The translations under genes were made by a program, and so were the position numbers. From an uncultured Spirochaetota bacterium (lineage in GTDB: Bacteria > Spirochaetota > Brevinematia > Brevinematales > JAOACQ01), in assembly GCA_963835575.1 (NCBI GenBank), contig CAWIGG010000006.1, positions 352,001 through 416,000 of the forward strand: DNA of 64,000 nt. Direction: 5' to 3'. The notes beneath the pieces were generated by a model. It had not been told where the DNA came from. It searched no databases and saw nothing but the letters and a program-made list of their open reading frames with translations. Within the stretch, counting starts at the first letter, position 1. The number at the start of each line of letters is the position of its first letter. Below are positions 1 through 64,000 of this stretch, piece by piece.

Positions 1-264
1 ATCCGGATGGAAATCTCGAACGCGGCCGCATGGGGCCTCGCCAATCACCGCCCGCTCTGGATGAGCGAATTTACCTGTCAGGACAGGGCGGATATGACTT
101 CCCGCAGCAACTGGACGGCATTTGTCAGGAAAGAACTTGAAAGCCATAATATACCCTGGTCTTATTGGACGCTGTTTTCCGATTCGTATATTTATGACGC
201 GTACAAGACTCGCAAGTGGATACTTCCCCTGACGGGAGCGTTGGGATTGAGCGTGTCGAATTAA
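1..264 (+). CDS. Glycoside hydrolase family 5 (cellulase-like), C-terminal part; gene starts before the window
   Basis: PLWMSEF (nucleophile Glu motif, cf. P-x-x-x-GEF) and NIPWSYW C-terminal GH5 motif. Confidence 0.75.
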   Translation: MRMEISNAAAWGLANHRPLWMSEFTCQDRADMTSRSNWTAFVRKELESHNIPWSYWTLFSDSYIYDAYKTRKWILPLTGALGLSVSN

Positions 265-385
265 GGCTTAATATTATCGATCTCTCAGGTTGTCCCGGTC
301 AATTACAATATATCCCCCATTATGAATAAGGATAATAATATGGCCGGTCAATAATGAATGATAAAATTGATTGGACCGATTTTTT

Positions 386-434
386 ACAGGAAGAAAAGAA
401 GCGTTGCCCTGAGCTTGCCGAAGGGGCGGGAAGA
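386..434. repeat. Periodic repeat arm (ACAGGAAG..GGGAAGAG) with nested REP-like hairpin GCCCTGAGCTTGCCGAAGGGGC (406-427)
   Basis: Arm similar to 19042-19067 and 30504-30530; hairpin similar to 12563-12585. Confidence 0.6.
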
Positions 435-636
435 GTAAAAGGAAAAAGATAATTGTATGTCGATATCTAATATAAATGGCCGCACCTGCCGGGACGGAGC
501 CCGATGCGTATTGAATTTTGTGAGAGTATTAAAAACAATAAGGCCATATTATCAATTTATATCCGAAGGCGCCAGCCGGCAGTCAACAGCCGTAGGGACG
601 CACTATCCCCGACTGGGTTAAGGATCCCCGAGAGTT

Positions 637-1770
637 TCAGGCGCTCCATGAACGGCGTACAGCGAGGGCTCCCAGAATAACAGAGACCAGGGCTGTGCCT
701 GTCAGTACGGATATATCAAACGGAAGGCCGTCAAGTCCCGGATAGAAAAGGGCCTGCCTCATCCCGTCGATTGAATAGCGGAAGGGATTAAAAGCGCTGA
801 TATTCCTCAGCCAGTCTGGAAGAAAGGCTATGGTCGTGAATCCCCCGCCCAGAAAGAATAAATATGTCGCCAATACGGATGAGGCCATCGCGACAAGCCG
901 CGGGCCATGCAAAAGCGAGCCGAGGATCGCTCCCAGCCCGGCAGCGCATAAACCGGTGGCCATGAAAAGTGCGGCCAGGGCCGGCCAGTGACCTGCCGGC
1001 GGAGAAATAACGCCTGTCAGTGAACAAATAAAGAGCGCCGGCGCAAGCACTGCCATGGACGCGGCAAGTCCGCCGAAAAGCCTTCCCGCGATCAAAGCCC
1101 ATGAAGTCAAGGGAGCCAGTGCAAGATAACGGGCGGTACTCCGTTCTTTATCCTGCGCGCATAAGAGGGCTGTCCCTATGAAGCCGATACTGAGAACAAG
1201 GAGTATGAATGCCGGGAGGACCTGATAACTGAGAAAATCGACATTGGCTACTCTGAGATCTTCCTCCGCGATCTCGATGAGATAGGGGTTCCTTGATGCA
1301 AAATTAAAGACCTCGGAACCTTCTTCCTGGAACCCGAGACCCGGCGCGTCAAACTGCGCAGCGGAACGGTCGACGGAACGGCGGATATCATCGGCGAAAT
1401 CGATATCCACATTGTTTAAAACCAATTCAAGCCTTGCATTGCTGACGGCGGCCGAATCGTCAAAATCCCCGGGAATGGTTATAACGGCCGCAACCTCCTG
1501 ATCTCTCAGCATCCGCGCCGCTGTTTTTGAATCGGTAACTGTCAGAAGGTAGGCCTCCGCATCTTTTTTAATGATTTTTACCATACGCATCGCTTCCTTT
1601 CCATACGAGGAAACAACAAGGGCGACAGGCTGCCTGCCGACGGAAAAAGTCAGGACAATTAAAAGAATGACCATACCGAGCGGCGGTATGAGCGCGCTGA
1701 CCAGTGCCAGGGGCATGCGCCGCCAGAGCAGGAGATCATGCCGCGCCAGGATCCATATTCCCCGTATCAT
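637..1770 (-). CDS. ABC-2 type transporter permease
   Basis: N-terminal TM, extracytoplasmic domain (AVITIPGDF), C-terminal TMs, FNPFRYSIDGMR. Confidence 0.9.
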   Translation of the reverse strand: MIRGIWILARHDLLLWRRMPLALVSALIPPLGMVILLIVLTFSVGRQPVALVVSSYGKEAMRMVKIIKKDAEAYLLTVTDSKTAARMLRDQEVAAVITIPGDFDDSAAVSNARLELVLNNVDIDFADDIRRSVDRSAAQFDAPGLGFQEEGSEVFNFASRNPYLIEIAEEDLRVANVDFLSYQVLPAFILLVLSIGFIGTALLCAQDKERSTARYLALAPLTSWALIAGRLFGGLAASMAVLAPALFICSLTGVISPPAGHWPALAALFMATGLCAAGLGAILGSLLHGPRLVAMASSVLATYLFFLGGGFTTIAFLPDWLRNISAFNPFRYSIDGMRQALFYPGLDGLPFDISVLTGTALVSVILGALAVRRSWSA

Positions 1771-2870
1771 GATGAAAGTTTCCTTTTCAAAATATTACCG
1801 GTTATAATCAGCATAAGGGCTGTCCAGAGCAATAGTACTAAAAAATTAATAAAAACAGGCTCGGGCGTGACCTCATATCCATGAAACGCATGTTCAAGGA
1901 TCCCTACCGCGTAATAGACCGGAGAAAGATGGGCGATGGCCCAGATGATATTGCCGTCAAACCGTTCGGGCTCAAGCGAGCCGCTGTCAATGTAAAGGGG
2001 AAGGGCCAGCCCGAAAATCAGTGAAGCGACGGGAAGGGTTCTTTTAAGGGCAGCGCCCAGCGCCGCACCGGCACAACTGAAAATAATGATGCATGTGAAT
2101 AAAGCGAGGACCATCTCGACAGGGTGCGCCGGTATGACCCCATAGCCTGTTATGACAAGCGCCGAACTGAAGGCCAGTGCCAGAGCGGCATAAGCGTCGG
2201 CCGCCAGGATACGTCCGATGAGCGGGGCAAGCGGATGAACGGGAGCGGTCAGGAGCATTTTCGATGTCCCGGACTCGAATTCCCGGGCCGCCGCCGCGGC
2301 GCTCAAAATGCCGGCGACAATAAAGGCGCTCAAAGCAAGAGCGCTTACGGCCAGGTAAGGGATAAAACCGGTGTCATGCTTGATCAGATCATGCTCTTCG
2401 ACCCGGACCCGGATGCCCTGCAGATGAAGATTGCGGGCAAAGGACACAACGGCCGAAGGCATTGCCCTCTGGATGTCCTGGGTCATATCGGTATCGATAT
2501 TGTCGACTAAGGCGTCAATATAAATTATATTGCCTTTGGCTATCGCTTTCGAGAAACCGCGGGGTATTGTTATAACAGCGACCAGCTCCCCGCGCTTGAC
2601 GGCCGAAAGGGCTTCCTCTCTATTCATGAGCTTTATCGCGAAAGAATGGCGGGCCGCTTCCATATTCGCTATGAAAATCCTTGAATAGAGTTCCCCGTCC
2701 TCATTAACAACTGCCGTGGGGGCCCTGCTGCCTGTCAGGCCGAAAATGCTGACAAGCAGTATGAATGTGACCGATTGTATGACAGTGAGTATAATCAGCA
2801 AAGGGGACCTTCCCAATTGAACGGCCTCGGCCCGCGCCGCGCCGGTTACGGCCGAAAGGAAATTCTTCAT
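1767..2870 (-). CDS. ABC-2 type transporter permease
   Basis: AREFESGT..LLTAP, LSPVYYAV motifs; 4-bp overlaps with both neighbours. Confidence 0.9.
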   Translation of the reverse strand: MKNFLSAVTGAARAEAVQLGRSPLLIILTVIQSVTFILLVSIFGLTGSRAPTAVVNEDGELYSRIFIANMEAARHSFAIKLMNREEALSAVKRGELVAVITIPRGFSKAIAKGNIIYIDALVDNIDTDMTQDIQRAMPSAVVSFARNLHLQGIRVRVEEHDLIKHDTGFIPYLAVSALALSAFIVAGILSAAAAAREFESGTSKMLLTAPVHPLAPLIGRILAADAYAALALAFSSALVITGYGVIPAHPVEMVLALFTCIIIFSCAGAALGAALKRTLPVASLIFGLALPLYIDSGSLEPERFDGNIIWAIAHLSPVYYAVGILEHAFHGYEVTPEPVFINFLVLLLWTALMLIITGNILKRKLSS

Positions 2871-3820
2871 GAGGGGGCCTCCAAAGACCGGAAAACCTCG
2901 GCAAGGTCCGGCGGCCGGATCCTGAAGCCGCTGATGGGGACGGTCTTTAATATTGTCAGGACGATATTATCGGATTTTAAATTTCCTTTTAAAAATATGG
3001 ACAATCCGGCGGGCGTCTGATCAATACGTATGATATCTTTGGAATTTTTTAATTCGGAAATGATTTTTGCCGCCTGGCCCGCGTCGCATTCAATATCCAG
3101 GCAGGAACCGGCCCTGGCAATCAATGAATCGGGGGATTCCGATACAAGCAGCCGGCCGGAGCGGATGACTGTAACCTTATCGCATAGGGCCTGGGCCTCA
3201 TCAAGATAATTGGTCGCTGTCAGGACTGTCGTGCCTTCGGATTTTAAAAGCCGCAAATGCGACCAGACGGCATGCCGGGCCTCGACATCGACGCCGAGGG
3301 TCGGCTCGTCAATAATCAGCATTTCGGGTTTATGCAGGAGCGCCCTGGCGATCGCGATCCGCCTGCGCAGGCCTCCTGAAAGGGTTCTGACAGGTTCGCC
3401 CGACCGTCCGGAAAGGTCCAGAAGCTCAAGCACGGCATTGATTCTCTTTTTCGGTTCGGGAATATTGTACAGAGACGCTGAAAAAAGCAGGTTTTCAAAA
3501 CCGGTCAGCTCTTCATAAAGGGCAGTTTCCTGAAGCACAACGCCTATGCGCCTGCGGAGGCTGTAGCCGCGGGACGGCAGACGTTCGCCCAGAACAGTGA
3601 CCGTTCCCTCTGACGGCGGACGCAGCCCGAGTACCATGGACAAAAGGGTGGTTTTGCCCGCGCCGTTGGGTCCCACTATACCGGAGATTTGACCGGCCTT
3701 GAAATCAAGGCTGATATGATCGATTATGGTTTTCCTGCCGATGCGGCAGGACACATTCTCAAAACAAACTGCCTGTGCAGCATTTTCTGAGACCCTGTTT
3801 TCATTCCTCAGCTGTTTCAT
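2867..3820 (-). CDS. ABC transporter ATP-binding protein (drug exporter type)
   Basis: GPNGAGKT, LSGG, IIDEPT; start probably ATG 3820 (ORF extends to 3877). Confidence 0.92.
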   Translation of the reverse strand: MKQLRNENRVSENAAQAVCFENVSCRIGRKTIIDHISLDFKAGQISGIVGPNGAGKTTLLSMVLGLRPPSEGTVTVLGERLPSRGYSLRRRIGVVLQETALYEELTGFENLLFSASLYNIPEPKKRINAVLELLDLSGRSGEPVRTLSGGLRRRIAIARALLHKPEMLIIDEPTLGVDVEARHAVWSHLRLLKSEGTTVLTATNYLDEAQALCDKVTVIRSGRLLVSESPDSLIARAGSCLDIECDAGQAAKIISELKNSKDIIRIDQTPAGLSIFLKGNLKSDNIVLTILKTVPISGFRIRPPDLAEVFRSLEAPS

Positions 3821-4439
3821 GATCCTCCCGGGGAAATAAAATTTAAAATTCCTGAATATACTAAGATAATACATCAAATTTGTCTATAGGAATTTTGGCA
3901 CATTCCCGCAAAAATTTATTTTAATAAATATTTTCAGCGAATAAATGGAAATTCCTGCCAGGCGCATTCAGGCGTTTCTGGAATAATGACCGGGAGTAAG
4001 TTAACTTCCGGCCTATGAAAAAACAGCAGCTTTACCGGTAATAATAATTTACATTTCCATAACAGCGTTTTATGCTTAAATTCCGGCATCCGGAAGTTGA
4101 ACTGTCAGGGCATTTAATGGAAAAAAATATTATTGGTGTGACTTCGCGTGACATTTTCAGGGCAAATATTACGGAAAAATTTGTTTAGTGCTATGACTAT
4201 TTAATAAATTTTGGACAGTGATGAGCCGTTATATTTTATAATTCCACAATTAAAAATAGTTCTCCCGTCAAATTGGTGGGGAAAACGGGGGGATTCAATA
4301 TTATATTTTTTTCCCGGCCGGACAACAAATTATTTCTTATGGCACTAGAATTATTCCTGTCAATCAATTAACTTTTTTCTATTGAAAAATTATAATCACC
4401 AGTTACAATATACCAGTCTGAATATAAAAAAACAGGCGG

Positions 4440-6761
4440 ATGCTGATGATTAAAAAAACGGCTGGACATCCTTTCCAGATAGGTCTGCAGATTCACAGCC
4501 TGTACGATTCTTTCGGAAAACTTTTTTTTGAAAACATTCATAAATGCGCGGAAGAGAAGGGGATCAATTTAATTACAGTTATCGGTGAAACCCCTCATAC
4601 GCCTTTTTATTATTATGCGCAGTTATCATCCATATATCAATATGTCAGTCCTGCCAATTTTGACGGGTTCATTTTTCTCGGTAATACCATTCTCAGTTAT
4701 GAAAGCCCGCAATATATGAAAACACTGGTGGCCGGAATGGGCAGCAAACCGGTTGTCTGCATCGGCTGCAGTGTTCTCGATAAACCAAGCATCATGACGG
4801 AAAACCGTCAGGGTATTTATGAGGCATTCAGCCATCTTGTCAAAGAGCATGGGAAAAAACATATCGCGTTTGTCAGGGGCCCGGCCGGTAATCTGGATGC
4901 GGACGAGCGTTTTGAAGCTTATTGCGAATCGCTAAGATCTTATGGTATGCCGTTCAATGAAAATATGGTTTTCCATGGCGATTTTACAAACTTAACCGGC
5001 CAGAAAGCCATTGATGATTTTAAACGAAAGGGCTTGAAAATTGACGCCATCATCACGTCCAATGATGCCCAGGCCTTCGGTCTGATTGAACAGGCGCGTC
5101 TTATCGGCATCCGGGTCCCTGCCGAGATTGCCGTAATCGGGTTTGATAATATCCGGGAATCCGAGTTTTTCTATCCTTCCCTGACTACAATCCGTCAGCC
5201 TGTTCCGGAAATGAGCGTTAAAGCTTTTGAGTGCCTGATGGATATGCTTGGCGGCAGAACCCCGCCTCAGCAGACTGTACTGCCGACAAAGCTGATAATT
5301 CGGAATTCATGCGGATGCAGGTTTCTCAATGCCGGTATTGATCCTGCATCGCCCGATGATTTAATCTTTTCCGATACGGCGGGCGATAAAACCGGCATCT
5401 TAAAAAAAAGGCTTCTCTATGATCTCTCCGGGAAAGGAACGGAAAATAATGATTGGAACGGTATTTATTCCCGTACGCTTGAATTGATAGAACTTCTGGT
5501 ATCTCAAAAAGGCATTATGGAGAAAAGGAAAGAATTTTTTGAAAAGCTTATTTATTCAATTGATGATGATATGAGGCTCAACCGGAGCATCTCCGGCTGG
5601 GAAAGTGCAATAAAAACGCTTATTCTTAACATTGATTTGTTATATGAAACCCAGGACAGCCGGAACAATATCCAGCGCATACTTAATACCGCAATGGAAT
5701 ATATCCAGATCCTGTTAAAAAATAATGAGGCCCTGAAATGGATCCGTAAGGAATACCAGATTTATGACATACGGGACAGCATACAGCGGATTGAGTCCGT
5801 GACCGATTTTAAAGAATTGTCCAGGACCAGTTTAATAATGGCTCAGAACCTGCATTACAGGCATTTTTATATCTGTCTTTATGATAAACCGCAGTATCAT
5901 GAGGCAGGGGCCCCTTTTGAAAAAGCGAAATCGGCTAAAATTCTCGCTTCGAAAACCGTATCATCAGAAAATAAAAGTCCCCGCTTCAGGAAATCCCTTT
6001 TCTCAGGAAACCAGCTTCTGCCGGTTTCAGGGTATCCTTCAAGAACCAGATACTCGCTTATCGTACAGACTGTTTATTTTAAGGAGGAAATTTTCGGTTA
6101 TATTATGTTTGAAAACCCGGAGTTTGACAAAGTGATGTTCCAGATTTTTATATCCAGTTTGAGCAGTACGCTCAAGCGTATTTTTCTTTTCAGCCAGAAG
6201 GAAAACGCGGAAAAAAGGCTCCGCGGCGCCTTGAAAAAACTGTCCTTATATAATATCAGCCTGAAGGACCAGTCGGAAAAAGATGAATTGACGGGGCTTC
6301 TGAACCGGCGCGGTTTCCTGAATATGGCAAAACTGAAACTCAAACAGCTGAAGGAAGACCGGTTGTCTGCAATTCTTTTCTTTGCTGACATGGACGGATT
6401 AAAAGCGATAAATGATTCATATGGGCATTCGAACGGAGATTTTGCCATACAATCGATGGCTGTCATCTTGAAGAAGACCTTCCGTGAAAAAGATATATTA
6501 GCCCGCCTTGGAGGGGATGAATTTGTTATACTGGCTAACGATCTTCAGAAAGAAGTTGTCAATCATATCCGAGAGCGTATGACTTATCATGAAAGTGAAC
6601 TCAACAGTCAATCCGGAAAACCCTTTAAGATCTCAGCCAGCCTGGGCCATATTATAATAAAGCCCGATTCTCATGAAAACCTGGAATACTGGATTTCCGA
6701 AGCCGATAAAAGGCTCTATACGGAAAAGAAAAAAAGAAAAATATCTGGAAGGGGTAATTGA
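4440..6761 (+). CDS. LacI-type sugar-binding domain plus GGDEF diguanylate cyclase
   Basis: IAFVRGP, VPAEIAVIGFDN, SLTTIRQP; C-terminal DELTGLLNRRGF and RLGGDEF. Confidence 0.88.
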   Translation: MLMIKKTAGHPFQIGLQIHSLYDSFGKLFFENIHKCAEEKGINLITVIGETPHTPFYYYAQLSSIYQYVSPANFDGFIFLGNTILSYESPQYMKTLVAGMGSKPVVCIGCSVLDKPSIMTENRQGIYEAFSHLVKEHGKKHIAFVRGPAGNLDADERFEAYCESLRSYGMPFNENMVFHGDFTNLTGQKAIDDFKRKGLKIDAIITSNDAQAFGLIEQARLIGIRVPAEIAVIGFDNIRESEFFYPSLTTIRQPVPEMSVKAFECLMDMLGGRTPPQQTVLPTKLIIRNSCGCRFLNAGIDPASPDDLIFSDTAGDKTGILKKRLLYDLSGKGTENNDWNGIYSRTLELIELLVSQKGIMEKRKEFFEKLIYSIDDDMRLNRSISGWESAIKTLILNIDLLYETQDSRNNIQRILNTAMEYIQILLKNNEALKWIRKEYQIYDIRDSIQRIESVTDFKELSRTSLIMAQNLHYRHFYICLYDKPQYHEAGAPFEKAKSAKILASKTVSSENKSPRFRKSLFSGNQLLPVSGYPSRTRYSLIVQTVYFKEEIFGYIMFENPEFDKVMFQIFISSLSSTLKRIFLFSQKENAEKRLRGALKKLSLYNISLKDQSEKDELTGLLNRRGFLNMAKLKLKQLKEDRLSAILFFADMDGLKAINDSYGHSNGDFAIQSMAVILKKTFREKDILARLGGDEFVILANDLQKEVVNHIRERMTYHESELNSQSGKPFKISASLGHIIIKPDSHENLEYWISEADKRLYTEKKKRKISGRGN

Positions 6762-6949
6762 TACTCTGAGCCATTATTGTTTTATTAAGTCAGGCATTTC
6801 CTTTCTTTAATATAAATATTAAAAGTATAAGATTAATTTCCATGTCCCTGTTTTTTTATTCTTAACTCCGCGGGGGAAATATTTCTGTTACTTTTCCATC
6901 TATTAAGCGTAGTATATGTGTCGCATCGCAATATTTTAAGGAGGACTTT

Positions 6950-9900
6950 ATGAAGAAAAAATCTATGCGGAGGATTCTCTTTTCGGTCTCGGCCCTGAGC
7001 TTGATTTTTGTGCTTTTCAGCAGCGCGAAGAAGGAAGCGGAAACGGATAAAAAGGAAACAGCTTTGTTTAATGTCAACTTGAAGGATAAAAAGGTCGAAG
7101 CGCCGTCAAAAAGCATCAGGGACAACCTGCGCTTTAAATTTATCTCGGTGACAACAGACCAGCCGGTTTACTGGCCGAACGAGGATGTTTTCCTGAAAGC
7201 GCTGTTCCCGGCAAGCCCTTCAAAAGAAATTCAGATCAGCCTGCAGAAAAAGGACGCGTCGCCGAGAAACCTGGGAAAATTCAAATTGAACAGCGCCGGG
7301 ATGCTGGTTGAAACCGTCATGAGCGGAAAGACAAAAAAGCTTGAACCGGGCGAATATAGTGTTAATGTAAAAACCGCGGACGGAAAACTGACCGGCTCCG
7401 CGGCTTTCAGCGTCGTCGAAGGAGCGCTCGGCGCCCTGTTGTTCGCTTATGAGTTTGAACAGATAACAGACGCGAAAAATCTGGGCAAGGTCAAAGGAGG
7501 GTGGTTTTTCGGGAACGCGGAGGGCGTGGGGAAGAGATGGGGCAACGGCCTCAATATAAAAAATGAGCTCCGCGACCTCAATCAGCCTTATAATGGAAAA
7601 GCGACACTGCAGACCAGGTGCTATCTTCCCGGCTGCGACGGCATAGAAGCCGGCCCGCCCGTCGAAACGGTGATAAAAGACGGGCAGATAGAAGCCGCGC
7701 TGGATGTCGGCGGACATTCCGGGCCTTTTGGGATCGAAGTGGTCACGCCGAAGGGCAGCGTCAGCTATCTCTTCGCAAAATCGGGGCATGTGGAAAGGCA
7801 GACCATTCCTGTTTCAGGGCATATGGTCAATTCTTTCAGCGCGACGATGGCGCCCTACGAAAACACGACGCCTGTCCCCGGCAGGGATATCTTCATAGTC
7901 AAGGAATCTGAGAATAAAGAAGACAGTATAGAGCTTAAATCCCCGATTGCCGATGCCTCGCAGGAAGTGGAGCTTATCGTCAATAAAAAGCTTTCCAATC
8001 CGAAGATCATTGTTGTTACTCCAATTTCGGACGATGAATTCAATACCGCCGAAATAAAACTGCCGAAAGACATTGAAAAAGGGAAATCCATTAAAATAAA
8101 ATGCGCGTCTCCCTACAGCCTGATCGCCGCCGCTGGTTTTGACGGCGAAAATTATTACGAAGGATGGGCCATTGCCTTTACCGCTTCGCCCATCGACTGT
8201 ACAATAAAATCCCCGGACAGCGGAAGCCCGCTCCAGCATCTGAACATAGAGATCAATACAGCTGATAAATTGAGCGGGAATCCCGTTTCCGTTTACGGCA
8301 TTCTGGAAGTGTTCGACAACCGCGTCCAGTCCAAAAGCGCCAAAGAGCCGCTGGTTTCCGCCGTCGGCGATTCTATAAGGGATTACGCAAACTATCTTGT
8401 TTCATGGCGGGATTTAACGGGCATTAATCAAGAGCTGGATGAAGAAGCGGAAAAAGATTACGCTCCGGCCACACTCGGCCAGCCGTCAACGGCTCCATTA
8501 AAGAAATTATCGGCCGTGAGGAGCGGAGCAAAGCAGTTTAAATCGGAATCTTCCGCTGAGGTTTCGGAAAACGCTAATAACGCCGAAGAGCAGGAGACCA
8601 TCCGGGAGGGCGAGAGAAAAGTCGTTTACTGCGGCATCATTAAAACAGACGGCAGCGGGACCGCTCATGCCGATATCCAGCTTCCGCCGCAGACCGGCCG
8701 CTGTAAAATACGGTTCACGATTGTCAATAAATACGATTATTTTGAAAAAATAAAGGATATTGATGTCATAAAGAAAAGCTTCCTGGAAGTAAGCCTCATG
8801 CCGCTTATCATTCCCGGAGCGAAAGTCACCGCGAGGGCGGTAGTGATTAACAGCCTCAAGGACAATATAAAACTGAGGATTTCCGGCGCCGGTCTTGATA
8901 AAGACATTGTTTATGAGATCAAACCCGGCATGGAAAATATCGATTTTGAAGTGACGGGAAGAAAATATGGAAAATTGTTTCTCACGCTGGAAAATTCCAG
9001 CGGCAAAATTCTGGATAAAAGGGAAATAGAGATCAGGAACATCAGTTCCTATCCGATTACTTTCTCCGACATCCGGATTTCGGACGGCAGTACAATTATA
9101 ATTGACAAAGGCGGAAGGGCCGCTGTTTATTCGAGCCCCGGAAGGCTCCTGGACGGCATGGTGATGAACATGGTCACAACGATGTACTCCTGGTTCGGCC
9201 ACTCGGAAGCGCTCAGTTCGGCGGCCGCGATACGAGCGGGTTTATTGAAAGCGATTGACGCAAAAATCATCGATGATGAAGGCATGCGCGGCACTCTGAA
9301 GTCAGACCTTGTCAAAACAGTCAGGGACCTGAACGAGGCGTTCTATAATCCGGACACAAGACTTTTCCGGCCTTATCCCGGCATTGATGAAAACGCGCTA
9401 TGGAGCGCGTGGACGGTCAGGAACCTGAAAGTGATGGTAAAATACCTGAAGGATTCTCCTGCATTAAAAGAAGAGTTGGCCGGCACTATTGCCCTGGCTG
9501 AGGCGATGACGGTACAGACTGCCGGTGAACTTAAAAAAAGGAAAATCAGTATCATGGAAGAAGCGCTGTATAATTCAGAAAACAGCGACGAAGTCATCCC
9601 GGTGGAGATCGACGGAAAAGTCATTTACAAGGCAGCGACCGATCCGGCCGTTGCGGAATGGTATGTCAAAAAGATGGCACCGCTGCTCGATGTCGAAGGA
9701 TCGAAAAATATGAAAGACATCAATCTGAAATTCATCAAGGCTTACGACACCTACCGCTTCCTCCGCTCTTTTGAAAGAACCGGCGCACTATATTATCTCC
9801 TGCTGAACGCGAAGGCGCTGTATCTGAAAGGCGATAAAAATTTCGGCCCGCTCTTCAATAAAATCGCCGGGGGCGTCATCATGATACAGGAACCCGGCCT

Positions 9901-10534
9901 GATCCAGGGCCCGGCGCTTCTGGGCGGAGTCTATTCATCGCCGCTGACGGTCATGAGCTTTCTGGACCTTCTCATGACGATGGCCGTGGATAAAAAATTC
10001 ACAAAAACGGAAGCCGTCGTTAACGGTAAAAAAACCGCGCTTACCGGCTCTCCGCTTTTGATAGACGCGAAAGACGGGAGTATTGAGCTGAGATCTTCGG
10101 AATTTACCGTTGTCAGGATTGACCGGGAAAAAGAGATCGACATGGCGGATTATATTCAGGAGAAACCGTTCTTTAACGCGAAAATTGACGACGATCATAT
10201 CACGATGGGCTCCGAAACAATCCTGACTATCGAACTGGATAAAGACAAGGACCCTTCGGAATACTATGCCCTGATAGCCGTACCCTCCGTTCTTTCGGTC
10301 AGGCAGACGGAAGACCTTCTTTCCGATTATAAAGGCCAATTGATCTACGGCCAGAGATCGTCGGGAAGCGAAAAAATCCAGCTCCTGACGGTGCCTTTCA
10401 GAGGCTCGGGAAAGATGGTCCTGAACCTGGAAGCCGCCCAGAAGGGCGAGAGCGAAGGCATCATCATGGTCAGGCATATCAATAACCCGGAGATTATCGT
10501 GTCAATCAGGATCAATAAGGTTGTTGTGAAGTAA
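6950..10534 (+). CDS. Exported alpha-2-macroglobulin-like protein, apparently lacking the thioester motif
   Basis: Signal peptide; TDQPVYWPNEDV (MG domain TD-x-P-x-Y-x-P); low-complexity bait-like segment followed by IKTDGSGTAHADIQLPPQTG; WFGHSEA at the GCxEQ position. Confidence 0.7.
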   Translation: MKKKSMRRILFSVSALSLIFVLFSSAKKEAETDKKETALFNVNLKDKKVEAPSKSIRDNLRFKFISVTTDQPVYWPNEDVFLKALFPASPSKEIQISLQKKDASPRNLGKFKLNSAGMLVETVMSGKTKKLEPGEYSVNVKTADGKLTGSAAFSVVEGALGALLFAYEFEQITDAKNLGKVKGGWFFGNAEGVGKRWGNGLNIKNELRDLNQPYNGKATLQTRCYLPGCDGIEAGPPVETVIKDGQIEAALDVGGHSGPFGIEVVTPKGSVSYLFAKSGHVERQTIPVSGHMVNSFSATMAPYENTTPVPGRDIFIVKESENKEDSIELKSPIADASQEVELIVNKKLSNPKIIVVTPISDDEFNTAEIKLPKDIEKGKSIKIKCASPYSLIAAAGFDGENYYEGWAIAFTASPIDCTIKSPDSGSPLQHLNIEINTADKLSGNPVSVYGILEVFDNRVQSKSAKEPLVSAVGDSIRDYANYLVSWRDLTGINQELDEEAEKDYAPATLGQPSTAPLKKLSAVRSGAKQFKSESSAEVSENANNAEEQETIREGERKVVYCGIIKTDGSGTAHADIQLPPQTGRCKIRFTIVNKYDYFEKIKDIDVIKKSFLEVSLMPLIIPGAKVTARAVVINSLKDNIKLRISGAGLDKDIVYEIKPGMENIDFEVTGRKYGKLFLTLENSSGKILDKREIEIRNISSYPITFSDIRISDGSTIIIDKGGRAAVYSSPGRLLDGMVMNMVTTMYSWFGHSEALSSAAAIRAGLLKAIDAKIIDDEGMRGTLKSDLVKTVRDLNEAFYNPDTRLFRPYPGIDENALWSAWTVRNLKVMVKYLKDSPALKEELAGTIALAEAMTVQTAGELKKRKISIMEEALYNSENSDEVIPVEIDGKVIYKAATDPAVAEWYVKKMAPLLDVEGSKNMKDINLKFIKAYDTYRFLRSFERTGALYYLLLNAKALYLKGDKNFGPLFNKIAGGVIMIQEPGLIQGPALLGGVYSSPLTVMSFLDLLMTMAVDKKFTKTEAVVNGKKTALTGSPLLIDAKDGSIELRSSEFTVVRIDREKEIDMADYIQEKPFFNAKIDDDHITMGSETILTIELDKDKDPSEYYALIAVPSVLSVRQTEDLLSDYKGQLIYGQRSSGSEKIQLLTVPFRGSGKMVLNLEAAQKGESEGIIMVRHINNPEIIVSIRINKVVVK

Positions 10535-10556
10535 TCATTTAATCTGAGAATAAAAT

Positions 10557-10587
10557 AACGGGAGTTCTGAAAAGGGCTCCCGTTTTT
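10557..10587 (+). terminator. Intrinsic terminator
   Basis: AACGGGAGTTCT-GAAA-AGGGCTCCCGTT followed by T run, 22 nt after the stop codon. Confidence 0.75.
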
Positions 10588-10645
10588 CATGAATCCTAAG
10601 TCCCAAAGGTTTAATTTTAAAACCGGAGAAATAAGAACGAATAAT

Positions 10646-10921
10646 CCGCTAATGCACGCGAATAGACGCGAATAGACAGTGGGAATGAAAAACATAAATA
10701 GCACAAATTAACACAAATGAAATTAAAAAGAAATTAGCGTGACTTCGCGTGGCTTCGCGGAAGACAACGAGTAATCCGCTAATGCATGCAAATGAACCTG
10801 AAGATATCCGCGAACGGAAAACTACGAATAACACAAATTAATATGAATAAATTTGGGATTGCGGATAACCATGAAGGTTTTCTAAAACATTAACTTAGTG
10901 TGTCTTCGTTTGGCTTCGCGG
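10646..10921. repeat. Two tandem inverted-arm elements (10646-10760 and 10776-10921) of the CCGCTAATGCACGCGAA family
   Basis: Left arms CCGCTAATGC-ACGCGAATAG-ACGCGAA; right arms TTAGCGTGACTTCGCGTGGCTTCGCGG; both followed by AAGAC. Confidence 0.8.
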
Positions 10922-11100
10922 AAGACCGGGTTCCCCTGGGATGAGCTTTAAAAAGTCTGCGACATTTTTGATTTTTTTATGCCGGTTAAATAAAATATCA
11001 ACCAATATCAGCCATTGCCGTTTTGCCGGAAATTCGCTGCATACGGATTCCGACATTTATTGATTTTTTTAGAGAAGTGTAAAATTTTCCGGAGGTTCCA

Positions 11101-11712
11101 GTGAAATTATTATTCCTCTTCCTTCTTCTCATCCCTGCCTGGTCATTTCCGCTCACAGTTTCCCAGGTCCAGAATAATATCACATCCTATTTCACAAAGT
11201 TTAAGTCCTATCAAACGGGCTTTATCATGAAAACGACGGGCAGGTTCGGAAACGGCATGTTCAAAGGCGCGTTCACTTTTCAAAACGGCCAGGCCGTTTA
11301 CCAGCTGGAAAAGCCCGGCGCCATGAATGTCCAGATGAAAAAAGACGGCAGCGTGCTTATTCAAAACAACAAAAGCGACATTAACAGCGTATTCACAAGT
11401 CTGGAGTCGCTCTATTATGTTCTGATGACTAATAATTTTGAGTTAAAGATCGTCAGCGAGGATGCCGCCAGCGCTTCCATCGAAGCCGTAAATACATCAG
11501 GGAAAAAACGTATCTCAATGAATTACAATAAAACAATCGGGATGCTCGATTCCATTACGTATTCCGGAGGTAAAACCGCTCCGGCCATCGATGTTAAAAT
11601 CGATTATGATTCCATTCAGGGATTGCCGGTTTTTCAGCAGATCACGGCAGTCCTTCCCTCCGGTAGAATTACCCTCTACCTGGAAGACACGAAATTTGAG
11701 CTGAATCCCTGA
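11101..11712 (+). CDS. Exported protein, possibly LolA-like fold
   Basis: Signal peptide, RBS GGAGG, beta-rich ~200 aa, FKSYQTGF and ITLYLEDTKFE LolA-like pattern. Confidence 0.5.
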   Translation: MKLLFLFLLLIPAWSFPLTVSQVQNNITSYFTKFKSYQTGFIMKTTGRFGNGMFKGAFTFQNGQAVYQLEKPGAMNVQMKKDGSVLIQNNKSDINSVFTSLESLYYVLMTNNFELKIVSEDAASASIEAVNTSGKKRISMNYNKTIGMLDSITYSGGKTAPAIDVKIDYDSIQGLPVFQQITAVLPSGRITLYLEDTKFELNP

Positions 11713-11953
11713 CCGTTCCGGTCAGAAAAAATAATATCCGAACCGCAATATTTTGCAGTTAATCCCGTCTCTTATCTATAACAATGGCAGGTTTTGCTGA
11801 CCCCAATAGATCAGGATTGTCAGGATTAGTAATTCAGTCTTCACATTTTAAATTACAGCCATTAAAATCCTGTATAATTGGTGCCGGTATAAAAAGCTTA
11901 CGTTCGATCATTATTTAATCAGATTATGGAAAAGATTGTCAGAAAAAATGTAC

Positions 11954-11982
11954 TTGACATTTTTTTGCCAATTTAGTATAAT
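11954..11982 (+). promoter_or_regulatory. Consensus sigma70 promoter of the marR operon
   Basis: TTGACA (11954-59), 17 bp, TATAAT (11977-82). Confidence 0.85.
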
Positions 11983-12030
11983 TATTTCGTATGCGAAATA
12001 TTCTTGTACTAAATATTAGTATGCTAATTA
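11983..12030. promoter_or_regulatory. Putative MarR operator palindromes
   Basis: TATTTCGTATGCGAAATA and ATTAGTATGCTAAT, with a degenerate third copy between them, directly downstream of the -10 box. Confidence 0.7.
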
Positions 12031-12057
12031 TAATTAATACCGGGAGGGTGATTTTTT

Positions 12058-12493
12058 ATGGAGACGATGGACAAAAGCCTGGAACTGATAAAAGCTGATG
12101 AAGGAAGTGATGTTTCTCCTGCGGCATCATATGAGCAGTATCTGGGAGGACAGCGGGATTACCATGCCCCAGGGTTTCCTGCTCGGGATGCTCAGCAGAT
12201 CCGGAAAGATGAAGGTCCATGACCTGAGCTTGAAGCTCAGCATGACCGACAGCACGGTTTCCGGGATTATCGACCGGCTGGAAAAGAATGGAATGGTGGA
12301 AAGGACGAGAAGCCTGGAAGACAAACGGGTCGTTTATGTCAGTATTTCCCCGAAGTTTGAGGAAATGCACCGGGATTTTCGTAAAGACATGGAGGAAAAT
12401 ATCGGGAATGTCATCAGCAAAGGCACGCCGGAGGAGCTTGAAGCAATTGACTACGGTCTGAATATCATGAAAAGGCTGATGACCAATCAGTAA
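12058..12493 (+). CDS. MarR family regulator (possible frameshift near the N-terminus; in-frame ORF 12098-12493)
   Basis: GITMPQ..STVSGIIDRLEKNGMVER..DKRVV; RBS GGGAGG precedes ATG 12058, which is out of frame with 12098. Confidence 0.88.
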
Positions 12494-12518
12494 AAGGGTA
12501 ATCCAATAGTCCCTATTT

Positions 12519-12598
12519 TCACGCAAAGGAAATCAAAATTTTGCATTCTTTGCGTGCGGCGCCTGTCCCGAGCTTGCCGAGGGACGGCTTTGCGTGAG
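12519..12598. repeat. CACGCAAAG / CTTTGCGTG periodic repeat element with nested REP-like hairpin
   Basis: TCACGCAAAG ... CTTTGCGTG-[GCCTGTCCCGAGCTTGCCGAGGGA]-CTTTGCGTGA. Confidence 0.6.
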
Positions 12599-12667
12599 AC
12601 TACAAGAGTTTGCGTCTTTATGAATAATATTTAAAAAAAAGAAATACTCAAATTTCAGGAAGGATTT

Positions 12668-14398
12668 GTGATCAAACTATTCAAATATTTAAAGCCTTAT
12701 TCCATACCGGTGGCGGCGGTCATCATCCTGGTGTTTTTCCAGTCGATGTCCGACCTCTACCTGCCGACCCTGATGTCGGACATTGTGAACAAGGGCATTA
12801 CCAACGGCGATACCAATTATATCATGATAACCGGCGGCCTGATGCTCCTGGTGGCTCTGGGAGGCTCAGTCTGCGCGATCCTCGCGGGCTACCTGTCGAG
12901 CCATGCGGCCATGGGTCTGGGGGAGATCATCCGCAACGAACTTTTCACTCATGTGTCGAGATTTTCCCTGCATGAGTTCGATAAGGTCGGGACGCCGTCG
13001 CTCATCACCAGGAACACGAACGACGTGACGCAGGTCCAGATGGTGGTGATGATCATGATGCGTATGATGATCAGCGCGCCGATCATGTGCGTCGGCGGCA
13101 TTATCTTGGCCGTTTCGAAAGACCCCGGGCTTTCATGGGTGATCGTAATTGTCATTCCCGTCCTGGCCGCGGTGATCATTACAGTGGCCCTCAAGGGGTT
13201 CCCGCTCTTTCAGTCAATTCAGAAAAAGGTGGATAAAATCAATCTTGTCCTCCGGGAAGGTCTCACGGGCATCCGCGTGATCCGCGCCTTCAACCGCGAC
13301 GATGACGAAAAAAAGCGTTTCCATGATGCGAACAACGACCTGATGCAGACGTCCGTGCAGGTGAACCGTATGATGGCCATGCTTATGCCCGTCATGATGC
13401 TGGTGATGAACCTGACGACCGTCTCCGTCATTTGGTTTGGAAGCGTCCGTGTGAACGTGGGAACGTCCAATGTCGGGAATATGATGGCGTTCCTCCAGTA
13501 CGCGATGCAGATTTTGTTTTCACTGCTCATGGCGTCGATGATGTTCATCATGCTGCCGCGGGCCCAGGCCTCCGCGGAAAGGATCAACGAGGTCCTGGAC
13601 ATTGAGCCTGAAATCAACGATCCCGAAAAAGAAATTAAAACCGACGCGCGCACAAAAGGCTACATAGAGTTCCGCGACGTGACATTCAGGTACCACGGCG
13701 CCGAGGAGCCGGCCGTCCGCAATATCTCGTTCTCCGCGAAACCCGGAGAGGTGACGGCGATCATCGGAAGCACGGGGTCCGGCAAGTCGACATTGATCAA
13801 TATGATCCCCCGCTTTTATGACGCGGACAGCGGAAACATCCTGATAGACGGCGTAGACGTCCGGGATATGACCCAGGAGGCCCTGAGGGCCAAGATCGGG
13901 TTTGTTCCGCAGAAAGCCGTCCTTTTTACCGGGACCATCGCCGACAACATCCTCTACGGCAAGGAGGACGCCTCTGAAGGCGAAATCCGGAAAGCCGCGA
14001 AAACGGCCCAGGCCGCCGATTTCATTTCGGAGATGGCAGACGGTTACAATTCGATCATTTCACAGGGCGGGACCAACGTTTCCGGGGGCCAGAAGCAGCG
14101 TCTTTCGATAGCTCGCGCCCTGGTGAGGAAACCGGAAATCTTCGTCTTTGACGACAGCTTTTCAGCTCTGGACTTCAAGACGGACGCCAGGCTGCGCGCG
14201 GCCCTGAGAAAGGAAACGGCCCATTCCACCGTGATCATTGTCGGGCAGAGGGTGGCCACCATCATGGACGCCGACAGGATTATCGTCCTGGATGAGGGCA
14301 CGATCTGCGGGATCGGCACCCATAAAGAGCTTTATCAGAGCTGTCAGGTATACAAAGAAATCGTGGCCTCTCAGCTTTCGGAAGAGGAGATAGCATGA
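12668..14398 (+). CDS. Heterodimeric ABC exporter subunit (TM287-like, degenerate NBD)
   Basis: 6-TM domain, GSTGSGKS, VSGGQ, Walker B FDDS (D in place of E), switch GQR (Q in place of H). Confidence 0.92.
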   Translation: MIKLFKYLKPYSIPVAAVIILVFFQSMSDLYLPTLMSDIVNKGITNGDTNYIMITGGLMLLVALGGSVCAILAGYLSSHAAMGLGEIIRNELFTHVSRFSLHEFDKVGTPSLITRNTNDVTQVQMVVMIMMRMMISAPIMCVGGIILAVSKDPGLSWVIVIVIPVLAAVIITVALKGFPLFQSIQKKVDKINLVLREGLTGIRVIRAFNRDDDEKKRFHDANNDLMQTSVQVNRMMAMLMPVMMLVMNLTTVSVIWFGSVRVNVGTSNVGNMMAFLQYAMQILFSLLMASMMFIMLPRAQASAERINEVLDIEPEINDPEKEIKTDARTKGYIEFRDVTFRYHGAEEPAVRNISFSAKPGEVTAIIGSTGSGKSTLINMIPRFYDADSGNILIDGVDVRDMTQEALRAKIGFVPQKAVLFTGTIADNILYGKEDASEGEIRKAAKTAQAADFISEMADGYNSIISQGGTNVSGGQKQRLSIARALVRKPEIFVFDDSFSALDFKTDARLRAALRKETAHSTVIIVGQRVATIMDADRIIVLDEGTICGIGTHKELYQSCQVYKEIVASQLSEEEIA

Positions 14399-16320
14399 GC
14401 GAAGATAAAAGGGAACAAAGGCCCGTTCAGCCTCAGGGGCTCTTCGGGCGCGGCGGCGGCCGCGGCCGGGGCGGCTTCGGCGGCGGCATGATGGGACGCG
14501 GGCCTGTGGAAAAACCGAAGGATTTCATGGGAACTTTCAAGCGGCTTCTTGTCTATTTAAAACCGCAATATCTCAAACTCGGCATCATATTTATTTTTGC
14601 CGTGCTCAGCACAGTCTTCAACATATTGGGGCCGAAAATCCTGGGAAATGCGACGACAAAGCTTTTCGACGGACTGATGAATAAATACGCGGCGTTCATG
14701 CTTAAAAAACCGATGCCGTCCATCGATTTTGTTTATATAGGCCAGATCATCCTCTTATTGATTTTTCTATATCTTATCAGCGCGCTTTTCAGCTACATCC
14801 AGCAGTACCAGATGGCCGGCGTGTCGCAGAAAACCGTGTTCGATATGCGCAGGGACATGAACGATAAACTTTCGCGCCTGCCCCTGAAGTTTTTCGATTC
14901 CCGCACGCATGGCGAGATCATGAGCCGCGTTACGAACGATATCGACAACATCAGTACGACCCTCCAGCAGAGCCTGACGCAGATCATCTCGTCAGTCTGC
15001 ACCATTATAGGCGTCCTGGTCATGATGCTGACCATCAGCCCATGGCTTACACTGATCACCATTGTGACCCTGCCGGTCTCAATCCTGGTGACGGCCAACA
15101 TCGCCAAACTTTCGCAGAAATATTTCGGGGCCCAGCAGAAAACCCTCGGCGATCTGAACGGCCATGTCGAGGAGATGTACACTGGGCATAAGATCGTCAA
15201 GGCTTTCGGGCATGAGGAAAAATCCGTCAGGGAATTCAGGGAAATCAACGGGAAGCTCTACAGCGCCGGCTGGAAGGCGCAGTTCGTTTCCGGCATTATT
15301 TTCCCCATGATGAACTTCATCAATAATATAGGCTATGTGCTGGTCTGCGTCGTCGGCGGGATCATGGCGGCCAGGAAGGCCATCAAGATCGGGGACATCC
15401 AGGCTTTCATCCAGTATTCGAGGCAGTTTACACAGCCTATCGTGCAGACGGCGAATATCGCCAATATTCTCCAGTCGACGATCGCTTCGGCCGAGCGTGT
15501 TTTCGAGATCCTGGACGAGACCGAGGAAGTCCCAGACGATCCTTTTGCAAAAGGTATCGAGGAGCCGAAGGGCGACGTGGCCTTCGAGCATGTCAGGTTC
15601 GGCTACAGGGAAGACGCTGTTCTGATGGAAGACATGAATATCGATGTCAAACAGGGGCAGACGATCGCCATAGTCGGCCCGACGGGGGCCGGGAAAACCA
15701 CGATGGTCAACCTGCTGATGCGCTTTTATGAGATCAGCGGGGGAAGGATCACGGTGGACGGCGTCGATGTCAAAAGCCTGCGGCGGGGCCAATTACGCTC
15801 CATGTTCGGAATGGTGCTCCAGGACACATGGCTCTTTAACGGAACGATCCGTGAAAACATTGCCTACGGCCGGCAGGGTGCGACCGAGGAGGAGATCATC
15901 CAGGCGGCCAAAGCCGCGCATACCGACCACTTTATCCGGGCGCTGCCCGACGGCTACAATACGATGCTGAACGAAGAGGCGTCCAATATTTCCCAGGGGG
16001 AAAAACAGCTCCTGACTATCGCGAGGGCAATTCTTTCCGACCCGGCCATCCTTATCCTGGACGAGGCCACGAGCAGTGTTGATACCAGGACGGAGGTTTA
16101 CATCCAGAAGGCGATGAAGGAACTGATGAAGGGCAGGACAAGCTTTGTGATCGCGCACAGGCTTTCCACTATCCGCGACGCGGAAAAGATCCTGGTGATG
16201 AACCATGGGAAGATCATCGAAATGGGCAGCCATCAGGAACTTCTAGCCGGGAAAGGCTTTTACGCCGACCTTTACAACAGTCAGTTTACAGGGGCCTACA
16301 CGGACGCGGAGGCTGTGTAG
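14395..16320 (+). CDS. Heterodimeric ABC exporter subunit (TM288-like, consensus catalytic NBD)
   Basis: GPTGAGKT, ISQGEKQ, ILDEATS, IAHRL. Confidence 0.92.
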   Translation: MSEDKREQRPVQPQGLFGRGGGRGRGGFGGGMMGRGPVEKPKDFMGTFKRLLVYLKPQYLKLGIIFIFAVLSTVFNILGPKILGNATTKLFDGLMNKYAAFMLKKPMPSIDFVYIGQIILLLIFLYLISALFSYIQQYQMAGVSQKTVFDMRRDMNDKLSRLPLKFFDSRTHGEIMSRVTNDIDNISTTLQQSLTQIISSVCTIIGVLVMMLTISPWLTLITIVTLPVSILVTANIAKLSQKYFGAQQKTLGDLNGHVEEMYTGHKIVKAFGHEEKSVREFREINGKLYSAGWKAQFVSGIIFPMMNFINNIGYVLVCVVGGIMAARKAIKIGDIQAFIQYSRQFTQPIVQTANIANILQSTIASAERVFEILDETEEVPDDPFAKGIEEPKGDVAFEHVRFGYREDAVLMEDMNIDVKQGQTIAIVGPTGAGKTTMVNLLMRFYEISGGRITVDGVDVKSLRRGQLRSMFGMVLQDTWLFNGTIRENIAYGRQGATEEEIIQAAKAAHTDHFIRALPDGYNTMLNEEASNISQGEKQLLTIARAILSDPAILILDEATSSVDTRTEVYIQKAMKELMKGRTSFVIAHRLSTIRDAEKILVMNHGKIIEMGSHQELLAGKGFYADLYNSQFTGAYTDAEAV

Positions 16321-16337
16321 AGAGAAACGGGGGTAAC

Positions 16338-16589
16338 CCGCTAATGCACGCGAAGTACAAAAGTCGTCATTGCGAGGGGACAGATGTCTTTGCGCTGGGA
16401 GATTTAGCACGAAGCAATCTGTAAAATAAAGAGTAGATGAAACACAAAAATAAAGATGGTTATGCGGAGTAATAAGAATAAAGACGAATGAATGATCTGC
16501 AGACAGATTGCTTCGCACGAGAATCATCGGCAAAGAATAAAACTGGATGCTCGCAATGACGACTTTGGGCTGAGTTTGCACTTCGCGTA
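16338..16589. repeat. Periodic-arm element containing a nested GTCATTGCGAG...CTCGCAATGAC palindromic element
   Basis: Left arm CCGCTAATGCACGCGAAG; inner IRs AAAGTCGTCATTGCGAG / CTCGCAATGACGACTTT and CGAAGCAATCT / AGATTGCTTCG; right remnant CACTTCGCGT. Confidence 0.75.
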
Positions 16590-16641
16590 GGACACAGTTG
16601 CATTTTTTAAAGATACAAAATATATATAAAGGAAGAAACAT

Positions 16642-17535
16642 ATGAAGACAAATGAAAGAAAAAAACCAGTAATATTGGGAGTGATTATTCTGATCGTTCT
16701 TGTAACGGCGGGGCTTATCACCGGCTTTTTTCTGCTGAGCGATGCCGTAAACTTCGTCAGCACGGATGACGCCGCGATCGACAGCGACCATGCCGCCGTC
16801 AGCCCGAAAATGCTGGGACGCATCCGAACCCTGCTGGCTTCGGAAAGAGACAAGGTTAAGGCGGGACAGCTCCTGGTAGAGCTGGACAGTGATGACCTGA
16901 AAGCCCAGGAGGTCCAGGCGGTCGCTTCGATGAAATATGCGAAGCAGAACCTCAACCTGGCCAGAGTGAGCCTTGACAGGGCAAGGGACGATTTCCAGCG
17001 GACGAAATCCCTTTTTGACAGCGGGGTTTCGACAAGGGAACAGTATACCCATGCTTCCAAGACGCTGGAAACGGCCGAGGCGCAGTATTCCATCGCGCAG
17101 GCGCAGATAGAGACTTCCAAAGCTCAGCTCGGCATCATAGAAACCCAGCTCGGGAACACAAAGATCATGGCGCCGATTTCCGGTGTGATCGCGAAAAAGT
17201 TGTTCATGCCGGGGGACATCGTCCAGGCAGGCCAGTCCATCTACCTGATCAACGATCTGGACTTCCTCTGGGTCACGGCTAATTTCGAGGAAACCAAGGT
17301 TTCTCATATCCGCCTGGGCGCGGAGGCCGAGATTTATATCGATGCCTATCCGGGCAGGCCTTTTAAGGGCAGGGTGACGCGAATCGCGGCCGGCATTGTC
17401 TCGCCGCCTTTTTCCATCGGGGAATTTACCAAAACCACCCAGCGTGTCCCTGTCAGGATCGAGTTTGACAAAATCCCTGAGTCGCTGATCATACTTCCTG
17501 GAATGTCGGTTGAAGTCAAAATTAAGGTAAAATAG
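16642..17535 (+). CDS. HlyD/EmrA-family membrane fusion protein
   Basis: N-terminal TM, VSTDDA, IMAPISGVI, ANFEET, EFTKTTQRVPVRI. Confidence 0.92.
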   Translation: MKTNERKKPVILGVIILIVLVTAGLITGFFLLSDAVNFVSTDDAAIDSDHAAVSPKMLGRIRTLLASERDKVKAGQLLVELDSDDLKAQEVQAVASMKYAKQNLNLARVSLDRARDDFQRTKSLFDSGVSTREQYTHASKTLETAEAQYSIAQAQIETSKAQLGIIETQLGNTKIMAPISGVIAKKLFMPGDIVQAGQSIYLINDLDFLWVTANFEETKVSHIRLGAEAEIYIDAYPGRPFKGRVTRIAAGIVSPPFSIGEFTKTTQRVPVRIEFDKIPESLIILPGMSVEVKIKVK

Positions 17536-17617
17536 TTTATACCCGGGATCCTGTTTTTCAAAATGATCAGAAAAAAAATCGGATAACCGGGATAGAGAAT
17601 AGATAAGAGGTGATAAA

Positions 17618-18991
17618 ATGAAACAGATATTAACGGCGTTCTTCGTAATACTGCTGGCATTGAATGCCGCCCTGGCCGGAGAAGTCAGAACAATTACCGT
17701 CAGCAATGCCGTGGAGCTGGCACTCATGAATAATCTCCAGCTCAAGCAGTCCGGCGATGATGTCGCGATTGCGAAAGCCCAGCTGGGCCAGAGTTTTGCC
17801 GACTATGCCGTTCCGAAGATCAGCGCCAACGGCAGCCTGACCTTTCTGGACCCCCAGACGGTGAATAACGGAATCCTGGATTCCTTTACAGCGGGCCCGC
17901 CGGCCGGCGGTTTTCCTTTTACGCTCATTCCCGTTCAGTACACGAATGTGTTCGCTGATAATTATTCGGCGGGAATTTCCGTCAATAAGACGCTCTTCAC
18001 AGGGTTCAGGCTCTGGAATTCCATGCGGGTCAAGCAGATCAGCCTGGACCTGGCGAACAGAAAATACGAGGATAAAAAGAAAGAAATCACTTACAATACG
18101 CTTTACTCATTTTACAATCTGTTCCTCCTCAGGGAAAATATAAAGCTTTCGGAGGGACAGGACGCATCGCTGTCAAACCAGGTGAGGAATATCGGGCTGA
18201 ACTATGTCAACGGTTCCGCGTCCGAATATGACAAGATCAGGGTCAACGTGCTGTATAAATACAACCAGCCCAGGCTTCTCACTGCCAGGAACGCTTATCA
18301 GACGGCCAGGATCTCGCTCTGCGATTCCATAGGGATCAAGGATTATGACGATGTTGAATTCATCGGGAATCTCATGGATTATACCAACCTGATCCTGACT
18401 GATTTAACGGAGTCCAATGTTCTGGAGAAAGCGTTCTCCAACGACATAGGTTTGAAAACGATGGACTATTCCATTGAGATCCTGAAGGTAACGAAAGACA
18501 TTAATGACGGGGCGAAATACCCGACGCTCTCCGCGTTCTTCAATTATAAAACAGATTATGAGAAATACAACATGACGAATGCCGGAAGGGACTGGGTGAC
18601 GGGGTGGAACACGGGACTTCAGCTTTCCATTCCGATCGACGACTGGCTCCCTGTTTCCAGAACCGCAAACTCCGTTGAGGAAGTCAACGCCAATATCCGT
18701 AAAAGCTTGAACGCCCGGGAGCAAATGGCCGAAAACCTGTCTCTCCAGGTCAAGTCGCTTCTTATGCAGCTGGAGGTGGCGAAGATCAATGTCGGGAGCC
18801 AGCTGGAAGGGCTGAACCAGGCTCAGCTCGGGCTTGATGTCGCGAATAAGAGATACGGAGCGGGAGCGGCGCTTGCTTCGGAAATCATCGATTCGGAATT
18901 TTCATTCACGCAGGCGCAGATGGGCTATCTCCAGGCGGTTTTTGACTATTACACCAGTATTTTGAAGCTCAAACGCCTGACGGGGGAATAA
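17618..18991 (+). CDS. TolC-family outer membrane efflux protein
   Basis: Signal peptide, AVELALMNN, YPTLS, GLQLSIPI, KRYGAG; duplicated OEP architecture. Confidence 0.88.
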   Translation: MKQILTAFFVILLALNAALAGEVRTITVSNAVELALMNNLQLKQSGDDVAIAKAQLGQSFADYAVPKISANGSLTFLDPQTVNNGILDSFTAGPPAGGFPFTLIPVQYTNVFADNYSAGISVNKTLFTGFRLWNSMRVKQISLDLANRKYEDKKKEITYNTLYSFYNLFLLRENIKLSEGQDASLSNQVRNIGLNYVNGSASEYDKIRVNVLYKYNQPRLLTARNAYQTARISLCDSIGIKDYDDVEFIGNLMDYTNLILTDLTESNVLEKAFSNDIGLKTMDYSIEILKVTKDINDGAKYPTLSAFFNYKTDYEKYNMTNAGRDWVTGWNTGLQLSIPIDDWLPVSRTANSVEEVNANIRKSLNAREQMAENLSLQVKSLLMQLEVAKINVGSQLEGLNQAQLGLDVANKRYGAGAALASEIIDSEFSFTQAQMGYLQAVFDYYTSILKLKRLTGE

Positions 18992-19040
18992 AATACCGGT
19001 TCACCCCGGATAAAACGCATCTTATTTGAAAAGATATAAT

Positions 19041-19331
19041 TCACAGGAAGACGGGAAGGCACGAAGAGATGTGGAATTAGTTAAACTCTTATGATATTGT
19101 TAAAACTTATTACCAAGTATAGAATTGGGTAATATTTTTTAGAAAGGTTTATGAGAATGCAGCGCTTCAGAAAATAAAAAAGTCACAGACTTTAAGACAG
19201 TCCCTTAAAAAACACTGAAGATTCTGTAAAATTTCTGAATTATAATATAGTTTGAACAACATAGAAAATATTTTCATTTCACAATGGCTAAAGCTAAGTG
19301 CGGCTCTTCGTGTCTTCCTTTCTTCCTGTGA
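19041..19331 (+). mobile_element. Inverted periodic-arm element enclosing a decayed GxxExxY-family gene
   Basis: Arms TCACAGGAAGACGGGAAGGCACGAAGAG and CTCTTCGTGTCTTCCTTTCTTCCTGTGA; interior reads SYDIVKTYYQV / ELGN / FLE-VYENA across frameshifts. Confidence 0.6.
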
Positions 19332-19522
19332 AATGAACTTAGAGTAGTATTTATAAAATGAAATTCCAAAAAATATGCAAGGACCGAATGGAACAAAATA
19401 TTTTCACAGGTTTGTCACTGTCAAAAGTTGTGGTCCTGGGGATTTTTTAAATTTTCCGGTTCTTTTGACATATAATCGGGCCTTCATTAAATTATTCTCT
19501 AATTCTGATTAAGAAGGTTTTT

Positions 19523-19801
19523 ATGAGCGTCTTTGAAATTATCATGCTTCTCTGTTTCGGGGCCGCGTGGCCCTTCTCGATTTATAAATCCTACCGCTCC
19601 GGGTCAAATAATGGTAAAAGTATTATTTTTCTTCTGATTGTATTGATTGGATATGCCGCGGGGGTTCTGCATAAGATTTATTATAATTTTAATATGGTCA
19701 TCGTTTTTTACTGCGTCAATCTGGCAATGGTAGCGCTGGACTGCCTGATCTTTATCAGGAACAGCAGGCTCGGCGCGGTCAGAAAAATAAAAACTGATTA
19801 A
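19523..19801 (+). CDS. Small 3-TM membrane protein (PQ-loop/SemiSWEET-like)
   Basis: CFGAAWPFSIYKS..GKSIIFL pattern, 92 aa. Confidence 0.65.
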   Translation: MSVFEIIMLLCFGAAWPFSIYKSYRSGSNNGKSIIFLLIVLIGYAAGVLHKIYYNFNMVIVFYCVNLAMVALDCLIFIRNSRLGAVRKIKTD

Positions 19802-19989
19802 AGCTGGAATGTGAAAAAAACCGGCTGGAAAAAAACCTCCTTACGGGGTCTGGTTTATAACATTTTGTGAAACAATTAAAACACCGGTAATTCCGCGTAA
19901 AGGATTTCTTTATAAAAAGCTTTTTTTCTTGATTTATTTTGCGAGAAAGAATAATATTTTAAAATTGAAAGGTATAAGAGGTAGATAAA

Positions 19990-20433
19990 ATGCCTGTTTC
20001 AAAGACTGATATTGAAAATTGCTTAAGTTATTTTGACAGAGGATACAGCTGCGCCGAATCCGTGGCTTTAACGGGCATGGAGCTGGCGGGAATACGGACG
20101 GAACTTGTCCCGAAGATCGCGACAGGTTTCTCGGGCGGTGTCTGCCGGACAAAGTCGCTCTGCGGGGCTGTGGCCGGGGCTGTTCTTGTCCTCGGCGCCA
20201 GGTACGGCCGGATGAAACCGGAGGATGACAGGACGCTCTTAAACGCAAAGGTCCAGGTTTTTATGGGCGAATTCAGGGAAAAATTCGGCAGCGACAACTG
20301 CTATGAACTGACGGGAATTGACTTCAACGCTCCCGGGGGACAGGAAGCGTATAAAAACAAAACCCACAGGCAGATCTGTCATAAATTAGTGGAGTTTGCC
20401 ATAACAAAACTCGGGGAATTGATCGAAGAGTAA
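19990..20433 (+). CDS. C_GCAxxG_C_C family putative redox protein
   Basis: SCAESV, GFSGG, LCGAVAGA and two further conserved Cys. Confidence 0.85.
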   Translation: MPVSKTDIENCLSYFDRGYSCAESVALTGMELAGIRTELVPKIATGFSGGVCRTKSLCGAVAGAVLVLGARYGRMKPEDDRTLLNAKVQVFMGEFREKFGSDNCYELTGIDFNAPGGQEAYKNKTHRQICHKLVEFAITKLGELIEE

Positions 20434-20629
20434 AAACCCATTTTATGATTTAATTTATGCTGCCGGCTTTTTTATTTGCCGCTAAAAAACACGGTTTTGT
20501 CTGAAATCCGGATCGTATTTTATCATGCTTATCCTGGAGCTGTTTTTTTATTTCAGCCGGCCAGGCACAGAAAATAATAACGGCTCTAATCAATGGATAG
20601 AGGCGCAATAGAAAAAGGAAGTATGCCTT

Positions 20630-21697
20630 ATGGTTAAAAAAAGTTTCTATTTTATTCTGAGTCTTATGATTTCAGCCGGAGTTTTTTCTATTATTTATTG
20701 CGAATCCGAAAAGCCTGCCATAATTAAAAGCGACGCTGAAAGCATGGGTTATAAGGGTAAAGTGAAAACCGTGAAGGAGGCGTCCTACTATTCATTGGGG
20801 GATTCCAAGCCGAAAATAGAGGAAATAAATATCTGGAAGTATGATGAAAAAGGGAACAAGCTTTTTTACAGCAGGGAGGAATGGGGCCCCGATTATCTTA
20901 AACGCTTCCGTTTTGAATACGCCTATGCCGATGGCCGGAAAAAATCCCTGAAGCATATTGTGACTTATCTTAATAACAGCGAAAAGGAAGCGGGCCATAC
21001 TGAATATTCCTATAGAACGGATGGCCTTCTTAATTCCGAAAAAACTTATTCCTGTGATAATGAAAAAAATGACTGGGAATTGGAATCGCAGCATATCTAT
21101 GATTATGACAATAAAGGCAATCTTTTGAAGGATACATACAATGAAATTAAAAAAGATGCAAATTCCCGTGTTTCCATGCTGGGGTTGTCTTTTGATTCGG
21201 TTACTGAATTTGAGTATGATGGGAACGGAAAGGTCAAATCGGAGACCGAAACCAGAGCGGGCAGAGAACCTTTTCACAGGACAAGGACAGTTTATGAATA
21301 TAACGATGCCGGTGATATTAAGAAAGAGACTTTCGATGTGGACGGCACCGTATCTGTTACTGAATATGAATATTTTAAGGGGTTATTAACTCGAACTGTG
21401 GAATTTTATACTGAGTATCAGAAAAAACACCAGACTGTAAAATTGTATGAGTATGATAAAGCCGGTAATTTGAAGCGTGAGATTACGGTTTATTTGAATG
21501 ATGAATATGTGGAAACCCGCAGCGTTACCGCGGAGGAATATAGTTATGACTCAAAGGGGAATATAACCAAAAAGCAGGATCAGTACTGGTTCACTGATAC
21601 AACACATGATGTCCCCTATGAAGAATTCGATCCGGCGAAGTGCAAATTTTTATTAAACTCAAGATATAAAATAATAAAGTTTGAATACTGGAAATGA
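20630..21697 (+). CDS. Exported YD/RHS-like repeat protein
   Basis: Signal sequence; repeated Y-x-Y-D-x-x-G-N units; KGKVKTVKE. Confidence 0.7.
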   Translation: MVKKSFYFILSLMISAGVFSIIYCESEKPAIIKSDAESMGYKGKVKTVKEASYYSLGDSKPKIEEINIWKYDEKGNKLFYSREEWGPDYLKRFRFEYAYADGRKKSLKHIVTYLNNSEKEAGHTEYSYRTDGLLNSEKTYSCDNEKNDWELESQHIYDYDNKGNLLKDTYNEIKKDANSRVSMLGLSFDSVTEFEYDGNGKVKSETETRAGREPFHRTRTVYEYNDAGDIKKETFDVDGTVSVTEYEYFKGLLTRTVEFYTEYQKKHQTVKLYEYDKAGNLKREITVYLNDEYVETRSVTAEEYSYDSKGNITKKQDQYWFTDTTHDVPYEEFDPAKCKFLLNSRYKIIKFEYWK

Positions 21698-22085
21698 GTC
21701 GACCTTAGCCCATGCTATTTCGGTATGGCCTGCTCAAGGTCCGCGATGAACGCTAACAAAGGAAGAAAGTTTATCAAACTGATGAAATCCTGAATGGTAT
21801 TAATCAATCAAGACCATTGCGCAGTAAACTTAAGATAATTCCCTGCAAAAGTCTTCAATCGTCAATAATTACATTTCATTTATTTTCATTCTTCATTAAA
21901 TATTCGACAATCAATAACAGTCATTCCAGTTTTGGAAACATTTCACATCTATTCTTTTCTGCCTATCAGCGGAACAGGCCAGTCTGCGCTGTAGAATCCT
22001 GATGAGTTATTCAGATCTTATAAGCAGCAAAATATTTTTTATTATTTTATCAAAATTCAGTAGTTTGAAACGTATTATTAATAAA

Positions 22086-22288
22086 GGGCAGTTCCAAAAA
22101 CTCAAAATCAATCAGATATTTCCAACATAGGTTTTGGAACTGCCCCGGTTATATAATCTCTTGTAAATTTAATTGGCGCTACCGTATAGAGTTCACTGGT
22201 TGATGATCTTTTCAGACAGAGAACTCGGGCGGTAGCATGAACTCATATAATAGCGGCAGTTCTAAATATTTGAGTTTTTAGAACTGCC
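22086..22288. repeat. Cluster of three long palindromes
   Basis: GGGCAGTTCCAAAA/TTTTGGAACTGCCC (22086-22145), GCTACCG..GAGTTC/GAACTC..CGGTAGC (22178-22236), GGCAGTTCTAAA/TTTAGAACTGCC (22255-22288). Confidence 0.7.
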
Positions 22289-22346
22289 ATAAAAAGAGTC
22301 CATTTAAATTGTGATATGTCTAAATTTATATATTAAGGAGGATGAA

Positions 22347-22829
22347 ATGATAATCAGGTTCTTTTCAGGTCTATTGGTAATGACAGCTCTCATGGCGTTT
22401 CTCGCCTGCTCTCAGCAGCCGGGAGACAATGGAAGCTCCGGTTCTTCTTCATCTAGTGCGGGCACCAGCAGTTCTTCAACCGGTGGCAGCTCATCAGCAG
22501 GGACTAGTTCTTCTGCCGGACAGAAAATAACGATATCCGGTACCATTACTCTTCCCGCTCCGCAGATCGGCAAGTTATATTTAATTGACTTCGATACAAA
22601 CAGCGGCAGCGGCTCTGTGTCTAATATTGCCGGATTTACATCCGGAAGCACAATCTCCTATTCAGTCGGAAATCTTCCGGCAGGAGATTATATGTTCATG
22701 GGATGGGTGGATGTTGACGGCAGCACATCAGTGAATTCCGGGGATTATATGTCATTCTTCCCGGGATTAGCATCGACCACCAATCTGACAGCGGATTCAA
22801 CAATCGATTTTACTCTTGCCACATACTAA
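22347..22829 (+). CDS. Lipoprotein with Ser/Gly linker and small beta-sandwich domain
   Basis: RBS AGGAGG, lipobox FLAC, S/G-rich tether, DVDGSTSVNSGD possible Ca-binding loop. Confidence 0.7.
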   Translation: MIIRFFSGLLVMTALMAFLACSQQPGDNGSSGSSSSSAGTSSSSTGGSSSAGTSSSAGQKITISGTITLPAPQIGKLYLIDFDTNSGSGSVSNIAGFTSGSTISYSVGNLPAGDYMFMGWVDVDGSTSVNSGDYMSFFPGLASTTNLTADSTIDFTLATY

Positions 22830-22842
22830 AAAAAAGAAAAAT

Positions 22843-22862
22843 AGCGGGGCGGAAGCCCCGCT
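22843..22862. terminator. Bidirectional intrinsic terminator
   Basis: AGCGGGGC-GGAA-GCCCCGCT between convergent genes, flanked by A and T runs. Confidence 0.85.
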
Positions 22863-22894
22863 TGTAATTATTTTATTTTGATCTGCATTTACTT

Positions 22895-24079
22895 TTATTT
22901 CGGTATCGCCTGCTCCAGATCGGCGATGATGTCCTCGGAATTTTCCACGCCCAGCGCCAGCCGGATTAGTCCGTCCTTGATGCCCAGTTTCAGCCGTTCC
23001 TCCCTTGTGTAATCGTAGTAGCTGATGGACGCAGGGTGCGTTATGAGGGACTCGACGCCGCCCAGGCTCGGCCCGATATTAATGATCTTGAGGGCGCTCA
23101 GGAATTTATGGACATACTGGATGTCGTCCTTCATCTCGAACGTCACCACGCCGCCGAAGCCGCTCATCTGTTCCCGGGCCACAGTAAAATGAGGATGGCT
23201 GGGCAGGCCGGGATAGTAGACCCTTTTGATCATCGGGTGCGATTCCAGGAATTCCGCTATTTTCTGTCCGTTTTCGTTATGCCGCATCATGCGCAGTTCA
23301 AATGTCTTCAAACCGCGGATCAGTAAATAAGACGAAAACGGGTCGATAACGCCGCCGGTCGTTTTGAGAAAATCCCGGATGGGGTCCGTCAGGTTTTTTT
23401 TGCCGAGCACGACGCCTGCCAGGAGATCGTTATGGCCGCCGAAATATTTGGTGGCGCTGTGAATAACCAGGTGCACGCCGTATTCAAGCGGCTTCTGGTT
23501 GAACGGGGTCGCGAAAGTGCTGTCGGAAATAACAGTAATGCCGGGATGCTTATTGAAGATGTTCATCAACCGTTCAAGGTCCATAATGTTCAGGTAGGGG
23601 TTCGTAGGCGATTCGGAAATAAAGACCTTCGTGTTTTTCTTTATGGCGCTTTCGATCGCGTCATAATCGCACATCTTGACGATGGTGCATTCTATATTAA
23701 ACTTCGGCAGCCTTGTCTTGCAGAAATCAAGGGTCCGTTTGTAGGCGTCGTCGGTCAGGATAACATGGTCGCCGGCGTTCAGCAGGGCGAAAAGCGTTGT
23801 CGTCAAAGCGCTCATACCGGAGGAAAATAATATGGCGTCCTCGGTGCCTTCAAGGGCGGCCAGTTTTCCCTCTGCGGCAAGCTGGGTCGGATGTCCGTAG
23901 CGGCCGTACTCGAACCTGTTTTTCGCGCCCGTGGCAAGCTCGCTGATCTCTTTTGTATTTTTAAAAATAAATGTCGAGCTCTGAACTATCGGCGTTGTGA
24001 TGGAACCGTATTCATTATAGCGGATCTCGCCGGCGTGCACTGCCTTTGTTGAAAAGCCCTGGTTTTCCTTTTTCCCCAT
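22895..24079 (-). CDS. Cys/Met metabolism PLP enzyme (cystathionine gamma-synthase/lyase family)
   Basis: YGRYGHPT, FSSGMSA, ESPTNP, HSATKYFGGHND, SLGGVESL; RBS GGAGG before ATG 24079. Confidence 0.93.
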   Translation of the reverse strand: MGKKENQGFSTKAVHAGEIRYNEYGSITTPIVQSSTFIFKNTKEISELATGAKNRFEYGRYGHPTQLAAEGKLAALEGTEDAILFSSGMSALTTTLFALLNAGDHVILTDDAYKRTLDFCKTRLPKFNIECTIVKMCDYDAIESAIKKNTKVFISESPTNPYLNIMDLERLMNIFNKHPGITVISDSTFATPFNQKPLEYGVHLVIHSATKYFGGHNDLLAGVVLGKKNLTDPIRDFLKTTGGVIDPFSSYLLIRGLKTFELRMMRHNENGQKIAEFLESHPMIKRVYYPGLPSHPHFTVAREQMSGFGGVVTFEMKDDIQYVHKFLSALKIINIGPSLGGVESLITHPASISYYDYTREERLKLGIKDGLIRLALGVENSEDIIADLEQAIPK

Positions 24080-24305
24080 ATTAAGCCTCCTTTTCAAGGT
24101 CCATTAATAATATCAACAATTAGTTATCATACCATTAAGCCCAGTTTTTTGCAAAAATCGGCTGGTAAAGTCTATTGACTTTTTACCTCCGATCCTCAAG
24201 ACAGCGTCTGAGACAATGGAATGACGATTAAATCCTGTTAATATGGCGGCATGGCGGGATTTCGCATATCGCGGATCAACTTTACAATCGTAAAATAAAT
24301 TTGTA

Positions 24306-24334
24306 TTGACAAGAATTCTTCTTTCATATAGAAT
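24306..24334 (+). promoter_or_regulatory. sigma70 promoter
   Basis: TTGACA, 17 bp, TAGAAT upstream of the GGDEF gene. Confidence 0.65.
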
Positions 24335-24490
24335 ATCCCTCATGGGATTATAAAAATTCAAGCCGGTAATTAAAAACCCGCGAAAGCTTTTTTTTACATA
24401 AAAAAAATAGTAATTTATTATATTAATTAGGGTTATTATCATTCAAAAATGAGATTTCTGATGATTTGATTTTGATCTGCCGGGGGTTTT

Positions 24491-25573
24491 ATGAATAGAT
24501 TGGCAAACAACAATAAAAGTCATCTGAATGCCGAGCAAAAAAGGAAATATATTCTGCTCCGGATGATATTTATAATATGTATGCTGATCTTTGCCATATT
24601 GTTTGCCTTGTTTTTTTATCTTCAGATCCGGGTCTTATGGATTTTCAATATTTTTTGTTTCAGTATTTTAATATTAAATTTTTTCCTTATTAAAAAGGAA
24701 AAATTTCTTTTGTCCTTACAATTAACGGTTTTGGTAATTATTGCTCATTCAATGTTCGACTCCTACTGTCTGGGCTGGAAAAGTAATTTCTGGCTGTATT
24801 TGATCACTTCAGGAATGATAATTGTCAATTCGTTATCCCTAAAAATAAAATGGAAAATCCTGGAAGTCGTTCTTTTTTCAGCTCTTTTAATTGCATTGTA
24901 TATTTTGACTGGAAATGGTTCTCAAGTTTATACAATCCGGCCGGAGATACTGGAAGCGATCTCTATATATAATATCATAACTGCGGTCTTTACCCTTCTG
25001 TTTATATCGTTCTTTAATTTCATGGAAACCGACTCACTGCAGAAAAAGCTGAAGGATCTGTCTGAAATTGACAGTTTGACAGGAGCATATAACAGGAGGT
25101 TTTTCAACCATTATCTGGACATAGAGATCCGGAGGATGGTCAGTCAACTTCAATATAAACTGGATGGAAGAGTCAATTTCGGGATCGCAATGCTGGACGT
25201 TGACAACTTTAAAGAGATCAATGATCAATTCGGGCACTTGATCGGTGACAATGTCCTTATGGATATAGCACGGATCGTTAAGTCTGTATTATTTGAAAGG
25301 GATATCCTTTGCCGCTACGGAGGAGACGAGTTTGTAATTCTCTATACTTCAACCTCCCGGGAAGGGGCCATCCTGGCCAATGAAAAGATCCGCAAGATTG
25401 TGGATAACCATACTTTTTTTCTGAACCAGGATCATCCGATGAAACACATCACTATAAGCATTGGATTTGCGAATTTTGATGAGGAGCCCGATATTTACAA
25501 ACTGCTGGACCTGGCCGATAAAAGGGTTTATAAAGCCAAGAAAAACGGCAGGAATCAGGTGATCAGTGATTAA
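24491..25573 (+). CDS. Membrane-bound diguanylate cyclase
   Basis: About 6 TM helices, DSLTGAYNRR, RYGGDEF. Confidence 0.92.
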   Translation: MNRLANNNKSHLNAEQKRKYILLRMIFIICMLIFAILFALFFYLQIRVLWIFNIFCFSILILNFFLIKKEKFLLSLQLTVLVIIAHSMFDSYCLGWKSNFWLYLITSGMIIVNSLSLKIKWKILEVVLFSALLIALYILTGNGSQVYTIRPEILEAISIYNIITAVFTLLFISFFNFMETDSLQKKLKDLSEIDSLTGAYNRRFFNHYLDIEIRRMVSQLQYKLDGRVNFGIAMLDVDNFKEINDQFGHLIGDNVLMDIARIVKSVLFERDILCRYGGDEFVILYTSTSREGAILANEKIRKIVDNHTFFLNQDHPMKHITISIGFANFDEEPDIYKLLDLADKRVYKAKKNGRNQVISD

Positions 25574-25714
25574 GCAAAGAATTTATAATCTGCCATGCTG
25601 ACTTAAACGGCTCTTTGAAAACTGAAGCAAAGGTAATTTCCTATAAAAGTAGATGAATGCTTTTGAATGAAACAAGCGTTGAAATTGACGGCCTTCCAAC
25701 AGGGGGAATAACGA

Positions 25715-26119
25715 CTAATCAAGATAAAATAATTCATATATATTTGTTTCTTCCGGGTCATAAAAAACAATAACATTACTGCCTTTTACCATGCGTTTTG
25801 TCATATTATCCCAATGTTCTTTTGAAGGCCAGTGCACGAAGAGGGAGCCTTCGCCGTTTATTGCCGTTCCTTTATAATCTTTATATTTAAATTTTATTTT
25901 ATAGCCGGCGTCCTCGTCAACAACCAGTTTGGAGGATGTGATGACTCCAATGGTTTTAATGGATGTAAATATAAAATAGTGCAGGTATTCCTTATAGGCG
26001 ATGGATCTGCTGTTTTCTTTGACGAACGATGAACCGCCGTACATTTTATTCTTCATTTTTTCTATCCGGGATTTCAATCCCGGATCATTGAGCAGTTCAT
26101 GTACGCTTTTCCCTTTCAT
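25715..26119 (-). CDS. Hypothetical protein (possible OB-fold/DUF3592-like)
   Basis: 134-aa ORF; KGSNVIVFYDPE. Confidence 0.5.
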   Translation of the reverse strand: MKGKSVHELLNDPGLKSRIEKMKNKMYGGSSFVKENSRSIAYKEYLHYFIFTSIKTIGVITSSKLVVDEDAGYKIKFKYKDYKGTAINGEGSLFVHWPSKEHWDNMTKRMVKGSNVIVFYDPEETNIYELFYLD

Positions 26120-26229
26120 ACATTGATCCTTGAATTTACTATGTGATTCCGATTAACTGCTGCCTGCTTAGTCTGCCGAAAAAAATGCAAAAAGACCGGC
26201 AAATCGGCAAAAAAATTAAACAGTGATTT

Positions 26230-26862
26230 TTATTTCACGGCAAAAATGATGTCGGAGAGCGTTATTTCCTTTTTATCAAAGCAGAAATGATAGAGCCTCT
26301 GCTTTTCGAAACCGGCTGTATATCCGTCAATGACCGTCTTCAGCCAGTCTATTTCGGCTTTGAGTTTCCAGTGCTGTCCGGCCCTCGAAAACAGAACGAG
26401 AAAGAGCCGGTTTTTATAGTGCATTCTCCTTTCCCGTGATTGATTTTCATAGAGCCACAGGATGAGGCTGTAGGGGTCATTCCGCGCCTCGGCCAGTGTT
26501 TTTCCATAGCCAGCAGGGAATACAGATGTCTTCAGATCGAACTTGATGCCGCCGATCTCAAAATCGGAGAAACGGTTTTTTCTGTCGGCTTCCGCCTTGA
26601 CATGGGGCGAGGCGGCGAAGATATGCTCTAACGCCATGGCCGACCAGAAATTGTACCACCGGTTCAGCGCGTAATCCTTCAGGGCTGTATAATCCTCACG
26701 GCCGCCGAAGTTTCTATCTGCTGTATCGATGAGTTTGTCATATTCAACGATGGAATAGATAAAATCCGTCAATCTGTCATATCGGTTGTCCTGAATCTTT
26801 CCCCAGTCATAAGGGACAAACCACCGCTTTTTTAATTCGGTTTCGATTTTAATGAGATCCAT
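26230..26862 (-). CDS. Hypothetical protein with PD-(D/E)xK nuclease-like motif
   Basis: ALEHIF...SDFEIGGIKFDLKTS. Confidence 0.55.
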   Translation of the reverse strand: MDLIKIETELKKRWFVPYDWGKIQDNRYDRLTDFIYSIVEYDKLIDTADRNFGGREDYTALKDYALNRWYNFWSAMALEHIFAASPHVKAEADRKNRFSDFEIGGIKFDLKTSVFPAGYGKTLAEARNDPYSLILWLYENQSRERRMHYKNRLFLVLFSRAGQHWKLKAEIDWLKTVIDGYTAGFEKQRLYHFCFDKKEITLSDIIFAVK

Positions 26863-26940
26863 ATTGTTTTTCCCCGATAAAATAAAAAATAATATCTTCT
26901 ATAACAGGTAAGCCCGGATATTCGAAGGTCTCTCTATTAA

Positions 26941-27672
26941 TTATAATTTATCTATTAAATCATCCGCCATGGAATCCGGTTCGCTCTTCAGATCCGAGAC
27001 AAAGGTGCCGAACTTTTGATAACCGATGAATATGCCGCCCCTGGGTTCGATCAACTGCTTCATCCGACTTTTCATGGCTTCCTTCATTTCAGGGCTTATA
27101 TCGGTAAACCAGCCGCTCAGGATCACAAAGCACTTAACGCCTTTCAGATCGGCGCTGTTAATAAAATCAACAAAAGGCGGGCGGGGTTTGCTTCCATAGA
27201 CCGGGGATGAGAGTATTATTGCCGATACTTCTTTCGGGTTTATCTTCAAATCGGGTCCGGCAGTATAGAGTGTGACTTTTATTCCTTTGCCGGAGAGTCT
27301 GCCGGCGATAAGCGTGTTTATCCTTTTCTGAAATCCCGATCCGCCGGGATGATAAACAACGGCAACCGATTTGACGCTGTCTGCCTGTTCAAAAACTACC
27401 GGCTTATTGTTCCGGGCCCTGTCGGCGCCGATGAGAACAACGTAAGCATTGGGCAGAGCGATCAATCCGATTAAAATGATAAAAACCCAGAGAACAATTC
27501 CGAAGGCGTGAATACCGGTTTTATCATGGTATAACAGCCAGTGAATTCCGAGAAGGATGAGCGAAATCAGGGCGGCAAAATTAAGCTGCAGCGGCATCCG
27601 GTAGATAAAAGGAAAAAGCAGAATGATGACCTGGCATGCTATCAGAATAACGGATAAAGTAATATAAAACAT
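26941..27672 (-). CDS. Membrane-anchored flavodoxin-like protein
   Basis: 3 TM helices then VVYHPGGSGF, ILSSPVYG. Confidence 0.7.
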   Translation of the reverse strand: MFYITLSVILIACQVIILLFPFIYRMPLQLNFAALISLILLGIHWLLYHDKTGIHAFGIVLWVFIILIGLIALPNAYVVLIGADRARNNKPVVFEQADSVKSVAVVYHPGGSGFQKRINTLIAGRLSGKGIKVTLYTAGPDLKINPKEVSAIILSSPVYGSKPRPPFVDFINSADLKGVKCFVILSGWFTDISPEMKEAMKSRMKQLIEPRGGIFIGYQKFGTFVSDLKSEPDSMADDLIDKL

Positions 27673-27859
27673 AATCCCTCCGTCCGGAATTCCTCAAAGA
27701 TTGCTTTTTCTTTCAGCATGGAGCCAAACACTTTTTAACGCTATTGAATAAAAGAGGTAAAAACCGCCTGCCATCACAAACCGAGTGAACTATTTGTATT
27801 GACAGACGGATGCTATTTACCTTTTCAACGCTTGATTATAAGCTTTGAACTTATAGGTT

Positions 27860-28123
27860 TTAGAAGCGGCTGGGGCGTTCTTCTCTCGGCCTGGCGACAT
27901 TCACTTTAATGTTCCTGCCGTCGACTTCCTTGCCGTCCAGCTGTTTGATGGCTTCTTCAGCTTCAGCCTGCTCGGGCATTTCAACGAACCCGAAGCCTTT
28001 CGATCTGCCTGATCCGCGGTCAATAACGACTGTTGCTTCACTAACGGTGCCGAAAGCTTTGAAAATATCACTCAAACTCGCATCAGTCGTATTAAACGAA
28101 AGATTTCCTACATAGATTTTCAT
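27860..28123 (-). CDS. RRM RNA-binding protein
   Basis: RNP2 IYVGNL, RNP1 KGFGFVEM. Confidence 0.95.
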   Translation of the reverse strand: MKIYVGNLSFNTTDASLSDIFKAFGTVSEATVVIDRGSGRSKGFGFVEMPEQAEAEEAIKQLDGKEVDGRNIKVNVARPREERPSRF

Positions 28124-28252
28124 TTATCATCTCCTTTAAGTAAAGTTAATACTCTTATATAGTATAGTCAAGATAATTGTGGCTTATTTTTGGATAAAAA
28201 TCAAACAATTCTTCAATAAGAAGAAAGGTTTCTTTATGGTTTTAAACCGCTT

Positions 28253-28747
28253 TTATTTTTTTATTTGTTTTGCCGGCAATATGAATACCTCTTCCCAGAA
28301 CATGAGATTCATGAGGGTATAGAGCCTGAACCGTCCGGCGCCGTATTTTTCTTTAATTGTTGACCTGCTGATGGGAATGAACCCGATTTGTACTATCAGT
28401 TCTCTGGAAGGCCGGTTCTTCTTTTCAATGGCGGCATATATATCCGCCGGTCCTGTTTCCTTTTCAATAGAATGAATTGCCTGACGAATGAGGCTTTTTC
28501 CGATCCCTTTCCTTCTATAATCCGGATGAACCGCAAGGTAGTAAAGGTACCCGACTTTTTTACTTTCAAGATCAAAAATCCGGTAGTTAATAACCCCGGC
28601 TATTTTGCCCCCGTCTTCCGAGATAAAAGTATTTTGAAGGGAAGCGATGCTTCTTCTGGCAAAATAGGCATAAATCCGGCTGAAGGAAATTGTTAATATC
28701 CCGTTTATTGCTTCCAGGTCGTTTTGTTCCGGTACTCGGATATTCAT
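28253..28747 (-). CDS. GNAT acetyltransferase
   Basis: LAVHPDYRRKGIGKSL. Confidence 0.88.
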   Translation of the reverse strand: MNIRVPEQNDLEAINGILTISFSRIYAYFARRSIASLQNTFISEDGGKIAGVINYRIFDLESKKVGYLYYLAVHPDYRRKGIGKSLIRQAIHSIEKETGPADIYAAIEKKNRPSRELIVQIGFIPISRSTIKEKYGAGRFRLYTLMNLMFWEEVFILPAKQIKK

Positions 28748-28840
28748 ATAATATAATCCCTTTAAAATTCCTCAAGATATGTTCGGCGGCCGGTTTAATA
28801 AACATAAATGATAGCTAATAGGTATGCCGGGCCGGCCTTT

Positions 28841-29075
28841 TTATTTTACTCCGGCCTCTTTTAACAGGCTGATGATATTCTTGTGTCCATTTTCGGCCGC
28901 GTACATCAAAGCTGTCCTGCCTTCATTATCCATTGCATTGATATTTCCTTGATAACTCTTAATAAATTTGATATCCCGTTTAATGGAGGCGTCGATCAAA
29001 GGCACTCTGGAACATGAGTTGGTCAGGATAAATGCGAAGTTTGTGAGCAAAATAAAAAATTAAACACTTTTTCAT
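28841..29075 (-). pseudogene. Truncated/frameshifted ankyrin-repeat protein
   Basis: INAMDNEGRTALMYAAENGH..LLKEAG single repeat; RBS-preceded ATG 29075 out of frame with the ORF. Confidence 0.6.
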
Positions 29076-29123
29076 ATGGATTAATTCTCCCGGTTTTGAT
29101 ATTATTTCTTTGTCTTCTCCGGC

Positions 29124-29576
29124 TCACCTGTTCTTTTTTACCGTCGGCGCTTTAACCTGCCTTTTTATTCCTTTACTGTCTGTAATACGGGCCAGCTTAA
29201 GCGTATCGAATTCCCGGATGACGATTTCAGCCAGGTATAAAACACGGCATCCTTTTTCCAGGTGGCCGGCATAGGCCTTTTTATGGTCCGAGACCACGGC
29301 GTGCAGGTGTGGAACGCCGTCCGCGATGATCCCCTGGACGGAAGCGAGCTCCAGGGGTTTGTTTTTCCATCTTTTGAAATATTCCACCGGAGGATATCCT
29401 GTTGTCATGACCATATGCAGGACGCAGAAATCCAGCGTGCCGATCCCTGATAACACCACGCCGTCCCTTATTTTTTCCTTTCGGATGGTTTCATTGACGC
29501 TGTCCAGCACATCATTTCCGGGGTCAAGCCGGAGGACGAAGGTCCTTCCAGCGTCTTTTCCTGAAAAAGAGTCCAT
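29124..29576 (-). CDS. PPC domain (DUF296) protein
   Basis: LRLDPGNDV, SGIG, ELASVQG, PHLH, GHL; start at MDSFSG after AAGGAG. Confidence 0.85.
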   Translation of the reverse strand: MDSFSGKDAGRTFVLRLDPGNDVLDSVNETIRKEKIRDGVVLSGIGTLDFCVLHMVMTTGYPPVEYFKRWKNKPLELASVQGIIADGVPHLHAVVSDHKKAYAGHLEKGCRVLYLAEIVIREFDTLKLARITDSKGIKRQVKAPTVKKNR

Positions 29577-29586
29577 ATTTTCTCCT

Positions 29587-30290
29587 TTACCTGACGGTGT
29601 CATCCGGGGGTAATCCCATGTCTTCATAAAGCTTTTTACGGTTGACCTTGTCCTTTCGTAATTCCCGGAGCGCGTACATGGCGGCATCCGGCGCTATTTT
29701 CCGCGGCACCACGATAACCCCGTCGCCGTCGGCCGCCACCACGTCTCCCGGGTTGACCGTAACGCCGCCCGCCTGGACCGGTATGTCCATGACGTCAAAC
29801 TGCAGGCGGCCCTGGACCATCGACTGCGATATGAATTTTGACCAGAAAGGGATTTTCTGTATTATTAGCTCATCTGTATCGCGAACGCCGCCGTTCGATA
29901 CAAAGCCCGCCGCGCCCCGCTTCAGGCATTCCAGGGTGTTGTGGGAGCCCATCAGCCCGGCGTCCACGCCGCTCCGGTCGATGACAATGAAATCGCCTTC
30001 GGTTATCCCGTCAACCCATGGATAGGTGCAGACATTCCCGTAGTACCAGTCCGACCAGGCCGTGTATTCATCGGGCGTCAGCTTCGGTATGGGGCCGCTG
30101 TACGGCAGGTAGCGGACCGTCCCGTCCTGGCAATACCGCAGGCCCGGACGCGGAATACCGGGCGGATATCATAATCCATGGAGCCGTAAGGATGCATCTG
30201 GAGCCAGTCCATCCCGTCCCTGATGTCGGCCACGCGGAGGTCCTTGAAAAGTTCGAGCAGTTTTTTGTTTTCCGGATCGGCAGGTTTCAT
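29587..30290 (-). pseudogene. RraA/HMG-aldolase family gene disrupted by a 5-bp duplication
   Basis: VADIRDG N-terminus; GGVRD and VNPGDVVAADGDGVIVVP C-terminus; CGTCC duplicated at 30118-30127 shifts the frame. Confidence 0.85.
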
Positions 30291-30454
30291 AATGGATTCC
30301 TTATACCGGGACCGCTAATGTATCCCTTGATTTTTATTCAATATAAAACAGCGCCGGATAAAAGTCAAAAAGAGCATTATTTGCTTGACATATGGATCCA
30401 TCCGATTTCTGGAGATTGCATAAATTATTTGTTATAATTCTGGAAACTGATAAT

Positions 30455-30767
30455 CCGCTAATTCACGCGAATATACGCGAATTTGGGAAAATATGCGATG
30501 ATTTACAGGAAGACGGAAAGAAGGGAAGAGCTAAAAAATGATTATAATAATAGTTATTACCTATGTAAAAGGATACCGTCATTCCGCTATTTAAGAAACC
30601 TGAAAAAGTATAAAATAAGGAAATGGATTAGGCATATAATAATTATAAAATCCCTAAGGCTTTTGATCAGTAAGGAAATAATAAGCAATAGCCTTATTGT
30701 CCTCCTGTTAATTTAAATATAGCTATAATTCAAGAATTTATTAGTGTGCATTCGCGTGACTTAGCGG
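30455..30767. repeat. Inverted periodic-arm element with an extra internal arm
   Basis: CCGCTAATTCACGCGAATATACGCGAA ... TTAGTGTGCATTCGCGTGACTTAGCGG; internal ACAGGAAGACGGAAAGAAGGGAAGAG at ~30504. Confidence 0.78.
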
Positions 30768-30823
30768 AATACTAATTAGTATGAGTTGATTATTTTATAA
30801 ATTATGATTTGGATTGTAATGTT

Positions 30824-32740
30824 ATGATTTATATTCTTATGGGTGTTTCCGGGTGCGGGAAAACAACCGTCGGTAAAATTTTCGCGGAAGCGCTGGGTCT
30901 GCCTTTTTATGACGGCGATGATTTTCATTCCGGACCCAATATTGCTAAAATGCGCCGGGGCATTCCTCTTGACGATAACGACCGCTTAGAGTGGCTTCAA
31001 TTGCTGGCTGGTAAAATAATCGAATGGGACCGGCCGGCAGGGGCGGTGCTGGCATGTTCCGCTTTAAAGAAGAGCTACCGGTCGATACTTTCTTCCGGCG
31101 GCAGGGTCCCGGTAACTTTCATACTCCTGGATGGAAGCTATGAACTGGTATCAAAGTATTTAAAGAGGCGCAAAGGGCACTTTTTCCCCGTAAAGCTTTT
31201 AAAAAGCCAGTTTGAAATACTGGAAAGGCCGGAAGACGGAATTACGGTCAATATCGATCAGACGCCCCGGGCCGTATGCGGAGAAATACTGGAAGGCTTA
31301 AAGCGGACGAAAGAGGGTAAAGAAGTGAAAAAGAGCGACATAGGTATTTACGGATTGGGAGTTATGGGACAAAACCTGGCCCTTAATTTTTCCGGCCATG
31401 GTTATGCAGTTTCAGTATACAACAGGCCTCTGAGAGAAGAAAAAAAAGCCGTATCGGAATTTATCGCGGATAGATGCCCGGGAAAAGACATTATCTGTTT
31501 CAACGGGATCGGTGAATTCACCGCTTCCCTCTCAAAGCCCAGAAAAATATTAATTATGATAAAAGCGGGCAAGGCAGTTGATAAAGTCATCAAAGAGCTT
31601 CTGCCCTTCCTTTCCGAAGACGATATTATCATTGACGGCGGGAACTCGCATTACGCGGACACAGAAAGAAGGCTCTTAAAACTCGGATCATCCGGGATCG
31701 GTTATATCGGCTGCGGTATTTCAGGCGGCAGCGAGGGAGCCCTGAATGGGCCTTCTATCATGCCGGGGGGATCGCGCAAAGCATGGTTAATGATCGAGAG
31801 CATGTTTAAATCAGTCGCCGCCAGATATGACGGATCTCCATGCTGCGAATGGATCGGCGAAGGCGGAGCGGGCCATTTTGTTAAAATGGTCCACAACGGC
31901 ATCGAGTATTCCATCATGCAGCTGATCGCGGAAGTCTTTGACATCATGACAAGAATGCTGAAAATGAAATTGCCGGACATCTATAAAGTTTTTTCATCCT
32001 GGAACAGCGGTGTTCTGCAGAGTTACCTGCTGAAAATCACCTGTGAACTGCTGAAAGCCGTTGATGATAAGGGCATTCCTGTCCTGGATAATATACTGGA
32101 TTATTCCACCCAGAAGGGAACAGGGCAGGACATTTTGATAAGCGCGTTGGAACTCGGGATACCGTTTACTCTGACAGGGGAAGCGGTACAATCCAGATAC
32201 CTTTCCGGTATGATTGAAGAAAGAAAAAAAACAGCCCTGCTGTTTGACAGTTCCCGCCCTTTTACAGGAAACCGCGGCGCGTTTCTGGCCGGTTTGCAGG
32301 ACGCTTATTATTGTACGCAGTTAACCGCCTATGAACAGGGTTTCAGGCTTATCGAGGCCGCGTCACAAAAATACAACTGGAAAATTCAGCTCGAGAATGT
32401 CATGAAAATATGGCGGGGCGGCTGCATTATCCAGTCCCGGATGCTGAATAAAATAGCCTCGCAGGACGTAAAGAATAATGAACTGAAAATCTTTGAAAAA
32501 TTCGCGCGGCATCTCAAGGAAAAAAACACAGGCTGGAGGGAGGCCGTCGCCGGAGCCGTGCGGCATGGAATACCCGTGCCTGTAATGTCCTCCTCAATAT
32601 CCTATTTTGACGGCCTGCGTTCCGCGATACTGCCGGCAAATTTGACCCAGGCGCAGAGGGATTACTTCGGCTCGCATGGTTTTGCCCGGATTGACGCTCC
32701 GGCGGACAAAGTCTTCCATTTAAAGTTAAGAAAATTATGA
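30824..32740 (+). CDS. gnd: Gluconokinase fused to 6-phosphogluconate dehydrogenase (decarboxylating)
   Basis: MGVSGCGKT, DGDDFH, LACSALK (GntK); GLGVMG, IDGGN, GHFVKMVHNGIEY, QAQRDYFGSH (Gnd). Confidence 0.93.
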   Translation: MIYILMGVSGCGKTTVGKIFAEALGLPFYDGDDFHSGPNIAKMRRGIPLDDNDRLEWLQLLAGKIIEWDRPAGAVLACSALKKSYRSILSSGGRVPVTFILLDGSYELVSKYLKRRKGHFFPVKLLKSQFEILERPEDGITVNIDQTPRAVCGEILEGLKRTKEGKEVKKSDIGIYGLGVMGQNLALNFSGHGYAVSVYNRPLREEKKAVSEFIADRCPGKDIICFNGIGEFTASLSKPRKILIMIKAGKAVDKVIKELLPFLSEDDIIIDGGNSHYADTERRLLKLGSSGIGYIGCGISGGSEGALNGPSIMPGGSRKAWLMIESMFKSVAARYDGSPCCEWIGEGGAGHFVKMVHNGIEYSIMQLIAEVFDIMTRMLKMKLPDIYKVFSSWNSGVLQSYLLKITCELLKAVDDKGIPVLDNILDYSTQKGTGQDILISALELGIPFTLTGEAVQSRYLSGMIEERKKTALLFDSSRPFTGNRGAFLAGLQDAYYCTQLTAYEQGFRLIEAASQKYNWKIQLENVMKIWRGGCIIQSRMLNKIASQDVKNNELKIFEKFARHLKEKNTGWREAVAGAVRHGIPVPVMSSSISYFDGLRSAILPANLTQAQRDYFGSHGFARIDAPADKVFHLKLRKL

Positions 32741-32780
32741 AAAATAACCGATGCTTCCCTGCCTAAGCGGGACACTTCTT

Positions 32781-32870
32781 TGGAGAGAGTGGGAAACGGA
32801 TATTAAGTAATTCCTTATATGTAAAGAATAGCAAACTTCCAGAAATATTTTACTGGCACCTGACAAAAAT
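32781..32870. repeat. Degenerate copy 1 of att-like repeat
   Basis: GGAGAGAGTGGGA..TAATTCCTTATAT..GAATAGCAAACTTCC..TTTTACTGGCACCTG, similar to 50973 and 54674. Confidence 0.7.
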
Positions 32871-32957
32871 AATTTTTATAAATTCGATTATAGCCGGGTA
32901 AATGGAAGCCTGTATCTCATAGTTATCAGAAGGCGGATATTCGGGTTATTGCCTTTG

Positions 32958-34170
32958 TTAAGGCAATATCGTCTTGTTCGTATCAGTCCAGTAACAGGCT
33001 TTATTGCTGGAATCCTGCCCGGCTGTGTAGACGGTGCCGTTATAGACAAAGATTGAGTATGCCTGTCCGCTTATGTCCAGGCTTGTCCTGGTCGTACCTG
33101 TCCAGTAGCAGGCGCCCCAACCGGCGGTATAAACAGTCCCGTTATAGACATAAATTGAATATGCCTGTCCGCTCCAAGCCTGTATGGTCTTGTTCGTGCC
33201 CGTCCAGTAACAGGTTTTATCATTATTATCACACCCGGCGGTATAGACGGTGCCGTTATACACAAAGATCGATCGTGCTTCAGGCAAGAGGGGCCCCCCC
33301 GTTGCTAAAATGGTCTTATTTCGTTCCCGTCCAGTAACAGGCTTCAAATTGGGTGTCCCAACCAATTCCAGCGGTATAGACGGTTCCGTTAGTGACAAAA
33401 ATTGAGTATGCTTCGAGAAGGGTTGCGCCGGGCAGCATGGTCTCGGTTGTACCTGTCCAGAAACAGGCGCTGTAGTAAATGGTATTGTCCTGCCCGGCAG
33501 TATAGACAGTATCATTATAGACAAAAATTGAGTTTGCCTTTCCTCCGCTCGTTAACTGTGTCTTTGCCGTACCCGTCCAGTAGCAGGCGTTAGAATTTGC
33601 GTCCAGCCCGGCAGTATAGACGGTCCCGTTAGTGACAAAAATTGAGTTTGCTGTTCCGCCGTCCGCTAATTGCGTCTTTGCAGTACCAATCCAATAGCAG
33701 GCGTTATTACTGGAGTCCCGCCCCGCGGTATAGATAGTGCCGTTATAGACATAAATTGAGTTTGCCTGGCTGGGATAAAAGCCGGAAAAATTGAAAGGCG
33801 CGTTACTGATAATCCATTGCTTGGGATTATCTATGTAGGTTATATAAATTGTTTGATCTGCCGGGACATTAAAATTATATGACCGCTGACCTGAAAATTG
33901 GAAAAAGTAAATACCGGGGTCGGTATTAAAAGCAGATGAACCGCAAGCCGAAATAGTAGAAGAAGAAATAGTTTTACCTACTGCAGGATCAGGGGAATAA
34001 AAGGAAGAATTGGAATTAGCACATAACGTAAAAGTACCGCTGCAATTAGCGGCTGCTATGATTCGACCGCTTGCGGGTCCGGATTGAGAAGAATCCGGAG
34101 AATTGGAACAAGCCGCTGTCAAAACCCCCAGAGCGATAAAAATACCGTAAAAATAGATATTTCTTTTCAT
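32958..34170 (-). pseudogene. Lipoprotein with ~40-aa tandem repeats (beta-propeller-like), split by a +1 frameshift near 33318
   Basis: Lipobox TAAC; repeated SIFVYNGTVYTAG..ACYWTGT units continue in a second frame (32958-33524). Confidence 0.8.
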
Positions 34171-36077
34171 AAAACCCGCCTTTCTTTTATAGTACGCAAT
34201 GAGCGATAACGCTCATTTAAGGAAAAGTATATTAGACTTTTTATTAATAATCAAAAAACGAAACAATCGAAAAATATAAAACACGAAAAATAATTTTATC
34301 AAGTAATATGAAAATAGTTTGTTTTTATTAGAGAATCAAAATGAGTCAAACCGGCCAAAAGGATTAGTTGCTTTTCATTGCCCGGATCGAAAATCCCTTT
34401 ATGTCACTGTTCTTTCTCCAGTTCGTAACCGCTGTAGAGGATCCTTTCTCCGTCCGCGGTATTGACAGCTTGTATTGTATCGCCCATGTTCCTTCCCAGA
34501 CCCATAACCACCGCTTCATTATCATTAATAGGCTGCAGCGGCGCTCCGTTCAGGAAGAAGAACCTGCTGTTCCGGTCATATTCCATAATAAAGCTGTCCG
34601 GAGAAAACCAGGGGTCTTTGTTCAGAACTTTATACTTCCCGGCGCGCTTCATCCAGGCCTCCGGGATTTCAACCGGCGTGACTTTTTCCGCCGAACCGTA
34701 TTCCACCCCGGAAAGAATGAAGGACAGCATCTGCCTGCCCAGGACCTTCCTGGGCTTGATCTGGATGACTTTGTACCCGGTATCTATGTCAAACAGCCCG
34801 AAGAGCTTGAACTGAAGGGAATAAAGCCCGTTTTCGTGCGCCTGAAGGTCGAGCCAGGTACCGCCCCAGCTGTACTGCAGCCCGTCGCCGTTCTTTTTCA
34901 GCTCGCTAAAGCCGGATATGCTGCTTGCGTAATAACCGGGAAGGGCCTGCAGATCAGCCGCGCTTGTTTTAACAACCGGGGAAGGCTTTTGGTTGGTGAA
35001 AAGAACGCCGTACTTCGCTTCCAATATTGACTGCAGGGACTCGCAAGCGATCTTGTTCAGGCCAAGAGAACCCATTCCCTTCATCGAATTGACCAGAATA
35101 AAAACGCCGATATTTTTTTCCGGACTGAATAACAGCGATGCATGGAAGGGAGGAAGGTCACCGTCATGGCCCGCGAAAACCCGATTGTCCATTTCCGGTA
35201 CCGGCATGAGCCAGTAAGTCAACCCAATCCGGAAACTGCCGTCCAGAACGACATTCGTATTCTGGGCGGTCAGCATTTCTTTCAGTGTGGCTGCCTTTAA
35301 AATATTGGTATTCCCCGTTTTTCCCTGGTTCAGAAGCATCTTCAGGAACGCCGACATATCGTCCGCCGTCGTATTGAGGCCTCCGGCCGGTATGTCACGG
35401 ACATAAGGGATAACTGTTTCCCCGGCGGCGGAATAGCCTTTGGAATAAAGGTCTTTCCACTCGGGCTTGATGAGAAAAGAAGAATGCCCCATTCCGAGAG
35501 GTTTGAGAATATTTTCCTGCAGATAGCTTTCGTAATCCTTTCCGCTGACCCGGCTGACAATACACCCCAAGAGGCTGAAACCCAGGTTGCAGTAGGAGAA
35601 GATCGTATTGGGAGCGGCCGCGGTATAAACATTGCTGAAAAGCCCTGGAAGCTTGGTAAATTCATTGGTATAGCCCTCGGGAGCGTTGGTCCCGAAAAAG
35701 ATGCCCTTCAAACGCTCGCTGGGGAGCCCGGAATGGTGCGTCAGCAGCTCGCGAACGGTTATCGGCCCGCTGTTTGTGAAGCGGGAGAGAACGGTGAATT
35801 CAGGCAGGTATTCCTGAATAGGCCTGTCCAGGCCGATCTTTCCCTGTTCGGCGAGCTGCATAACCGCTGTCGCGGTAAAAAGCTTGGAAACGGAGCCTTC
35901 GTTCAGGATCGTGCCCGTGGTCATCTTTATTCTTTTACCGGTATCGGCATAACCGAAACCAGCCGAATAAACGGTATCCAGCCCCTCCACCACCGTGATC
36001 GAAAGCCCGGTAATGCCGTTCTTCCGCATTTCCGATTCTATTATATTACTGATATATTCACCGGCGGGCGCCAGGTC

Positions 36078-37893
36078 GATACCGCTGAAAAATGCATTAA
36101 CATACATTGCTGTAATTATATTAATGTGTCATAATATTTAACATAATTAATTGCAGGGTAATAAAATGAGTTTAAAAAGACATAGCCAGGATGAACTATA
36201 TTCGGTAACTAATTTGATGTCGGATTTACTTGAAGAAACAAACCCATTAAAGATATTTTCCAGGGAAATATATCCCATATTTCATGATGGGGATTTTAAA
36301 CATTTATACTCCAGGAAAGGACGCAATGGAATATCACCGGCATTTCTATCAATGGTTACCATTCTGCAATATTTTGATTCTCTGTCAGACTCAGAAGCAG
36401 CGGAAGCTGTGTATTTGCGGCTGGATTGGAAATACGCATTACATTTGCCGATCGAGAAAGTTTTCATTTTTGACTCTAGCACACTCTGTAATTTCAGAAA
36501 GCGTTTTCGGAATAATGGAGAAGAAAATAACGCCTTTAAGAAAATGGTGGAGTTTTGCCGGGAAAAAGGTTTGATTAAAAGTAATTCACACCAGCGTATT
36601 GACGCGACTCATATTGTAAAACATTTAAACCGGATATCAACGACAGAACTACTCTTCAGAACTGTGCGAGTATTACTGGAAGTATTAGAAAGAAATAATC
36701 CCGTGTGGTATGAAGAAAATATTCCAGCGGATTTGATTGAACGCTACTCAAAGAAATTCAGTTCATTCGGGATGTCAAAGGGGAAGAGATCGGACAAGCA
36801 GGCGGAGATTGTGGAAGATGGCTATCGAATAACGCGGATGATTGAGGGTTCTAAGATAGAAAATGAAGAAGTCTTGAAACAGCTAAAAATAATGAAAACC
36901 GTATTTCAGGAAAATGTGATCATTCGAGAAAAAGAAGTAGGTGAAAAAGTGTTTATAGAAGTGGATGAAATAGAAAAGCCGATGCAGAGCGTAATTGACC
37001 CGCGGGATACAACCATTCAATTAGGAAAGAAAGGAAAAACAAGCTGGTCAGGCGAGAAATGCCATATCGTTGAAACAGCAAACAAAGGCGAGGTGAATTT
37101 CATAGTTGATATGATACCACAATCAAACAAGGAAAATGACAATAAAATATTACCGGAATTGGATAGAAGGAATGAAAATTCAAAATTAAATCCGAAGAAA
37201 ATCTTTGCGGATAGCAATTATATCAGCAGCAGCGCGATTAAAGAATATGAAGATAAAGACCAGGTACTGATGGGATATATACAAAAAACTTCAAACGAAG
37301 TTCCGGCAGAATTCAGATTGGATAAATTTTCAATAGATATTCAAAACCGGAAAGCTGTCTGTCCGGCAGGAAAGACGAATGATTCCTGGAATTTTAGTGA
37401 GAAAAGTAATTCGTATCAAGTGTCCTTTCACATGAAACATGCGGAAATTGTATAAATTATGGGTTATGTGTCAGAAGAACAAGTAAAAAGTGCGGGGGGC
37501 GAAAATTATGTATCACAAAAGAATACACAACTTTGTGCAAGCGGAGAGAAGAACAAAAGACCGATAAATTTAAAGAAGAAATGAAAGTTCGGGCACAAGT
37601 TGAATCGACGATAAGCGCACTGGTTCGATTTCATGGTTTAAGAATGATGAAATATAAAGGAGAATCAGGCCGTTCTCAGCAATATTACATGGCAGCCTGT
37701 GCTTTAAATTTAAAGAGATTTGTCAAAAAGTTAGTTTTAGAGATGAATTAAGGGAATTATGAAGTAGAATCATCTACTTTTATTTGGATTTGGCGTCATT
37801 TTTGTTTTTGTGTCTTCAAGTGTTCAATTTTTTAAATCTTGAAGTTATCTAAGGAAATCGGTTTTTGTAAAGGTGCTATTTTTCAGCGGTATC
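36078..37893 (+). mobile_element. IS1182-family insertion sequence
   Basis: Perfect 16-bp IR GATACCGCTGAAAAAT; 5-bp TSD AGGTC (36073-77 and 37894-98). Confidence 0.9.
36166..37751 (+). pseudogene. IS1182-family transposase, frameshifted near 37430
   Basis: LSDSEA..DWKYAL, IDATH, FADSNY, VCPAG; C-terminus RAQVESTIS..HGLR in another frame. Confidence 0.85.
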
Positions 37894-38194
37894 AGGTCGC
37901 CCTTTTTCGCCGTAAAGTCCGGCTTTTGAATTTGTTTTGAGCCGCAAGCGGCGAGGAAAAGAATGAAACTGAGAATAAAGAGAATATTTATTTTATTCTG
38001 CATCAAATCAATCCTCCCTGCATTCCTGAATTCATTTCCTTATCAGTATAAAGGGCCATCTCGCGAAACGAAAATATTTGCATGTTAAAACATGAAATCG
38101 ACACTACCAATAGGTGTTCCGGGTTGTCCGCTCCTGAATACCGGCTTGCGAGCATGACTGGAAGCGGTAGAATAATACCGGCAGAATTGCACAA

Positions 38195-40501
38195 TTATAC
38201 TTTTCTTATAATCATATAGAGAACCGCGGTTAAAGAGTAAACGATTGCCGATAAAATCAGCAGGGACGAAAATCCGTAAATCATTGAAATAATAATGGAA
38301 GAAACAACGGCAAGGGTCGAAAAGCTGCCATCCACCGCGAACATGATGCCGGCAGACCTGTCGCTGAAGACCTCCTTGGCCTTTGCGATAATTCCCGGGA
38401 ATGGGATCCCGAGGAGGAAAAATATAGGAAACAAAAAAATACCGGACAAAAGCAGCCTCAGCGCCAGCGGGAGGTTCAGCAGATTATACGCGAAGCCGTT
38501 TATGAGGAAATAATAGGCGACAAGAGCAAAAGGGATCAGTCCCACAAGGATCATTGAAATCTTTTTGTTTAACTTCGCGCTGAAATATCCGCCTATGCCG
38601 GCCGAAAGAAGGATCGCTCCGACATTAAAAGTCAGCGAGTAAATAGGGCTTCCGAGCACAAGATTGAATTTCTGGATAAGATATGTTTCGAACATCATAA
38701 AAGAGAGGCCGGTGCACGCGAAAAATAAGACAAAGAGCGGCGTTTTTATTCTCCGGAGGTTTCTGTCAATAAAAATGATAAGCACGACCGGAAGGCAGAT
38801 GAGAAGAAGCATCAGCATAATAAAATCCTTTGCCACATTTCCCGCGAAGGTATGTTTTTTGTCGAATTCATTGAAGTAAGGCCTGTCGTCATAGGTGGGA
38901 TGAATATCATTTTTAAACGCATTGATGACATCATTCCTGTTTTTTGAATCGATCAGATACGAAAATGACTTGTTTTCAATGGATTCATTTTCAGGATAAA
39001 GCTCTGTATGCGTATTCCCGATGCACTCTTTTATTGCCGCGATCTCAGCGTCTGTGAACGGCGACTTCTTCATAAGGAGAAAGCCTCTTACCGCTCCGGG
39101 AAATACCAGGGATTTTTTCGGGTTCTCGGCCGCGATAAAAAGATGCTTCCCCGGCTCTTTAAATCCGGATTTTTCAAGGGCTTCCAGTGCGGTCGCCGTA
39201 AGCCTGAGGAGCTCGGGCTTCCTTCCCTTGCCGACCGACACCCATTTGTTGATATAAACAAGGCCGTTATCGGTCAGCGCGTTGAGATAATCGCGGAGCG
39301 CCTCCACCGTATAGAGATAATATTCCATGAAGACCTGTGAATTCGGGAACGCGATATTAAGATCGGTGAAATTCATAAGGATAACGTCATAGGCGTTCCT
39401 GTAATTTTTAACGAAAGCCCGGCCGTCGATGACCCTGATATCCGCCTTGCCGTACACGTCCGAGCTCGTTTTGCTGAGTTCCCGCCGCATGATATCCACA
39501 ATGGCGGGATCGATCTCAACGCCGTCAGGCCGTTTGCAGTTGTTGCCGCGGGCTATGGCGATATCGGCCCCGCCGCCGGTGCCCATGATCAATGTCCTGG
39601 GTTCCTTGTATAAAACATAGGCCGGATGCCTGAAATGCGCGATGTCCGAAATCGGGACATAACTGAAGTACAAATCGTTTTGATAAAGATAAACCCTTTT
39701 ACCTGTGTACGGACTGTCCCAGAGTTTTTTTGCGCTCTCGACGGCGTCTATGCGCGAAATAAGGCTCCATTTTTTATAAAGATGGACGCTGGTTTTATCC
39801 TTGAGGATGCCATGCGCCGTGAGGAGCGGGTCCTGATCGCCTTTGGCTGAAAGCGGCATCATCCTGATGATATCGATCTTATCTGTAGAGAGATTATACG
39901 CCAAGACCGACGCGATTGCCGCAAAGACCAGTATCTGAAATCCGGCCGCGATGACGCGGAATTTCGGAAAAGAGATTTTGTTCAAGCATGCTGTTACCCC
40001 GGCTAGTGATGCGATGACCGCGCTGAGGATGATGCTGTTCTCCCCGCCGATCATGGGAAAAATGAAAAACGATACCGCCACTCCGAGGCCCGCGCCGGCC
40101 AGGTTGTAAAAATAAATCCGGTTTGAGCGGCCGATGATGAAAAAATAAGTGATGATGACGCTTGAAACAAAAAACACAAAGGCCGCTGATAAGATGATTA
40201 TGATCTGCTGGGCGTAAAAGATTAAAACATAAAAGGAAAGAAAAACGGAAAAAGGAAACAGGAGAAGGAAAACAAAATGCGCGATCCTGCTTTTGCCCAT
40301 GAGGTAGGAAAATACGGCGCCCGCCCCCATGCCGAGCATAGCCGCGGGAATAATGGTAATGGCGTTGTAATACCGGATAAAAAGCAGGATGCGGGGAAAG
40401 GTTATCTCGAAAAAAAGAGAAGCGAAAGACACAAGAAAAACGGAAACGCCGGTCAGTATGACATTAGCATTGCCGGATTGTGCCGGCGTGTTGTTTTCCA
40501 T
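38195..40501 (-). CDS. Membrane protein with spermidine-synthase-like SAM-dependent methyltransferase domain
   Basis: IYFYNLAGAG, MGTGGGAD, GVEIDP, DGRAFV, YLYTVEA, TYDDRPY; TM blocks at both ends. Confidence 0.8.
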   Translation of the reverse strand: MENNTPAQSGNANVILTGVSVFLVSFASLFFEITFPRILLFIRYYNAITIIPAAMLGMGAGAVFSYLMGKSRIAHFVFLLLFPFSVFLSFYVLIFYAQQIIIILSAAFVFFVSSVIITYFFIIGRSNRIYFYNLAGAGLGVAVSFFIFPMIGGENSIILSAVIASLAGVTACLNKISFPKFRVIAAGFQILVFAAIASVLAYNLSTDKIDIIRMMPLSAKGDQDPLLTAHGILKDKTSVHLYKKWSLISRIDAVESAKKLWDSPYTGKRVYLYQNDLYFSYVPISDIAHFRHPAYVLYKEPRTLIMGTGGGADIAIARGNNCKRPDGVEIDPAIVDIMRRELSKTSSDVYGKADIRVIDGRAFVKNYRNAYDVILMNFTDLNIAFPNSQVFMEYYLYTVEALRDYLNALTDNGLVYINKWVSVGKGRKPELLRLTATALEALEKSGFKEPGKHLFIAAENPKKSLVFPGAVRGFLLMKKSPFTDAEIAAIKECIGNTHTELYPENESIENKSFSYLIDSKNRNDVINAFKNDIHPTYDDRPYFNEFDKKHTFAGNVAKDFIMLMLLLICLPVVLIIFIDRNLRRIKTPLFVLFFACTGLSFMMFETYLIQKFNLVLGSPIYSLTFNVGAILLSAGIGGYFSAKLNKKISMILVGLIPFALVAYYFLINGFAYNLLNLPLALRLLLSGIFLFPIFFLLGIPFPGIIAKAKEVFSDRSAGIMFAVDGSFSTLAVVSSIIISMIYGFSSLLILSAIVYSLTAVLYMIIRKV

Positions 40502-40982
40502 TCAGCAAACCTCAAAGATTGAATCCTTGCTTTAGTACATGCTTTAAATATCACTATAGAAGCGACCGGTATATTTTAAGTGGAACGGCGGGTTTCGTCC
40601 AGATTTGAGTTGTTTTTCTTTCACGGAGTTGTATTAAATATACGGGCTTGATTATCGTATGGTCACACGGACAGGAAGGTCAACAGGAAAAATAATAATG
40701 AAAAAAGTGCGAATTGAGTTTTGGGGCTGATAGTTCGAGTTTTACTATATATGGGAAAAGACGCCTAGGTTTGAATATACCTTACTAAAGATCATTTCAG
40801 CTGTCCGGGGCCACTCAGATTCCCCATTAAAAAGGCAAATTAGGGCCATGAGATTCCCAGGGTCAGGGCCACCACATTCCTCACTTTTTAGCATCCAGGA
40901 CCATGTGATTCCCCGCCTATCTTTTCCTGTTCAGAAACTAAAAAATCAAACATACTCTCCGTAAAAAACCGGAGGGGAATGA

Positions 40983-42511
40983 ATGGGTTACAGATTTATG
41001 AACGATCAGGATTACTATGACATTTACAGGCGATGGAAAGTCGACCAAAGCATCAGTGAAATTTCCGAACAGGAAAGCAGGGATAGAAAGACAATCCGCC
41101 AGGCTATTCAGAAAATCATGGAGAATGGCTTTGAAAAGGATGGAGAAGCAATAAGCAGGGAAGAATTTCACCTGAAACACCCCTTTGTAGGGCCTCCAAA
41201 AAAAGCATACTTGAACGATATAAAGAGGAGCTGTACGGGCTTATAAACGATCCGAAAAATGGGATGAAACCCAAGACAGCTTTTGAAGTCGTCTGTATAA
41301 GGCATAATCTGGACATAAGCCATACAAGTTTCAAGAGATTCTCGATAAAGAGCGGCCTTACAGCAAAGGAATTAAAGGAAACCATCAGGATTGAAACGGA
41401 GCCTGGCCAGGAGATCCAACTTGATTATGGTAGGGCAGGAACACATGATCACCTGGGGCATAACAAGATTGTACAGTCTTTTATCGGAATAATGTCGAGT
41501 TCAAGGCTGACGTTTGTTCAATATGTCTTTTCACAAAATCAAGAATCATTTGTAGAAAGCAATATCGATATGCTGGAGTTTTATGGCGGTGTGCCTGTAA
41601 GAATATCCCTGGACAATCTGAAAACCGGCATCATATCACCGGACCTTTACGATCCTAAATATAATCAGGCTTATGCTGATTACACGGAGTATTACAATAC
41701 ATTTCTTGATCCATGCAGAGTAAGGAAACCAAAGGATAAAGCCAAGATAGAGAGAATGGTCCCTGTAGCCAGGGAGCTGTTCAAAAAGCTTAAAGCACTT
41801 AATCCCGGAGCTTCATTAAAGGAATTAAACATAAAAACCCTTGAATGGTGCAGGCATGAATACGGGATGAGAGACCACGGAACAACCGGCTTGAAACCAA
41901 TGGAGGTATTTGAAACGATTGAGAAGCCCCTGCTTAAGAAGCTTCCTGAAGAAAGATTTAAGACTCCCATATGGAAAAAGGCCAAGGTACACCCTGATCA
42001 GTTTGTCCAGTTCGAGAAAAAGAGGTATTCCCTGCCTCCCAGGTATCGGGGTGAGGAAGTCTTTGTCAGGAGAACCGGCAATTTAGTTAAGATTTTCTAT
42101 CAGTACAAACTCATCCGGGAATTTGTTGTGCCAAGAGGACACGCGGCATATGAGAAGACAGATTTTCCGGAGAATACAAGGGAGATGCTATCCGGAGGGT
42201 ATCCAAAGTATATTCCGGACCAATCAAGGAAATACGGAGAATCTGCGTACCAGTTGATCTTTCAAATCCTTGCTGTTCATGCTAATCTGAATTGCCGGAG
42301 GGCACTGGGATTCTTAAGTGTTATGGAAAAATTCTCGAAAGAAGGATATTTCAATAAGGTCTGTGAAAGAGCAAAATCAGCAAAGATAACCGATCCCAAA
42401 ATATTCAAATGCTGGATGGAAAATGAAGGCAAGGTTAAACAGGATAGCCTGTTTGAAATTTCAGAAGAAGGGTCTGAAATGACCAGGGACGGCAGCTATT
42501 ACTTTCAATAA
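40983..42511 (+). pseudogene. istA: IS21 transposase IstA, frameshifted near the N-terminus
   Basis: SISEIS..DRKTIR HTH; ETEPGQEIQLDYG, DNLKT, PKDKAKIE, HGTTG. Confidence 0.85.
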
Positions 42512-42967
42512 AGAAAATGAGGAGGAAATATGGAACATCAGAATCAGCTTGAGGCAAACCTGAGGAGGTTAAAACTTTCGGGGATGCTATTCAACCTTCC
42601 TATGCGTATCAGGGAAGCGCAGGAATCAAACCTGGACTATGGAGAATTCTTCTACCTGTTAGTTCAGGAGAGATAATAACATGCTCAAAAAGAGGCTGAG
42701 AGAAGCGAAGTTCGGCCAGGAAAACACTTTCGAGGGGTTTGATTTTAATTTCAATGAGAGTGCTATCCCTTCAAGACTAATCCGGGAAATCGCGTCCTGC
42801 CATGAGACAGTTTGTCGTCATCGCCGGGCCTCCCGGCATAGGTAATTATCGAAAGTTTTTGTTTATGGAAAGAAATAGACGAATATATAGATTTTAAGCC
42901 ATATTTACTTTTATTTCTTTCCATAACACCTCACAATAGATTATATAGAATAATCTTGGAGGTGCTT

Positions 42968-44215
42968 ATGAAAACAAAGATTTCCATTGGAGAACTGGTC
43001 GCTAAGGTATTAGCAGAACTTGAAAGGCTGCATTATGCTTATATCACGATTTGTGGTTTTCGTGCCTTTTACAAGCAAGTTATTATTTTTGCAAACGAAA
43101 GGAAAGAACCATATTTTTCAGAAGGACTTGGAAGAGAATTTCTGAAAGGAAAGTACAATTGTTCAATCAACTATTATACTGAAGCTATGCCTAAAAAATT
43201 CAAGAACATTATTCGAAAAATAAGGGTGTTAGGCGATTTCCAGCTTCATGGCGTAGTGATTCGAAGAATTGTAAAGAAACCAGGATATGTAAAACCACCA
43301 CAGTTCGAAAAAGCACTTAGAGACTATGAAAAAGAGTGCGAAGATAACGAATATTCAAGAAGAGGTCTGAGAACACGCACACAACGTCTTTTCTTTTTTA
43401 TCGATTATCTTGATTCTCTTGGAATTCAAAACCTAAATGATATTACAGCAGAAATCATTTCTGATTATGTCAAAACGATTTATGCCCATCATGAAAAGAG
43501 CATGGCCTCAATCCTAACAACACTGAGGGTATTTTTACGATTTCTTTACCTGAACCGGTATACTCAGGAGGACTTATTATTGAAAGTCCCCAAACAAAAG
43601 AAGTACTATTACCCTTCTATACCTTCTGTATGGAAACAGGAAGATGTGGTTCGTATGTTGGAAAATATCGATAGAGGGAATCCAACCGGCAAGAGAGATT
43701 ATGCCATCCTTCTTCTGGCTTCGCGTCTTGGAATTCGAGTAGGTGATATCAAATCCTTAAAATTGAATGAATTAAATTGGAAATCAAAAACCATAGTGAT
43801 TAAACAGAATAAAACAAAAAACATTGTAGCATACCCAATTCTGAAAGACATCGGCTGGGCATTAATTGATTATCTGCGGAATGCACGCCCTGTAAGTGAT
43901 TCGCCATTTGTATTTTTACGCATGAACGCACCTTATGAAGCATTTAGTAAGAATGCCAATCTGTATAATATCATAACAAAGCATACAAGAAACGCAGGAA
44001 TTGCTATACCCAGAGGGAAACGGCATGGTTTGCATTCTCTGCGACATACATTAGCAAGCACTTTGCTTGAACAAGGGACTCCTTTGCCTGTAATATCAGA
44101 AGTTCTAGGGCATATCAACTCTAAGTCCACAGGAGTCTACTTACAGGTAGGAATTGAAGGCTTAAAGCAATGTGCACTTGATCCTGAGGAGGTATTTAAA
44201 GATGTCTCAAGATAA
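42968..44215 (+). CDS. Tyrosine recombinase RitA
   Basis: GKRDYAI..LGIRVGDI, HSLRH, LGH..STGVY. Confidence 0.92.
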   Translation: MKTKISIGELVAKVLAELERLHYAYITICGFRAFYKQVIIFANERKEPYFSEGLGREFLKGKYNCSINYYTEAMPKKFKNIIRKIRVLGDFQLHGVVIRRIVKKPGYVKPPQFEKALRDYEKECEDNEYSRRGLRTRTQRLFFFIDYLDSLGIQNLNDITAEIISDYVKTIYAHHEKSMASILTTLRVFLRFLYLNRYTQEDLLLKVPKQKKYYYPSIPSVWKQEDVVRMLENIDRGNPTGKRDYAILLLASRLGIRVGDIKSLKLNELNWKSKTIVIKQNKTKNIVAYPILKDIGWALIDYLRNARPVSDSPFVFLRMNAPYEAFSKNANLYNIITKHTRNAGIAIPRGKRHGLHSLRHTLASTLLEQGTPLPVISEVLGHINSKSTGVYLQVGIEGLKQCALDPEEVFKDVSR

Positions 44216-45185
44216 AATTATGTTCTCCAGCAATCTCAGAGAGCTTTTAGATGGATATGTAAAAGAGCAGCGCGCAGTTGGTTACAAATACATCAAAGGG
44301 GCTGCCCTTCTTAAGCAGCTTGATAGCTATCTTGAAAGGAATCATCTGGCAGAAAAAAAGCTTTCGAAAGAAATGGTGCTTTCATGGACGGGGAAAAACC
44401 CTAATGAAACAGATAGAACAAGAATTGGGAGGATCTCAATTGCGAGAGGATTTGCAAAATATATGGTTCGTCTCGGCTATGAAGCATATATCTATCCGGC
44501 TGCGGCCGTTACAATGGAAAGATATTATTATGTTCCATATATTTTCTCAGAAAGAGAAATGCGCAGTATCTTTATTGTGAGTGATAATTATCCTGTTTCC
44601 GATATTTCGCCTAATCGTCATCTCGTCTTGCAGCTCATTATACGAATGTTATATGGATGCGGACTTAGAATCTCTGAAGCTTTAAACTTAAAACTGGATG
44701 ATGTGGATCTGGGAAAGGGAATCCTTTATATACGAGATGCTAAGTTTGGAAAGGAAAGAATGGTCCCAATGGCAGAAACATTAATGGAAAGATGCCGCCA
44801 TTATTCATATGAAGTACATAAGTACGATAAAGCTGATACTTATTTTTTCCCTTCTCCATTTGGAGGGCATTACAATGAAGCTACCATATACTGGCTTTTC
44901 AGAAATTTGCTTTGGAAAGCCGGCATTTCCCATAGTGGAAAAGGTCCAAGACTTCATGATTTGAGACATACTTTTTCAGTTCATTGTTTAAAGAAGTGGG
45001 TATTAAAGGGAGCAGATCTTGCTCAACTTCTGCCATATCTCTCAACTTATTTAGGTCATGTTGATTTAAGAGGTACACAACACTATCTAAGACTTACTGC
45101 TGATTTATATCCAACAATCATAGCATCTGTGGAAGAAAACTTTTCATTTTTAATACCGGAGGTTGAATCCCATGAAACAAACTGA
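44202..45185 (+). CDS. Tyrosine recombinase RitB
   Basis: GLRISE, KFGKER, PRLHDLRH, LSTYLGH..TQHY. Confidence 0.92.
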   Translation: MSQDKIMFSSNLRELLDGYVKEQRAVGYKYIKGAALLKQLDSYLERNHLAEKKLSKEMVLSWTGKNPNETDRTRIGRISIARGFAKYMVRLGYEAYIYPAAAVTMERYYYVPYIFSEREMRSIFIVSDNYPVSDISPNRHLVLQLIIRMLYGCGLRISEALNLKLDDVDLGKGILYIRDAKFGKERMVPMAETLMERCRHYSYEVHKYDKADTYFFPSPFGGHYNEATIYWLFRNLLWKAGISHSGKGPRLHDLRHTFSVHCLKKWVLKGADLAQLLPYLSTYLGHVDLRGTQHYLRLTADLYPTIIASVEENFSFLIPEVESHETN

Positions 45186-46194
45186 TTTAGCGAAGACACT
45201 GACCCAATATTTATCACAATATCTCCCTGGGCAGAGAAATGTCAGCACAAATACAATTATGTCATATCGGGATACATTCAAACAGTTACTGATATTCTGT
45301 GATACTGAAATGAATATCAGTCCGGAATACCTGACTCTTAGCAAGATTAAAGCAGAGACAATACAAAACTTCCTGTTTTGGCTTGAAAAATCAAAGAGGA
45401 TCTGCATTAATACACGCAACCAACGTTTGGCGGCTATTCATAGTTTTTATCGGTATGTGCAGACAGAAAATCCTGAATTCATATTTGAATGTCAGAAGAT
45501 TTTAGGTATCCCATTTAAAAAGCGCGAAATCAAAACAATTGATTATCTGCACCAGGATAGCCTAAAGGTTCTATTCGAGCAGCCAGATACAAACACACAA
45601 AAAGGACGGCGTGATTTAACAATGATGGTTCTTCTTTATGACACCGGAGCTCGTGTTCAAGAATTAATCGAATTAAAAGTAGGAGATATCCGCCTTGCGA
45701 AACCAGCTACTATACTATTAACAGGTAAAGGCAGAAAAATGAGAGCTGTTCCCATTATGGGTAAAAGCTGTGACTTATTAAAGAATTATCTGGAAGAGAA
45801 TCATTTATTGGATAACGGGAAACAGAATTATCCTCTATTCTATAATAGTAACAGGCAACCTTTCACACGGCCCGGGATAACTTATATTTTGGAGAAGAAT
45901 CTTAAAAAAGCAAAAGACCTAAACCCCAATATTCTGTTTCCTGATAAATTGAAACCTCATATGATGAGACATACGAAGGCTATTCATTTGTTAGAAGCTG
46001 GAGTTAATCTGATTTATATAAGAGATTTGCTGGGTCATGTAAATGTAAGTACAACAGAACTTTATGCCAGAACAAACTCAGAACTTAAGAGAAAAGCATT
46101 GGAATCTGCTTATATGGAAGTTGTTACGCAAGATGTTCCTGTTTGGGATGAAGATATAGATTTATTGAATTGGTTGCGGGAGTTCTGTAGATAA
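45172..46194 (+). CDS. Tyrosine recombinase RitC
   Basis: TRNQRLAAIHSF, TGARVQE, GKGRK, PHMMRH, LGH..TTELY. Confidence 0.92.
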   Translation: MKQTDLAKTLTQYLSQYLPGQRNVSTNTIMSYRDTFKQLLIFCDTEMNISPEYLTLSKIKAETIQNFLFWLEKSKRICINTRNQRLAAIHSFYRYVQTENPEFIFECQKILGIPFKKREIKTIDYLHQDSLKVLFEQPDTNTQKGRRDLTMMVLLYDTGARVQELIELKVGDIRLAKPATILLTGKGRKMRAVPIMGKSCDLLKNYLEENHLLDNGKQNYPLFYNSNRQPFTRPGITYILEKNLKKAKDLNPNILFPDKLKPHMMRHTKAIHLLEAGVNLIYIRDLLGHVNVSTTELYARTNSELKRKALESAYMEVVTQDVPVWDEDIDLLNWLREFCR

Positions 46195-46964
46195 TTATTA
46201 TGGAAAGATTTTTAGCTAATTTGATTTGATTTTATTGTTCTTAGTTTAAGATCTTTCCATAAACAAAAACTTTCGATAATTCCCCTTATGGAAAGCTTTC
46301 CATAAAGGTAAAACTCATATTTCAAAGGCAGTCGGCCATGAAGCCTGTAGGAGAGGCTATACTGTCATCTTTAAGAAAGACGCCGCTCTTTTTGAAAACT
46401 TGAAAAGTGAAAAGATTATGTTCAAAAATACTCTTTTCAGGAAGTGTATTAAAACAGACCTCCTGATCATAGACGATTTCGGATTCAAAAAACTCAACAA
46501 TGAAGAAACGGAATGCCTATACCGGATTGTCGATGAAAGGCTTGGAAACAGGTCTATTATTCTAACAAGTAACCGGCCTCTGAAGGACTGGCTGGCAATA
46601 TTCCCTGATCCTGTGGTTGGAGGGGCTATGCTTAACCGGCTTGTTTCAGGTTCGATTAAAATCCTGGTAAAATCCAAAGATGGAAAATCTTTCCGGAAAG
46701 AGGGTAAACTTATTTGAATGTTTTCGGATATTCATCTAAAATCATAAACGATGTTTTTTGGGAAAATTGACGTAATAGTTCGTAAAACAGGCTGAAATGA
46801 GTTTATAATATGAACAAGTTCGCCGTTGTAAGCAAGCCTGGCCGAAGTTGAATAATGAAATATATCCAGCCGTCCTTGGTGGGCCGGATAATAGGATAAT
46901 AAATAAAATTTACAGTTTTCTAAAATTCAATGTTATATTTTTAAAAAAAACTTGGAGTTTATAC

Positions 46965-47678
46965 ATGCTATCTCGAAATCTCATATTATTAATTTTAGTA
47001 TCAGTAATTTGTCTTTCTATCCAAAAATTATACGGGCAAGAGAATAATTCATTTGTTACTAATAGTATTTCAACAAACTTTATTGAAACTAATGGTAATA
47101 CTAAGATCGTTAGTAATGAACTACATCCAAAAGAATATAAATGGTATATAGGTTTATGTCCTCTTGGATTGCTGTTCTCATTTATCCCATTTCCACCAGG
47201 TTCAAAAAATGCTGAAGTTCAGCCTGGGTATGGCTTTGAATCTGAATATCGGTTTGATACTTTGAATTCAATTGCTATAATGCCGTCTATTTGTAAATTT
47301 ACTGGGGTATTTTCAGATATGTTAGACCAGAGTCCATTCCCAGGTTATATATGGCAATATTCAATTGGTATATGTTATCAAAGATATATTTGGGGAAATT
47401 TATATATATTGGCTGGGCTTTCTCCACAGCTTGTTACTTATTATAATAATGATAATAAAATTCTTGCTAATGGTTTCCAATTGTATATATCTGTAAATTT
47501 GGGTTACCGGTTTGATTTTGACTTTTATAAGGTGCCTTTTTATATTAAGATATTTTTTGATGCTGAATACATGGCGTATAATAATAACGTTCCACAAAAT
47601 TTTCAAGAAATTATGAATAAGTCAAGTCGGTTTACTATAATACCAATTCCTGGGATAGAGTTAGGTTTAAGATTTTAA
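46965..47678 (+). CDS. Putative outer-membrane beta-barrel protein (IS passenger)
   Basis: Signal peptide MLSRNLILL..LYG, alternating beta strands, C-terminal GIELGLRF; AT-rich; ORF extends to 46848. Confidence 0.6.
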   Translation: MLSRNLILLILVSVICLSIQKLYGQENNSFVTNSISTNFIETNGNTKIVSNELHPKEYKWYIGLCPLGLLFSFIPFPPGSKNAEVQPGYGFESEYRFDTLNSIAIMPSICKFTGVFSDMLDQSPFPGYIWQYSIGICYQRYIWGNLYILAGLSPQLVTYYNNDNKILANGFQLYISVNLGYRFDFDFYKVPFYIKIFFDAEYMAYNNNVPQNFQEIMNKSSRFTIIPIPGIELGLRF

Positions 47679-48185
47679 AAGGTCAGAGAATTATTTTCAG
47701 ATATAATTCCAGACAAACTGGGGAATCAGAATCACGCAATCCGGATTACTGATACGTTTCCTTCTACAAGTTGATCCCCAATGATGCCATTTTCTTGAAA
47801 TTTTAATTTTATTAATATTGGAAGGTAATACTATTTGACCGTTTTCTGATTTTCATCTAAAATCAAGAACGGTATTTTTCAGGAAAAGGTGGGGAATCTC
47901 ATGGCCCTGCCACTGGGGAATCTACCCGGTCCTCGACATTTCAACTAAAATCCAGATTAAAATATATCGCAACTATCCAATCATTACCTAATGATATAGC
48001 TGTTTATAATAGGAAGCCGATAGTAATAATGCAATCTTGGATAGATGAAGGATTACTGATTCATGATGAAGATGGCTTTCATAAACAATCAATAAAGATA
48101 ACTTTAATATGAAATGACAAATATTGGTATGTCGCCAGCATTTATGACAAAACTAACTCAAAGGGAATGGCCGGTGTAACACTAT

Positions 48186-48602
48186 TTATAACAAACTACC
48201 TGAAACAGTCGCCGTATCTGAATCACTAGAGCTTTGATATAATGAATAACTATCTGATGGATTCTTTTTGTAATAAATGTTTACTTGTACTATTCCAGAA
48301 TCATCTAGATTTTGCGCTGAAAGATAGACAGTTAAATCTAGGTCAGGGGACGGATCCGTACCGCAATAAACCTGGAATTCTGTTGACCATGGAGTAGAAT
48401 CTCCGTCCTCTTCATAATAATTTCCATCGGAATCCTCAAAAACAATGTCTACATCGTATGTTGTCCCTACTACTTCATATTTAATGTAGTAATTTCCATC
48501 CCAATCATCAGAGCTTGTATCTGTAACAGGCTGCCAGCCAGGCTCCCTAAAAGAGCAGCTTGAAAATAGTAAGAAAAAGAAAATTAATAAAACTTGTTTC
48601 AT
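48186..48602 (-). CDS. Hypothetical lipoprotein
   Basis: Lipobox FSSC; acidic beta-rich domain. Confidence 0.65.
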   Translation of the reverse strand: MKQVLLIFFFLLFSSCSFREPGWQPVTDTSSDDWDGNYYIKYEVVGTTYDVDIVFEDSDGNYYEEDGDSTPWSTEFQVYCGTDPSPDLDLTVYLSAQNLDDSGIVQVNIYYKKNPSDSYSLYQSSSDSDTATVSGSLL

Positions 48603-48682
48603 AAATCCTCTAAATCATTAATATTCTAAGCCCGTCTAATACAAAGTTTCAATCTAAAGGAGCGTCAACAAGTTTGGAATGC

Positions 48683-49159
48683 TTACTTCTTATGTTTGTC
48701 TTTTCCATTCGAAATTCGCACACTTTCACTCATTGAAATGATCTCTTGCGCCTGTTGTGAAGGCGTTAAAAGAGCATTAACCTTTTCCATCTCATTTATT
48801 CTGACATTCCTTATCTTTTGATTATCAATTTTCAATGCTTTCAGTATGTTCGTTAAATCATTATCGGAAGCACCGGATTTAACTTTGTATTTAAGGATTT
48901 CAATATCTGCTTTATTTTGTTTCATCAATAATCTGATATTTGTTCTTGATTCAGCATAAATAGCCTTGATTTTTGCAACCTGATCATCGCTCAAATTAAG
49001 CCGTTGTTTCATATCAGATATTCTGTCTCCTTCATGCAATACATTTTTTTCTTTATGAGCGCAGGAAAATAAAGAAACACAAAAAACTGCACTCAGAACA
49101 ATACCGGCCGCAATAAAACGATTTTTAATGATATTCATACAGATATTCCTCTTATTCAT
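48683..49159 (-). CDS. Spy/CpxP-family periplasmic protein
   Basis: LNLSDDQVAKIK and LLTPSQQ (LTxxQ motifs). Confidence 0.75.
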   Translation of the reverse strand: MNKRNICMNIIKNRFIAAGIVLSAVFCVSLFSCAHKEKNVLHEGDRISDMKQRLNLSDDQVAKIKAIYAESRTNIRLLMKQNKADIEILKYKVKSGASDNDLTNILKALKIDNQKIRNVRINEMEKVNALLTPSQQAQEIISMSESVRISNGKDKHKK

Positions 49160-49196
49160 ATTATAACATAATAAGGATCTTATTCTAAATAAAGAT

Positions 49197-50123
49197 TCAA
49201 TAATATTTAATTTTTACAACATGGGTATTCTTGCTTATCTGCGATAGAAAAGCCCATTGATCCGGTAAAGTTTCAAAGGATTCATTTATAAAAACACTGT
49301 TTCCTTCCATTCTTGGCTTATATTGAAGGGGTAACGCAATCAGGTTCCCGAAACCGCCTTTCGGCATTGTGTCCTGATTTGGAAAGAAACGGTCATAAGA
49401 AGATAATCCTATCTGATGGCGGCTGTCCATCGTTTTGGTGAGAATAATGAATCCGAGTTTTCTCGCCTGGAAAGCGGGGATTTTAGCTTCAAAAAATATC
49501 CAGATATGCCCGCCATTACCGGAACGGGAACGTTCAAGGTACGCGGGAATATTCAGTTCCCGGCATGTCTTAATAAAGGCGTAAGCGTCATCCTGCCATT
49601 TACTTTCATCAAAATCACATGCCAGAAAGTTACATTTTTCATCCAGAAGCATAGGATAGACACCGGCGGTAATTTTGCCGGAAAGATGGTCAGAAATGAC
49701 TTTGGCCGTAAGAGGGGAATACTTCTTGTTTTCGCATTCACTGCATTTTAAAACAGGTTTCCTGCAAAACTTTCTATCCCATTCATTGGCGCAAACAGGC
49801 GAATACCCCGATTTTCCATTCCGGGTTTCCCACCGGACAGGATAAACATCCTCTCTGCCTTTAAACAGAGTTCGAAAGAGCAGAATTTTAGATTCGTTGG
49901 GGGATTGCTGGTTAATGTTTTCTTTATAGATCGGCGGGTTTTCTAAATCGGGTTTTACCGGCATCTTTCTTAATATTTCTGTATCATCCGGCTTATGAAT
50001 GGGAATTTGAGGGTATGATCCTTTGATTGCGGAAGTCCTGAGCCTGATATTTTCTTCTTTTAATGATTGATTTTCCAGCTTCAAAGTATTAATCTGATTT
50101 TTTAACTCGTCCAATTCAGACAT
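49197..50123 (-). pseudogene. AEP/TOTE-type primase domain, probably a truncated primase-helicase
   Basis: FKGREDVY, YSPVCANEW..C..C..C, ACDFD, ERSRSGNGGHIW, GNLIALPLQ; ends shortly after DQWAFL. Confidence 0.65.
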
Positions 50124-50141
50124 CTAAGAATCCAATAATCA

Positions 50142-50534
50142 TTATTCGGCCTTAAAGGGGTTAAATATATTCAAGCCGGGAATATTCTTAAAATCATTTT
50201 CGTTACGCGTTACCAGCGTCATTTTATTTATAATGGCAGTGGACGCAATGACCGCGTCGCCTAATTTTATTAAATATTTTCTTTTCAAATCGATAGTAAG
50301 CCGTAATATGGGATCTGTCATTAAAACAACGTTTGCCGGTTCAAGAAACTTTTCCGATAATGAATAACCCTCTTCTGTATGTTTCTTCCAGCCTAGGAAT
50401 TCAATCTTTGTTATAAAGGACATATTAAAAGAATTATTAAAAATTGTTTCGATTTCTTTTAACGATCCGGAAGGAATTTGATCTCCGAAATAGTAAATTA
50501 AAATGTTTGTGTCGATTAAGTATTTCTTTCCCAT
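50142..50534 (-). CDS. vapC: VapC-family PIN toxin
   Basis: YLIDTNILI, KIEFLG, DAVIASTA, LVTRNENDF. Confidence 0.9.
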   Translation of the reverse strand: MGKKYLIDTNILIYYFGDQIPSGSLKEIETIFNNSFNMSFITKIEFLGWKKHTEEGYSLSEKFLEPANVVLMTDPILRLTIDLKRKYLIKLGDAVIASTAIINKMTLVTRNENDFKNIPGLNIFNPFKAE

Positions 50535-50779
50535 TCATTCCTCATATCATTGCTTTCTTTTGTTAAATTGAGGTCCCGTCCTTTGTAAATCCCGCGGTAA
50601 CGGGAAAGATCGGGTTTTTGACCTATGTTTATCTTTGATTTATTCTGTAAAATTTTGATGCGGTCCTGTAATCCGGAAGATTTTAATTGGATGACAATAT
50701 TCTCCAGCAAGTCGAGTTTATCATTTATAGTTAATTCTTCAACTTCTTTTTCGATTTTTTCTATTGCGGTTAAAGGCAT
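50516..50779 (-). CDS. Putative antitoxin
   Basis: Small gene overlapping upstream of vapC; LSRYRG..MRNEWER C-terminus. Confidence 0.7.
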   Translation of the reverse strand: MPLTAIEKIEKEVEELTINDKLDLLENIVIQLKSSGLQDRIKILQNKSKINIGQKPDLSRYRGIYKGRDLNLTKESNDMRNEWERNT

Positions 50780-50972
50780 AAATACCTCCTATTATTCATT
50801 TAATATATTATATACCACATATTATTAATCTGACAAGAAAAGAATAAAAAACAAAACTTTGTTTTAATACGAGTTAAATTATCAAAATGAACCAAACTAA
50901 CCAAAGAATTAAATGTAAAATCAATAAAAATGCTGTTCAAAAACTTGGGCCACAAGTGTAAACACTTGATGC

Positions 50973-51110
50973 ATATAGAATTAGATATGTTCGGAGAGAG
51001 GGGGTTGCGGATGATGCATAATTCCTTATATACCATAGAATAACAAAACTTCCAAAAAATTTTACTGACACCTGGCTGACAAAATAAAACACTTATTTTT
51101 TATAAAAATC
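50973..51110. repeat. att-like direct repeat copy 2
   Basis: Highly similar to 54674-54810; contains CGGAGAGAGGGGG. Confidence 0.88.
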
Positions 51111-51259
51111 ACCAAATATTTGGGGAAATATTTTATTTATTTAATTATTTAAAAATTGGCTTCATGGTATAGCCAGGATATATGAATATTTTATTTACTC
51201 GTTTATCTTGGCCAAGGCAGCGGGAGGTGAAGGAAATAAGCAGAATAAAGCGTATTTTG

Positions 51260-54200
51260 TTATCCCCGTTTCAATGATCCCTTTAATTTTGCTTGACTGC
51301 TCTCCGGCCGGCGCTTCTCGAACCGGCAGAGTACACTATATACGCAGGGCACAACAAAAATTGTCAATAAAGTGGAAACTATTATACCTCCGATCAGCGC
51401 GATCGCCATCGGGATGCGGCTTTCCGCCGACGGGCCGATTGAAAGTGCAGGAGGTATAGCCCCTGCTATTGTTGCCAGTGAGGTCATCAAGATCGGACGC
51501 AGACGGATCGGGCATGCTTCCAGCAGGGCGTCCTTGACTGATTTTGCACCGCCGACGCGTACTCGTTTTGTGAAATCGATCAAGAGAATTGAATTTTTCT
51601 TCACGATCCCCATAAGAAGGATGAGACCGATCATGCTGTAAATATTGATGGAACGGCCGGAGACGAACAGGGCAATGAGCGCTCCTGAGGCGCTGAATGG
51701 AAGGGCCATTAACACTGTGATGGGGTCGATGAAGCTGTTGAACTGGACCGCGAGCACCATATATGCGATGAATATTCCCAGAACCAGGGCAAATATCAGG
51801 CTTTGGTAAGATTCATCGAATGTTTTTGAACTTCCGCTCATGGTGATATAATATCCGGCAGGCAGGATGCGTTTGGATATAGCCTCAACCGCTTGAAGCG
51901 CATTCTGTTGAAACTTTCCTGTTTTCACATTTGCATATATTGTGACGGAGCGTTCGCGGTTATAACGATTGACTGTGATCTTAGTATTTTTTTCCTCTAT
52001 ATCTACCAGCTTATAGAGAGGGATCCTCTCTCCATGGCTGTTCCACACATAGAGACTTTTTATCTTTTCTTTGGGATCCTGCCCGGTATCTTCAAGTTTT
52101 ATATTGATGTCATAGCGGTGGCTGCCTTCAAGGTAAGTCCCGACTATGATCCCGCCGATCATTGCATTTACAGTTTGGTCGATGCTGGATATGCTGACGG
52201 CATACGCAATCGCTTTTTTCCTGTTCGGAATGATATGAAGTTCAGGAGCACCTTCCTGAAAATCCGAGTCCAGGTCGGTAATGAGACCGGTTTTATCCAG
52301 TTCAGCCATGATTTGACTCGAATACTTTGCCAACGCATCCCAATCAGGCCCCTGTACTGTGAATTCGACAGGGAAACCCCGGGACGCGACAAAATTGCGC
52401 ATCGAAAGGTCTTGAATGACTGCGCGGACATCCTGAATCTTGTTGAAGCGGCTCCGGCAAAGCGCCATGAATTCCTGCTGGCTTAGCTCGTGCCCGGCGT
52501 CCTTGTCGATGCCTCTGTGACCGCGGTCTTTCATCGTTACCAGAACCTGCCCGCTGTTGGCATCGCCCGGAGAACCTCCTCCAACTTGAAGGACATAGCG
52601 GTCGATCTCCTTTCTGGTTGCGAGGAATTTTTCAACCTCGGAAAACCTGGAATCGGAATAGGCAAGTGATGACCCGATTGGCGTCTTCAGACGGATATTA
52701 AAGCGGCTCTGGTCTTCAGCCGGCAGGAACTCTTTATTGATGAAGCGTAATGTCATGAAGCTCAGGAAGAAAAAAGTGAACGCCAATGTAATGACGATCA
52801 GACGGTGTTCCAAAACCCATGACAGGGTGTGCTTGTAGATATTTGTCAATCCGGAAAGCAGCCAGTCAATAAGACTGCCAATTCTTGTCTTTCTGCTTCC
52901 GGCATCGACAAACTGGGAACAGAACATGGGGGTCAGGGTCAGAGCGTTTACCAATGACAGCGATACTGCAACCGTGATTGTTACACCGAACTGGAAAAAA
53001 TACTTTCCAATCACTCCGCTCATAAATGCAACCGGTAGAAAAATGGCTACAATGGAGATGGTTGCCGCAGTTGCCGCGAAACTGATCTCTCTGGAACCTT
53101 CCATGGCTGCAGTCATCCGGTTTTTACCCCTTTCCTGGTGCCGGACAATATTTTCCAGCACTATGATCGCATCATCGACAACTATTCCAACGGAAAGACT
53201 CAGTCCCATTAATGTAAAAGTATTTAAAGTAAATCCTGAAAAATAAAGAACGATAAAGGTTCCGATCACCGAAGTCGGCATGGAAAGAAGAACATTCAAA
53301 GTTGAGGACCATGATCCGAGAAAGATCCAGCAGACGAACGCGGTCAGTAATATAGAAAGGATGAGTATGAAATTCAGTTCCTTGACGGACTGTTCAATAT
53401 ATCGGGTGCTGTCGAAATTAATAGCCAGATGCATACCTTCAGGAAGACTTTTCTGTATCTCATCGACCTTGGCGCGGATATCTTTGGCCACATTTACTGA
53501 ATTTGCACCGCGCTGTTTTCTGATGCTGAGCCCGACGCCGGGAACGCCATTCCCACGGCTCAGTCTTGTGACATCCGCCAGACCTTCATCGACTTTTGCG
53601 ACATCTTTAAGTGAAAGCATTGCATAATTAGGCTGACCGTTACGCTGATCGATACTGAGATTCTCAAATTGTGTAACTGTTGTTGCTTCACCCATTGTCC
53701 GTACAAAAAGTTGTTTATTATCTTTATTTATAGTACCAGCTGGAGATTCCGAATGTCCCTTCTGAATGGCATCGACGATGTCGGAAACTGTTAAATCATA
53801 ATAATTGAGGCTTTTTGCTGACAGCCAGATCCGAAGGTTTGGATCAACATATCCGCCCAGAGTGATATCACCCACTCCCGCGACCATGGCGAACTGATTT
53901 TTCAAACGGTCGTTGACAAATTCCATGAGGTACCTGAGAGGATACCGGTCACTGTCTAAAGTCAGTAAAAGGATAGGCTGATCCTCAGGATTGACTTTTG
54001 AAATAGTCGGAGGTTTGGCGTCTTTTGGAAGGCGTTGCTGGATTTGCGCTACCTTGGCCTGGACGTCCTGGACCGCAATGTCGATATTACGGCTCAAGTC
54101 GAATTCAATGGTAACGGTTCCTTCGCTGTTTTCCGATTGAGATGTGACGTGGCGGACACCCTGAATGCTCATCACTGCGTCTTCAACAGTATCGACGATC

Positions 54201-54385
54201 TCAGTCTCAATGACTTCTGGGGCAGCGCCTTCAAACCTGATATTAACCGAGACTACCGGAAAATCGACATCCGGAAGCTGGCTGATCCCTATCCTCATGA
54301 GTGAAATCCCGCCCAATACGATGAGCCCGGTCATCAGCATCCAGGCGAATAATGGGCGTTTAATCGAAAGTTCAGATAAAGTCAT
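51260..54385 (-). CDS. AcrB/AcrD/AcrF-family RND transporter
   Basis: SIKRP, PDVDFP, VGIVVDDAIIVLEN, GIVKKNSIL, RLRPILMT; 1041 aa. Confidence 0.95.
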   Translation of the reverse strand: MTLSELSIKRPLFAWMLMTGLIVLGGISLMRIGISQLPDVDFPVVSVNIRFEGAAPEVIETEIVDTVEDAVMSIQGVRHVTSQSENSEGTVTIEFDLSRNIDIAVQDVQAKVAQIQQRLPKDAKPPTISKVNPEDQPILLLTLDSDRYPLRYLMEFVNDRLKNQFAMVAGVGDITLGGYVDPNLRIWLSAKSLNYYDLTVSDIVDAIQKGHSESPAGTINKDNKQLFVRTMGEATTVTQFENLSIDQRNGQPNYAMLSLKDVAKVDEGLADVTRLSRGNGVPGVGLSIRKQRGANSVNVAKDIRAKVDEIQKSLPEGMHLAINFDSTRYIEQSVKELNFILILSILLTAFVCWIFLGSWSSTLNVLLSMPTSVIGTFIVLYFSGFTLNTFTLMGLSLSVGIVVDDAIIVLENIVRHQERGKNRMTAAMEGSREISFAATAATISIVAIFLPVAFMSGVIGKYFFQFGVTITVAVSLSLVNALTLTPMFCSQFVDAGSRKTRIGSLIDWLLSGLTNIYKHTLSWVLEHRLIVITLAFTFFFLSFMTLRFINKEFLPAEDQSRFNIRLKTPIGSSLAYSDSRFSEVEKFLATRKEIDRYVLQVGGGSPGDANSGQVLVTMKDRGHRGIDKDAGHELSQQEFMALCRSRFNKIQDVRAVIQDLSMRNFVASRGFPVEFTVQGPDWDALAKYSSQIMAELDKTGLITDLDSDFQEGAPELHIIPNRKKAIAYAVSISSIDQTVNAMIGGIIVGTYLEGSHRYDINIKLEDTGQDPKEKIKSLYVWNSHGERIPLYKLVDIEEKNTKITVNRYNRERSVTIYANVKTGKFQQNALQAVEAISKRILPAGYYITMSGSSKTFDESYQSLIFALVLGIFIAYMVLAVQFNSFIDPITVLMALPFSASGALIALFVSGRSINIYSMIGLILLMGIVKKNSILLIDFTKRVRVGGAKSVKDALLEACPIRLRPILMTSLATIAGAIPPALSIGPSAESRIPMAIALIGGIIVSTLLTIFVVPCVYSVLCRFEKRRPESSQAKLKGSLKRG

Positions 54386-54673
54386 AATTTAAAATCCGCC
54401 GGAATAAATAATCTGGGACCACCAAAAAAATGTTATATTTGTATAGAATCATTTATCCTCCACAATTATTATCTGTTACTCGCAATGAAATACTTAACAA
54501 TCAGATAATTGCTTGTGCATGTGAAAAACCTAATTCATTATATTTTAATAGTATTAAGTTGGCAAATTTCTACCAAAACTAACCAAACCAGCCAAAAGAT
54601 TTCATCAAATAACCAACAATTATGTTAAATGATTAGTTAAATAAAGATGTGAATATTTTTAATTGATTGTAAT

Positions 54674-54810
54674 ATATAGACTTAGATATGCTCGGAGAGA
54701 GGGGGTTACGGATAATGCGTAATTCCTTATATACCATAGAATAACAAAACTTCCAAAAAATTTTACTGACACCTGGCTGACAAAATAAAAACATCTATTT
54801 TTTAAAAATC
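54674..54810. repeat. att-like direct repeat copy 3
   Basis: Highly similar to 50973-51110. Confidence 0.88.
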
Positions 54811-54971
54811 CAGATACTTTATTTAATAATTGGTAATAAATTTATAATCCTTTTCTTATTTTAATCTTAATCACACACTTGAGGCGTTACAAAGTTAAAA
54901 TCCGGACTGAATGATCATATTACCCGAGAAAGTTATAAAATTATTAAATAAGCCATTTTCAATATGACATC

Positions 54972-56367
54972 GAGTTTTTGTCAAATGTTGTGTATGACAT
55001 ACCCTCTCATTTTTTTATGCTGCCTTTTTTACAAGCTCTCCGTTCTCAAAAACAGCGCCTTCCAATACAAGGCTAATCTTTTCATAACCTCTTAATTTTC
55101 TCCATCGCCTGGATGCCTTATCCAGTAATTTATAGACCATTATTAGAATCGTTTCCCTGGTTCCGCAGCCTCTCATCTTTTTAGTTCTTAATCGAACTGT
55201 AGAGAAGGTAGATTCTATTACGTTTGTCGTACGGATATGTACCCAATGTTCCGCCGGACAGTTATAAAATTCGATCATAAGCTCCCAATCCTTTTCTAAA
55301 CATTCGACAGCTGCTGGATATTTAGGATTAAAAACCGCCTGGAATAATTCAAAAGCTTTGATAGCATTATCCTTATCAGGAGCATTGCATATCTCATGAA
55401 GCATCTCTTTTGCCTTTGACTGTAATACTTTGGGCAGCTTGTTTAGAATGTTCTTTATCTTATGAACCCAGCATCTCTGCCATCTGGATTCAGGATATAC
55501 TTCTTTGGCTGCTTTCCAGAATCCAAGGCTTCCGTCTCCGATAAAAAGAATAGGACCTTTCAAACCTTTTTCTTTTAGGTTTCTTAATATCCCTAACCAA
55601 GTCTCGGAATTCTCTCTGTAACCTTCTTCAACAAGAATAATCTCCTTTTCACCATTCTCATTGGCTCCGATCATTACAAGAGTGCATAAACGGTCTTCGC
55701 TGCCCTGTACATTGAAGTAAATGCCGTCAACCCATATATAGCAATACTTTTTATCGCTTAAATCGGATGTCCGCCACTCATCATATTCTTTACCCCATCC
55801 TTGTTTCATTCTGCTTATACTTGAGGCTGATAATCCTTTCGCTTCTTCACCAAGCAATCCTCTCAAGGCATTCTCCATATCCATCTCTGAGACTCCATAG
55901 AGATACAACAATGGAATGGCTTCCTCAATTCTCAGGCTTTTTCTCATATACGGCGGTACTATTAGGCTTTGAAAATTGTCGCCTCCGAGTCGGTTCCTTG
56001 TTCTCGGAATACATACATCAATAGCCCCTCCACCAATGAGAATCTGACGGGCTTTATGATACCCATTTCTTACTATTGCCTTTCTCCCGTCTTCGATAGT
56101 TAAATGCTCTCTCTCCTGAAGAAACCCATTAATTTCATCTTCCAGAGCCTTCTTGATTATTTCCCTGGCCCCGATCCTTGCCAATTCTTCAAGACATAAA
56201 AATTCTACTGTTTCATCTTGATTAAAAGCCTGTAAGAGCTTAAAATCTTCGTTGTGCTTCGGCATATGGCGTATTCCTCCTTTTGTTTATTGTCGTAAAT
56301 AAATTATAGAGGGTACGCCATCTTTTTTATAATATTTATTCCTATACACAACTTTCTATTATAACTC
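54972..56367 (-). mobile_element. IS256-family insertion sequence
   Basis: Imperfect IR GAGTT..GTTGTGTA; perfect 9-bp TSD TATGACATC (54963-71 and 56368-76). Confidence 0.92.
55015..56265 (-). CDS. IS256 transposase
   Basis: RNGY, YIWVDG, GDGSLGFW, QRCWVH, RTTNVIES. Confidence 0.95.
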   Translation of the reverse strand: MPKHNEDFKLLQAFNQDETVEFLCLEELARIGAREIIKKALEDEINGFLQEREHLTIEDGRKAIVRNGYHKARQILIGGGAIDVCIPRTRNRLGGDNFQSLIVPPYMRKSLRIEEAIPLLYLYGVSEMDMENALRGLLGEEAKGLSASSISRMKQGWGKEYDEWRTSDLSDKKYCYIWVDGIYFNVQGSEDRLCTLVMIGANENGEKEIILVEEGYRENSETWLGILRNLKEKGLKGPILFIGDGSLGFWKAAKEVYPESRWQRCWVHKIKNILNKLPKVLQSKAKEMLHEICNAPDKDNAIKAFELFQAVFNPKYPAAVECLEKDWELMIEFYNCPAEHWVHIRTTNVIESTFSTVRLRTKKMRGCGTRETILIMVYKLLDKASRRWRKLRGYEKISLVLEGAVFENGELVKKAA

Positions 56368-56504
56368 TATGACATCGCTGATTCATTCGGCAGCTTTTGC
56401 GACAGACTCCCGTGTTAAACGCTGGCCCGGTCGAAATCGGAACAAATAGCAAAGCCACGGATGGCGATGTATGTCAGTAGTTCAACTAATTTAAATAGGA
56501 GTTA

Positions 56505-57263
56505 TTATTTTGACATTAATAATCTTTTTCTTTCTTCAATTATACTTTTATATTCTTTCTCATTTGTTCCGCAAACGAAATTATCTACAAATTCCCAATA
56601 TGCACTTAGCATTTCGTTTTCATTCCCATACTTATTCTTTTTACTTATTTTATATTTACTTATATTATCAAAATCAGCAATTTTTATATCGATTGAAGTT
56701 TTTACTTCAGGTATTAATCCAAAGAAAAAAGCATCGGCACACATACATAAGTTTTTGGATGTTGCAATTTCCATTTCATTTTGGATTGTAACAAATAAAT
56801 CATTAAAATTAGTAATCTCATTTATTTTATTATTCATTAGTAACTTTTCTGTTTCAGGAACATCTTCTAATCCATCAGATATTGTTTTGTTATTCAGTGC
56901 TGCGGTTATCATTTCACTTATATTGTTTTTCCTTCTTGCACTATTTGGAGAAACATATATTCTTTTGTTTTGATTTAAATCTTCTGCTATAATTATATCA
57001 TCGAAATCGATTTTTCCAGGATCATAATACTTCAATGTTTGCAAACCAGCATTTTTTACGTCTATAAATATTTCTAAATTCTTTTTCTGAAAATATTCAT
57101 CATTATTTCTATTCTTTTTATATATCATAGTATTAACTATTGTATTTTCGATTAATTTTTCATTTACAAGGTTAATCTTATAAACATCCCATTGAGATCC
57201 GGAACCAAGATATTTTTCTGATTCAACATTTAACCTATTATCTTTGTGATAATATGTTTTCAC
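56505..57263 (-). CDS. Hypothetical cassette-like protein with kinase-like motifs
   Basis: YLGSGSQWDVYK and IKIADFD; GTG start with AAGGGG RBS; very AT-rich. Confidence 0.55.
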   Translation of the reverse strand: MKTYYHKDNRLNVESEKYLGSGSQWDVYKINLVNEKLIENTIVNTMIYKKNRNNDEYFQKKNLEIFIDVKNAGLQTLKYYDPGKIDFDDIIIAEDLNQNKRIYVSPNSARRKNNISEMITAALNNKTISDGLEDVPETEKLLMNNKINEITNFNDLFVTIQNEMEIATSKNLCMCADAFFFGLIPEVKTSIDIKIADFDNISKYKISKKNKYGNENEMLSAYWEFVDNFVCGTNEKEYKSIIEERKRLLMSK

Positions 57264-57282
57264 TTATTCCCCTTATTCCCGG

Positions 57283-59307
<2,025 letters not shown>

Positions 59308-59329
59308 CAAGGATGCCGCATATAATTCT

Positions 59330-59548
59330 CTATTTCAACTTTTTATGAAATCTATTATTATCAATGTCTTTTTTTATTAAATCTAGAAAAAACGATTCTT
59401 CATCTTTATTTGCACCATATTTATAAATATTTCCTTTTTTATCTTTATAAAAATATTTTATATAACCTTCACCAATCTCAATATTAATTTCATACTCTTC
59501 ACCATCCTTATCTGTATAACGAAAGACTTTCATTTCATTCATAATCAT
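59330..59548 (-). CDS. Hypothetical cassette protein
   Basis: Short AT-rich ORF with RBS GAGG, coupled to the upstream ORF. Confidence 0.5.
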   Translation of the reverse strand: MIMNEMKVFRYTDKDGEEYEINIEIGEGYIKYFYKDKKGNIYKYGANKDEESFFLDLIKKDIDNNRFHKKLK

Positions 59549-59816
59549 CCTCTTTCATAGTAACTGAATATAAATCAATATAAGTAACTAAAGATTCAAC
59601 TAATTCGTCATTTGACATATCATCAACTGATTTCAAGAATTTTTCTTTTGCTTTATCAAAGCATTTAATAAATAAGCTATCATTTGGTAGTTCTTTTGAA
59701 TGTTTAAGTTTTTCAAAATATTCTTTTGCTAATTTTGTTCGCTCTTTTAAAGGTCGATCACCTAATAGTAAAATTAAACCTTCTGTAAGTTTTTGAATAG
59801 GATAATGATCAGACAT
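59535..59816 (-). CDS. Hypothetical cassette protein
   Basis: RBS GGAGG before ATG; first gene after the attC R' box. Confidence 0.55.
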   Translation of the reverse strand: MSDHYPIQKLTEGLILLLGDRPLKERTKLAKEYFEKLKHSKELPNDSLFIKCFDKAKEKFLKSVDDMSNDELVESLVTYIDLYSVTMKEDDYE

Positions 59817-60095
59817 AAAACCTCCCAAAATATTTTTGTTTTTTCGCCAAGGATGGCGAATAATTTATAAAAAACTCCGCAACTTTCAGCTAACGGTGCG
59901 GCTAGGCGACGTTTTGCGGCCCGCAGGGTTGGCGCAGTTTTTGCATTTTCAAAGTTTCCCCTGGAATTTACAAACACCGTTTTTTCAAAACTTTCCTAAA
60001 TTTATTATATTGCAAAAAACGTGACAAAGCAAAATGTGGCGAAGCCCGAGGAGCGCAGGTTCGCAAACCGAGCACCGCAGCGCCCAGCCGCTGTT

Positions 60096-61817
60096 GAGTC
60101 TGTCGAAAAAGTGATATTTAATGTAAATTATTATCGATATAGCTTAAAATAATGAATGAAATAAATCAATAGCGGAAGGTTATATGGCAAGATACAAGAC
60201 AGTTAATTATGAGCAGATGGAAATGATACCGCTCAATTTTTCAGATCAGCTGATCGAAGGAACATATGAACACACACTCAATTTCCTAATCGAGGAAAAG
60301 GCTGACCTTTCCTGTTTTGATATAAATTATAAAAATGATAAAACAGGCTCGAAAGCGATTTCTCCGGCAATTCTTCTGAAAATAATCCTTTTTGCCTATT
60401 CGAAAGGTATTACTACATCACGCAGGATTGAGGAAGCTTGCCGGGTGAATGTCATCTTCAAAGCCCTGTCCGGGAATACCGTTCCAGACCATTCCACTAT
60501 AGCCGCTTTTGTTACCGGTATGAAAGACCGGATTAAAATAGTATTTCAGTTTGTGCTGATGGTCTGTTCTTCTGCGGGATTGATCGGCGGGGACATGTTC
60601 GCCGTTGACGGCTGTAAATTGCCTTCAAACGCTTCTAAAGAATGGAGCGGTACATTCAAAGACCTGAAAAAGAAACAGGAAAAGTTTGAAAAGCTGGCGG
60701 CATTTCTACTGGAAAAACACGCGCAAGCTGACTGCTCCGGCGAAAATGAAAAGTCTAAAGCGCTTCAAAAAAGATCGGAAAAAATACGGAAGAAAGCGGA
60801 GAAAATCGATGCCTTTCTCAAATCCCAGAATCCCAAATACGGCAAGCGGGGACGTGAAAACCAATCGAATATTACCGATAACGAAAGCGCGAAAATCAAG
60901 AGTTCCCACGGTGTGATACAAGGTTATAATGGACTTGCGGTAGTGGATTCAAAGCATCAGGTGATTACCGCGGCGGAAGCTTTTGGTTTAGGCCAGGAAG
61001 GGGAAGTATTGAAGCCGATGGTTGAAATAACGGAGGAAAATTTAAGCGTGATAAAAGGAGAAACAAATCCGCTGGAAGGAAAAACAATACTGGGGGACAC
61101 GAATTATTTCAGCGAAGAAAATCTAAAATATCTGGCGGAAGAAAAGAAGATGGAAGCTGTGATACCGGACAATCAATTTCGAGGGAGGGATGAACGGTTT
61201 ACCGATCGGGGAAGGTTCAAGCCGAAACCGATGAAATACCGGGAACACGATTTTGAAAAAAATGAAGCTGATAATACTTATATATGCCCGAATGGAAAAA
61301 TATTAAGCTATAAGGGATACCAGAGGCAATTGAGTAATTTCGGCCATAAATATCAGGCCAGGCAGGCGGATTGTTCAAAATGCGGGAAAAGGGGACAATG
61401 CTTAAAACATCCCGATAAGACAAGGCAAAGAACATTATATCTGGTGGACAAAAGAGGGGATAAAAACTATTCAAAAGAAATGGTAAATAAAATTGATCTG
61501 CCGGAAATCAGGGATTTGTACAGCCGGAGGATGGGAATAATTGAGCCGGTATTCGGTAACATCCGTTCTTGTAAAGGTATGGACCGTTTTACGCTCAGGG
61601 GTAAGAGTAAGGTTAATATCCAGTGGCTTTTGTTCTGTATAGTGCATAATATTGGTAAAATCCAGATATTTGGTAAGATTTAAGGGGGTGTTCATAGCCA
61701 TAATACCGGCTTGAAATTGGAAAAATGGAAAATCCGGATAGAGAAATGAAAAATGATACTCTATCCGGCTTTCAGAAGACAGTTTTTATTCTCGTTTTTG
61801 GCTTTTTCGACAGGGTC
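60096..61817 (+). mobile_element. IS1182-family IS inserted in attC
   Basis: IR GAGTCTGTCGAAAAAG / CTTTTTCGACAGGGTC; 3-bp TSD GTT. Confidence 0.9.
60184..61683 (+). CDS. IS1182-family transposase
   Basis: LLKIILFAY..SRRIE, PDHSTIA, VDGCK, NITDNES, QGYN, ICPNG, IEPVFG. Confidence 0.93.
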   Translation: MARYKTVNYEQMEMIPLNFSDQLIEGTYEHTLNFLIEEKADLSCFDINYKNDKTGSKAISPAILLKIILFAYSKGITTSRRIEEACRVNVIFKALSGNTVPDHSTIAAFVTGMKDRIKIVFQFVLMVCSSAGLIGGDMFAVDGCKLPSNASKEWSGTFKDLKKKQEKFEKLAAFLLEKHAQADCSGENEKSKALQKRSEKIRKKAEKIDAFLKSQNPKYGKRGRENQSNITDNESAKIKSSHGVIQGYNGLAVVDSKHQVITAAEAFGLGQEGEVLKPMVEITEENLSVIKGETNPLEGKTILGDTNYFSEENLKYLAEEKKMEAVIPDNQFRGRDERFTDRGRFKPKPMKYREHDFEKNEADNTYICPNGKILSYKGYQRQLSNFGHKYQARQADCSKCGKRGQCLKHPDKTRQRTLYLVDKRGDKNYSKEMVNKIDLPEIRDLYSRRMGIIEPVFGNIRSCKGMDRFTLRGKSKVNIQWLLFCIVHNIGKIQIFGKI

Positions 61818-61839
61818 GTTGTACGAAGGTCGGGCCATT

Positions 61840-62370
61840 TTAAAAATTATTATTGTTATTTGTACTATTTATAGAGTCATAAATATTTCTTGATTGTAAT
61901 ATTAATAATTTTTGAACTTCATAAATTGAATTTTTTTCAAAATTTAAATCAAATTCTCTTCTTATCTTACCATCTCCAAGATAAATATAATTTATATATT
62001 GAACTCTATACTTTTTATCTTTTACATCAATAATTATTGTATATTCACACATTGGAGTTATAAATAGAAATGGGAAATGGACAACTCCTTTCCCAATTAT
62101 TTTGCCTGTATTTATGTCCTTATTTTGAATAACAGATTTAGAGTCATTATAATTAATGGCAATCCAATCTGCTAATTTATTATATATTTCTTCTTTTGTC
62201 TGGGAAACTTCATATACCAAAGATAAGTTTGATTCATCTAATAATACAATATGAGTATCATTTGTTATTAGGTCGATAAATGATTTTGAACCATTGGTTA
62301 AAGTATTTGTTTCACCAAACGAGAAAATATTAACCATAAACAATAAAAATACCATTAAAGTAATCTTCAT
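61840..62370 (-). CDS. Exported DUF4468-like cassette protein
   Basis: RBS GGAGG, signal peptide, KEEIY..WIAINY..SVIQ..GKIIGKG..IDVKDKKYR. Confidence 0.65.
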   Translation of the reverse strand: MKITLMVFLLFMVNIFSFGETNTLTNGSKSFIDLITNDTHIVLLDESNLSLVYEVSQTKEEIYNKLADWIAINYNDSKSVIQNKDINTGKIIGKGVVHFPFLFITPMCEYTIIIDVKDKKYRVQYINYIYLGDGKIRREFDLNFEKNSIYEVQKLLILQSRNIYDSINSTNNNNNF

Positions 62371-62411
62371 AAATAAACCTCCATAAAATTCTTTAAAACA
62401 ATACGCTGGCC

Positions 62412-63748
62412 GGTCCGACTTCAAGACATAGGTTACACTTTAGCTTCAGGACATCGGTAACCCTTTTTGAGTACAAAATGCCCTTGAATTACTATTTCAG
62501 TATAGACCTAAATATAAAAGTATTCAAGTCCATACTACCTATCAGATTATTTTCAAACCACACATCCATAAAAGCTTTGCTTTTACTTTTTAAACCAATA
62601 TGATAACCATCCAACGCATTTGTAATAAATACACGCCGACCTTTATAATAAATGTAACCTCTGTTATTAACCTTTCTGCTGATGTATCCCTTGGGATATA
62701 CAACCCAATCGGCTATCCCATCATAACTCCTAACCGATTTTATATAGACCATTGCTGGTGTTTTCATTCCAAGGCTTTCATGCGGTCTTTCCTCGTTGAA
62801 CTCTTTTCTCCATTCGTTGAATACTGCCTGGTGCAGCTTCAGGCTACCGCTGATTTTGTTTTCCAGTTCCTTTTTCATATCCAGGTGCATCCTTTCATGT
62901 GCTCCGTTCTGATAGGGAGAGCCGGGATCAATTCTGTCCAGCTTTATGCCCAGAGACAACCACCATGCTGATAGTCTGGTTAAACCAAGTAAACCCTGTG
63001 TACTGGCAAACGGCGGCCCATTATCGGATTTTATCATACTCGGTAATCCATATTGCTTGAAGAGTCTGTCAAATTCAAATTTGACGGAACTAATATCACC
63101 TTTTTGCAGTATGGCTATGGATAAAATATATTTGGAATAATCATCACGTACTGTAAGTGGTTCGCATCTTTCCTGCTCGGAGGTATACCACCAGCCTTTG
63201 AAATCCACTGTCCAGATATCATTTGGTTTTTTCGGTGCTACCCTGTTCTGTATTCTTTCCGGATGTATGTGTCGTCTTCTTTTCCTTAATTCTACAAATC
63301 CGGCCTTTTTCAATATCCTTTCGACAGTGCTTAATGAAGGAATTTTATTATCCGGGTGGTTCCTGACATAAACCGACCTGATTTTCTTAGGTCCCCAATT
63401 CTGCTTCGTTTGCTTGATACGGATGATCTCGCAGATTATTTCTTCAGAAAGTTGATTAGGGCTTGAAAGCGGTTTCCTAGATTTTTCTTGAAGACCGGAC
63501 AACCCTTCTTCATAAAACCTTTCTTTCCACTTATAACCGGTTTTTGTGCTGATCCCATATTCAGTACAAAGCTCGGTAAAGTTCACACCTTTTTGGAATG
63601 ACTTTTCAATAAAAGCTAATTTCAGCTTCATGATATTAACCTCCTTCCAGGGCATTGTCAGCCTCCTTAATGAGATCTGACCTAATTATACCTGGAAAGT
63701 GTTACCTATGTCCTGAAGCTTTTCCGTTACCTATGTCCTGATTTCACA
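62412..63748 (-). mobile_element. IS481-family insertion sequence
   Basis: One end reads TGT on the minus strand; two TCAGGACATAGGTAAC-like repeats at each end; other end and TSD degenerate. Confidence 0.85.
62492..63655 (-). CDS. IS481-family transposase
   Basis: MPWKE, ISTKTGYKW, WTVDFKG, SDNGPPF, NGAHERMH, RPHESL. Confidence 0.93.
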   Translation of the reverse strand: MPWKEVNIMKLKLAFIEKSFQKGVNFTELCTEYGISTKTGYKWKERFYEEGLSGLQEKSRKPLSSPNQLSEEIICEIIRIKQTKQNWGPKKIRSVYVRNHPDNKIPSLSTVERILKKAGFVELRKRRRHIHPERIQNRVAPKKPNDIWTVDFKGWWYTSEQERCEPLTVRDDYSKYILSIAILQKGDISSVKFEFDRLFKQYGLPSMIKSDNGPPFASTQGLLGLTRLSAWWLSLGIKLDRIDPGSPYQNGAHERMHLDMKKELENKISGSLKLHQAVFNEWRKEFNEERPHESLGMKTPAMVYIKSVRSYDGIADWVVYPKGYISRKVNNRGYIYYKGRRVFITNALDGYHIGLKSKSKAFMDVWFENNLIGSMDLNTFIFRSILK

Positions 63749-63760
63749 AGCCCGACTTTC

Positions 63761-63937
63761 GTACAACGGTGGGTATACCTGACGTTTGCGAGCCTTAGAG
63801 CCAGGCTTGCCGCTCTTAGGCTCGCAAATGTGCCGAACTTTTTGTCTTTCTCCTCCGACCTACTTTTCAAAAAGTGAGGCTGAGCACCGCCCGGAACGCC
63901 AGTGAGGACGGAGCGGAACAGGTATACTGTGTTATCT
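63761..63937 (-). other. attC site (177 bp)
   Basis: Minus strand AGATAAC-ACA-GTATACCTG ... CAGGTATAC-CCACC-GTTGTAC; internal branch hairpins like those in the other attC. Confidence 0.82.
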
Positions 63938-64000
63938 GCCGTTGCGAGAATATTTCTAAATAGGTTCAAACTCAATAAATTCAGCTTTATTTGTTTTGAA

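Follow-up and report, generated by a model that had tools for sequence, protein, structure and literature searches.

The site at positions 19040 to 19332 of the window (the whole 64,000-nucleotide stretch of DNA that was analysed, G000:C6:352001-416000 in a 4.39-Mb draft genome; C2 to C6 below are contigs of the same genome) is likely a dead, mixed copy of a nuclease-plus-repeat system, in which the stub of a GxxExxY gene lies inside arms from another branch of that system. The system as such, a GxxExxY gene enclosed by periodic inverted arms, is real and barely described. The left arm of the site (19040..19068, plus strand) consists of three 7-base words of the CAGGAAG type at a period of 8, and the right arm (19304..19332, minus strand) is its inverted counterpart with a decayed middle word; each arm is 29 nt long, the two are 90% complementary, and 235 nt with an overall GC content of 28% lie between them. 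Immediately inside the left arm is the putative GxxExxY relic (PF13366/TIGR04256; 19069..19188, plus strand), the decayed 5' third of a gene of the FLEKVYENA branch, without catalytic residues. The remaining interior (19189..19303) is AT-rich and has no significant GxxExxY match, and positions 19179-19243 resemble C2:893358-893421 (77%). Two neighbours are given as context only: the upstream host gene for an outer membrane efflux protein (17618..18991, plus strand), whose stop lies 49 nt from the left arm, and a downstream 92 amino acid ORF without a Pfam or NCBIfam match (19523..19801, plus strand). PADLOC returned only faint matches. The four other genomes of the genus yielded no orthologue of the slot; hlyD alone gave a good match there, and the genes next to hlyD differ in both of the genus relatives checked.

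The relic is very probably the true start of a decayed GxxExxY gene. Peptide pieces are read in the +3 (19087-19119), +2 (19122-19133), +1 (19136-19144), and again the +3 frame (19144-19161), i.e., with three frame changes over the 75-nt core at 19087-19161; the sequence-only reading had put such pieces, joined across frameshifts, in exactly this place. It had also stated that the relic is invisible to the ORF track, and no ORF of at least 100 amino acids is indeed listed there. An in-frame ATG is present at 19069, directly 3' of the left arm, and is followed by a stop at 19078. Scoring was done with a purpose-written frameshift-aware profile aligner, using two profiles, one of the FLEKVYENA branch (66 foreign proteins) and a broad one (183 foreign proteins). 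The former gave 24.3 bits over profile positions 10-42, a score reached by 0/2000 dinucleotide shuffles and 2/2852 AT-matched genome strands, although the P-values are somewhat optimistic because the fitting branch was picked after the resemblance had been noticed. One of the two strands is another relic inside arms, and the other, at 25.3 bits, is an apparently unrelated genome fragment. The broad profile scored 20.9 bits (reached by 3/1000 shuffles) and ranked the site 9th among 89 arm interiors, behind six genes and two clear relics, and a profile mostly of the GPGLLES branch scored 14.3 bits elsewhere in the interior, which 18/150 shuffles also reached.

It is quite improbable, in our judgement, that the arms are real and the relic a chance match in the AT-rich filler of a plain gene-less pair. 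What speaks for chance, besides the three frame changes needed in 75 nt, the unrelated fragment that outscores the relic, and the post hoc selection of the profile, is that standard searches miss the relic: a PF13366 profile search of the genome (E ≤ 10) returned ten places, the relic not among them; tblastn with the nine GxxExxY proteins of this genome and nhmmer with their DNA had no significant match there; and genome-wide nhmmer with the 66-gene foreign profile passed over it. The branch of the relic also misfits its arms (see below), and the nine own genes include none of FLEKVYENA type. Against chance stand the shuffles and the rank right behind genes and clear relics, and also the agreement of the relic DNA with a Pedobacter gene at 26/28 nt (E 1e-7, 235-nt target). 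Strand, position, the N-terminal match, and the ATG beside the arm all fit a gene start, as does the distance of the GxxExxY motif from the first word (89 nt, where the 5th percentile of intact loci is 94). With the interior alone as target, nhmmer with the 66-gene foreign profile gave E 5e-4, and blastn with the nine own genes gave one match at the relic (E 2.9e-4). The likeness to a GxxExxY N-terminus proposed by the sequence-only reading is upheld by the frameshift-aware profile, whereas standard HMM searches and tblastn are silent on it. The match itself is weak and, with frameshifts allowed, comprises the N-terminal helix and the GxxExxY motif; it spans about one-third of the protein and stops at profile position 42, before the conserved D, E, and K, and lacking these residues the copy is dead.

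Stub and arms appear ill-matched. For a test of words against proteins, 96/105 loci with arms found de novo were kept, nine having been dropped beforehand. Base 7 of the word was G in 39/40 loci of the GPGL branch and T or A in 48/51 loci of the GxG[FY] branch, and Tyr at profile column 15 accompanied T in 32/32 loci. When the base-7 labels were placed on the protein tree, 41 changes were required vs. 68.5 after shuffling, a match that is explicable by co-inheritance alone because word and protein share the tree; base 7 changes along a single deep split and can be predicted almost as well from four other columns. The stub has the column-15 Tyr and fits best to FLEKVYENA-branch proteins, whose called words end in T, whereas the words of the site arms end in G. 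The own gene with CAGGAAG arms (L007, C5:453298) is broken at its 3' end and of the GPGL type, and its protein was the worst fit to the stub among the eight own proteins tested. Seven of 130 metagenome loci with CAGGAAG arms hold GxxExxY pieces, which are of the GPGL type in all six that have a visible start. A stub from a T-ending branch within G-ending arms is thus likely not their cognate gene, although an unsampled sub-branch could pair in this way. The copy at the site had been put forward as a candidate autonomous partner of the repeat family, a role for which it is unsuited: neither D nor ExK is present in the stub, and the arm word of its branch is a different one. The added value of the site is likely that of a record of exchange between branches.

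The gene-arm association is plainest in this genome. Nine PF13366 genes score above the cut-off (six whole, three broken), and 9/9 are enclosed by three-word arms that face inward and fall into five word types; the three genes tested against TIGR04256 all passed its cut-off, at 125-152 bits. They are mostly wedged between host genes, and the right arm of one is interrupted by another hairpin. The earlier proposal that the gene and its periodic inverted arms are one unit agrees with this and with the foreign loci described below; the accompanying check, whether own genes carry the same arms as the site, comes out positive for the three-word design and not for the word, since just one gene (C5:453298) has CAGGAAG arms. 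Perfect three-word arms number 187 on one strand and 189 on the other, whereas reversed or complemented genomes have 5 and 6. If one mismatch is allowed, there are 240 arm pairs vs. nine in control genomes, and gene-less pairs are abundant. Of the 125 best arm pairs, which have a median length of 132 nt, 122 fall between genes, and the word types found most often match those of the own GxxExxY genes. Two gene-less pairs in the window, one at 10642..10765 (CGCTAAT/CGCGAAT words, with a second, decayed pair up to 10926) and one of the CGCTAAT type at 30451..30772 (with a CAGGAAG-type left arm at 30505 inside), had been taken for derivatives of the element at the site; they carry the word type of three other own genes, and this part of the sequence-only reading is not supported.

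Several further loci in the genome are of note in their own right. GxxExxY relics clearer than that of the site occur in CACAGAT arms at C5:37894-38295 (47 bits) and C2:635771-636188 (33.5 bits). Gene-less CAGGAAG pairs with a homologous AT-rich interior (71-76%) are found at C2:50514-50744, C2:1960612-1960839, and C5:224593-224865, and the homologous interiors of these three imply that whole pairs were copied. Four arm pairs enclose unrelated ORFs, which are intact, at C4:357000-357719, C2:1434564-1435473, C3:96930-98089, and C2:480176-481037; by eye, one cargo ORF pair resembles a nucleotidyltransferase-HEPN toxin-antitoxin module. Only 1724/3387 ORFs are on the inferred leading strand, and replichore calls are consequently unreliable.

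Paralogues of the site retain more than its arms. The left outer flank (18998..19044, plus strand) is common to C2:1981877, C2:1584475, and C4:963377, and the right outer flank (19328..19402, plus strand) matches C2:1981781-1981706. The locus C2:1981877-1981706 resembles the site in its outer flanks, over ~45 nt on the left (79%) and 75 nt on the right (76%, E 2e-8), and between the same junction bases there is a hairpin of ~55 nt that belongs to another family (55 copies); the left flank plus a decayed arm is present at two more sites. Such homology beyond the arms means that the copied unit is larger than the arms and that interiors get replaced. Interiors of arm pairs thus seem to be swapped; for the paralogous swap, the other hairpin family is probably responsible, and not GxxExxY. 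Target duplication is a feature of bacterial MITEs. At the arm pairs, direct repeats of at least 6 nt were detected in 13/125 vs. ~7 with shuffled partners, and 59/125 pairs have none of at least 4 nt; no fixed length was seen, and old copies may have lost target duplications.

The family and its arms reach well beyond this genome. PF13366 is a very large family (8000/8000 scored candidates), and GxxExxY genes are present in 14/41 relatives and 83/301 genomes of the phylum. At least ten arms were found in 49/83 genomes with the family vs. 12/218 without a detected gene, kin not being independent in this comparison. The same gene-in-arms design occurs in Bacteroidota, Planctomycetota, Verrucomicrobiota, Chloroflexota, and methanogenic archaea. 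A fixed pattern detected two-sided arms at 31/76 foreign loci vs. 1/71 control windows, and de novo detection found arms at 105/186, with a high control rate (26/186) that is inflated because reversed arrays, used as flank control, remain periodic. Inspected by eye, many of the missed loci have other words, and several divergent GxxExxY genes have no arms. Neighbour genes are varied (housekeeping, CRISPR, restriction), with no fixed partner gene, and 2/150 neighbour ORFs at 76 loci are transposases, the scan having omitted 8/158 neighbour ORFs and 23 near-duplicate loci. In several genomes, GxxExxY cassettes were seen in or beside CRISPR adaptation operons at three loci (L065, L090, and L093; cas4/cas1) and in or beside restriction-modification operons at three others (L013, L099, and L131; type I restriction genes).

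The pyrF-EamA slot of Pedobacter, for which 16/30 loci were parsed and 14 were not, gives a view of one position across close relatives. Four of the 16 orthologues have a full gene (one being the query) and one a 3' remnant; ten have gene-less arms of other words, and one is without clear arms. Contents that differ in this manner indicate that the slot turns over. In a number of less closely related species, the slot is a spacer tens of bases long.

The AlphaFold model of an intact GxxExxY copy (pLDDT 94) had Cas4 SSO0001 as its top fold match (Foldseek E 1.3e-4; VIA Z 8.0, rmsd 3.6, 97 aligned), and restriction enzymes and Holliday junction resolvases were among the others. The modelled fold is restriction-endonuclease-like, where the Z values mean a common fold and not a function. 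Across 183 GxxExxY proteins, the residues D, E, and K show 97-100% conservation.

Gene and arms together had been called a mobile system; their association stands, and binding, cutting, and movement by GxxExxY are what we infer from it. Our tentative preference, held at slightly less than even, is for a selfish nuclease-plus-repeat system in which a GxxExxY protein acting in trans nicks the arms and host repair copies from other pairs. An intact GxxExxY made elsewhere would bind its own words, or the arm hairpin or cruciform, the target being three word sites 8-11 bp apart, or about one helical turn. It would nick at the bound words or at the hairpin, and host repair, which is assumed because a nuclease alone is unable to join DNA, would use another arm pair as the copy source. 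Copying of this kind could replace or delete interiors, nest arms within arms, and capture foreign genes, and now and then it might seed a new pair directly after a host gene; the stub might have come into its non-matching arms by such a swap, or its own inner arms might have been lost. Counting against the nuclease are the 12/218 genomes that are rich in arms without a detected gene. A more far-reaching version, which we think rather doubtful, would make GxxExxY a novel type of mobilising enzyme, namely PD-(D/E)xK nucleases of 120 residues with a first-helix residue-to-base code for the 7-base word, driving cut-and-repair exchange between arm pairs and building swappable gene slots in core operons across bacteria and archaea, with the stub as a fossil of exchange between two branches.

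The arms might instead be RNA hairpins or regulator binding sites, with GxxExxY as a regulator or RNA-processing reader and no active movement, but we consider this unlikely. Read as RNA, the region 19040-19332 pairs stably through its arms (fold z = -7.6, with 0/100 shuffles equally stable), and on the transcribed strand, G-U-compatible mismatches outnumber A-C mismatches (75 vs. 48, p 0.019), a weak sign in the same direction. Pairs are rarer in divergent gaps (17/122 vs. 487/1978 gaps), one asymmetric family follows the upstream gene in 29/40, the gene is co-oriented with the upstream ORF in 69/79 loci, and the same arms were taken for predicted regulator sites in the available text of PMC2700814. 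A promoter scan of the site found five sites where 2.1 +/- 1.6 are expected, and at the Rfam gathering score, the arms in the window and ten loci fell into no family, pieces of group II introns being the only matches. A search for terminators at the site returned nothing terminator-like, which goes against this reading, as do the slot content that changes among close relatives and shrinks to short spacers in distant ones, the absence of a function common to the neighbour genes, and the many decayed copies (3/9 own genes broken, plus relics).

A second way to do without the nuclease is to let a RAYT/IS200-like, IS91-like, or IS110-like transposase move the pairs in trans, with GxxExxY as passenger or helper. 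An IS91 zinc-binding domain does adjoin the gene at L120 and an IS110 that at L066, arm-rich genomes without a GxxExxY gene exist, and REPIN/RAYT is a precedent in the text available for PMC3116915. No transposase match was obtained for 148/150 neighbour ORFs, however, and the present genome has just two weak partial Y1_Tnp matches, yet hundreds of arms of several word types; moreover, the common word types match the own GxxExxY genes, and the word tracks the GxxExxY tree. We hold this second alternative to be unlikely too. Returning to the nuclease-plus-repeat reading, the arms are a concrete candidate substrate for PF13366, with an inbuilt specificity control (cognate vs. swapped word). Should the nuclease spread or swap pairs, the system would be REP-like and driven by a new class of enzyme, and it would offer foreign genes a way into operons.

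Other repeats and elements were noted in passing. A second hairpin family, with CCCTCACC ends and a length of ~58 nt, has 55 sites in the genome (e.g., C2:1981782-1981839, C2:1953581, and C6:335058); these hairpins are often framed by inverted stubs of other hairpins, whose middles they seem to have replaced, and one of their target types is also present unreplaced, near 22080-22150 of the window. The idea that CCCTCACC hairpins are DUF559 repeats was rejected, as both own DUF559 genes carry other repeats. At 16334-16600 of the window, a GTCATTGCGAG-type palindrome lies within a CGCTAAT-type arm or next to it. A small GIY-YIG gene (C4:1026468) has GTCATTGCGAG-type repeats on both sides, and two DUF559 genes have CCCCTCC-type ones, which extends the gene-in-hairpin design to other small nucleases. 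Window positions 36151-63655 form a mobile-element cluster with DUF772 transposases, a Mu-like transposase, a Mutator transposase, an IS481-like element, a group II intron RT (57469-58836), a TOTE primase, and a PIN gene; three tandem tyrosine recombinases with 33-nt inverted ends (42956-46194) lie within it. Minus-strand ORFs made of ~114-nt repeats in two frames, without a Pfam match, occupy 32958-34170, and a 135-nt direct repeat (90%; 50973-51107 and 54674-54808) flanks an AcrB-family gene.

The arms have been printed before. In Geobacter metallireducens, the same arms appear as predicted regulator sites of class 2 (PMC2700814, 2009, Figure S4): like the arms studied here, these are three tandem 8-9-nt repeats in opposite-strand pairs with variable spacing in intergenic DNA. 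Binding by a global regulator was predicted for them, and their consensus, TCTCCGTS[Y], is the reverse of the CACGGAG word, the word at our site being CAGGAAG. The available text of PMC2700814 draws no link from the repeats to a nuclease gene or to mobility, and its Table S4 has 0 matches to "GxxExxY"; the accessible part of PMC2996986 has nothing on a nuclease. PF13366 is listed with the function "Unknown" and multiple transfers in the portion of PMC3424549 at hand, and flanking arms are unmentioned in the available text of papers that name the GxxExxY family. In the literature searched, of which coverage is incomplete, no publication linking GxxExxY to three-word arms was found. With respect to the family (GxxExxY/PDDEXK_3; TIGR04256, PF13366), the intact genes are full members, and the stub, which is without two-thirds of the protein, is likely derived from it.

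The gene-less pairs had also been called MITE-like. They share with bacterial MITEs, as described in the available text of PMC3733652, a non-coding unit of 70-300 bp, terminal inverted repeats of 15-30 bp, and a location near genes. The label is not supported: no fixed target duplication was seen, the pairs have no DDE transposase with matching ends, their interiors are unrelated among most copies, and, unlike in MITEs and ISs with TIRs, homology among paralogues exceeds the repeats, by ~45 nt to the left and 75 nt to the right of the site arms.

By analogy, REPIN/RAYT, together with TIRtrons, is the closest working analogue. The differences lie in the enzyme and the repeat. The enclosed enzyme is a PD-(D/E)xK nuclease (PF13366) and not an HUH/Y1 tyrosine transposase, and no Y1_Tnp was found among the 150 neighbour ORFs; the arm is a direct array of three non-palindromic 7-base words at a period of 8-11 bp, whereas each REPIN/RAYT repeat forms a short palindrome of its own, in many cases with a GTAG or CGTC tag; and the gene lies inside the pair, with interiors that range from <60 nt up to whole foreign genes. 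Differing in both enzyme and repeat, the GxxExxY-arm system is not a member of REPIN/RAYT. What it has in common with REPIN/RAYT and TIRtrons, going by the available text of PMC3116915 and PMC3733652, are abundant intergenic inverted doublets able to form hairpins and a small dedicated enzyme gene with copies of its repeats on either side; further common features are the presence of multiple repeat types in one genome, each belonging to a gene of its own, and a covariation of repeat and enzyme, seen here as clustering on the tree, uncorrected for shared descent.

Follow-up and report, generated by a model that had tools for sequence, protein, structure and literature searches.

A RIT element in Walker A codons of an IS21-type istB, with a probable second, mirror-image recombination core at one end

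The RIT element of the window (the 64-kb stretch of DNA that we analysed) is a 3,466-bp insert in the Walker A Gly-Lys codons of an IS21-type istB gene, and the additional sequence at its right end is probably an intact second recombination core. Comparison of its ends with those of relatives suggests an element with two mirror-image, dif-like cores that share a 20-bp palindrome. A genome search returned a single copy of the insert in the 4.39-Mb host genome. A methanogen was considered as host and rejected, the genome lacking MCR_alpha.

RIT (recombinase in trio) elements are reportedly described in Ricker 2013. Assignment of the insert to this class, made in the first-pass annotation, holds: it has three tyrosine recombinase genes, inverted repeats, and a RitC related to those of other trios (by tblastn, 99% of RitC aligns at 44% identity with the third pHG1 trio gene, and other plasmid trios give 36–51%). 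The genes are adjacent, lie on the same strand with short overlaps, and interrupt istB as follows.

41264–42511, + strand: istA-like transposase gene of the host IS21-type element (Pfam Mu-transpos_C_2, E 5e-13), directly upstream of the istB fragments
42781–42845, + strand: N-terminal side of the split istB, its translation ending ...VVIAGPPGIG
42956–44215, + strand: ritA, tyrosine recombinase of 419 aa (Pfam Phage_integrase 2.8e-25), aligning to XerC-like protein and XerD including HxxR, H and Y
44172–45185, + strand: ritB, tyrosine recombinase, longest ORF 337 aa with an in-frame ATG at 44220 (Pfam Phage_integrase 3.3e-25; XerC-like alignment with HxxR, H and Y)
45163–46194, + strand: ritC, tyrosine recombinase of 343 aa (Pfam Phage_integrase 5.8e-32; best solved relative XerD, E 2e-20, catalytic residues aligned)
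46307–46714, + strand: C-terminal side of the split istB, GKTHISKAVG... (Pfam IstB_IS21 2.5e-31, from profile position 104)

RitA, RitB and RitC keep the catalytic R..HxxR..H..Y set when aligned with XerD and a XerC-like protein, and the nearest solved relatives of the three proteins are XerD, XerA and a XerC-like protein. RitA gives one SAM-like match (residues 130–198); the available text of Smyshlyaev 2021 (PMC8138268) ascribes two core-binding domains to RitA of RITs and an extra C-terminal helix to RitC.

Because one istB half ends ...GPPGIG and the other starts GKTHISKAVG, the insertion lies on the Walker A Gly-Lys codons, and the AACTCAT... that follows the right junction resumes the istB reading frame. 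The gene has also decayed apart from the RIT insertion: its N-terminal part (42521–42845) spans three reading frames, and a related contig carries an additional 11 bases after 42801. Two contigs of a freshwater-sediment sequencing run cross the istB site without a RIT, with 27 and 33 letters on their shorter side; being related rather than identical istB copies, they lend weak support to the element boundaries and are not evidence of excision. Elsewhere in the window, about 11 kb from the RIT, Rfam identifies a second kind of mobile element, a group II intron (57283–59270, − strand; D1–D4 at 59040–59270, Intron_gpII domain at 57283–57434).

The ends of the element are built from two kinds of 10-bp box arranged around 6-bp spacers.

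42830–42839: target bases upstream of the left junction, CTCCCG-GCAT (CTCCCGGCAT)
42840–42845, unstranded: crossover hexamer X1, AGGTAA, at the left junction, in the Walker A Gly-Lys codons and identical to 46306–46311
42846–42855, − strand: outer box of the left end; the + strand reads TTATCGAAAG
42863–42872, − strand: inner-type box of the left end (TTATGGAAAG), 7 nt from the outer box
42917–42926, + strand: inverted inner-type box of the left end (CTTTCCATAA), 44 nt further in
46198–46207, − strand: inverted inner-type box of the right end (TTATGGAAAG)
46253–46262, + strand: inner-type box of the right end (CTTTCCATAA), 45 nt past the box at 46198–46207
46270–46279, + strand: outer box of the right end (CTTTCGATAA), 7 nt after the inner-type box
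46280–46285, unstranded: spacer 1, TTCCCC (reverse complement GGGGAA), hexamer of the putative unused core
46286–46305, unstranded: perfect 20-bp palindrome, TTATGGAAAG.CTTTCCATAA, two inner-type boxes back to back
46306–46311, unstranded: crossover hexamer X2, AGGTAA, at the right junction

All strings that the first-pass annotation quoted for the two ends were found at their positions, and its account of the layout was borne out. The palindrome lies outside the terminal inverted repeat (here 33 nt, 97% complementary, 42841–42873 with 46252–46284), the inner-type boxes form symmetric pairs at the left (42863–42872 and 42917–42926) and right (46198–46207 and 46253–46262), and the right end carries a complete box-6-box core adjoining the used junction, so that a circle junction would hold two adjacent cores joined by the palindrome. 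The 10-mer CTTTCSATAA occurs eight times in the 64-kb window, all eight in the RIT ends; with 0.78 expected and none of 100 shuffles reaching eight, this clustering exceeds chance. The box-N6-box core pattern occurs once in the window (46270–46295; 0.01 expected), and the palindrome at 46286–46305 has no other copy in the genome.

These parts can be assembled into a working model. The element would have inserted by conservative tyrosine recombination into AGGTAA, in the Walker A Gly-Lys codons of the IS21 istB gene, using a dif-like site in which a 6-bp overlap separates an outer box (CTTTCGATAA) from an inner-type box (TTATGGAAAG). We infer a free form, probably circular, in which two mirror-image cores of this kind share the 20-bp palindrome. 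Integration would open one core, leaving its outer box beside the N-terminal half of the target and its inner-type box, together with the whole second core, beside the C-terminal half. Spacer 1 would then be the overlap hexamer of the second core read on the other strand (GGGGAA), and this core could be available for insertion in the opposite orientation or be left over from one; in the window copy both cores are presumed to be active. As XerC and XerD do at dif, different Rit proteins may bind the two kinds of box, with the third then free to act on the target.

Six further members of this lineage were recovered, with RitC 79–86% identical to that of the window:

L007: a Firmicutes MAG
L010, L011, L012 and L013: metagenome contigs
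L026: an end fragment in a genome of the host's phylum

At the outer-box junction, a hexamer NGGNAA falls in the Gly-Lys codons of a GxxGxGK motif in all six elements that could be read there (window, L007, L010, L011, L012 and L013). Among seven flank pieces searched with Pfam, six matched IstB_IS21, from four targets (window, L007, L010 and L011), and all six break at profile position 104; the L012 target matched no Pfam family. The L013 element occupies Walker A codons in a gene for a DUF6079 P-loop protein (1025–1261, − strand; Pfam 1e-32) and not in istB, and unrelated DNA replaces the upstream part of this RIT. Its location in a DUF6079 gene suggests that the lineage recognises the motif and not IS21 as such. 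On these junctions, the window lineage appears to home to Walker A codons, mostly of istB.

The window element, L010 and L026 have the palindrome at the RitC end, and L011 and L012 have it at the RitA end, yet it faces the C-terminal side of the target in all five close relatives with a readable palindrome junction. Such a combination fits a free form in which either core can be opened against an asymmetric target hexamer. These five palindrome ends all come from kin, and metagenome assemblies can err at palindromes. The RitA-side elements L011 and L012 form one clade of the RitC tree (support 92/89), so a single switch of side suffices within the lineage, and the side could be inherited instead of being reset at each move. 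The two junction hexamers are identical in three of four elements; in L012 they differ at position 4 (AGGTAA against AGGGAA), a single mismatch indicating that some heterology is tolerated.

Comparison of the spacers across elements bears directly on the proposal, raised in the first-pass annotation, that spacer 2 pairs with the crossover while spacer 1 simultaneously pairs with target bases −10 to −5, the two together choosing the target. The window does show the resemblance on which this was founded, since spacer 1 (TTCCCC) shares TCCC, and four of six positions overall, with the upstream target hexamer CTCCCG; relatives do not repeat it. In the four elements with both junctions known, identity between spacer 1 and target −10 to −5 is 4, 1, 3 and 2 of six, and the matched sum of 10 compares with a permutation mean of 9.75, 12 of the 24 permutations being equal or better; there is thus no covariation. 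Identity 5–10 nt upstream is 2/6 in each of three elements of other lineages (L018, L024 and L020). We also considered other offsets within the target: in L011 and L012 spacer 1 matches the crossover, on the opposite strand, better than any other part of the target, and in the window and L010 the same position shares first place at 4/6. Target arms resemble the boxes at 1–5 of 10 positions per arm (four elements), in agreement with the earlier observation that the target has no recognisable recombinase boxes, and this leaves room for something beyond arm recognition to help choose the target. Spacer 1, however, sits within a complete box-6-box core, as a crossover site would and a guide would not. 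The other supposed guide, spacer 2, is indeed identical to the crossover (AGGTAA), but after conservative site-specific recombination both junctions retain the overlap, so identity alone is no evidence of guidance. The hexamers behave as alternatives, one used at a time, and not as two guides acting jointly. We consider simultaneous pairing of both spacers extremely improbable; among the four elements, no variable segment covaried with the target outside the crossover, as DNA- or RNA-guided integration would have it, and the data so far do not support programmable DNA-guided integration.

What spacer 1 does resemble is the crossover. Reverse-complemented, it reads GGGGAA in the window, TGGCAA in L010, CGGCAA in L011, AGGAAA in L012 and GGGAAA in L026, that is, NGGNAA in five of five and the same Gly-Lys hexamer as the crossover. 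Over eight elements, including those of other lineages described below, its identity to the crossover is 4, 4, 6, 5, 5, 6, 5 and 6 of six (41/48 positions). In the window and L010, spacer 1 differs from the used hexamer at both degenerate positions. Position 1 is A or C in all six used junctions and G, T, C, A and G in the reverse-complemented spacers, a departure suggesting that the spare site may be drifting and not in use.

The layout of box, spacer and palindrome recurs in three other RIT lineages that have other boxes and other targets, where reverse-complemented spacer 1 is identical to the crossover at 5–6 of six positions.

pHG1 (L018): palindrome at the RitA end; reverse-complemented spacer 1 equal to the crossover, GCGCTA; target, Arg-Tyr codons of an integrase gene
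Burkholderia RPE67 (L024): palindrome at the RitC end; ACGGTA against ACGCTA; target, R-Y codons of an integrase gene
Ruminococcus albus pRUMAL02 (L020): GAGATT at all three places
G029, a genome of the host's order (L037): RIT in a group II intron reverse-transcriptase gene; GGTGGT and GGTGGA, with spare GGTGGA

L024 and L018 are 92.7% identical in DNA. The L037 palindrome faces the N-terminal side of its target, so the facing rule is specific to each lineage, and its junction hexamers have one mismatch. In the same element (reverse complement, approximately 205–270) the junction reads GVP, TAA, GG, a stop codon standing in place of the expected Gln; the intron gene was probably dead beforehand or mutated later. 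Two plasmid RITs (L015 and L016) were unusable, one having a degenerate right end and the other being cut by the end of the record, and L022 and L039 were set aside as truncated by other insertion sequences.

Other arrangements were seen at several further loci. In a Cupriavidus oxalaticus plasmid (L040, 1495–1545), a solo 32-bp hexamer-palindrome-hexamer of the pHG1-type RIT links two integrase genes at their C-terminal tails; there are two such places in the record. In L014, L019 and L025 a RIT body separates same-side halves of two different target copies. The L019 (2150–2200 and 5590–5640) and L025 (2170–2200 and 5600–5625) elements belong to a second RIT lineage with boxes TTATGTGCAG / TTATGTGGAG, located at Walker B codons (..LLLD) of istB, and both flanks of each are N-terminal halves of different P-loop genes. 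L014, a Bacillus sp. S3 plasmid RIT (RitC 51% identical; 2640–2700 and 6080–6130), is flanked by the C-terminal halves of two oppositely oriented group II intron reverse-transcriptase genes, each cut at Gly-Gly codons, and has no palindrome. Were each core to recombine with a separate target, the solo palindrome and the same-side bodies would be the two reciprocal products; the same-side bodies could also come from homologous recombination between two copies.

On a rival, structural interpretation of the palindrome, the repeat would form a hairpin or cruciform for a linear or hairpin intermediate, or serve as an accessory binding site. The text available of Nielsen et al. 2017 (PMC5737581) reports raised RIT mobilome coverage without circle junctions and proposes hairpin intermediates from the palindromic ends, and a circle junction of the present element would itself be a long pseudo-palindrome able to extrude as a cruciform. 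We nevertheless judge a purely structural role unlikely: 6-bp target-type hexamers flank the palindrome on both sides, forming with the outer box a complete core like the used one; close relatives carry the palindrome at either end; and the solo copy of L040, which links two target tails, could arise only by strand exchange in each of its flanking hexamers. It is less probable still that the extra 26 bp are a dead scar of an earlier insertion or tandem copy with no present role. Relaxed constraint would fit the drift of spacer 1 at position 1, yet the feature is kept in five of five readable close relatives and in three other lineages with their own boxes, and the palindrome boxes are conserved among the close relatives, only the two central bases varying (GC, AT or GT).

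Searches for moving forms and further relatives were extended to several collections. Neither a circle nor an excision product nor a second copy turned up; the genome has one copy, and the public runs with related sequence consist of assembled contigs. Only two such runs contain small shares of the stretch (0.11 and 0.09), both as contigs, with no circle junction seen; one is the freshwater-sediment run mentioned above, and the other holds a relative approximately 90% alike, whose loose ends weakly suggest two more P-loop junctions. Genome contigs yielded three loci, one of them close, and metagenome contigs four. Viral contigs gave no match by pattern or by protein. The best RitC match among plasmids reached 51% identity, and a DNA search there returned two short matches only. 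Among 61 relatives of the host, RitC was found in one other genome (38% identity), and among 34 genomes of the class of G061 it was found in none but G061. The palindrome pattern, run on 401 genomes of the host's phylum, matched 10 besides the host, of which one is real (L026) and nine were dismissed as chance, with one mismatch and no neighbouring boxes. Within 20 genomes of the order of G132 the one match was G132 itself, and RitA was not found in G132.

The lineage is an example of a transposon that targets the ATPase motif in a helper gene belonging to another transposon, and its anatomy puts a 6-bp overlap on codons conserved in the genes of other mobile elements. A bolder proposal, which we advance tentatively and regard as doubtful, is that two independent overlap hexamers, one in each mirror-image core, and not protein reading of target arms, decide the motif allele and the orientation of insertion. 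Were it true, editing a hexamer would re-aim the element, and RITs would be natural dual-specificity integrases needing no target arms. The anatomy turns RIT movement into simple tests: of the circle junction, of the opening of both cores, and of hexamers against proteins in the choice of target. Because two positions of NGGNAA are free, a used spacer is distinguishable from a spare one, which makes this lineage useful for such tests.

Described RITs (Cupriavidus metallidurans CH34 and pHG1; Van Houdt 2012, PMC3414803) are alike in having three adjacent tyrosine recombinase genes, a length of approximately 3.5 kb and inverted repeats of approximately 30 bp, as given in the portions of that paper available. 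The same portions note an inverted repeat with an overlapping palindrome and leave mobility untested, and the available text of Nonaka 2023 (PMC10214605) lists RIT movement as not tested; RITs are widespread, and in the accessible text of these sources and of PMC5737581 no experiment shows how they move. Nor do the papers, PMC3414803 included, give a crossover site, a target rule or a role for the palindrome in the text available. Searches of the literature on RIT elements yielded no two-core junction and no Walker A targeting; Ricker 2013 and the supplementary tables of Van Houdt 2012 may list ends or insertion sites. The present lineage differs from the described elements in its target, Walker A codons in istB or another P-loop gene, and in a palindrome that reads as part of a second core.

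Hexamers that record an earlier site have a precedent in Tn554, Tn916 and CTnDOT, whose circular form carries approximately 6 bp of former flank (coupling sequences). Strand-biased circularizing elements (SEs) likewise carry approximately 6 bp of former flank in their circular form, according to the available text of PMC10214605. All of these multi-recombinase or tyrosine-recombinase transposons have one junction sequence, in contrast to two mirror-image cores around a palindrome.

In Cre/lox and FLP/FRT, efficient exchange needs identity of the 6–8-bp overlap, and an element-borne hexamer can in this way select its partner. Both partners in those systems have protein-binding arms, whereas the RIT target is without arms, and the RITs L012 and L037 each have one mismatch between junction hexamers. 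A further parallel is XerC/XerD at dif: XerD, XerA and XerC-like proteins are nearest to the Rit proteins, and both systems place two unlike arms around a 6-bp centre. Xer/dif resolves chromosome dimers, host XerC/XerD acting at one chromosomal dif site close to the replication terminus, whereas the window RIT is mobile, with three recombinases, two back-to-back cores and target arms unlike its own. Its sites lie at the ends of a mobile unit in an IS21 gene, served by its own three enzymes; the window RIT works like Xer/dif and is not a member of that system.
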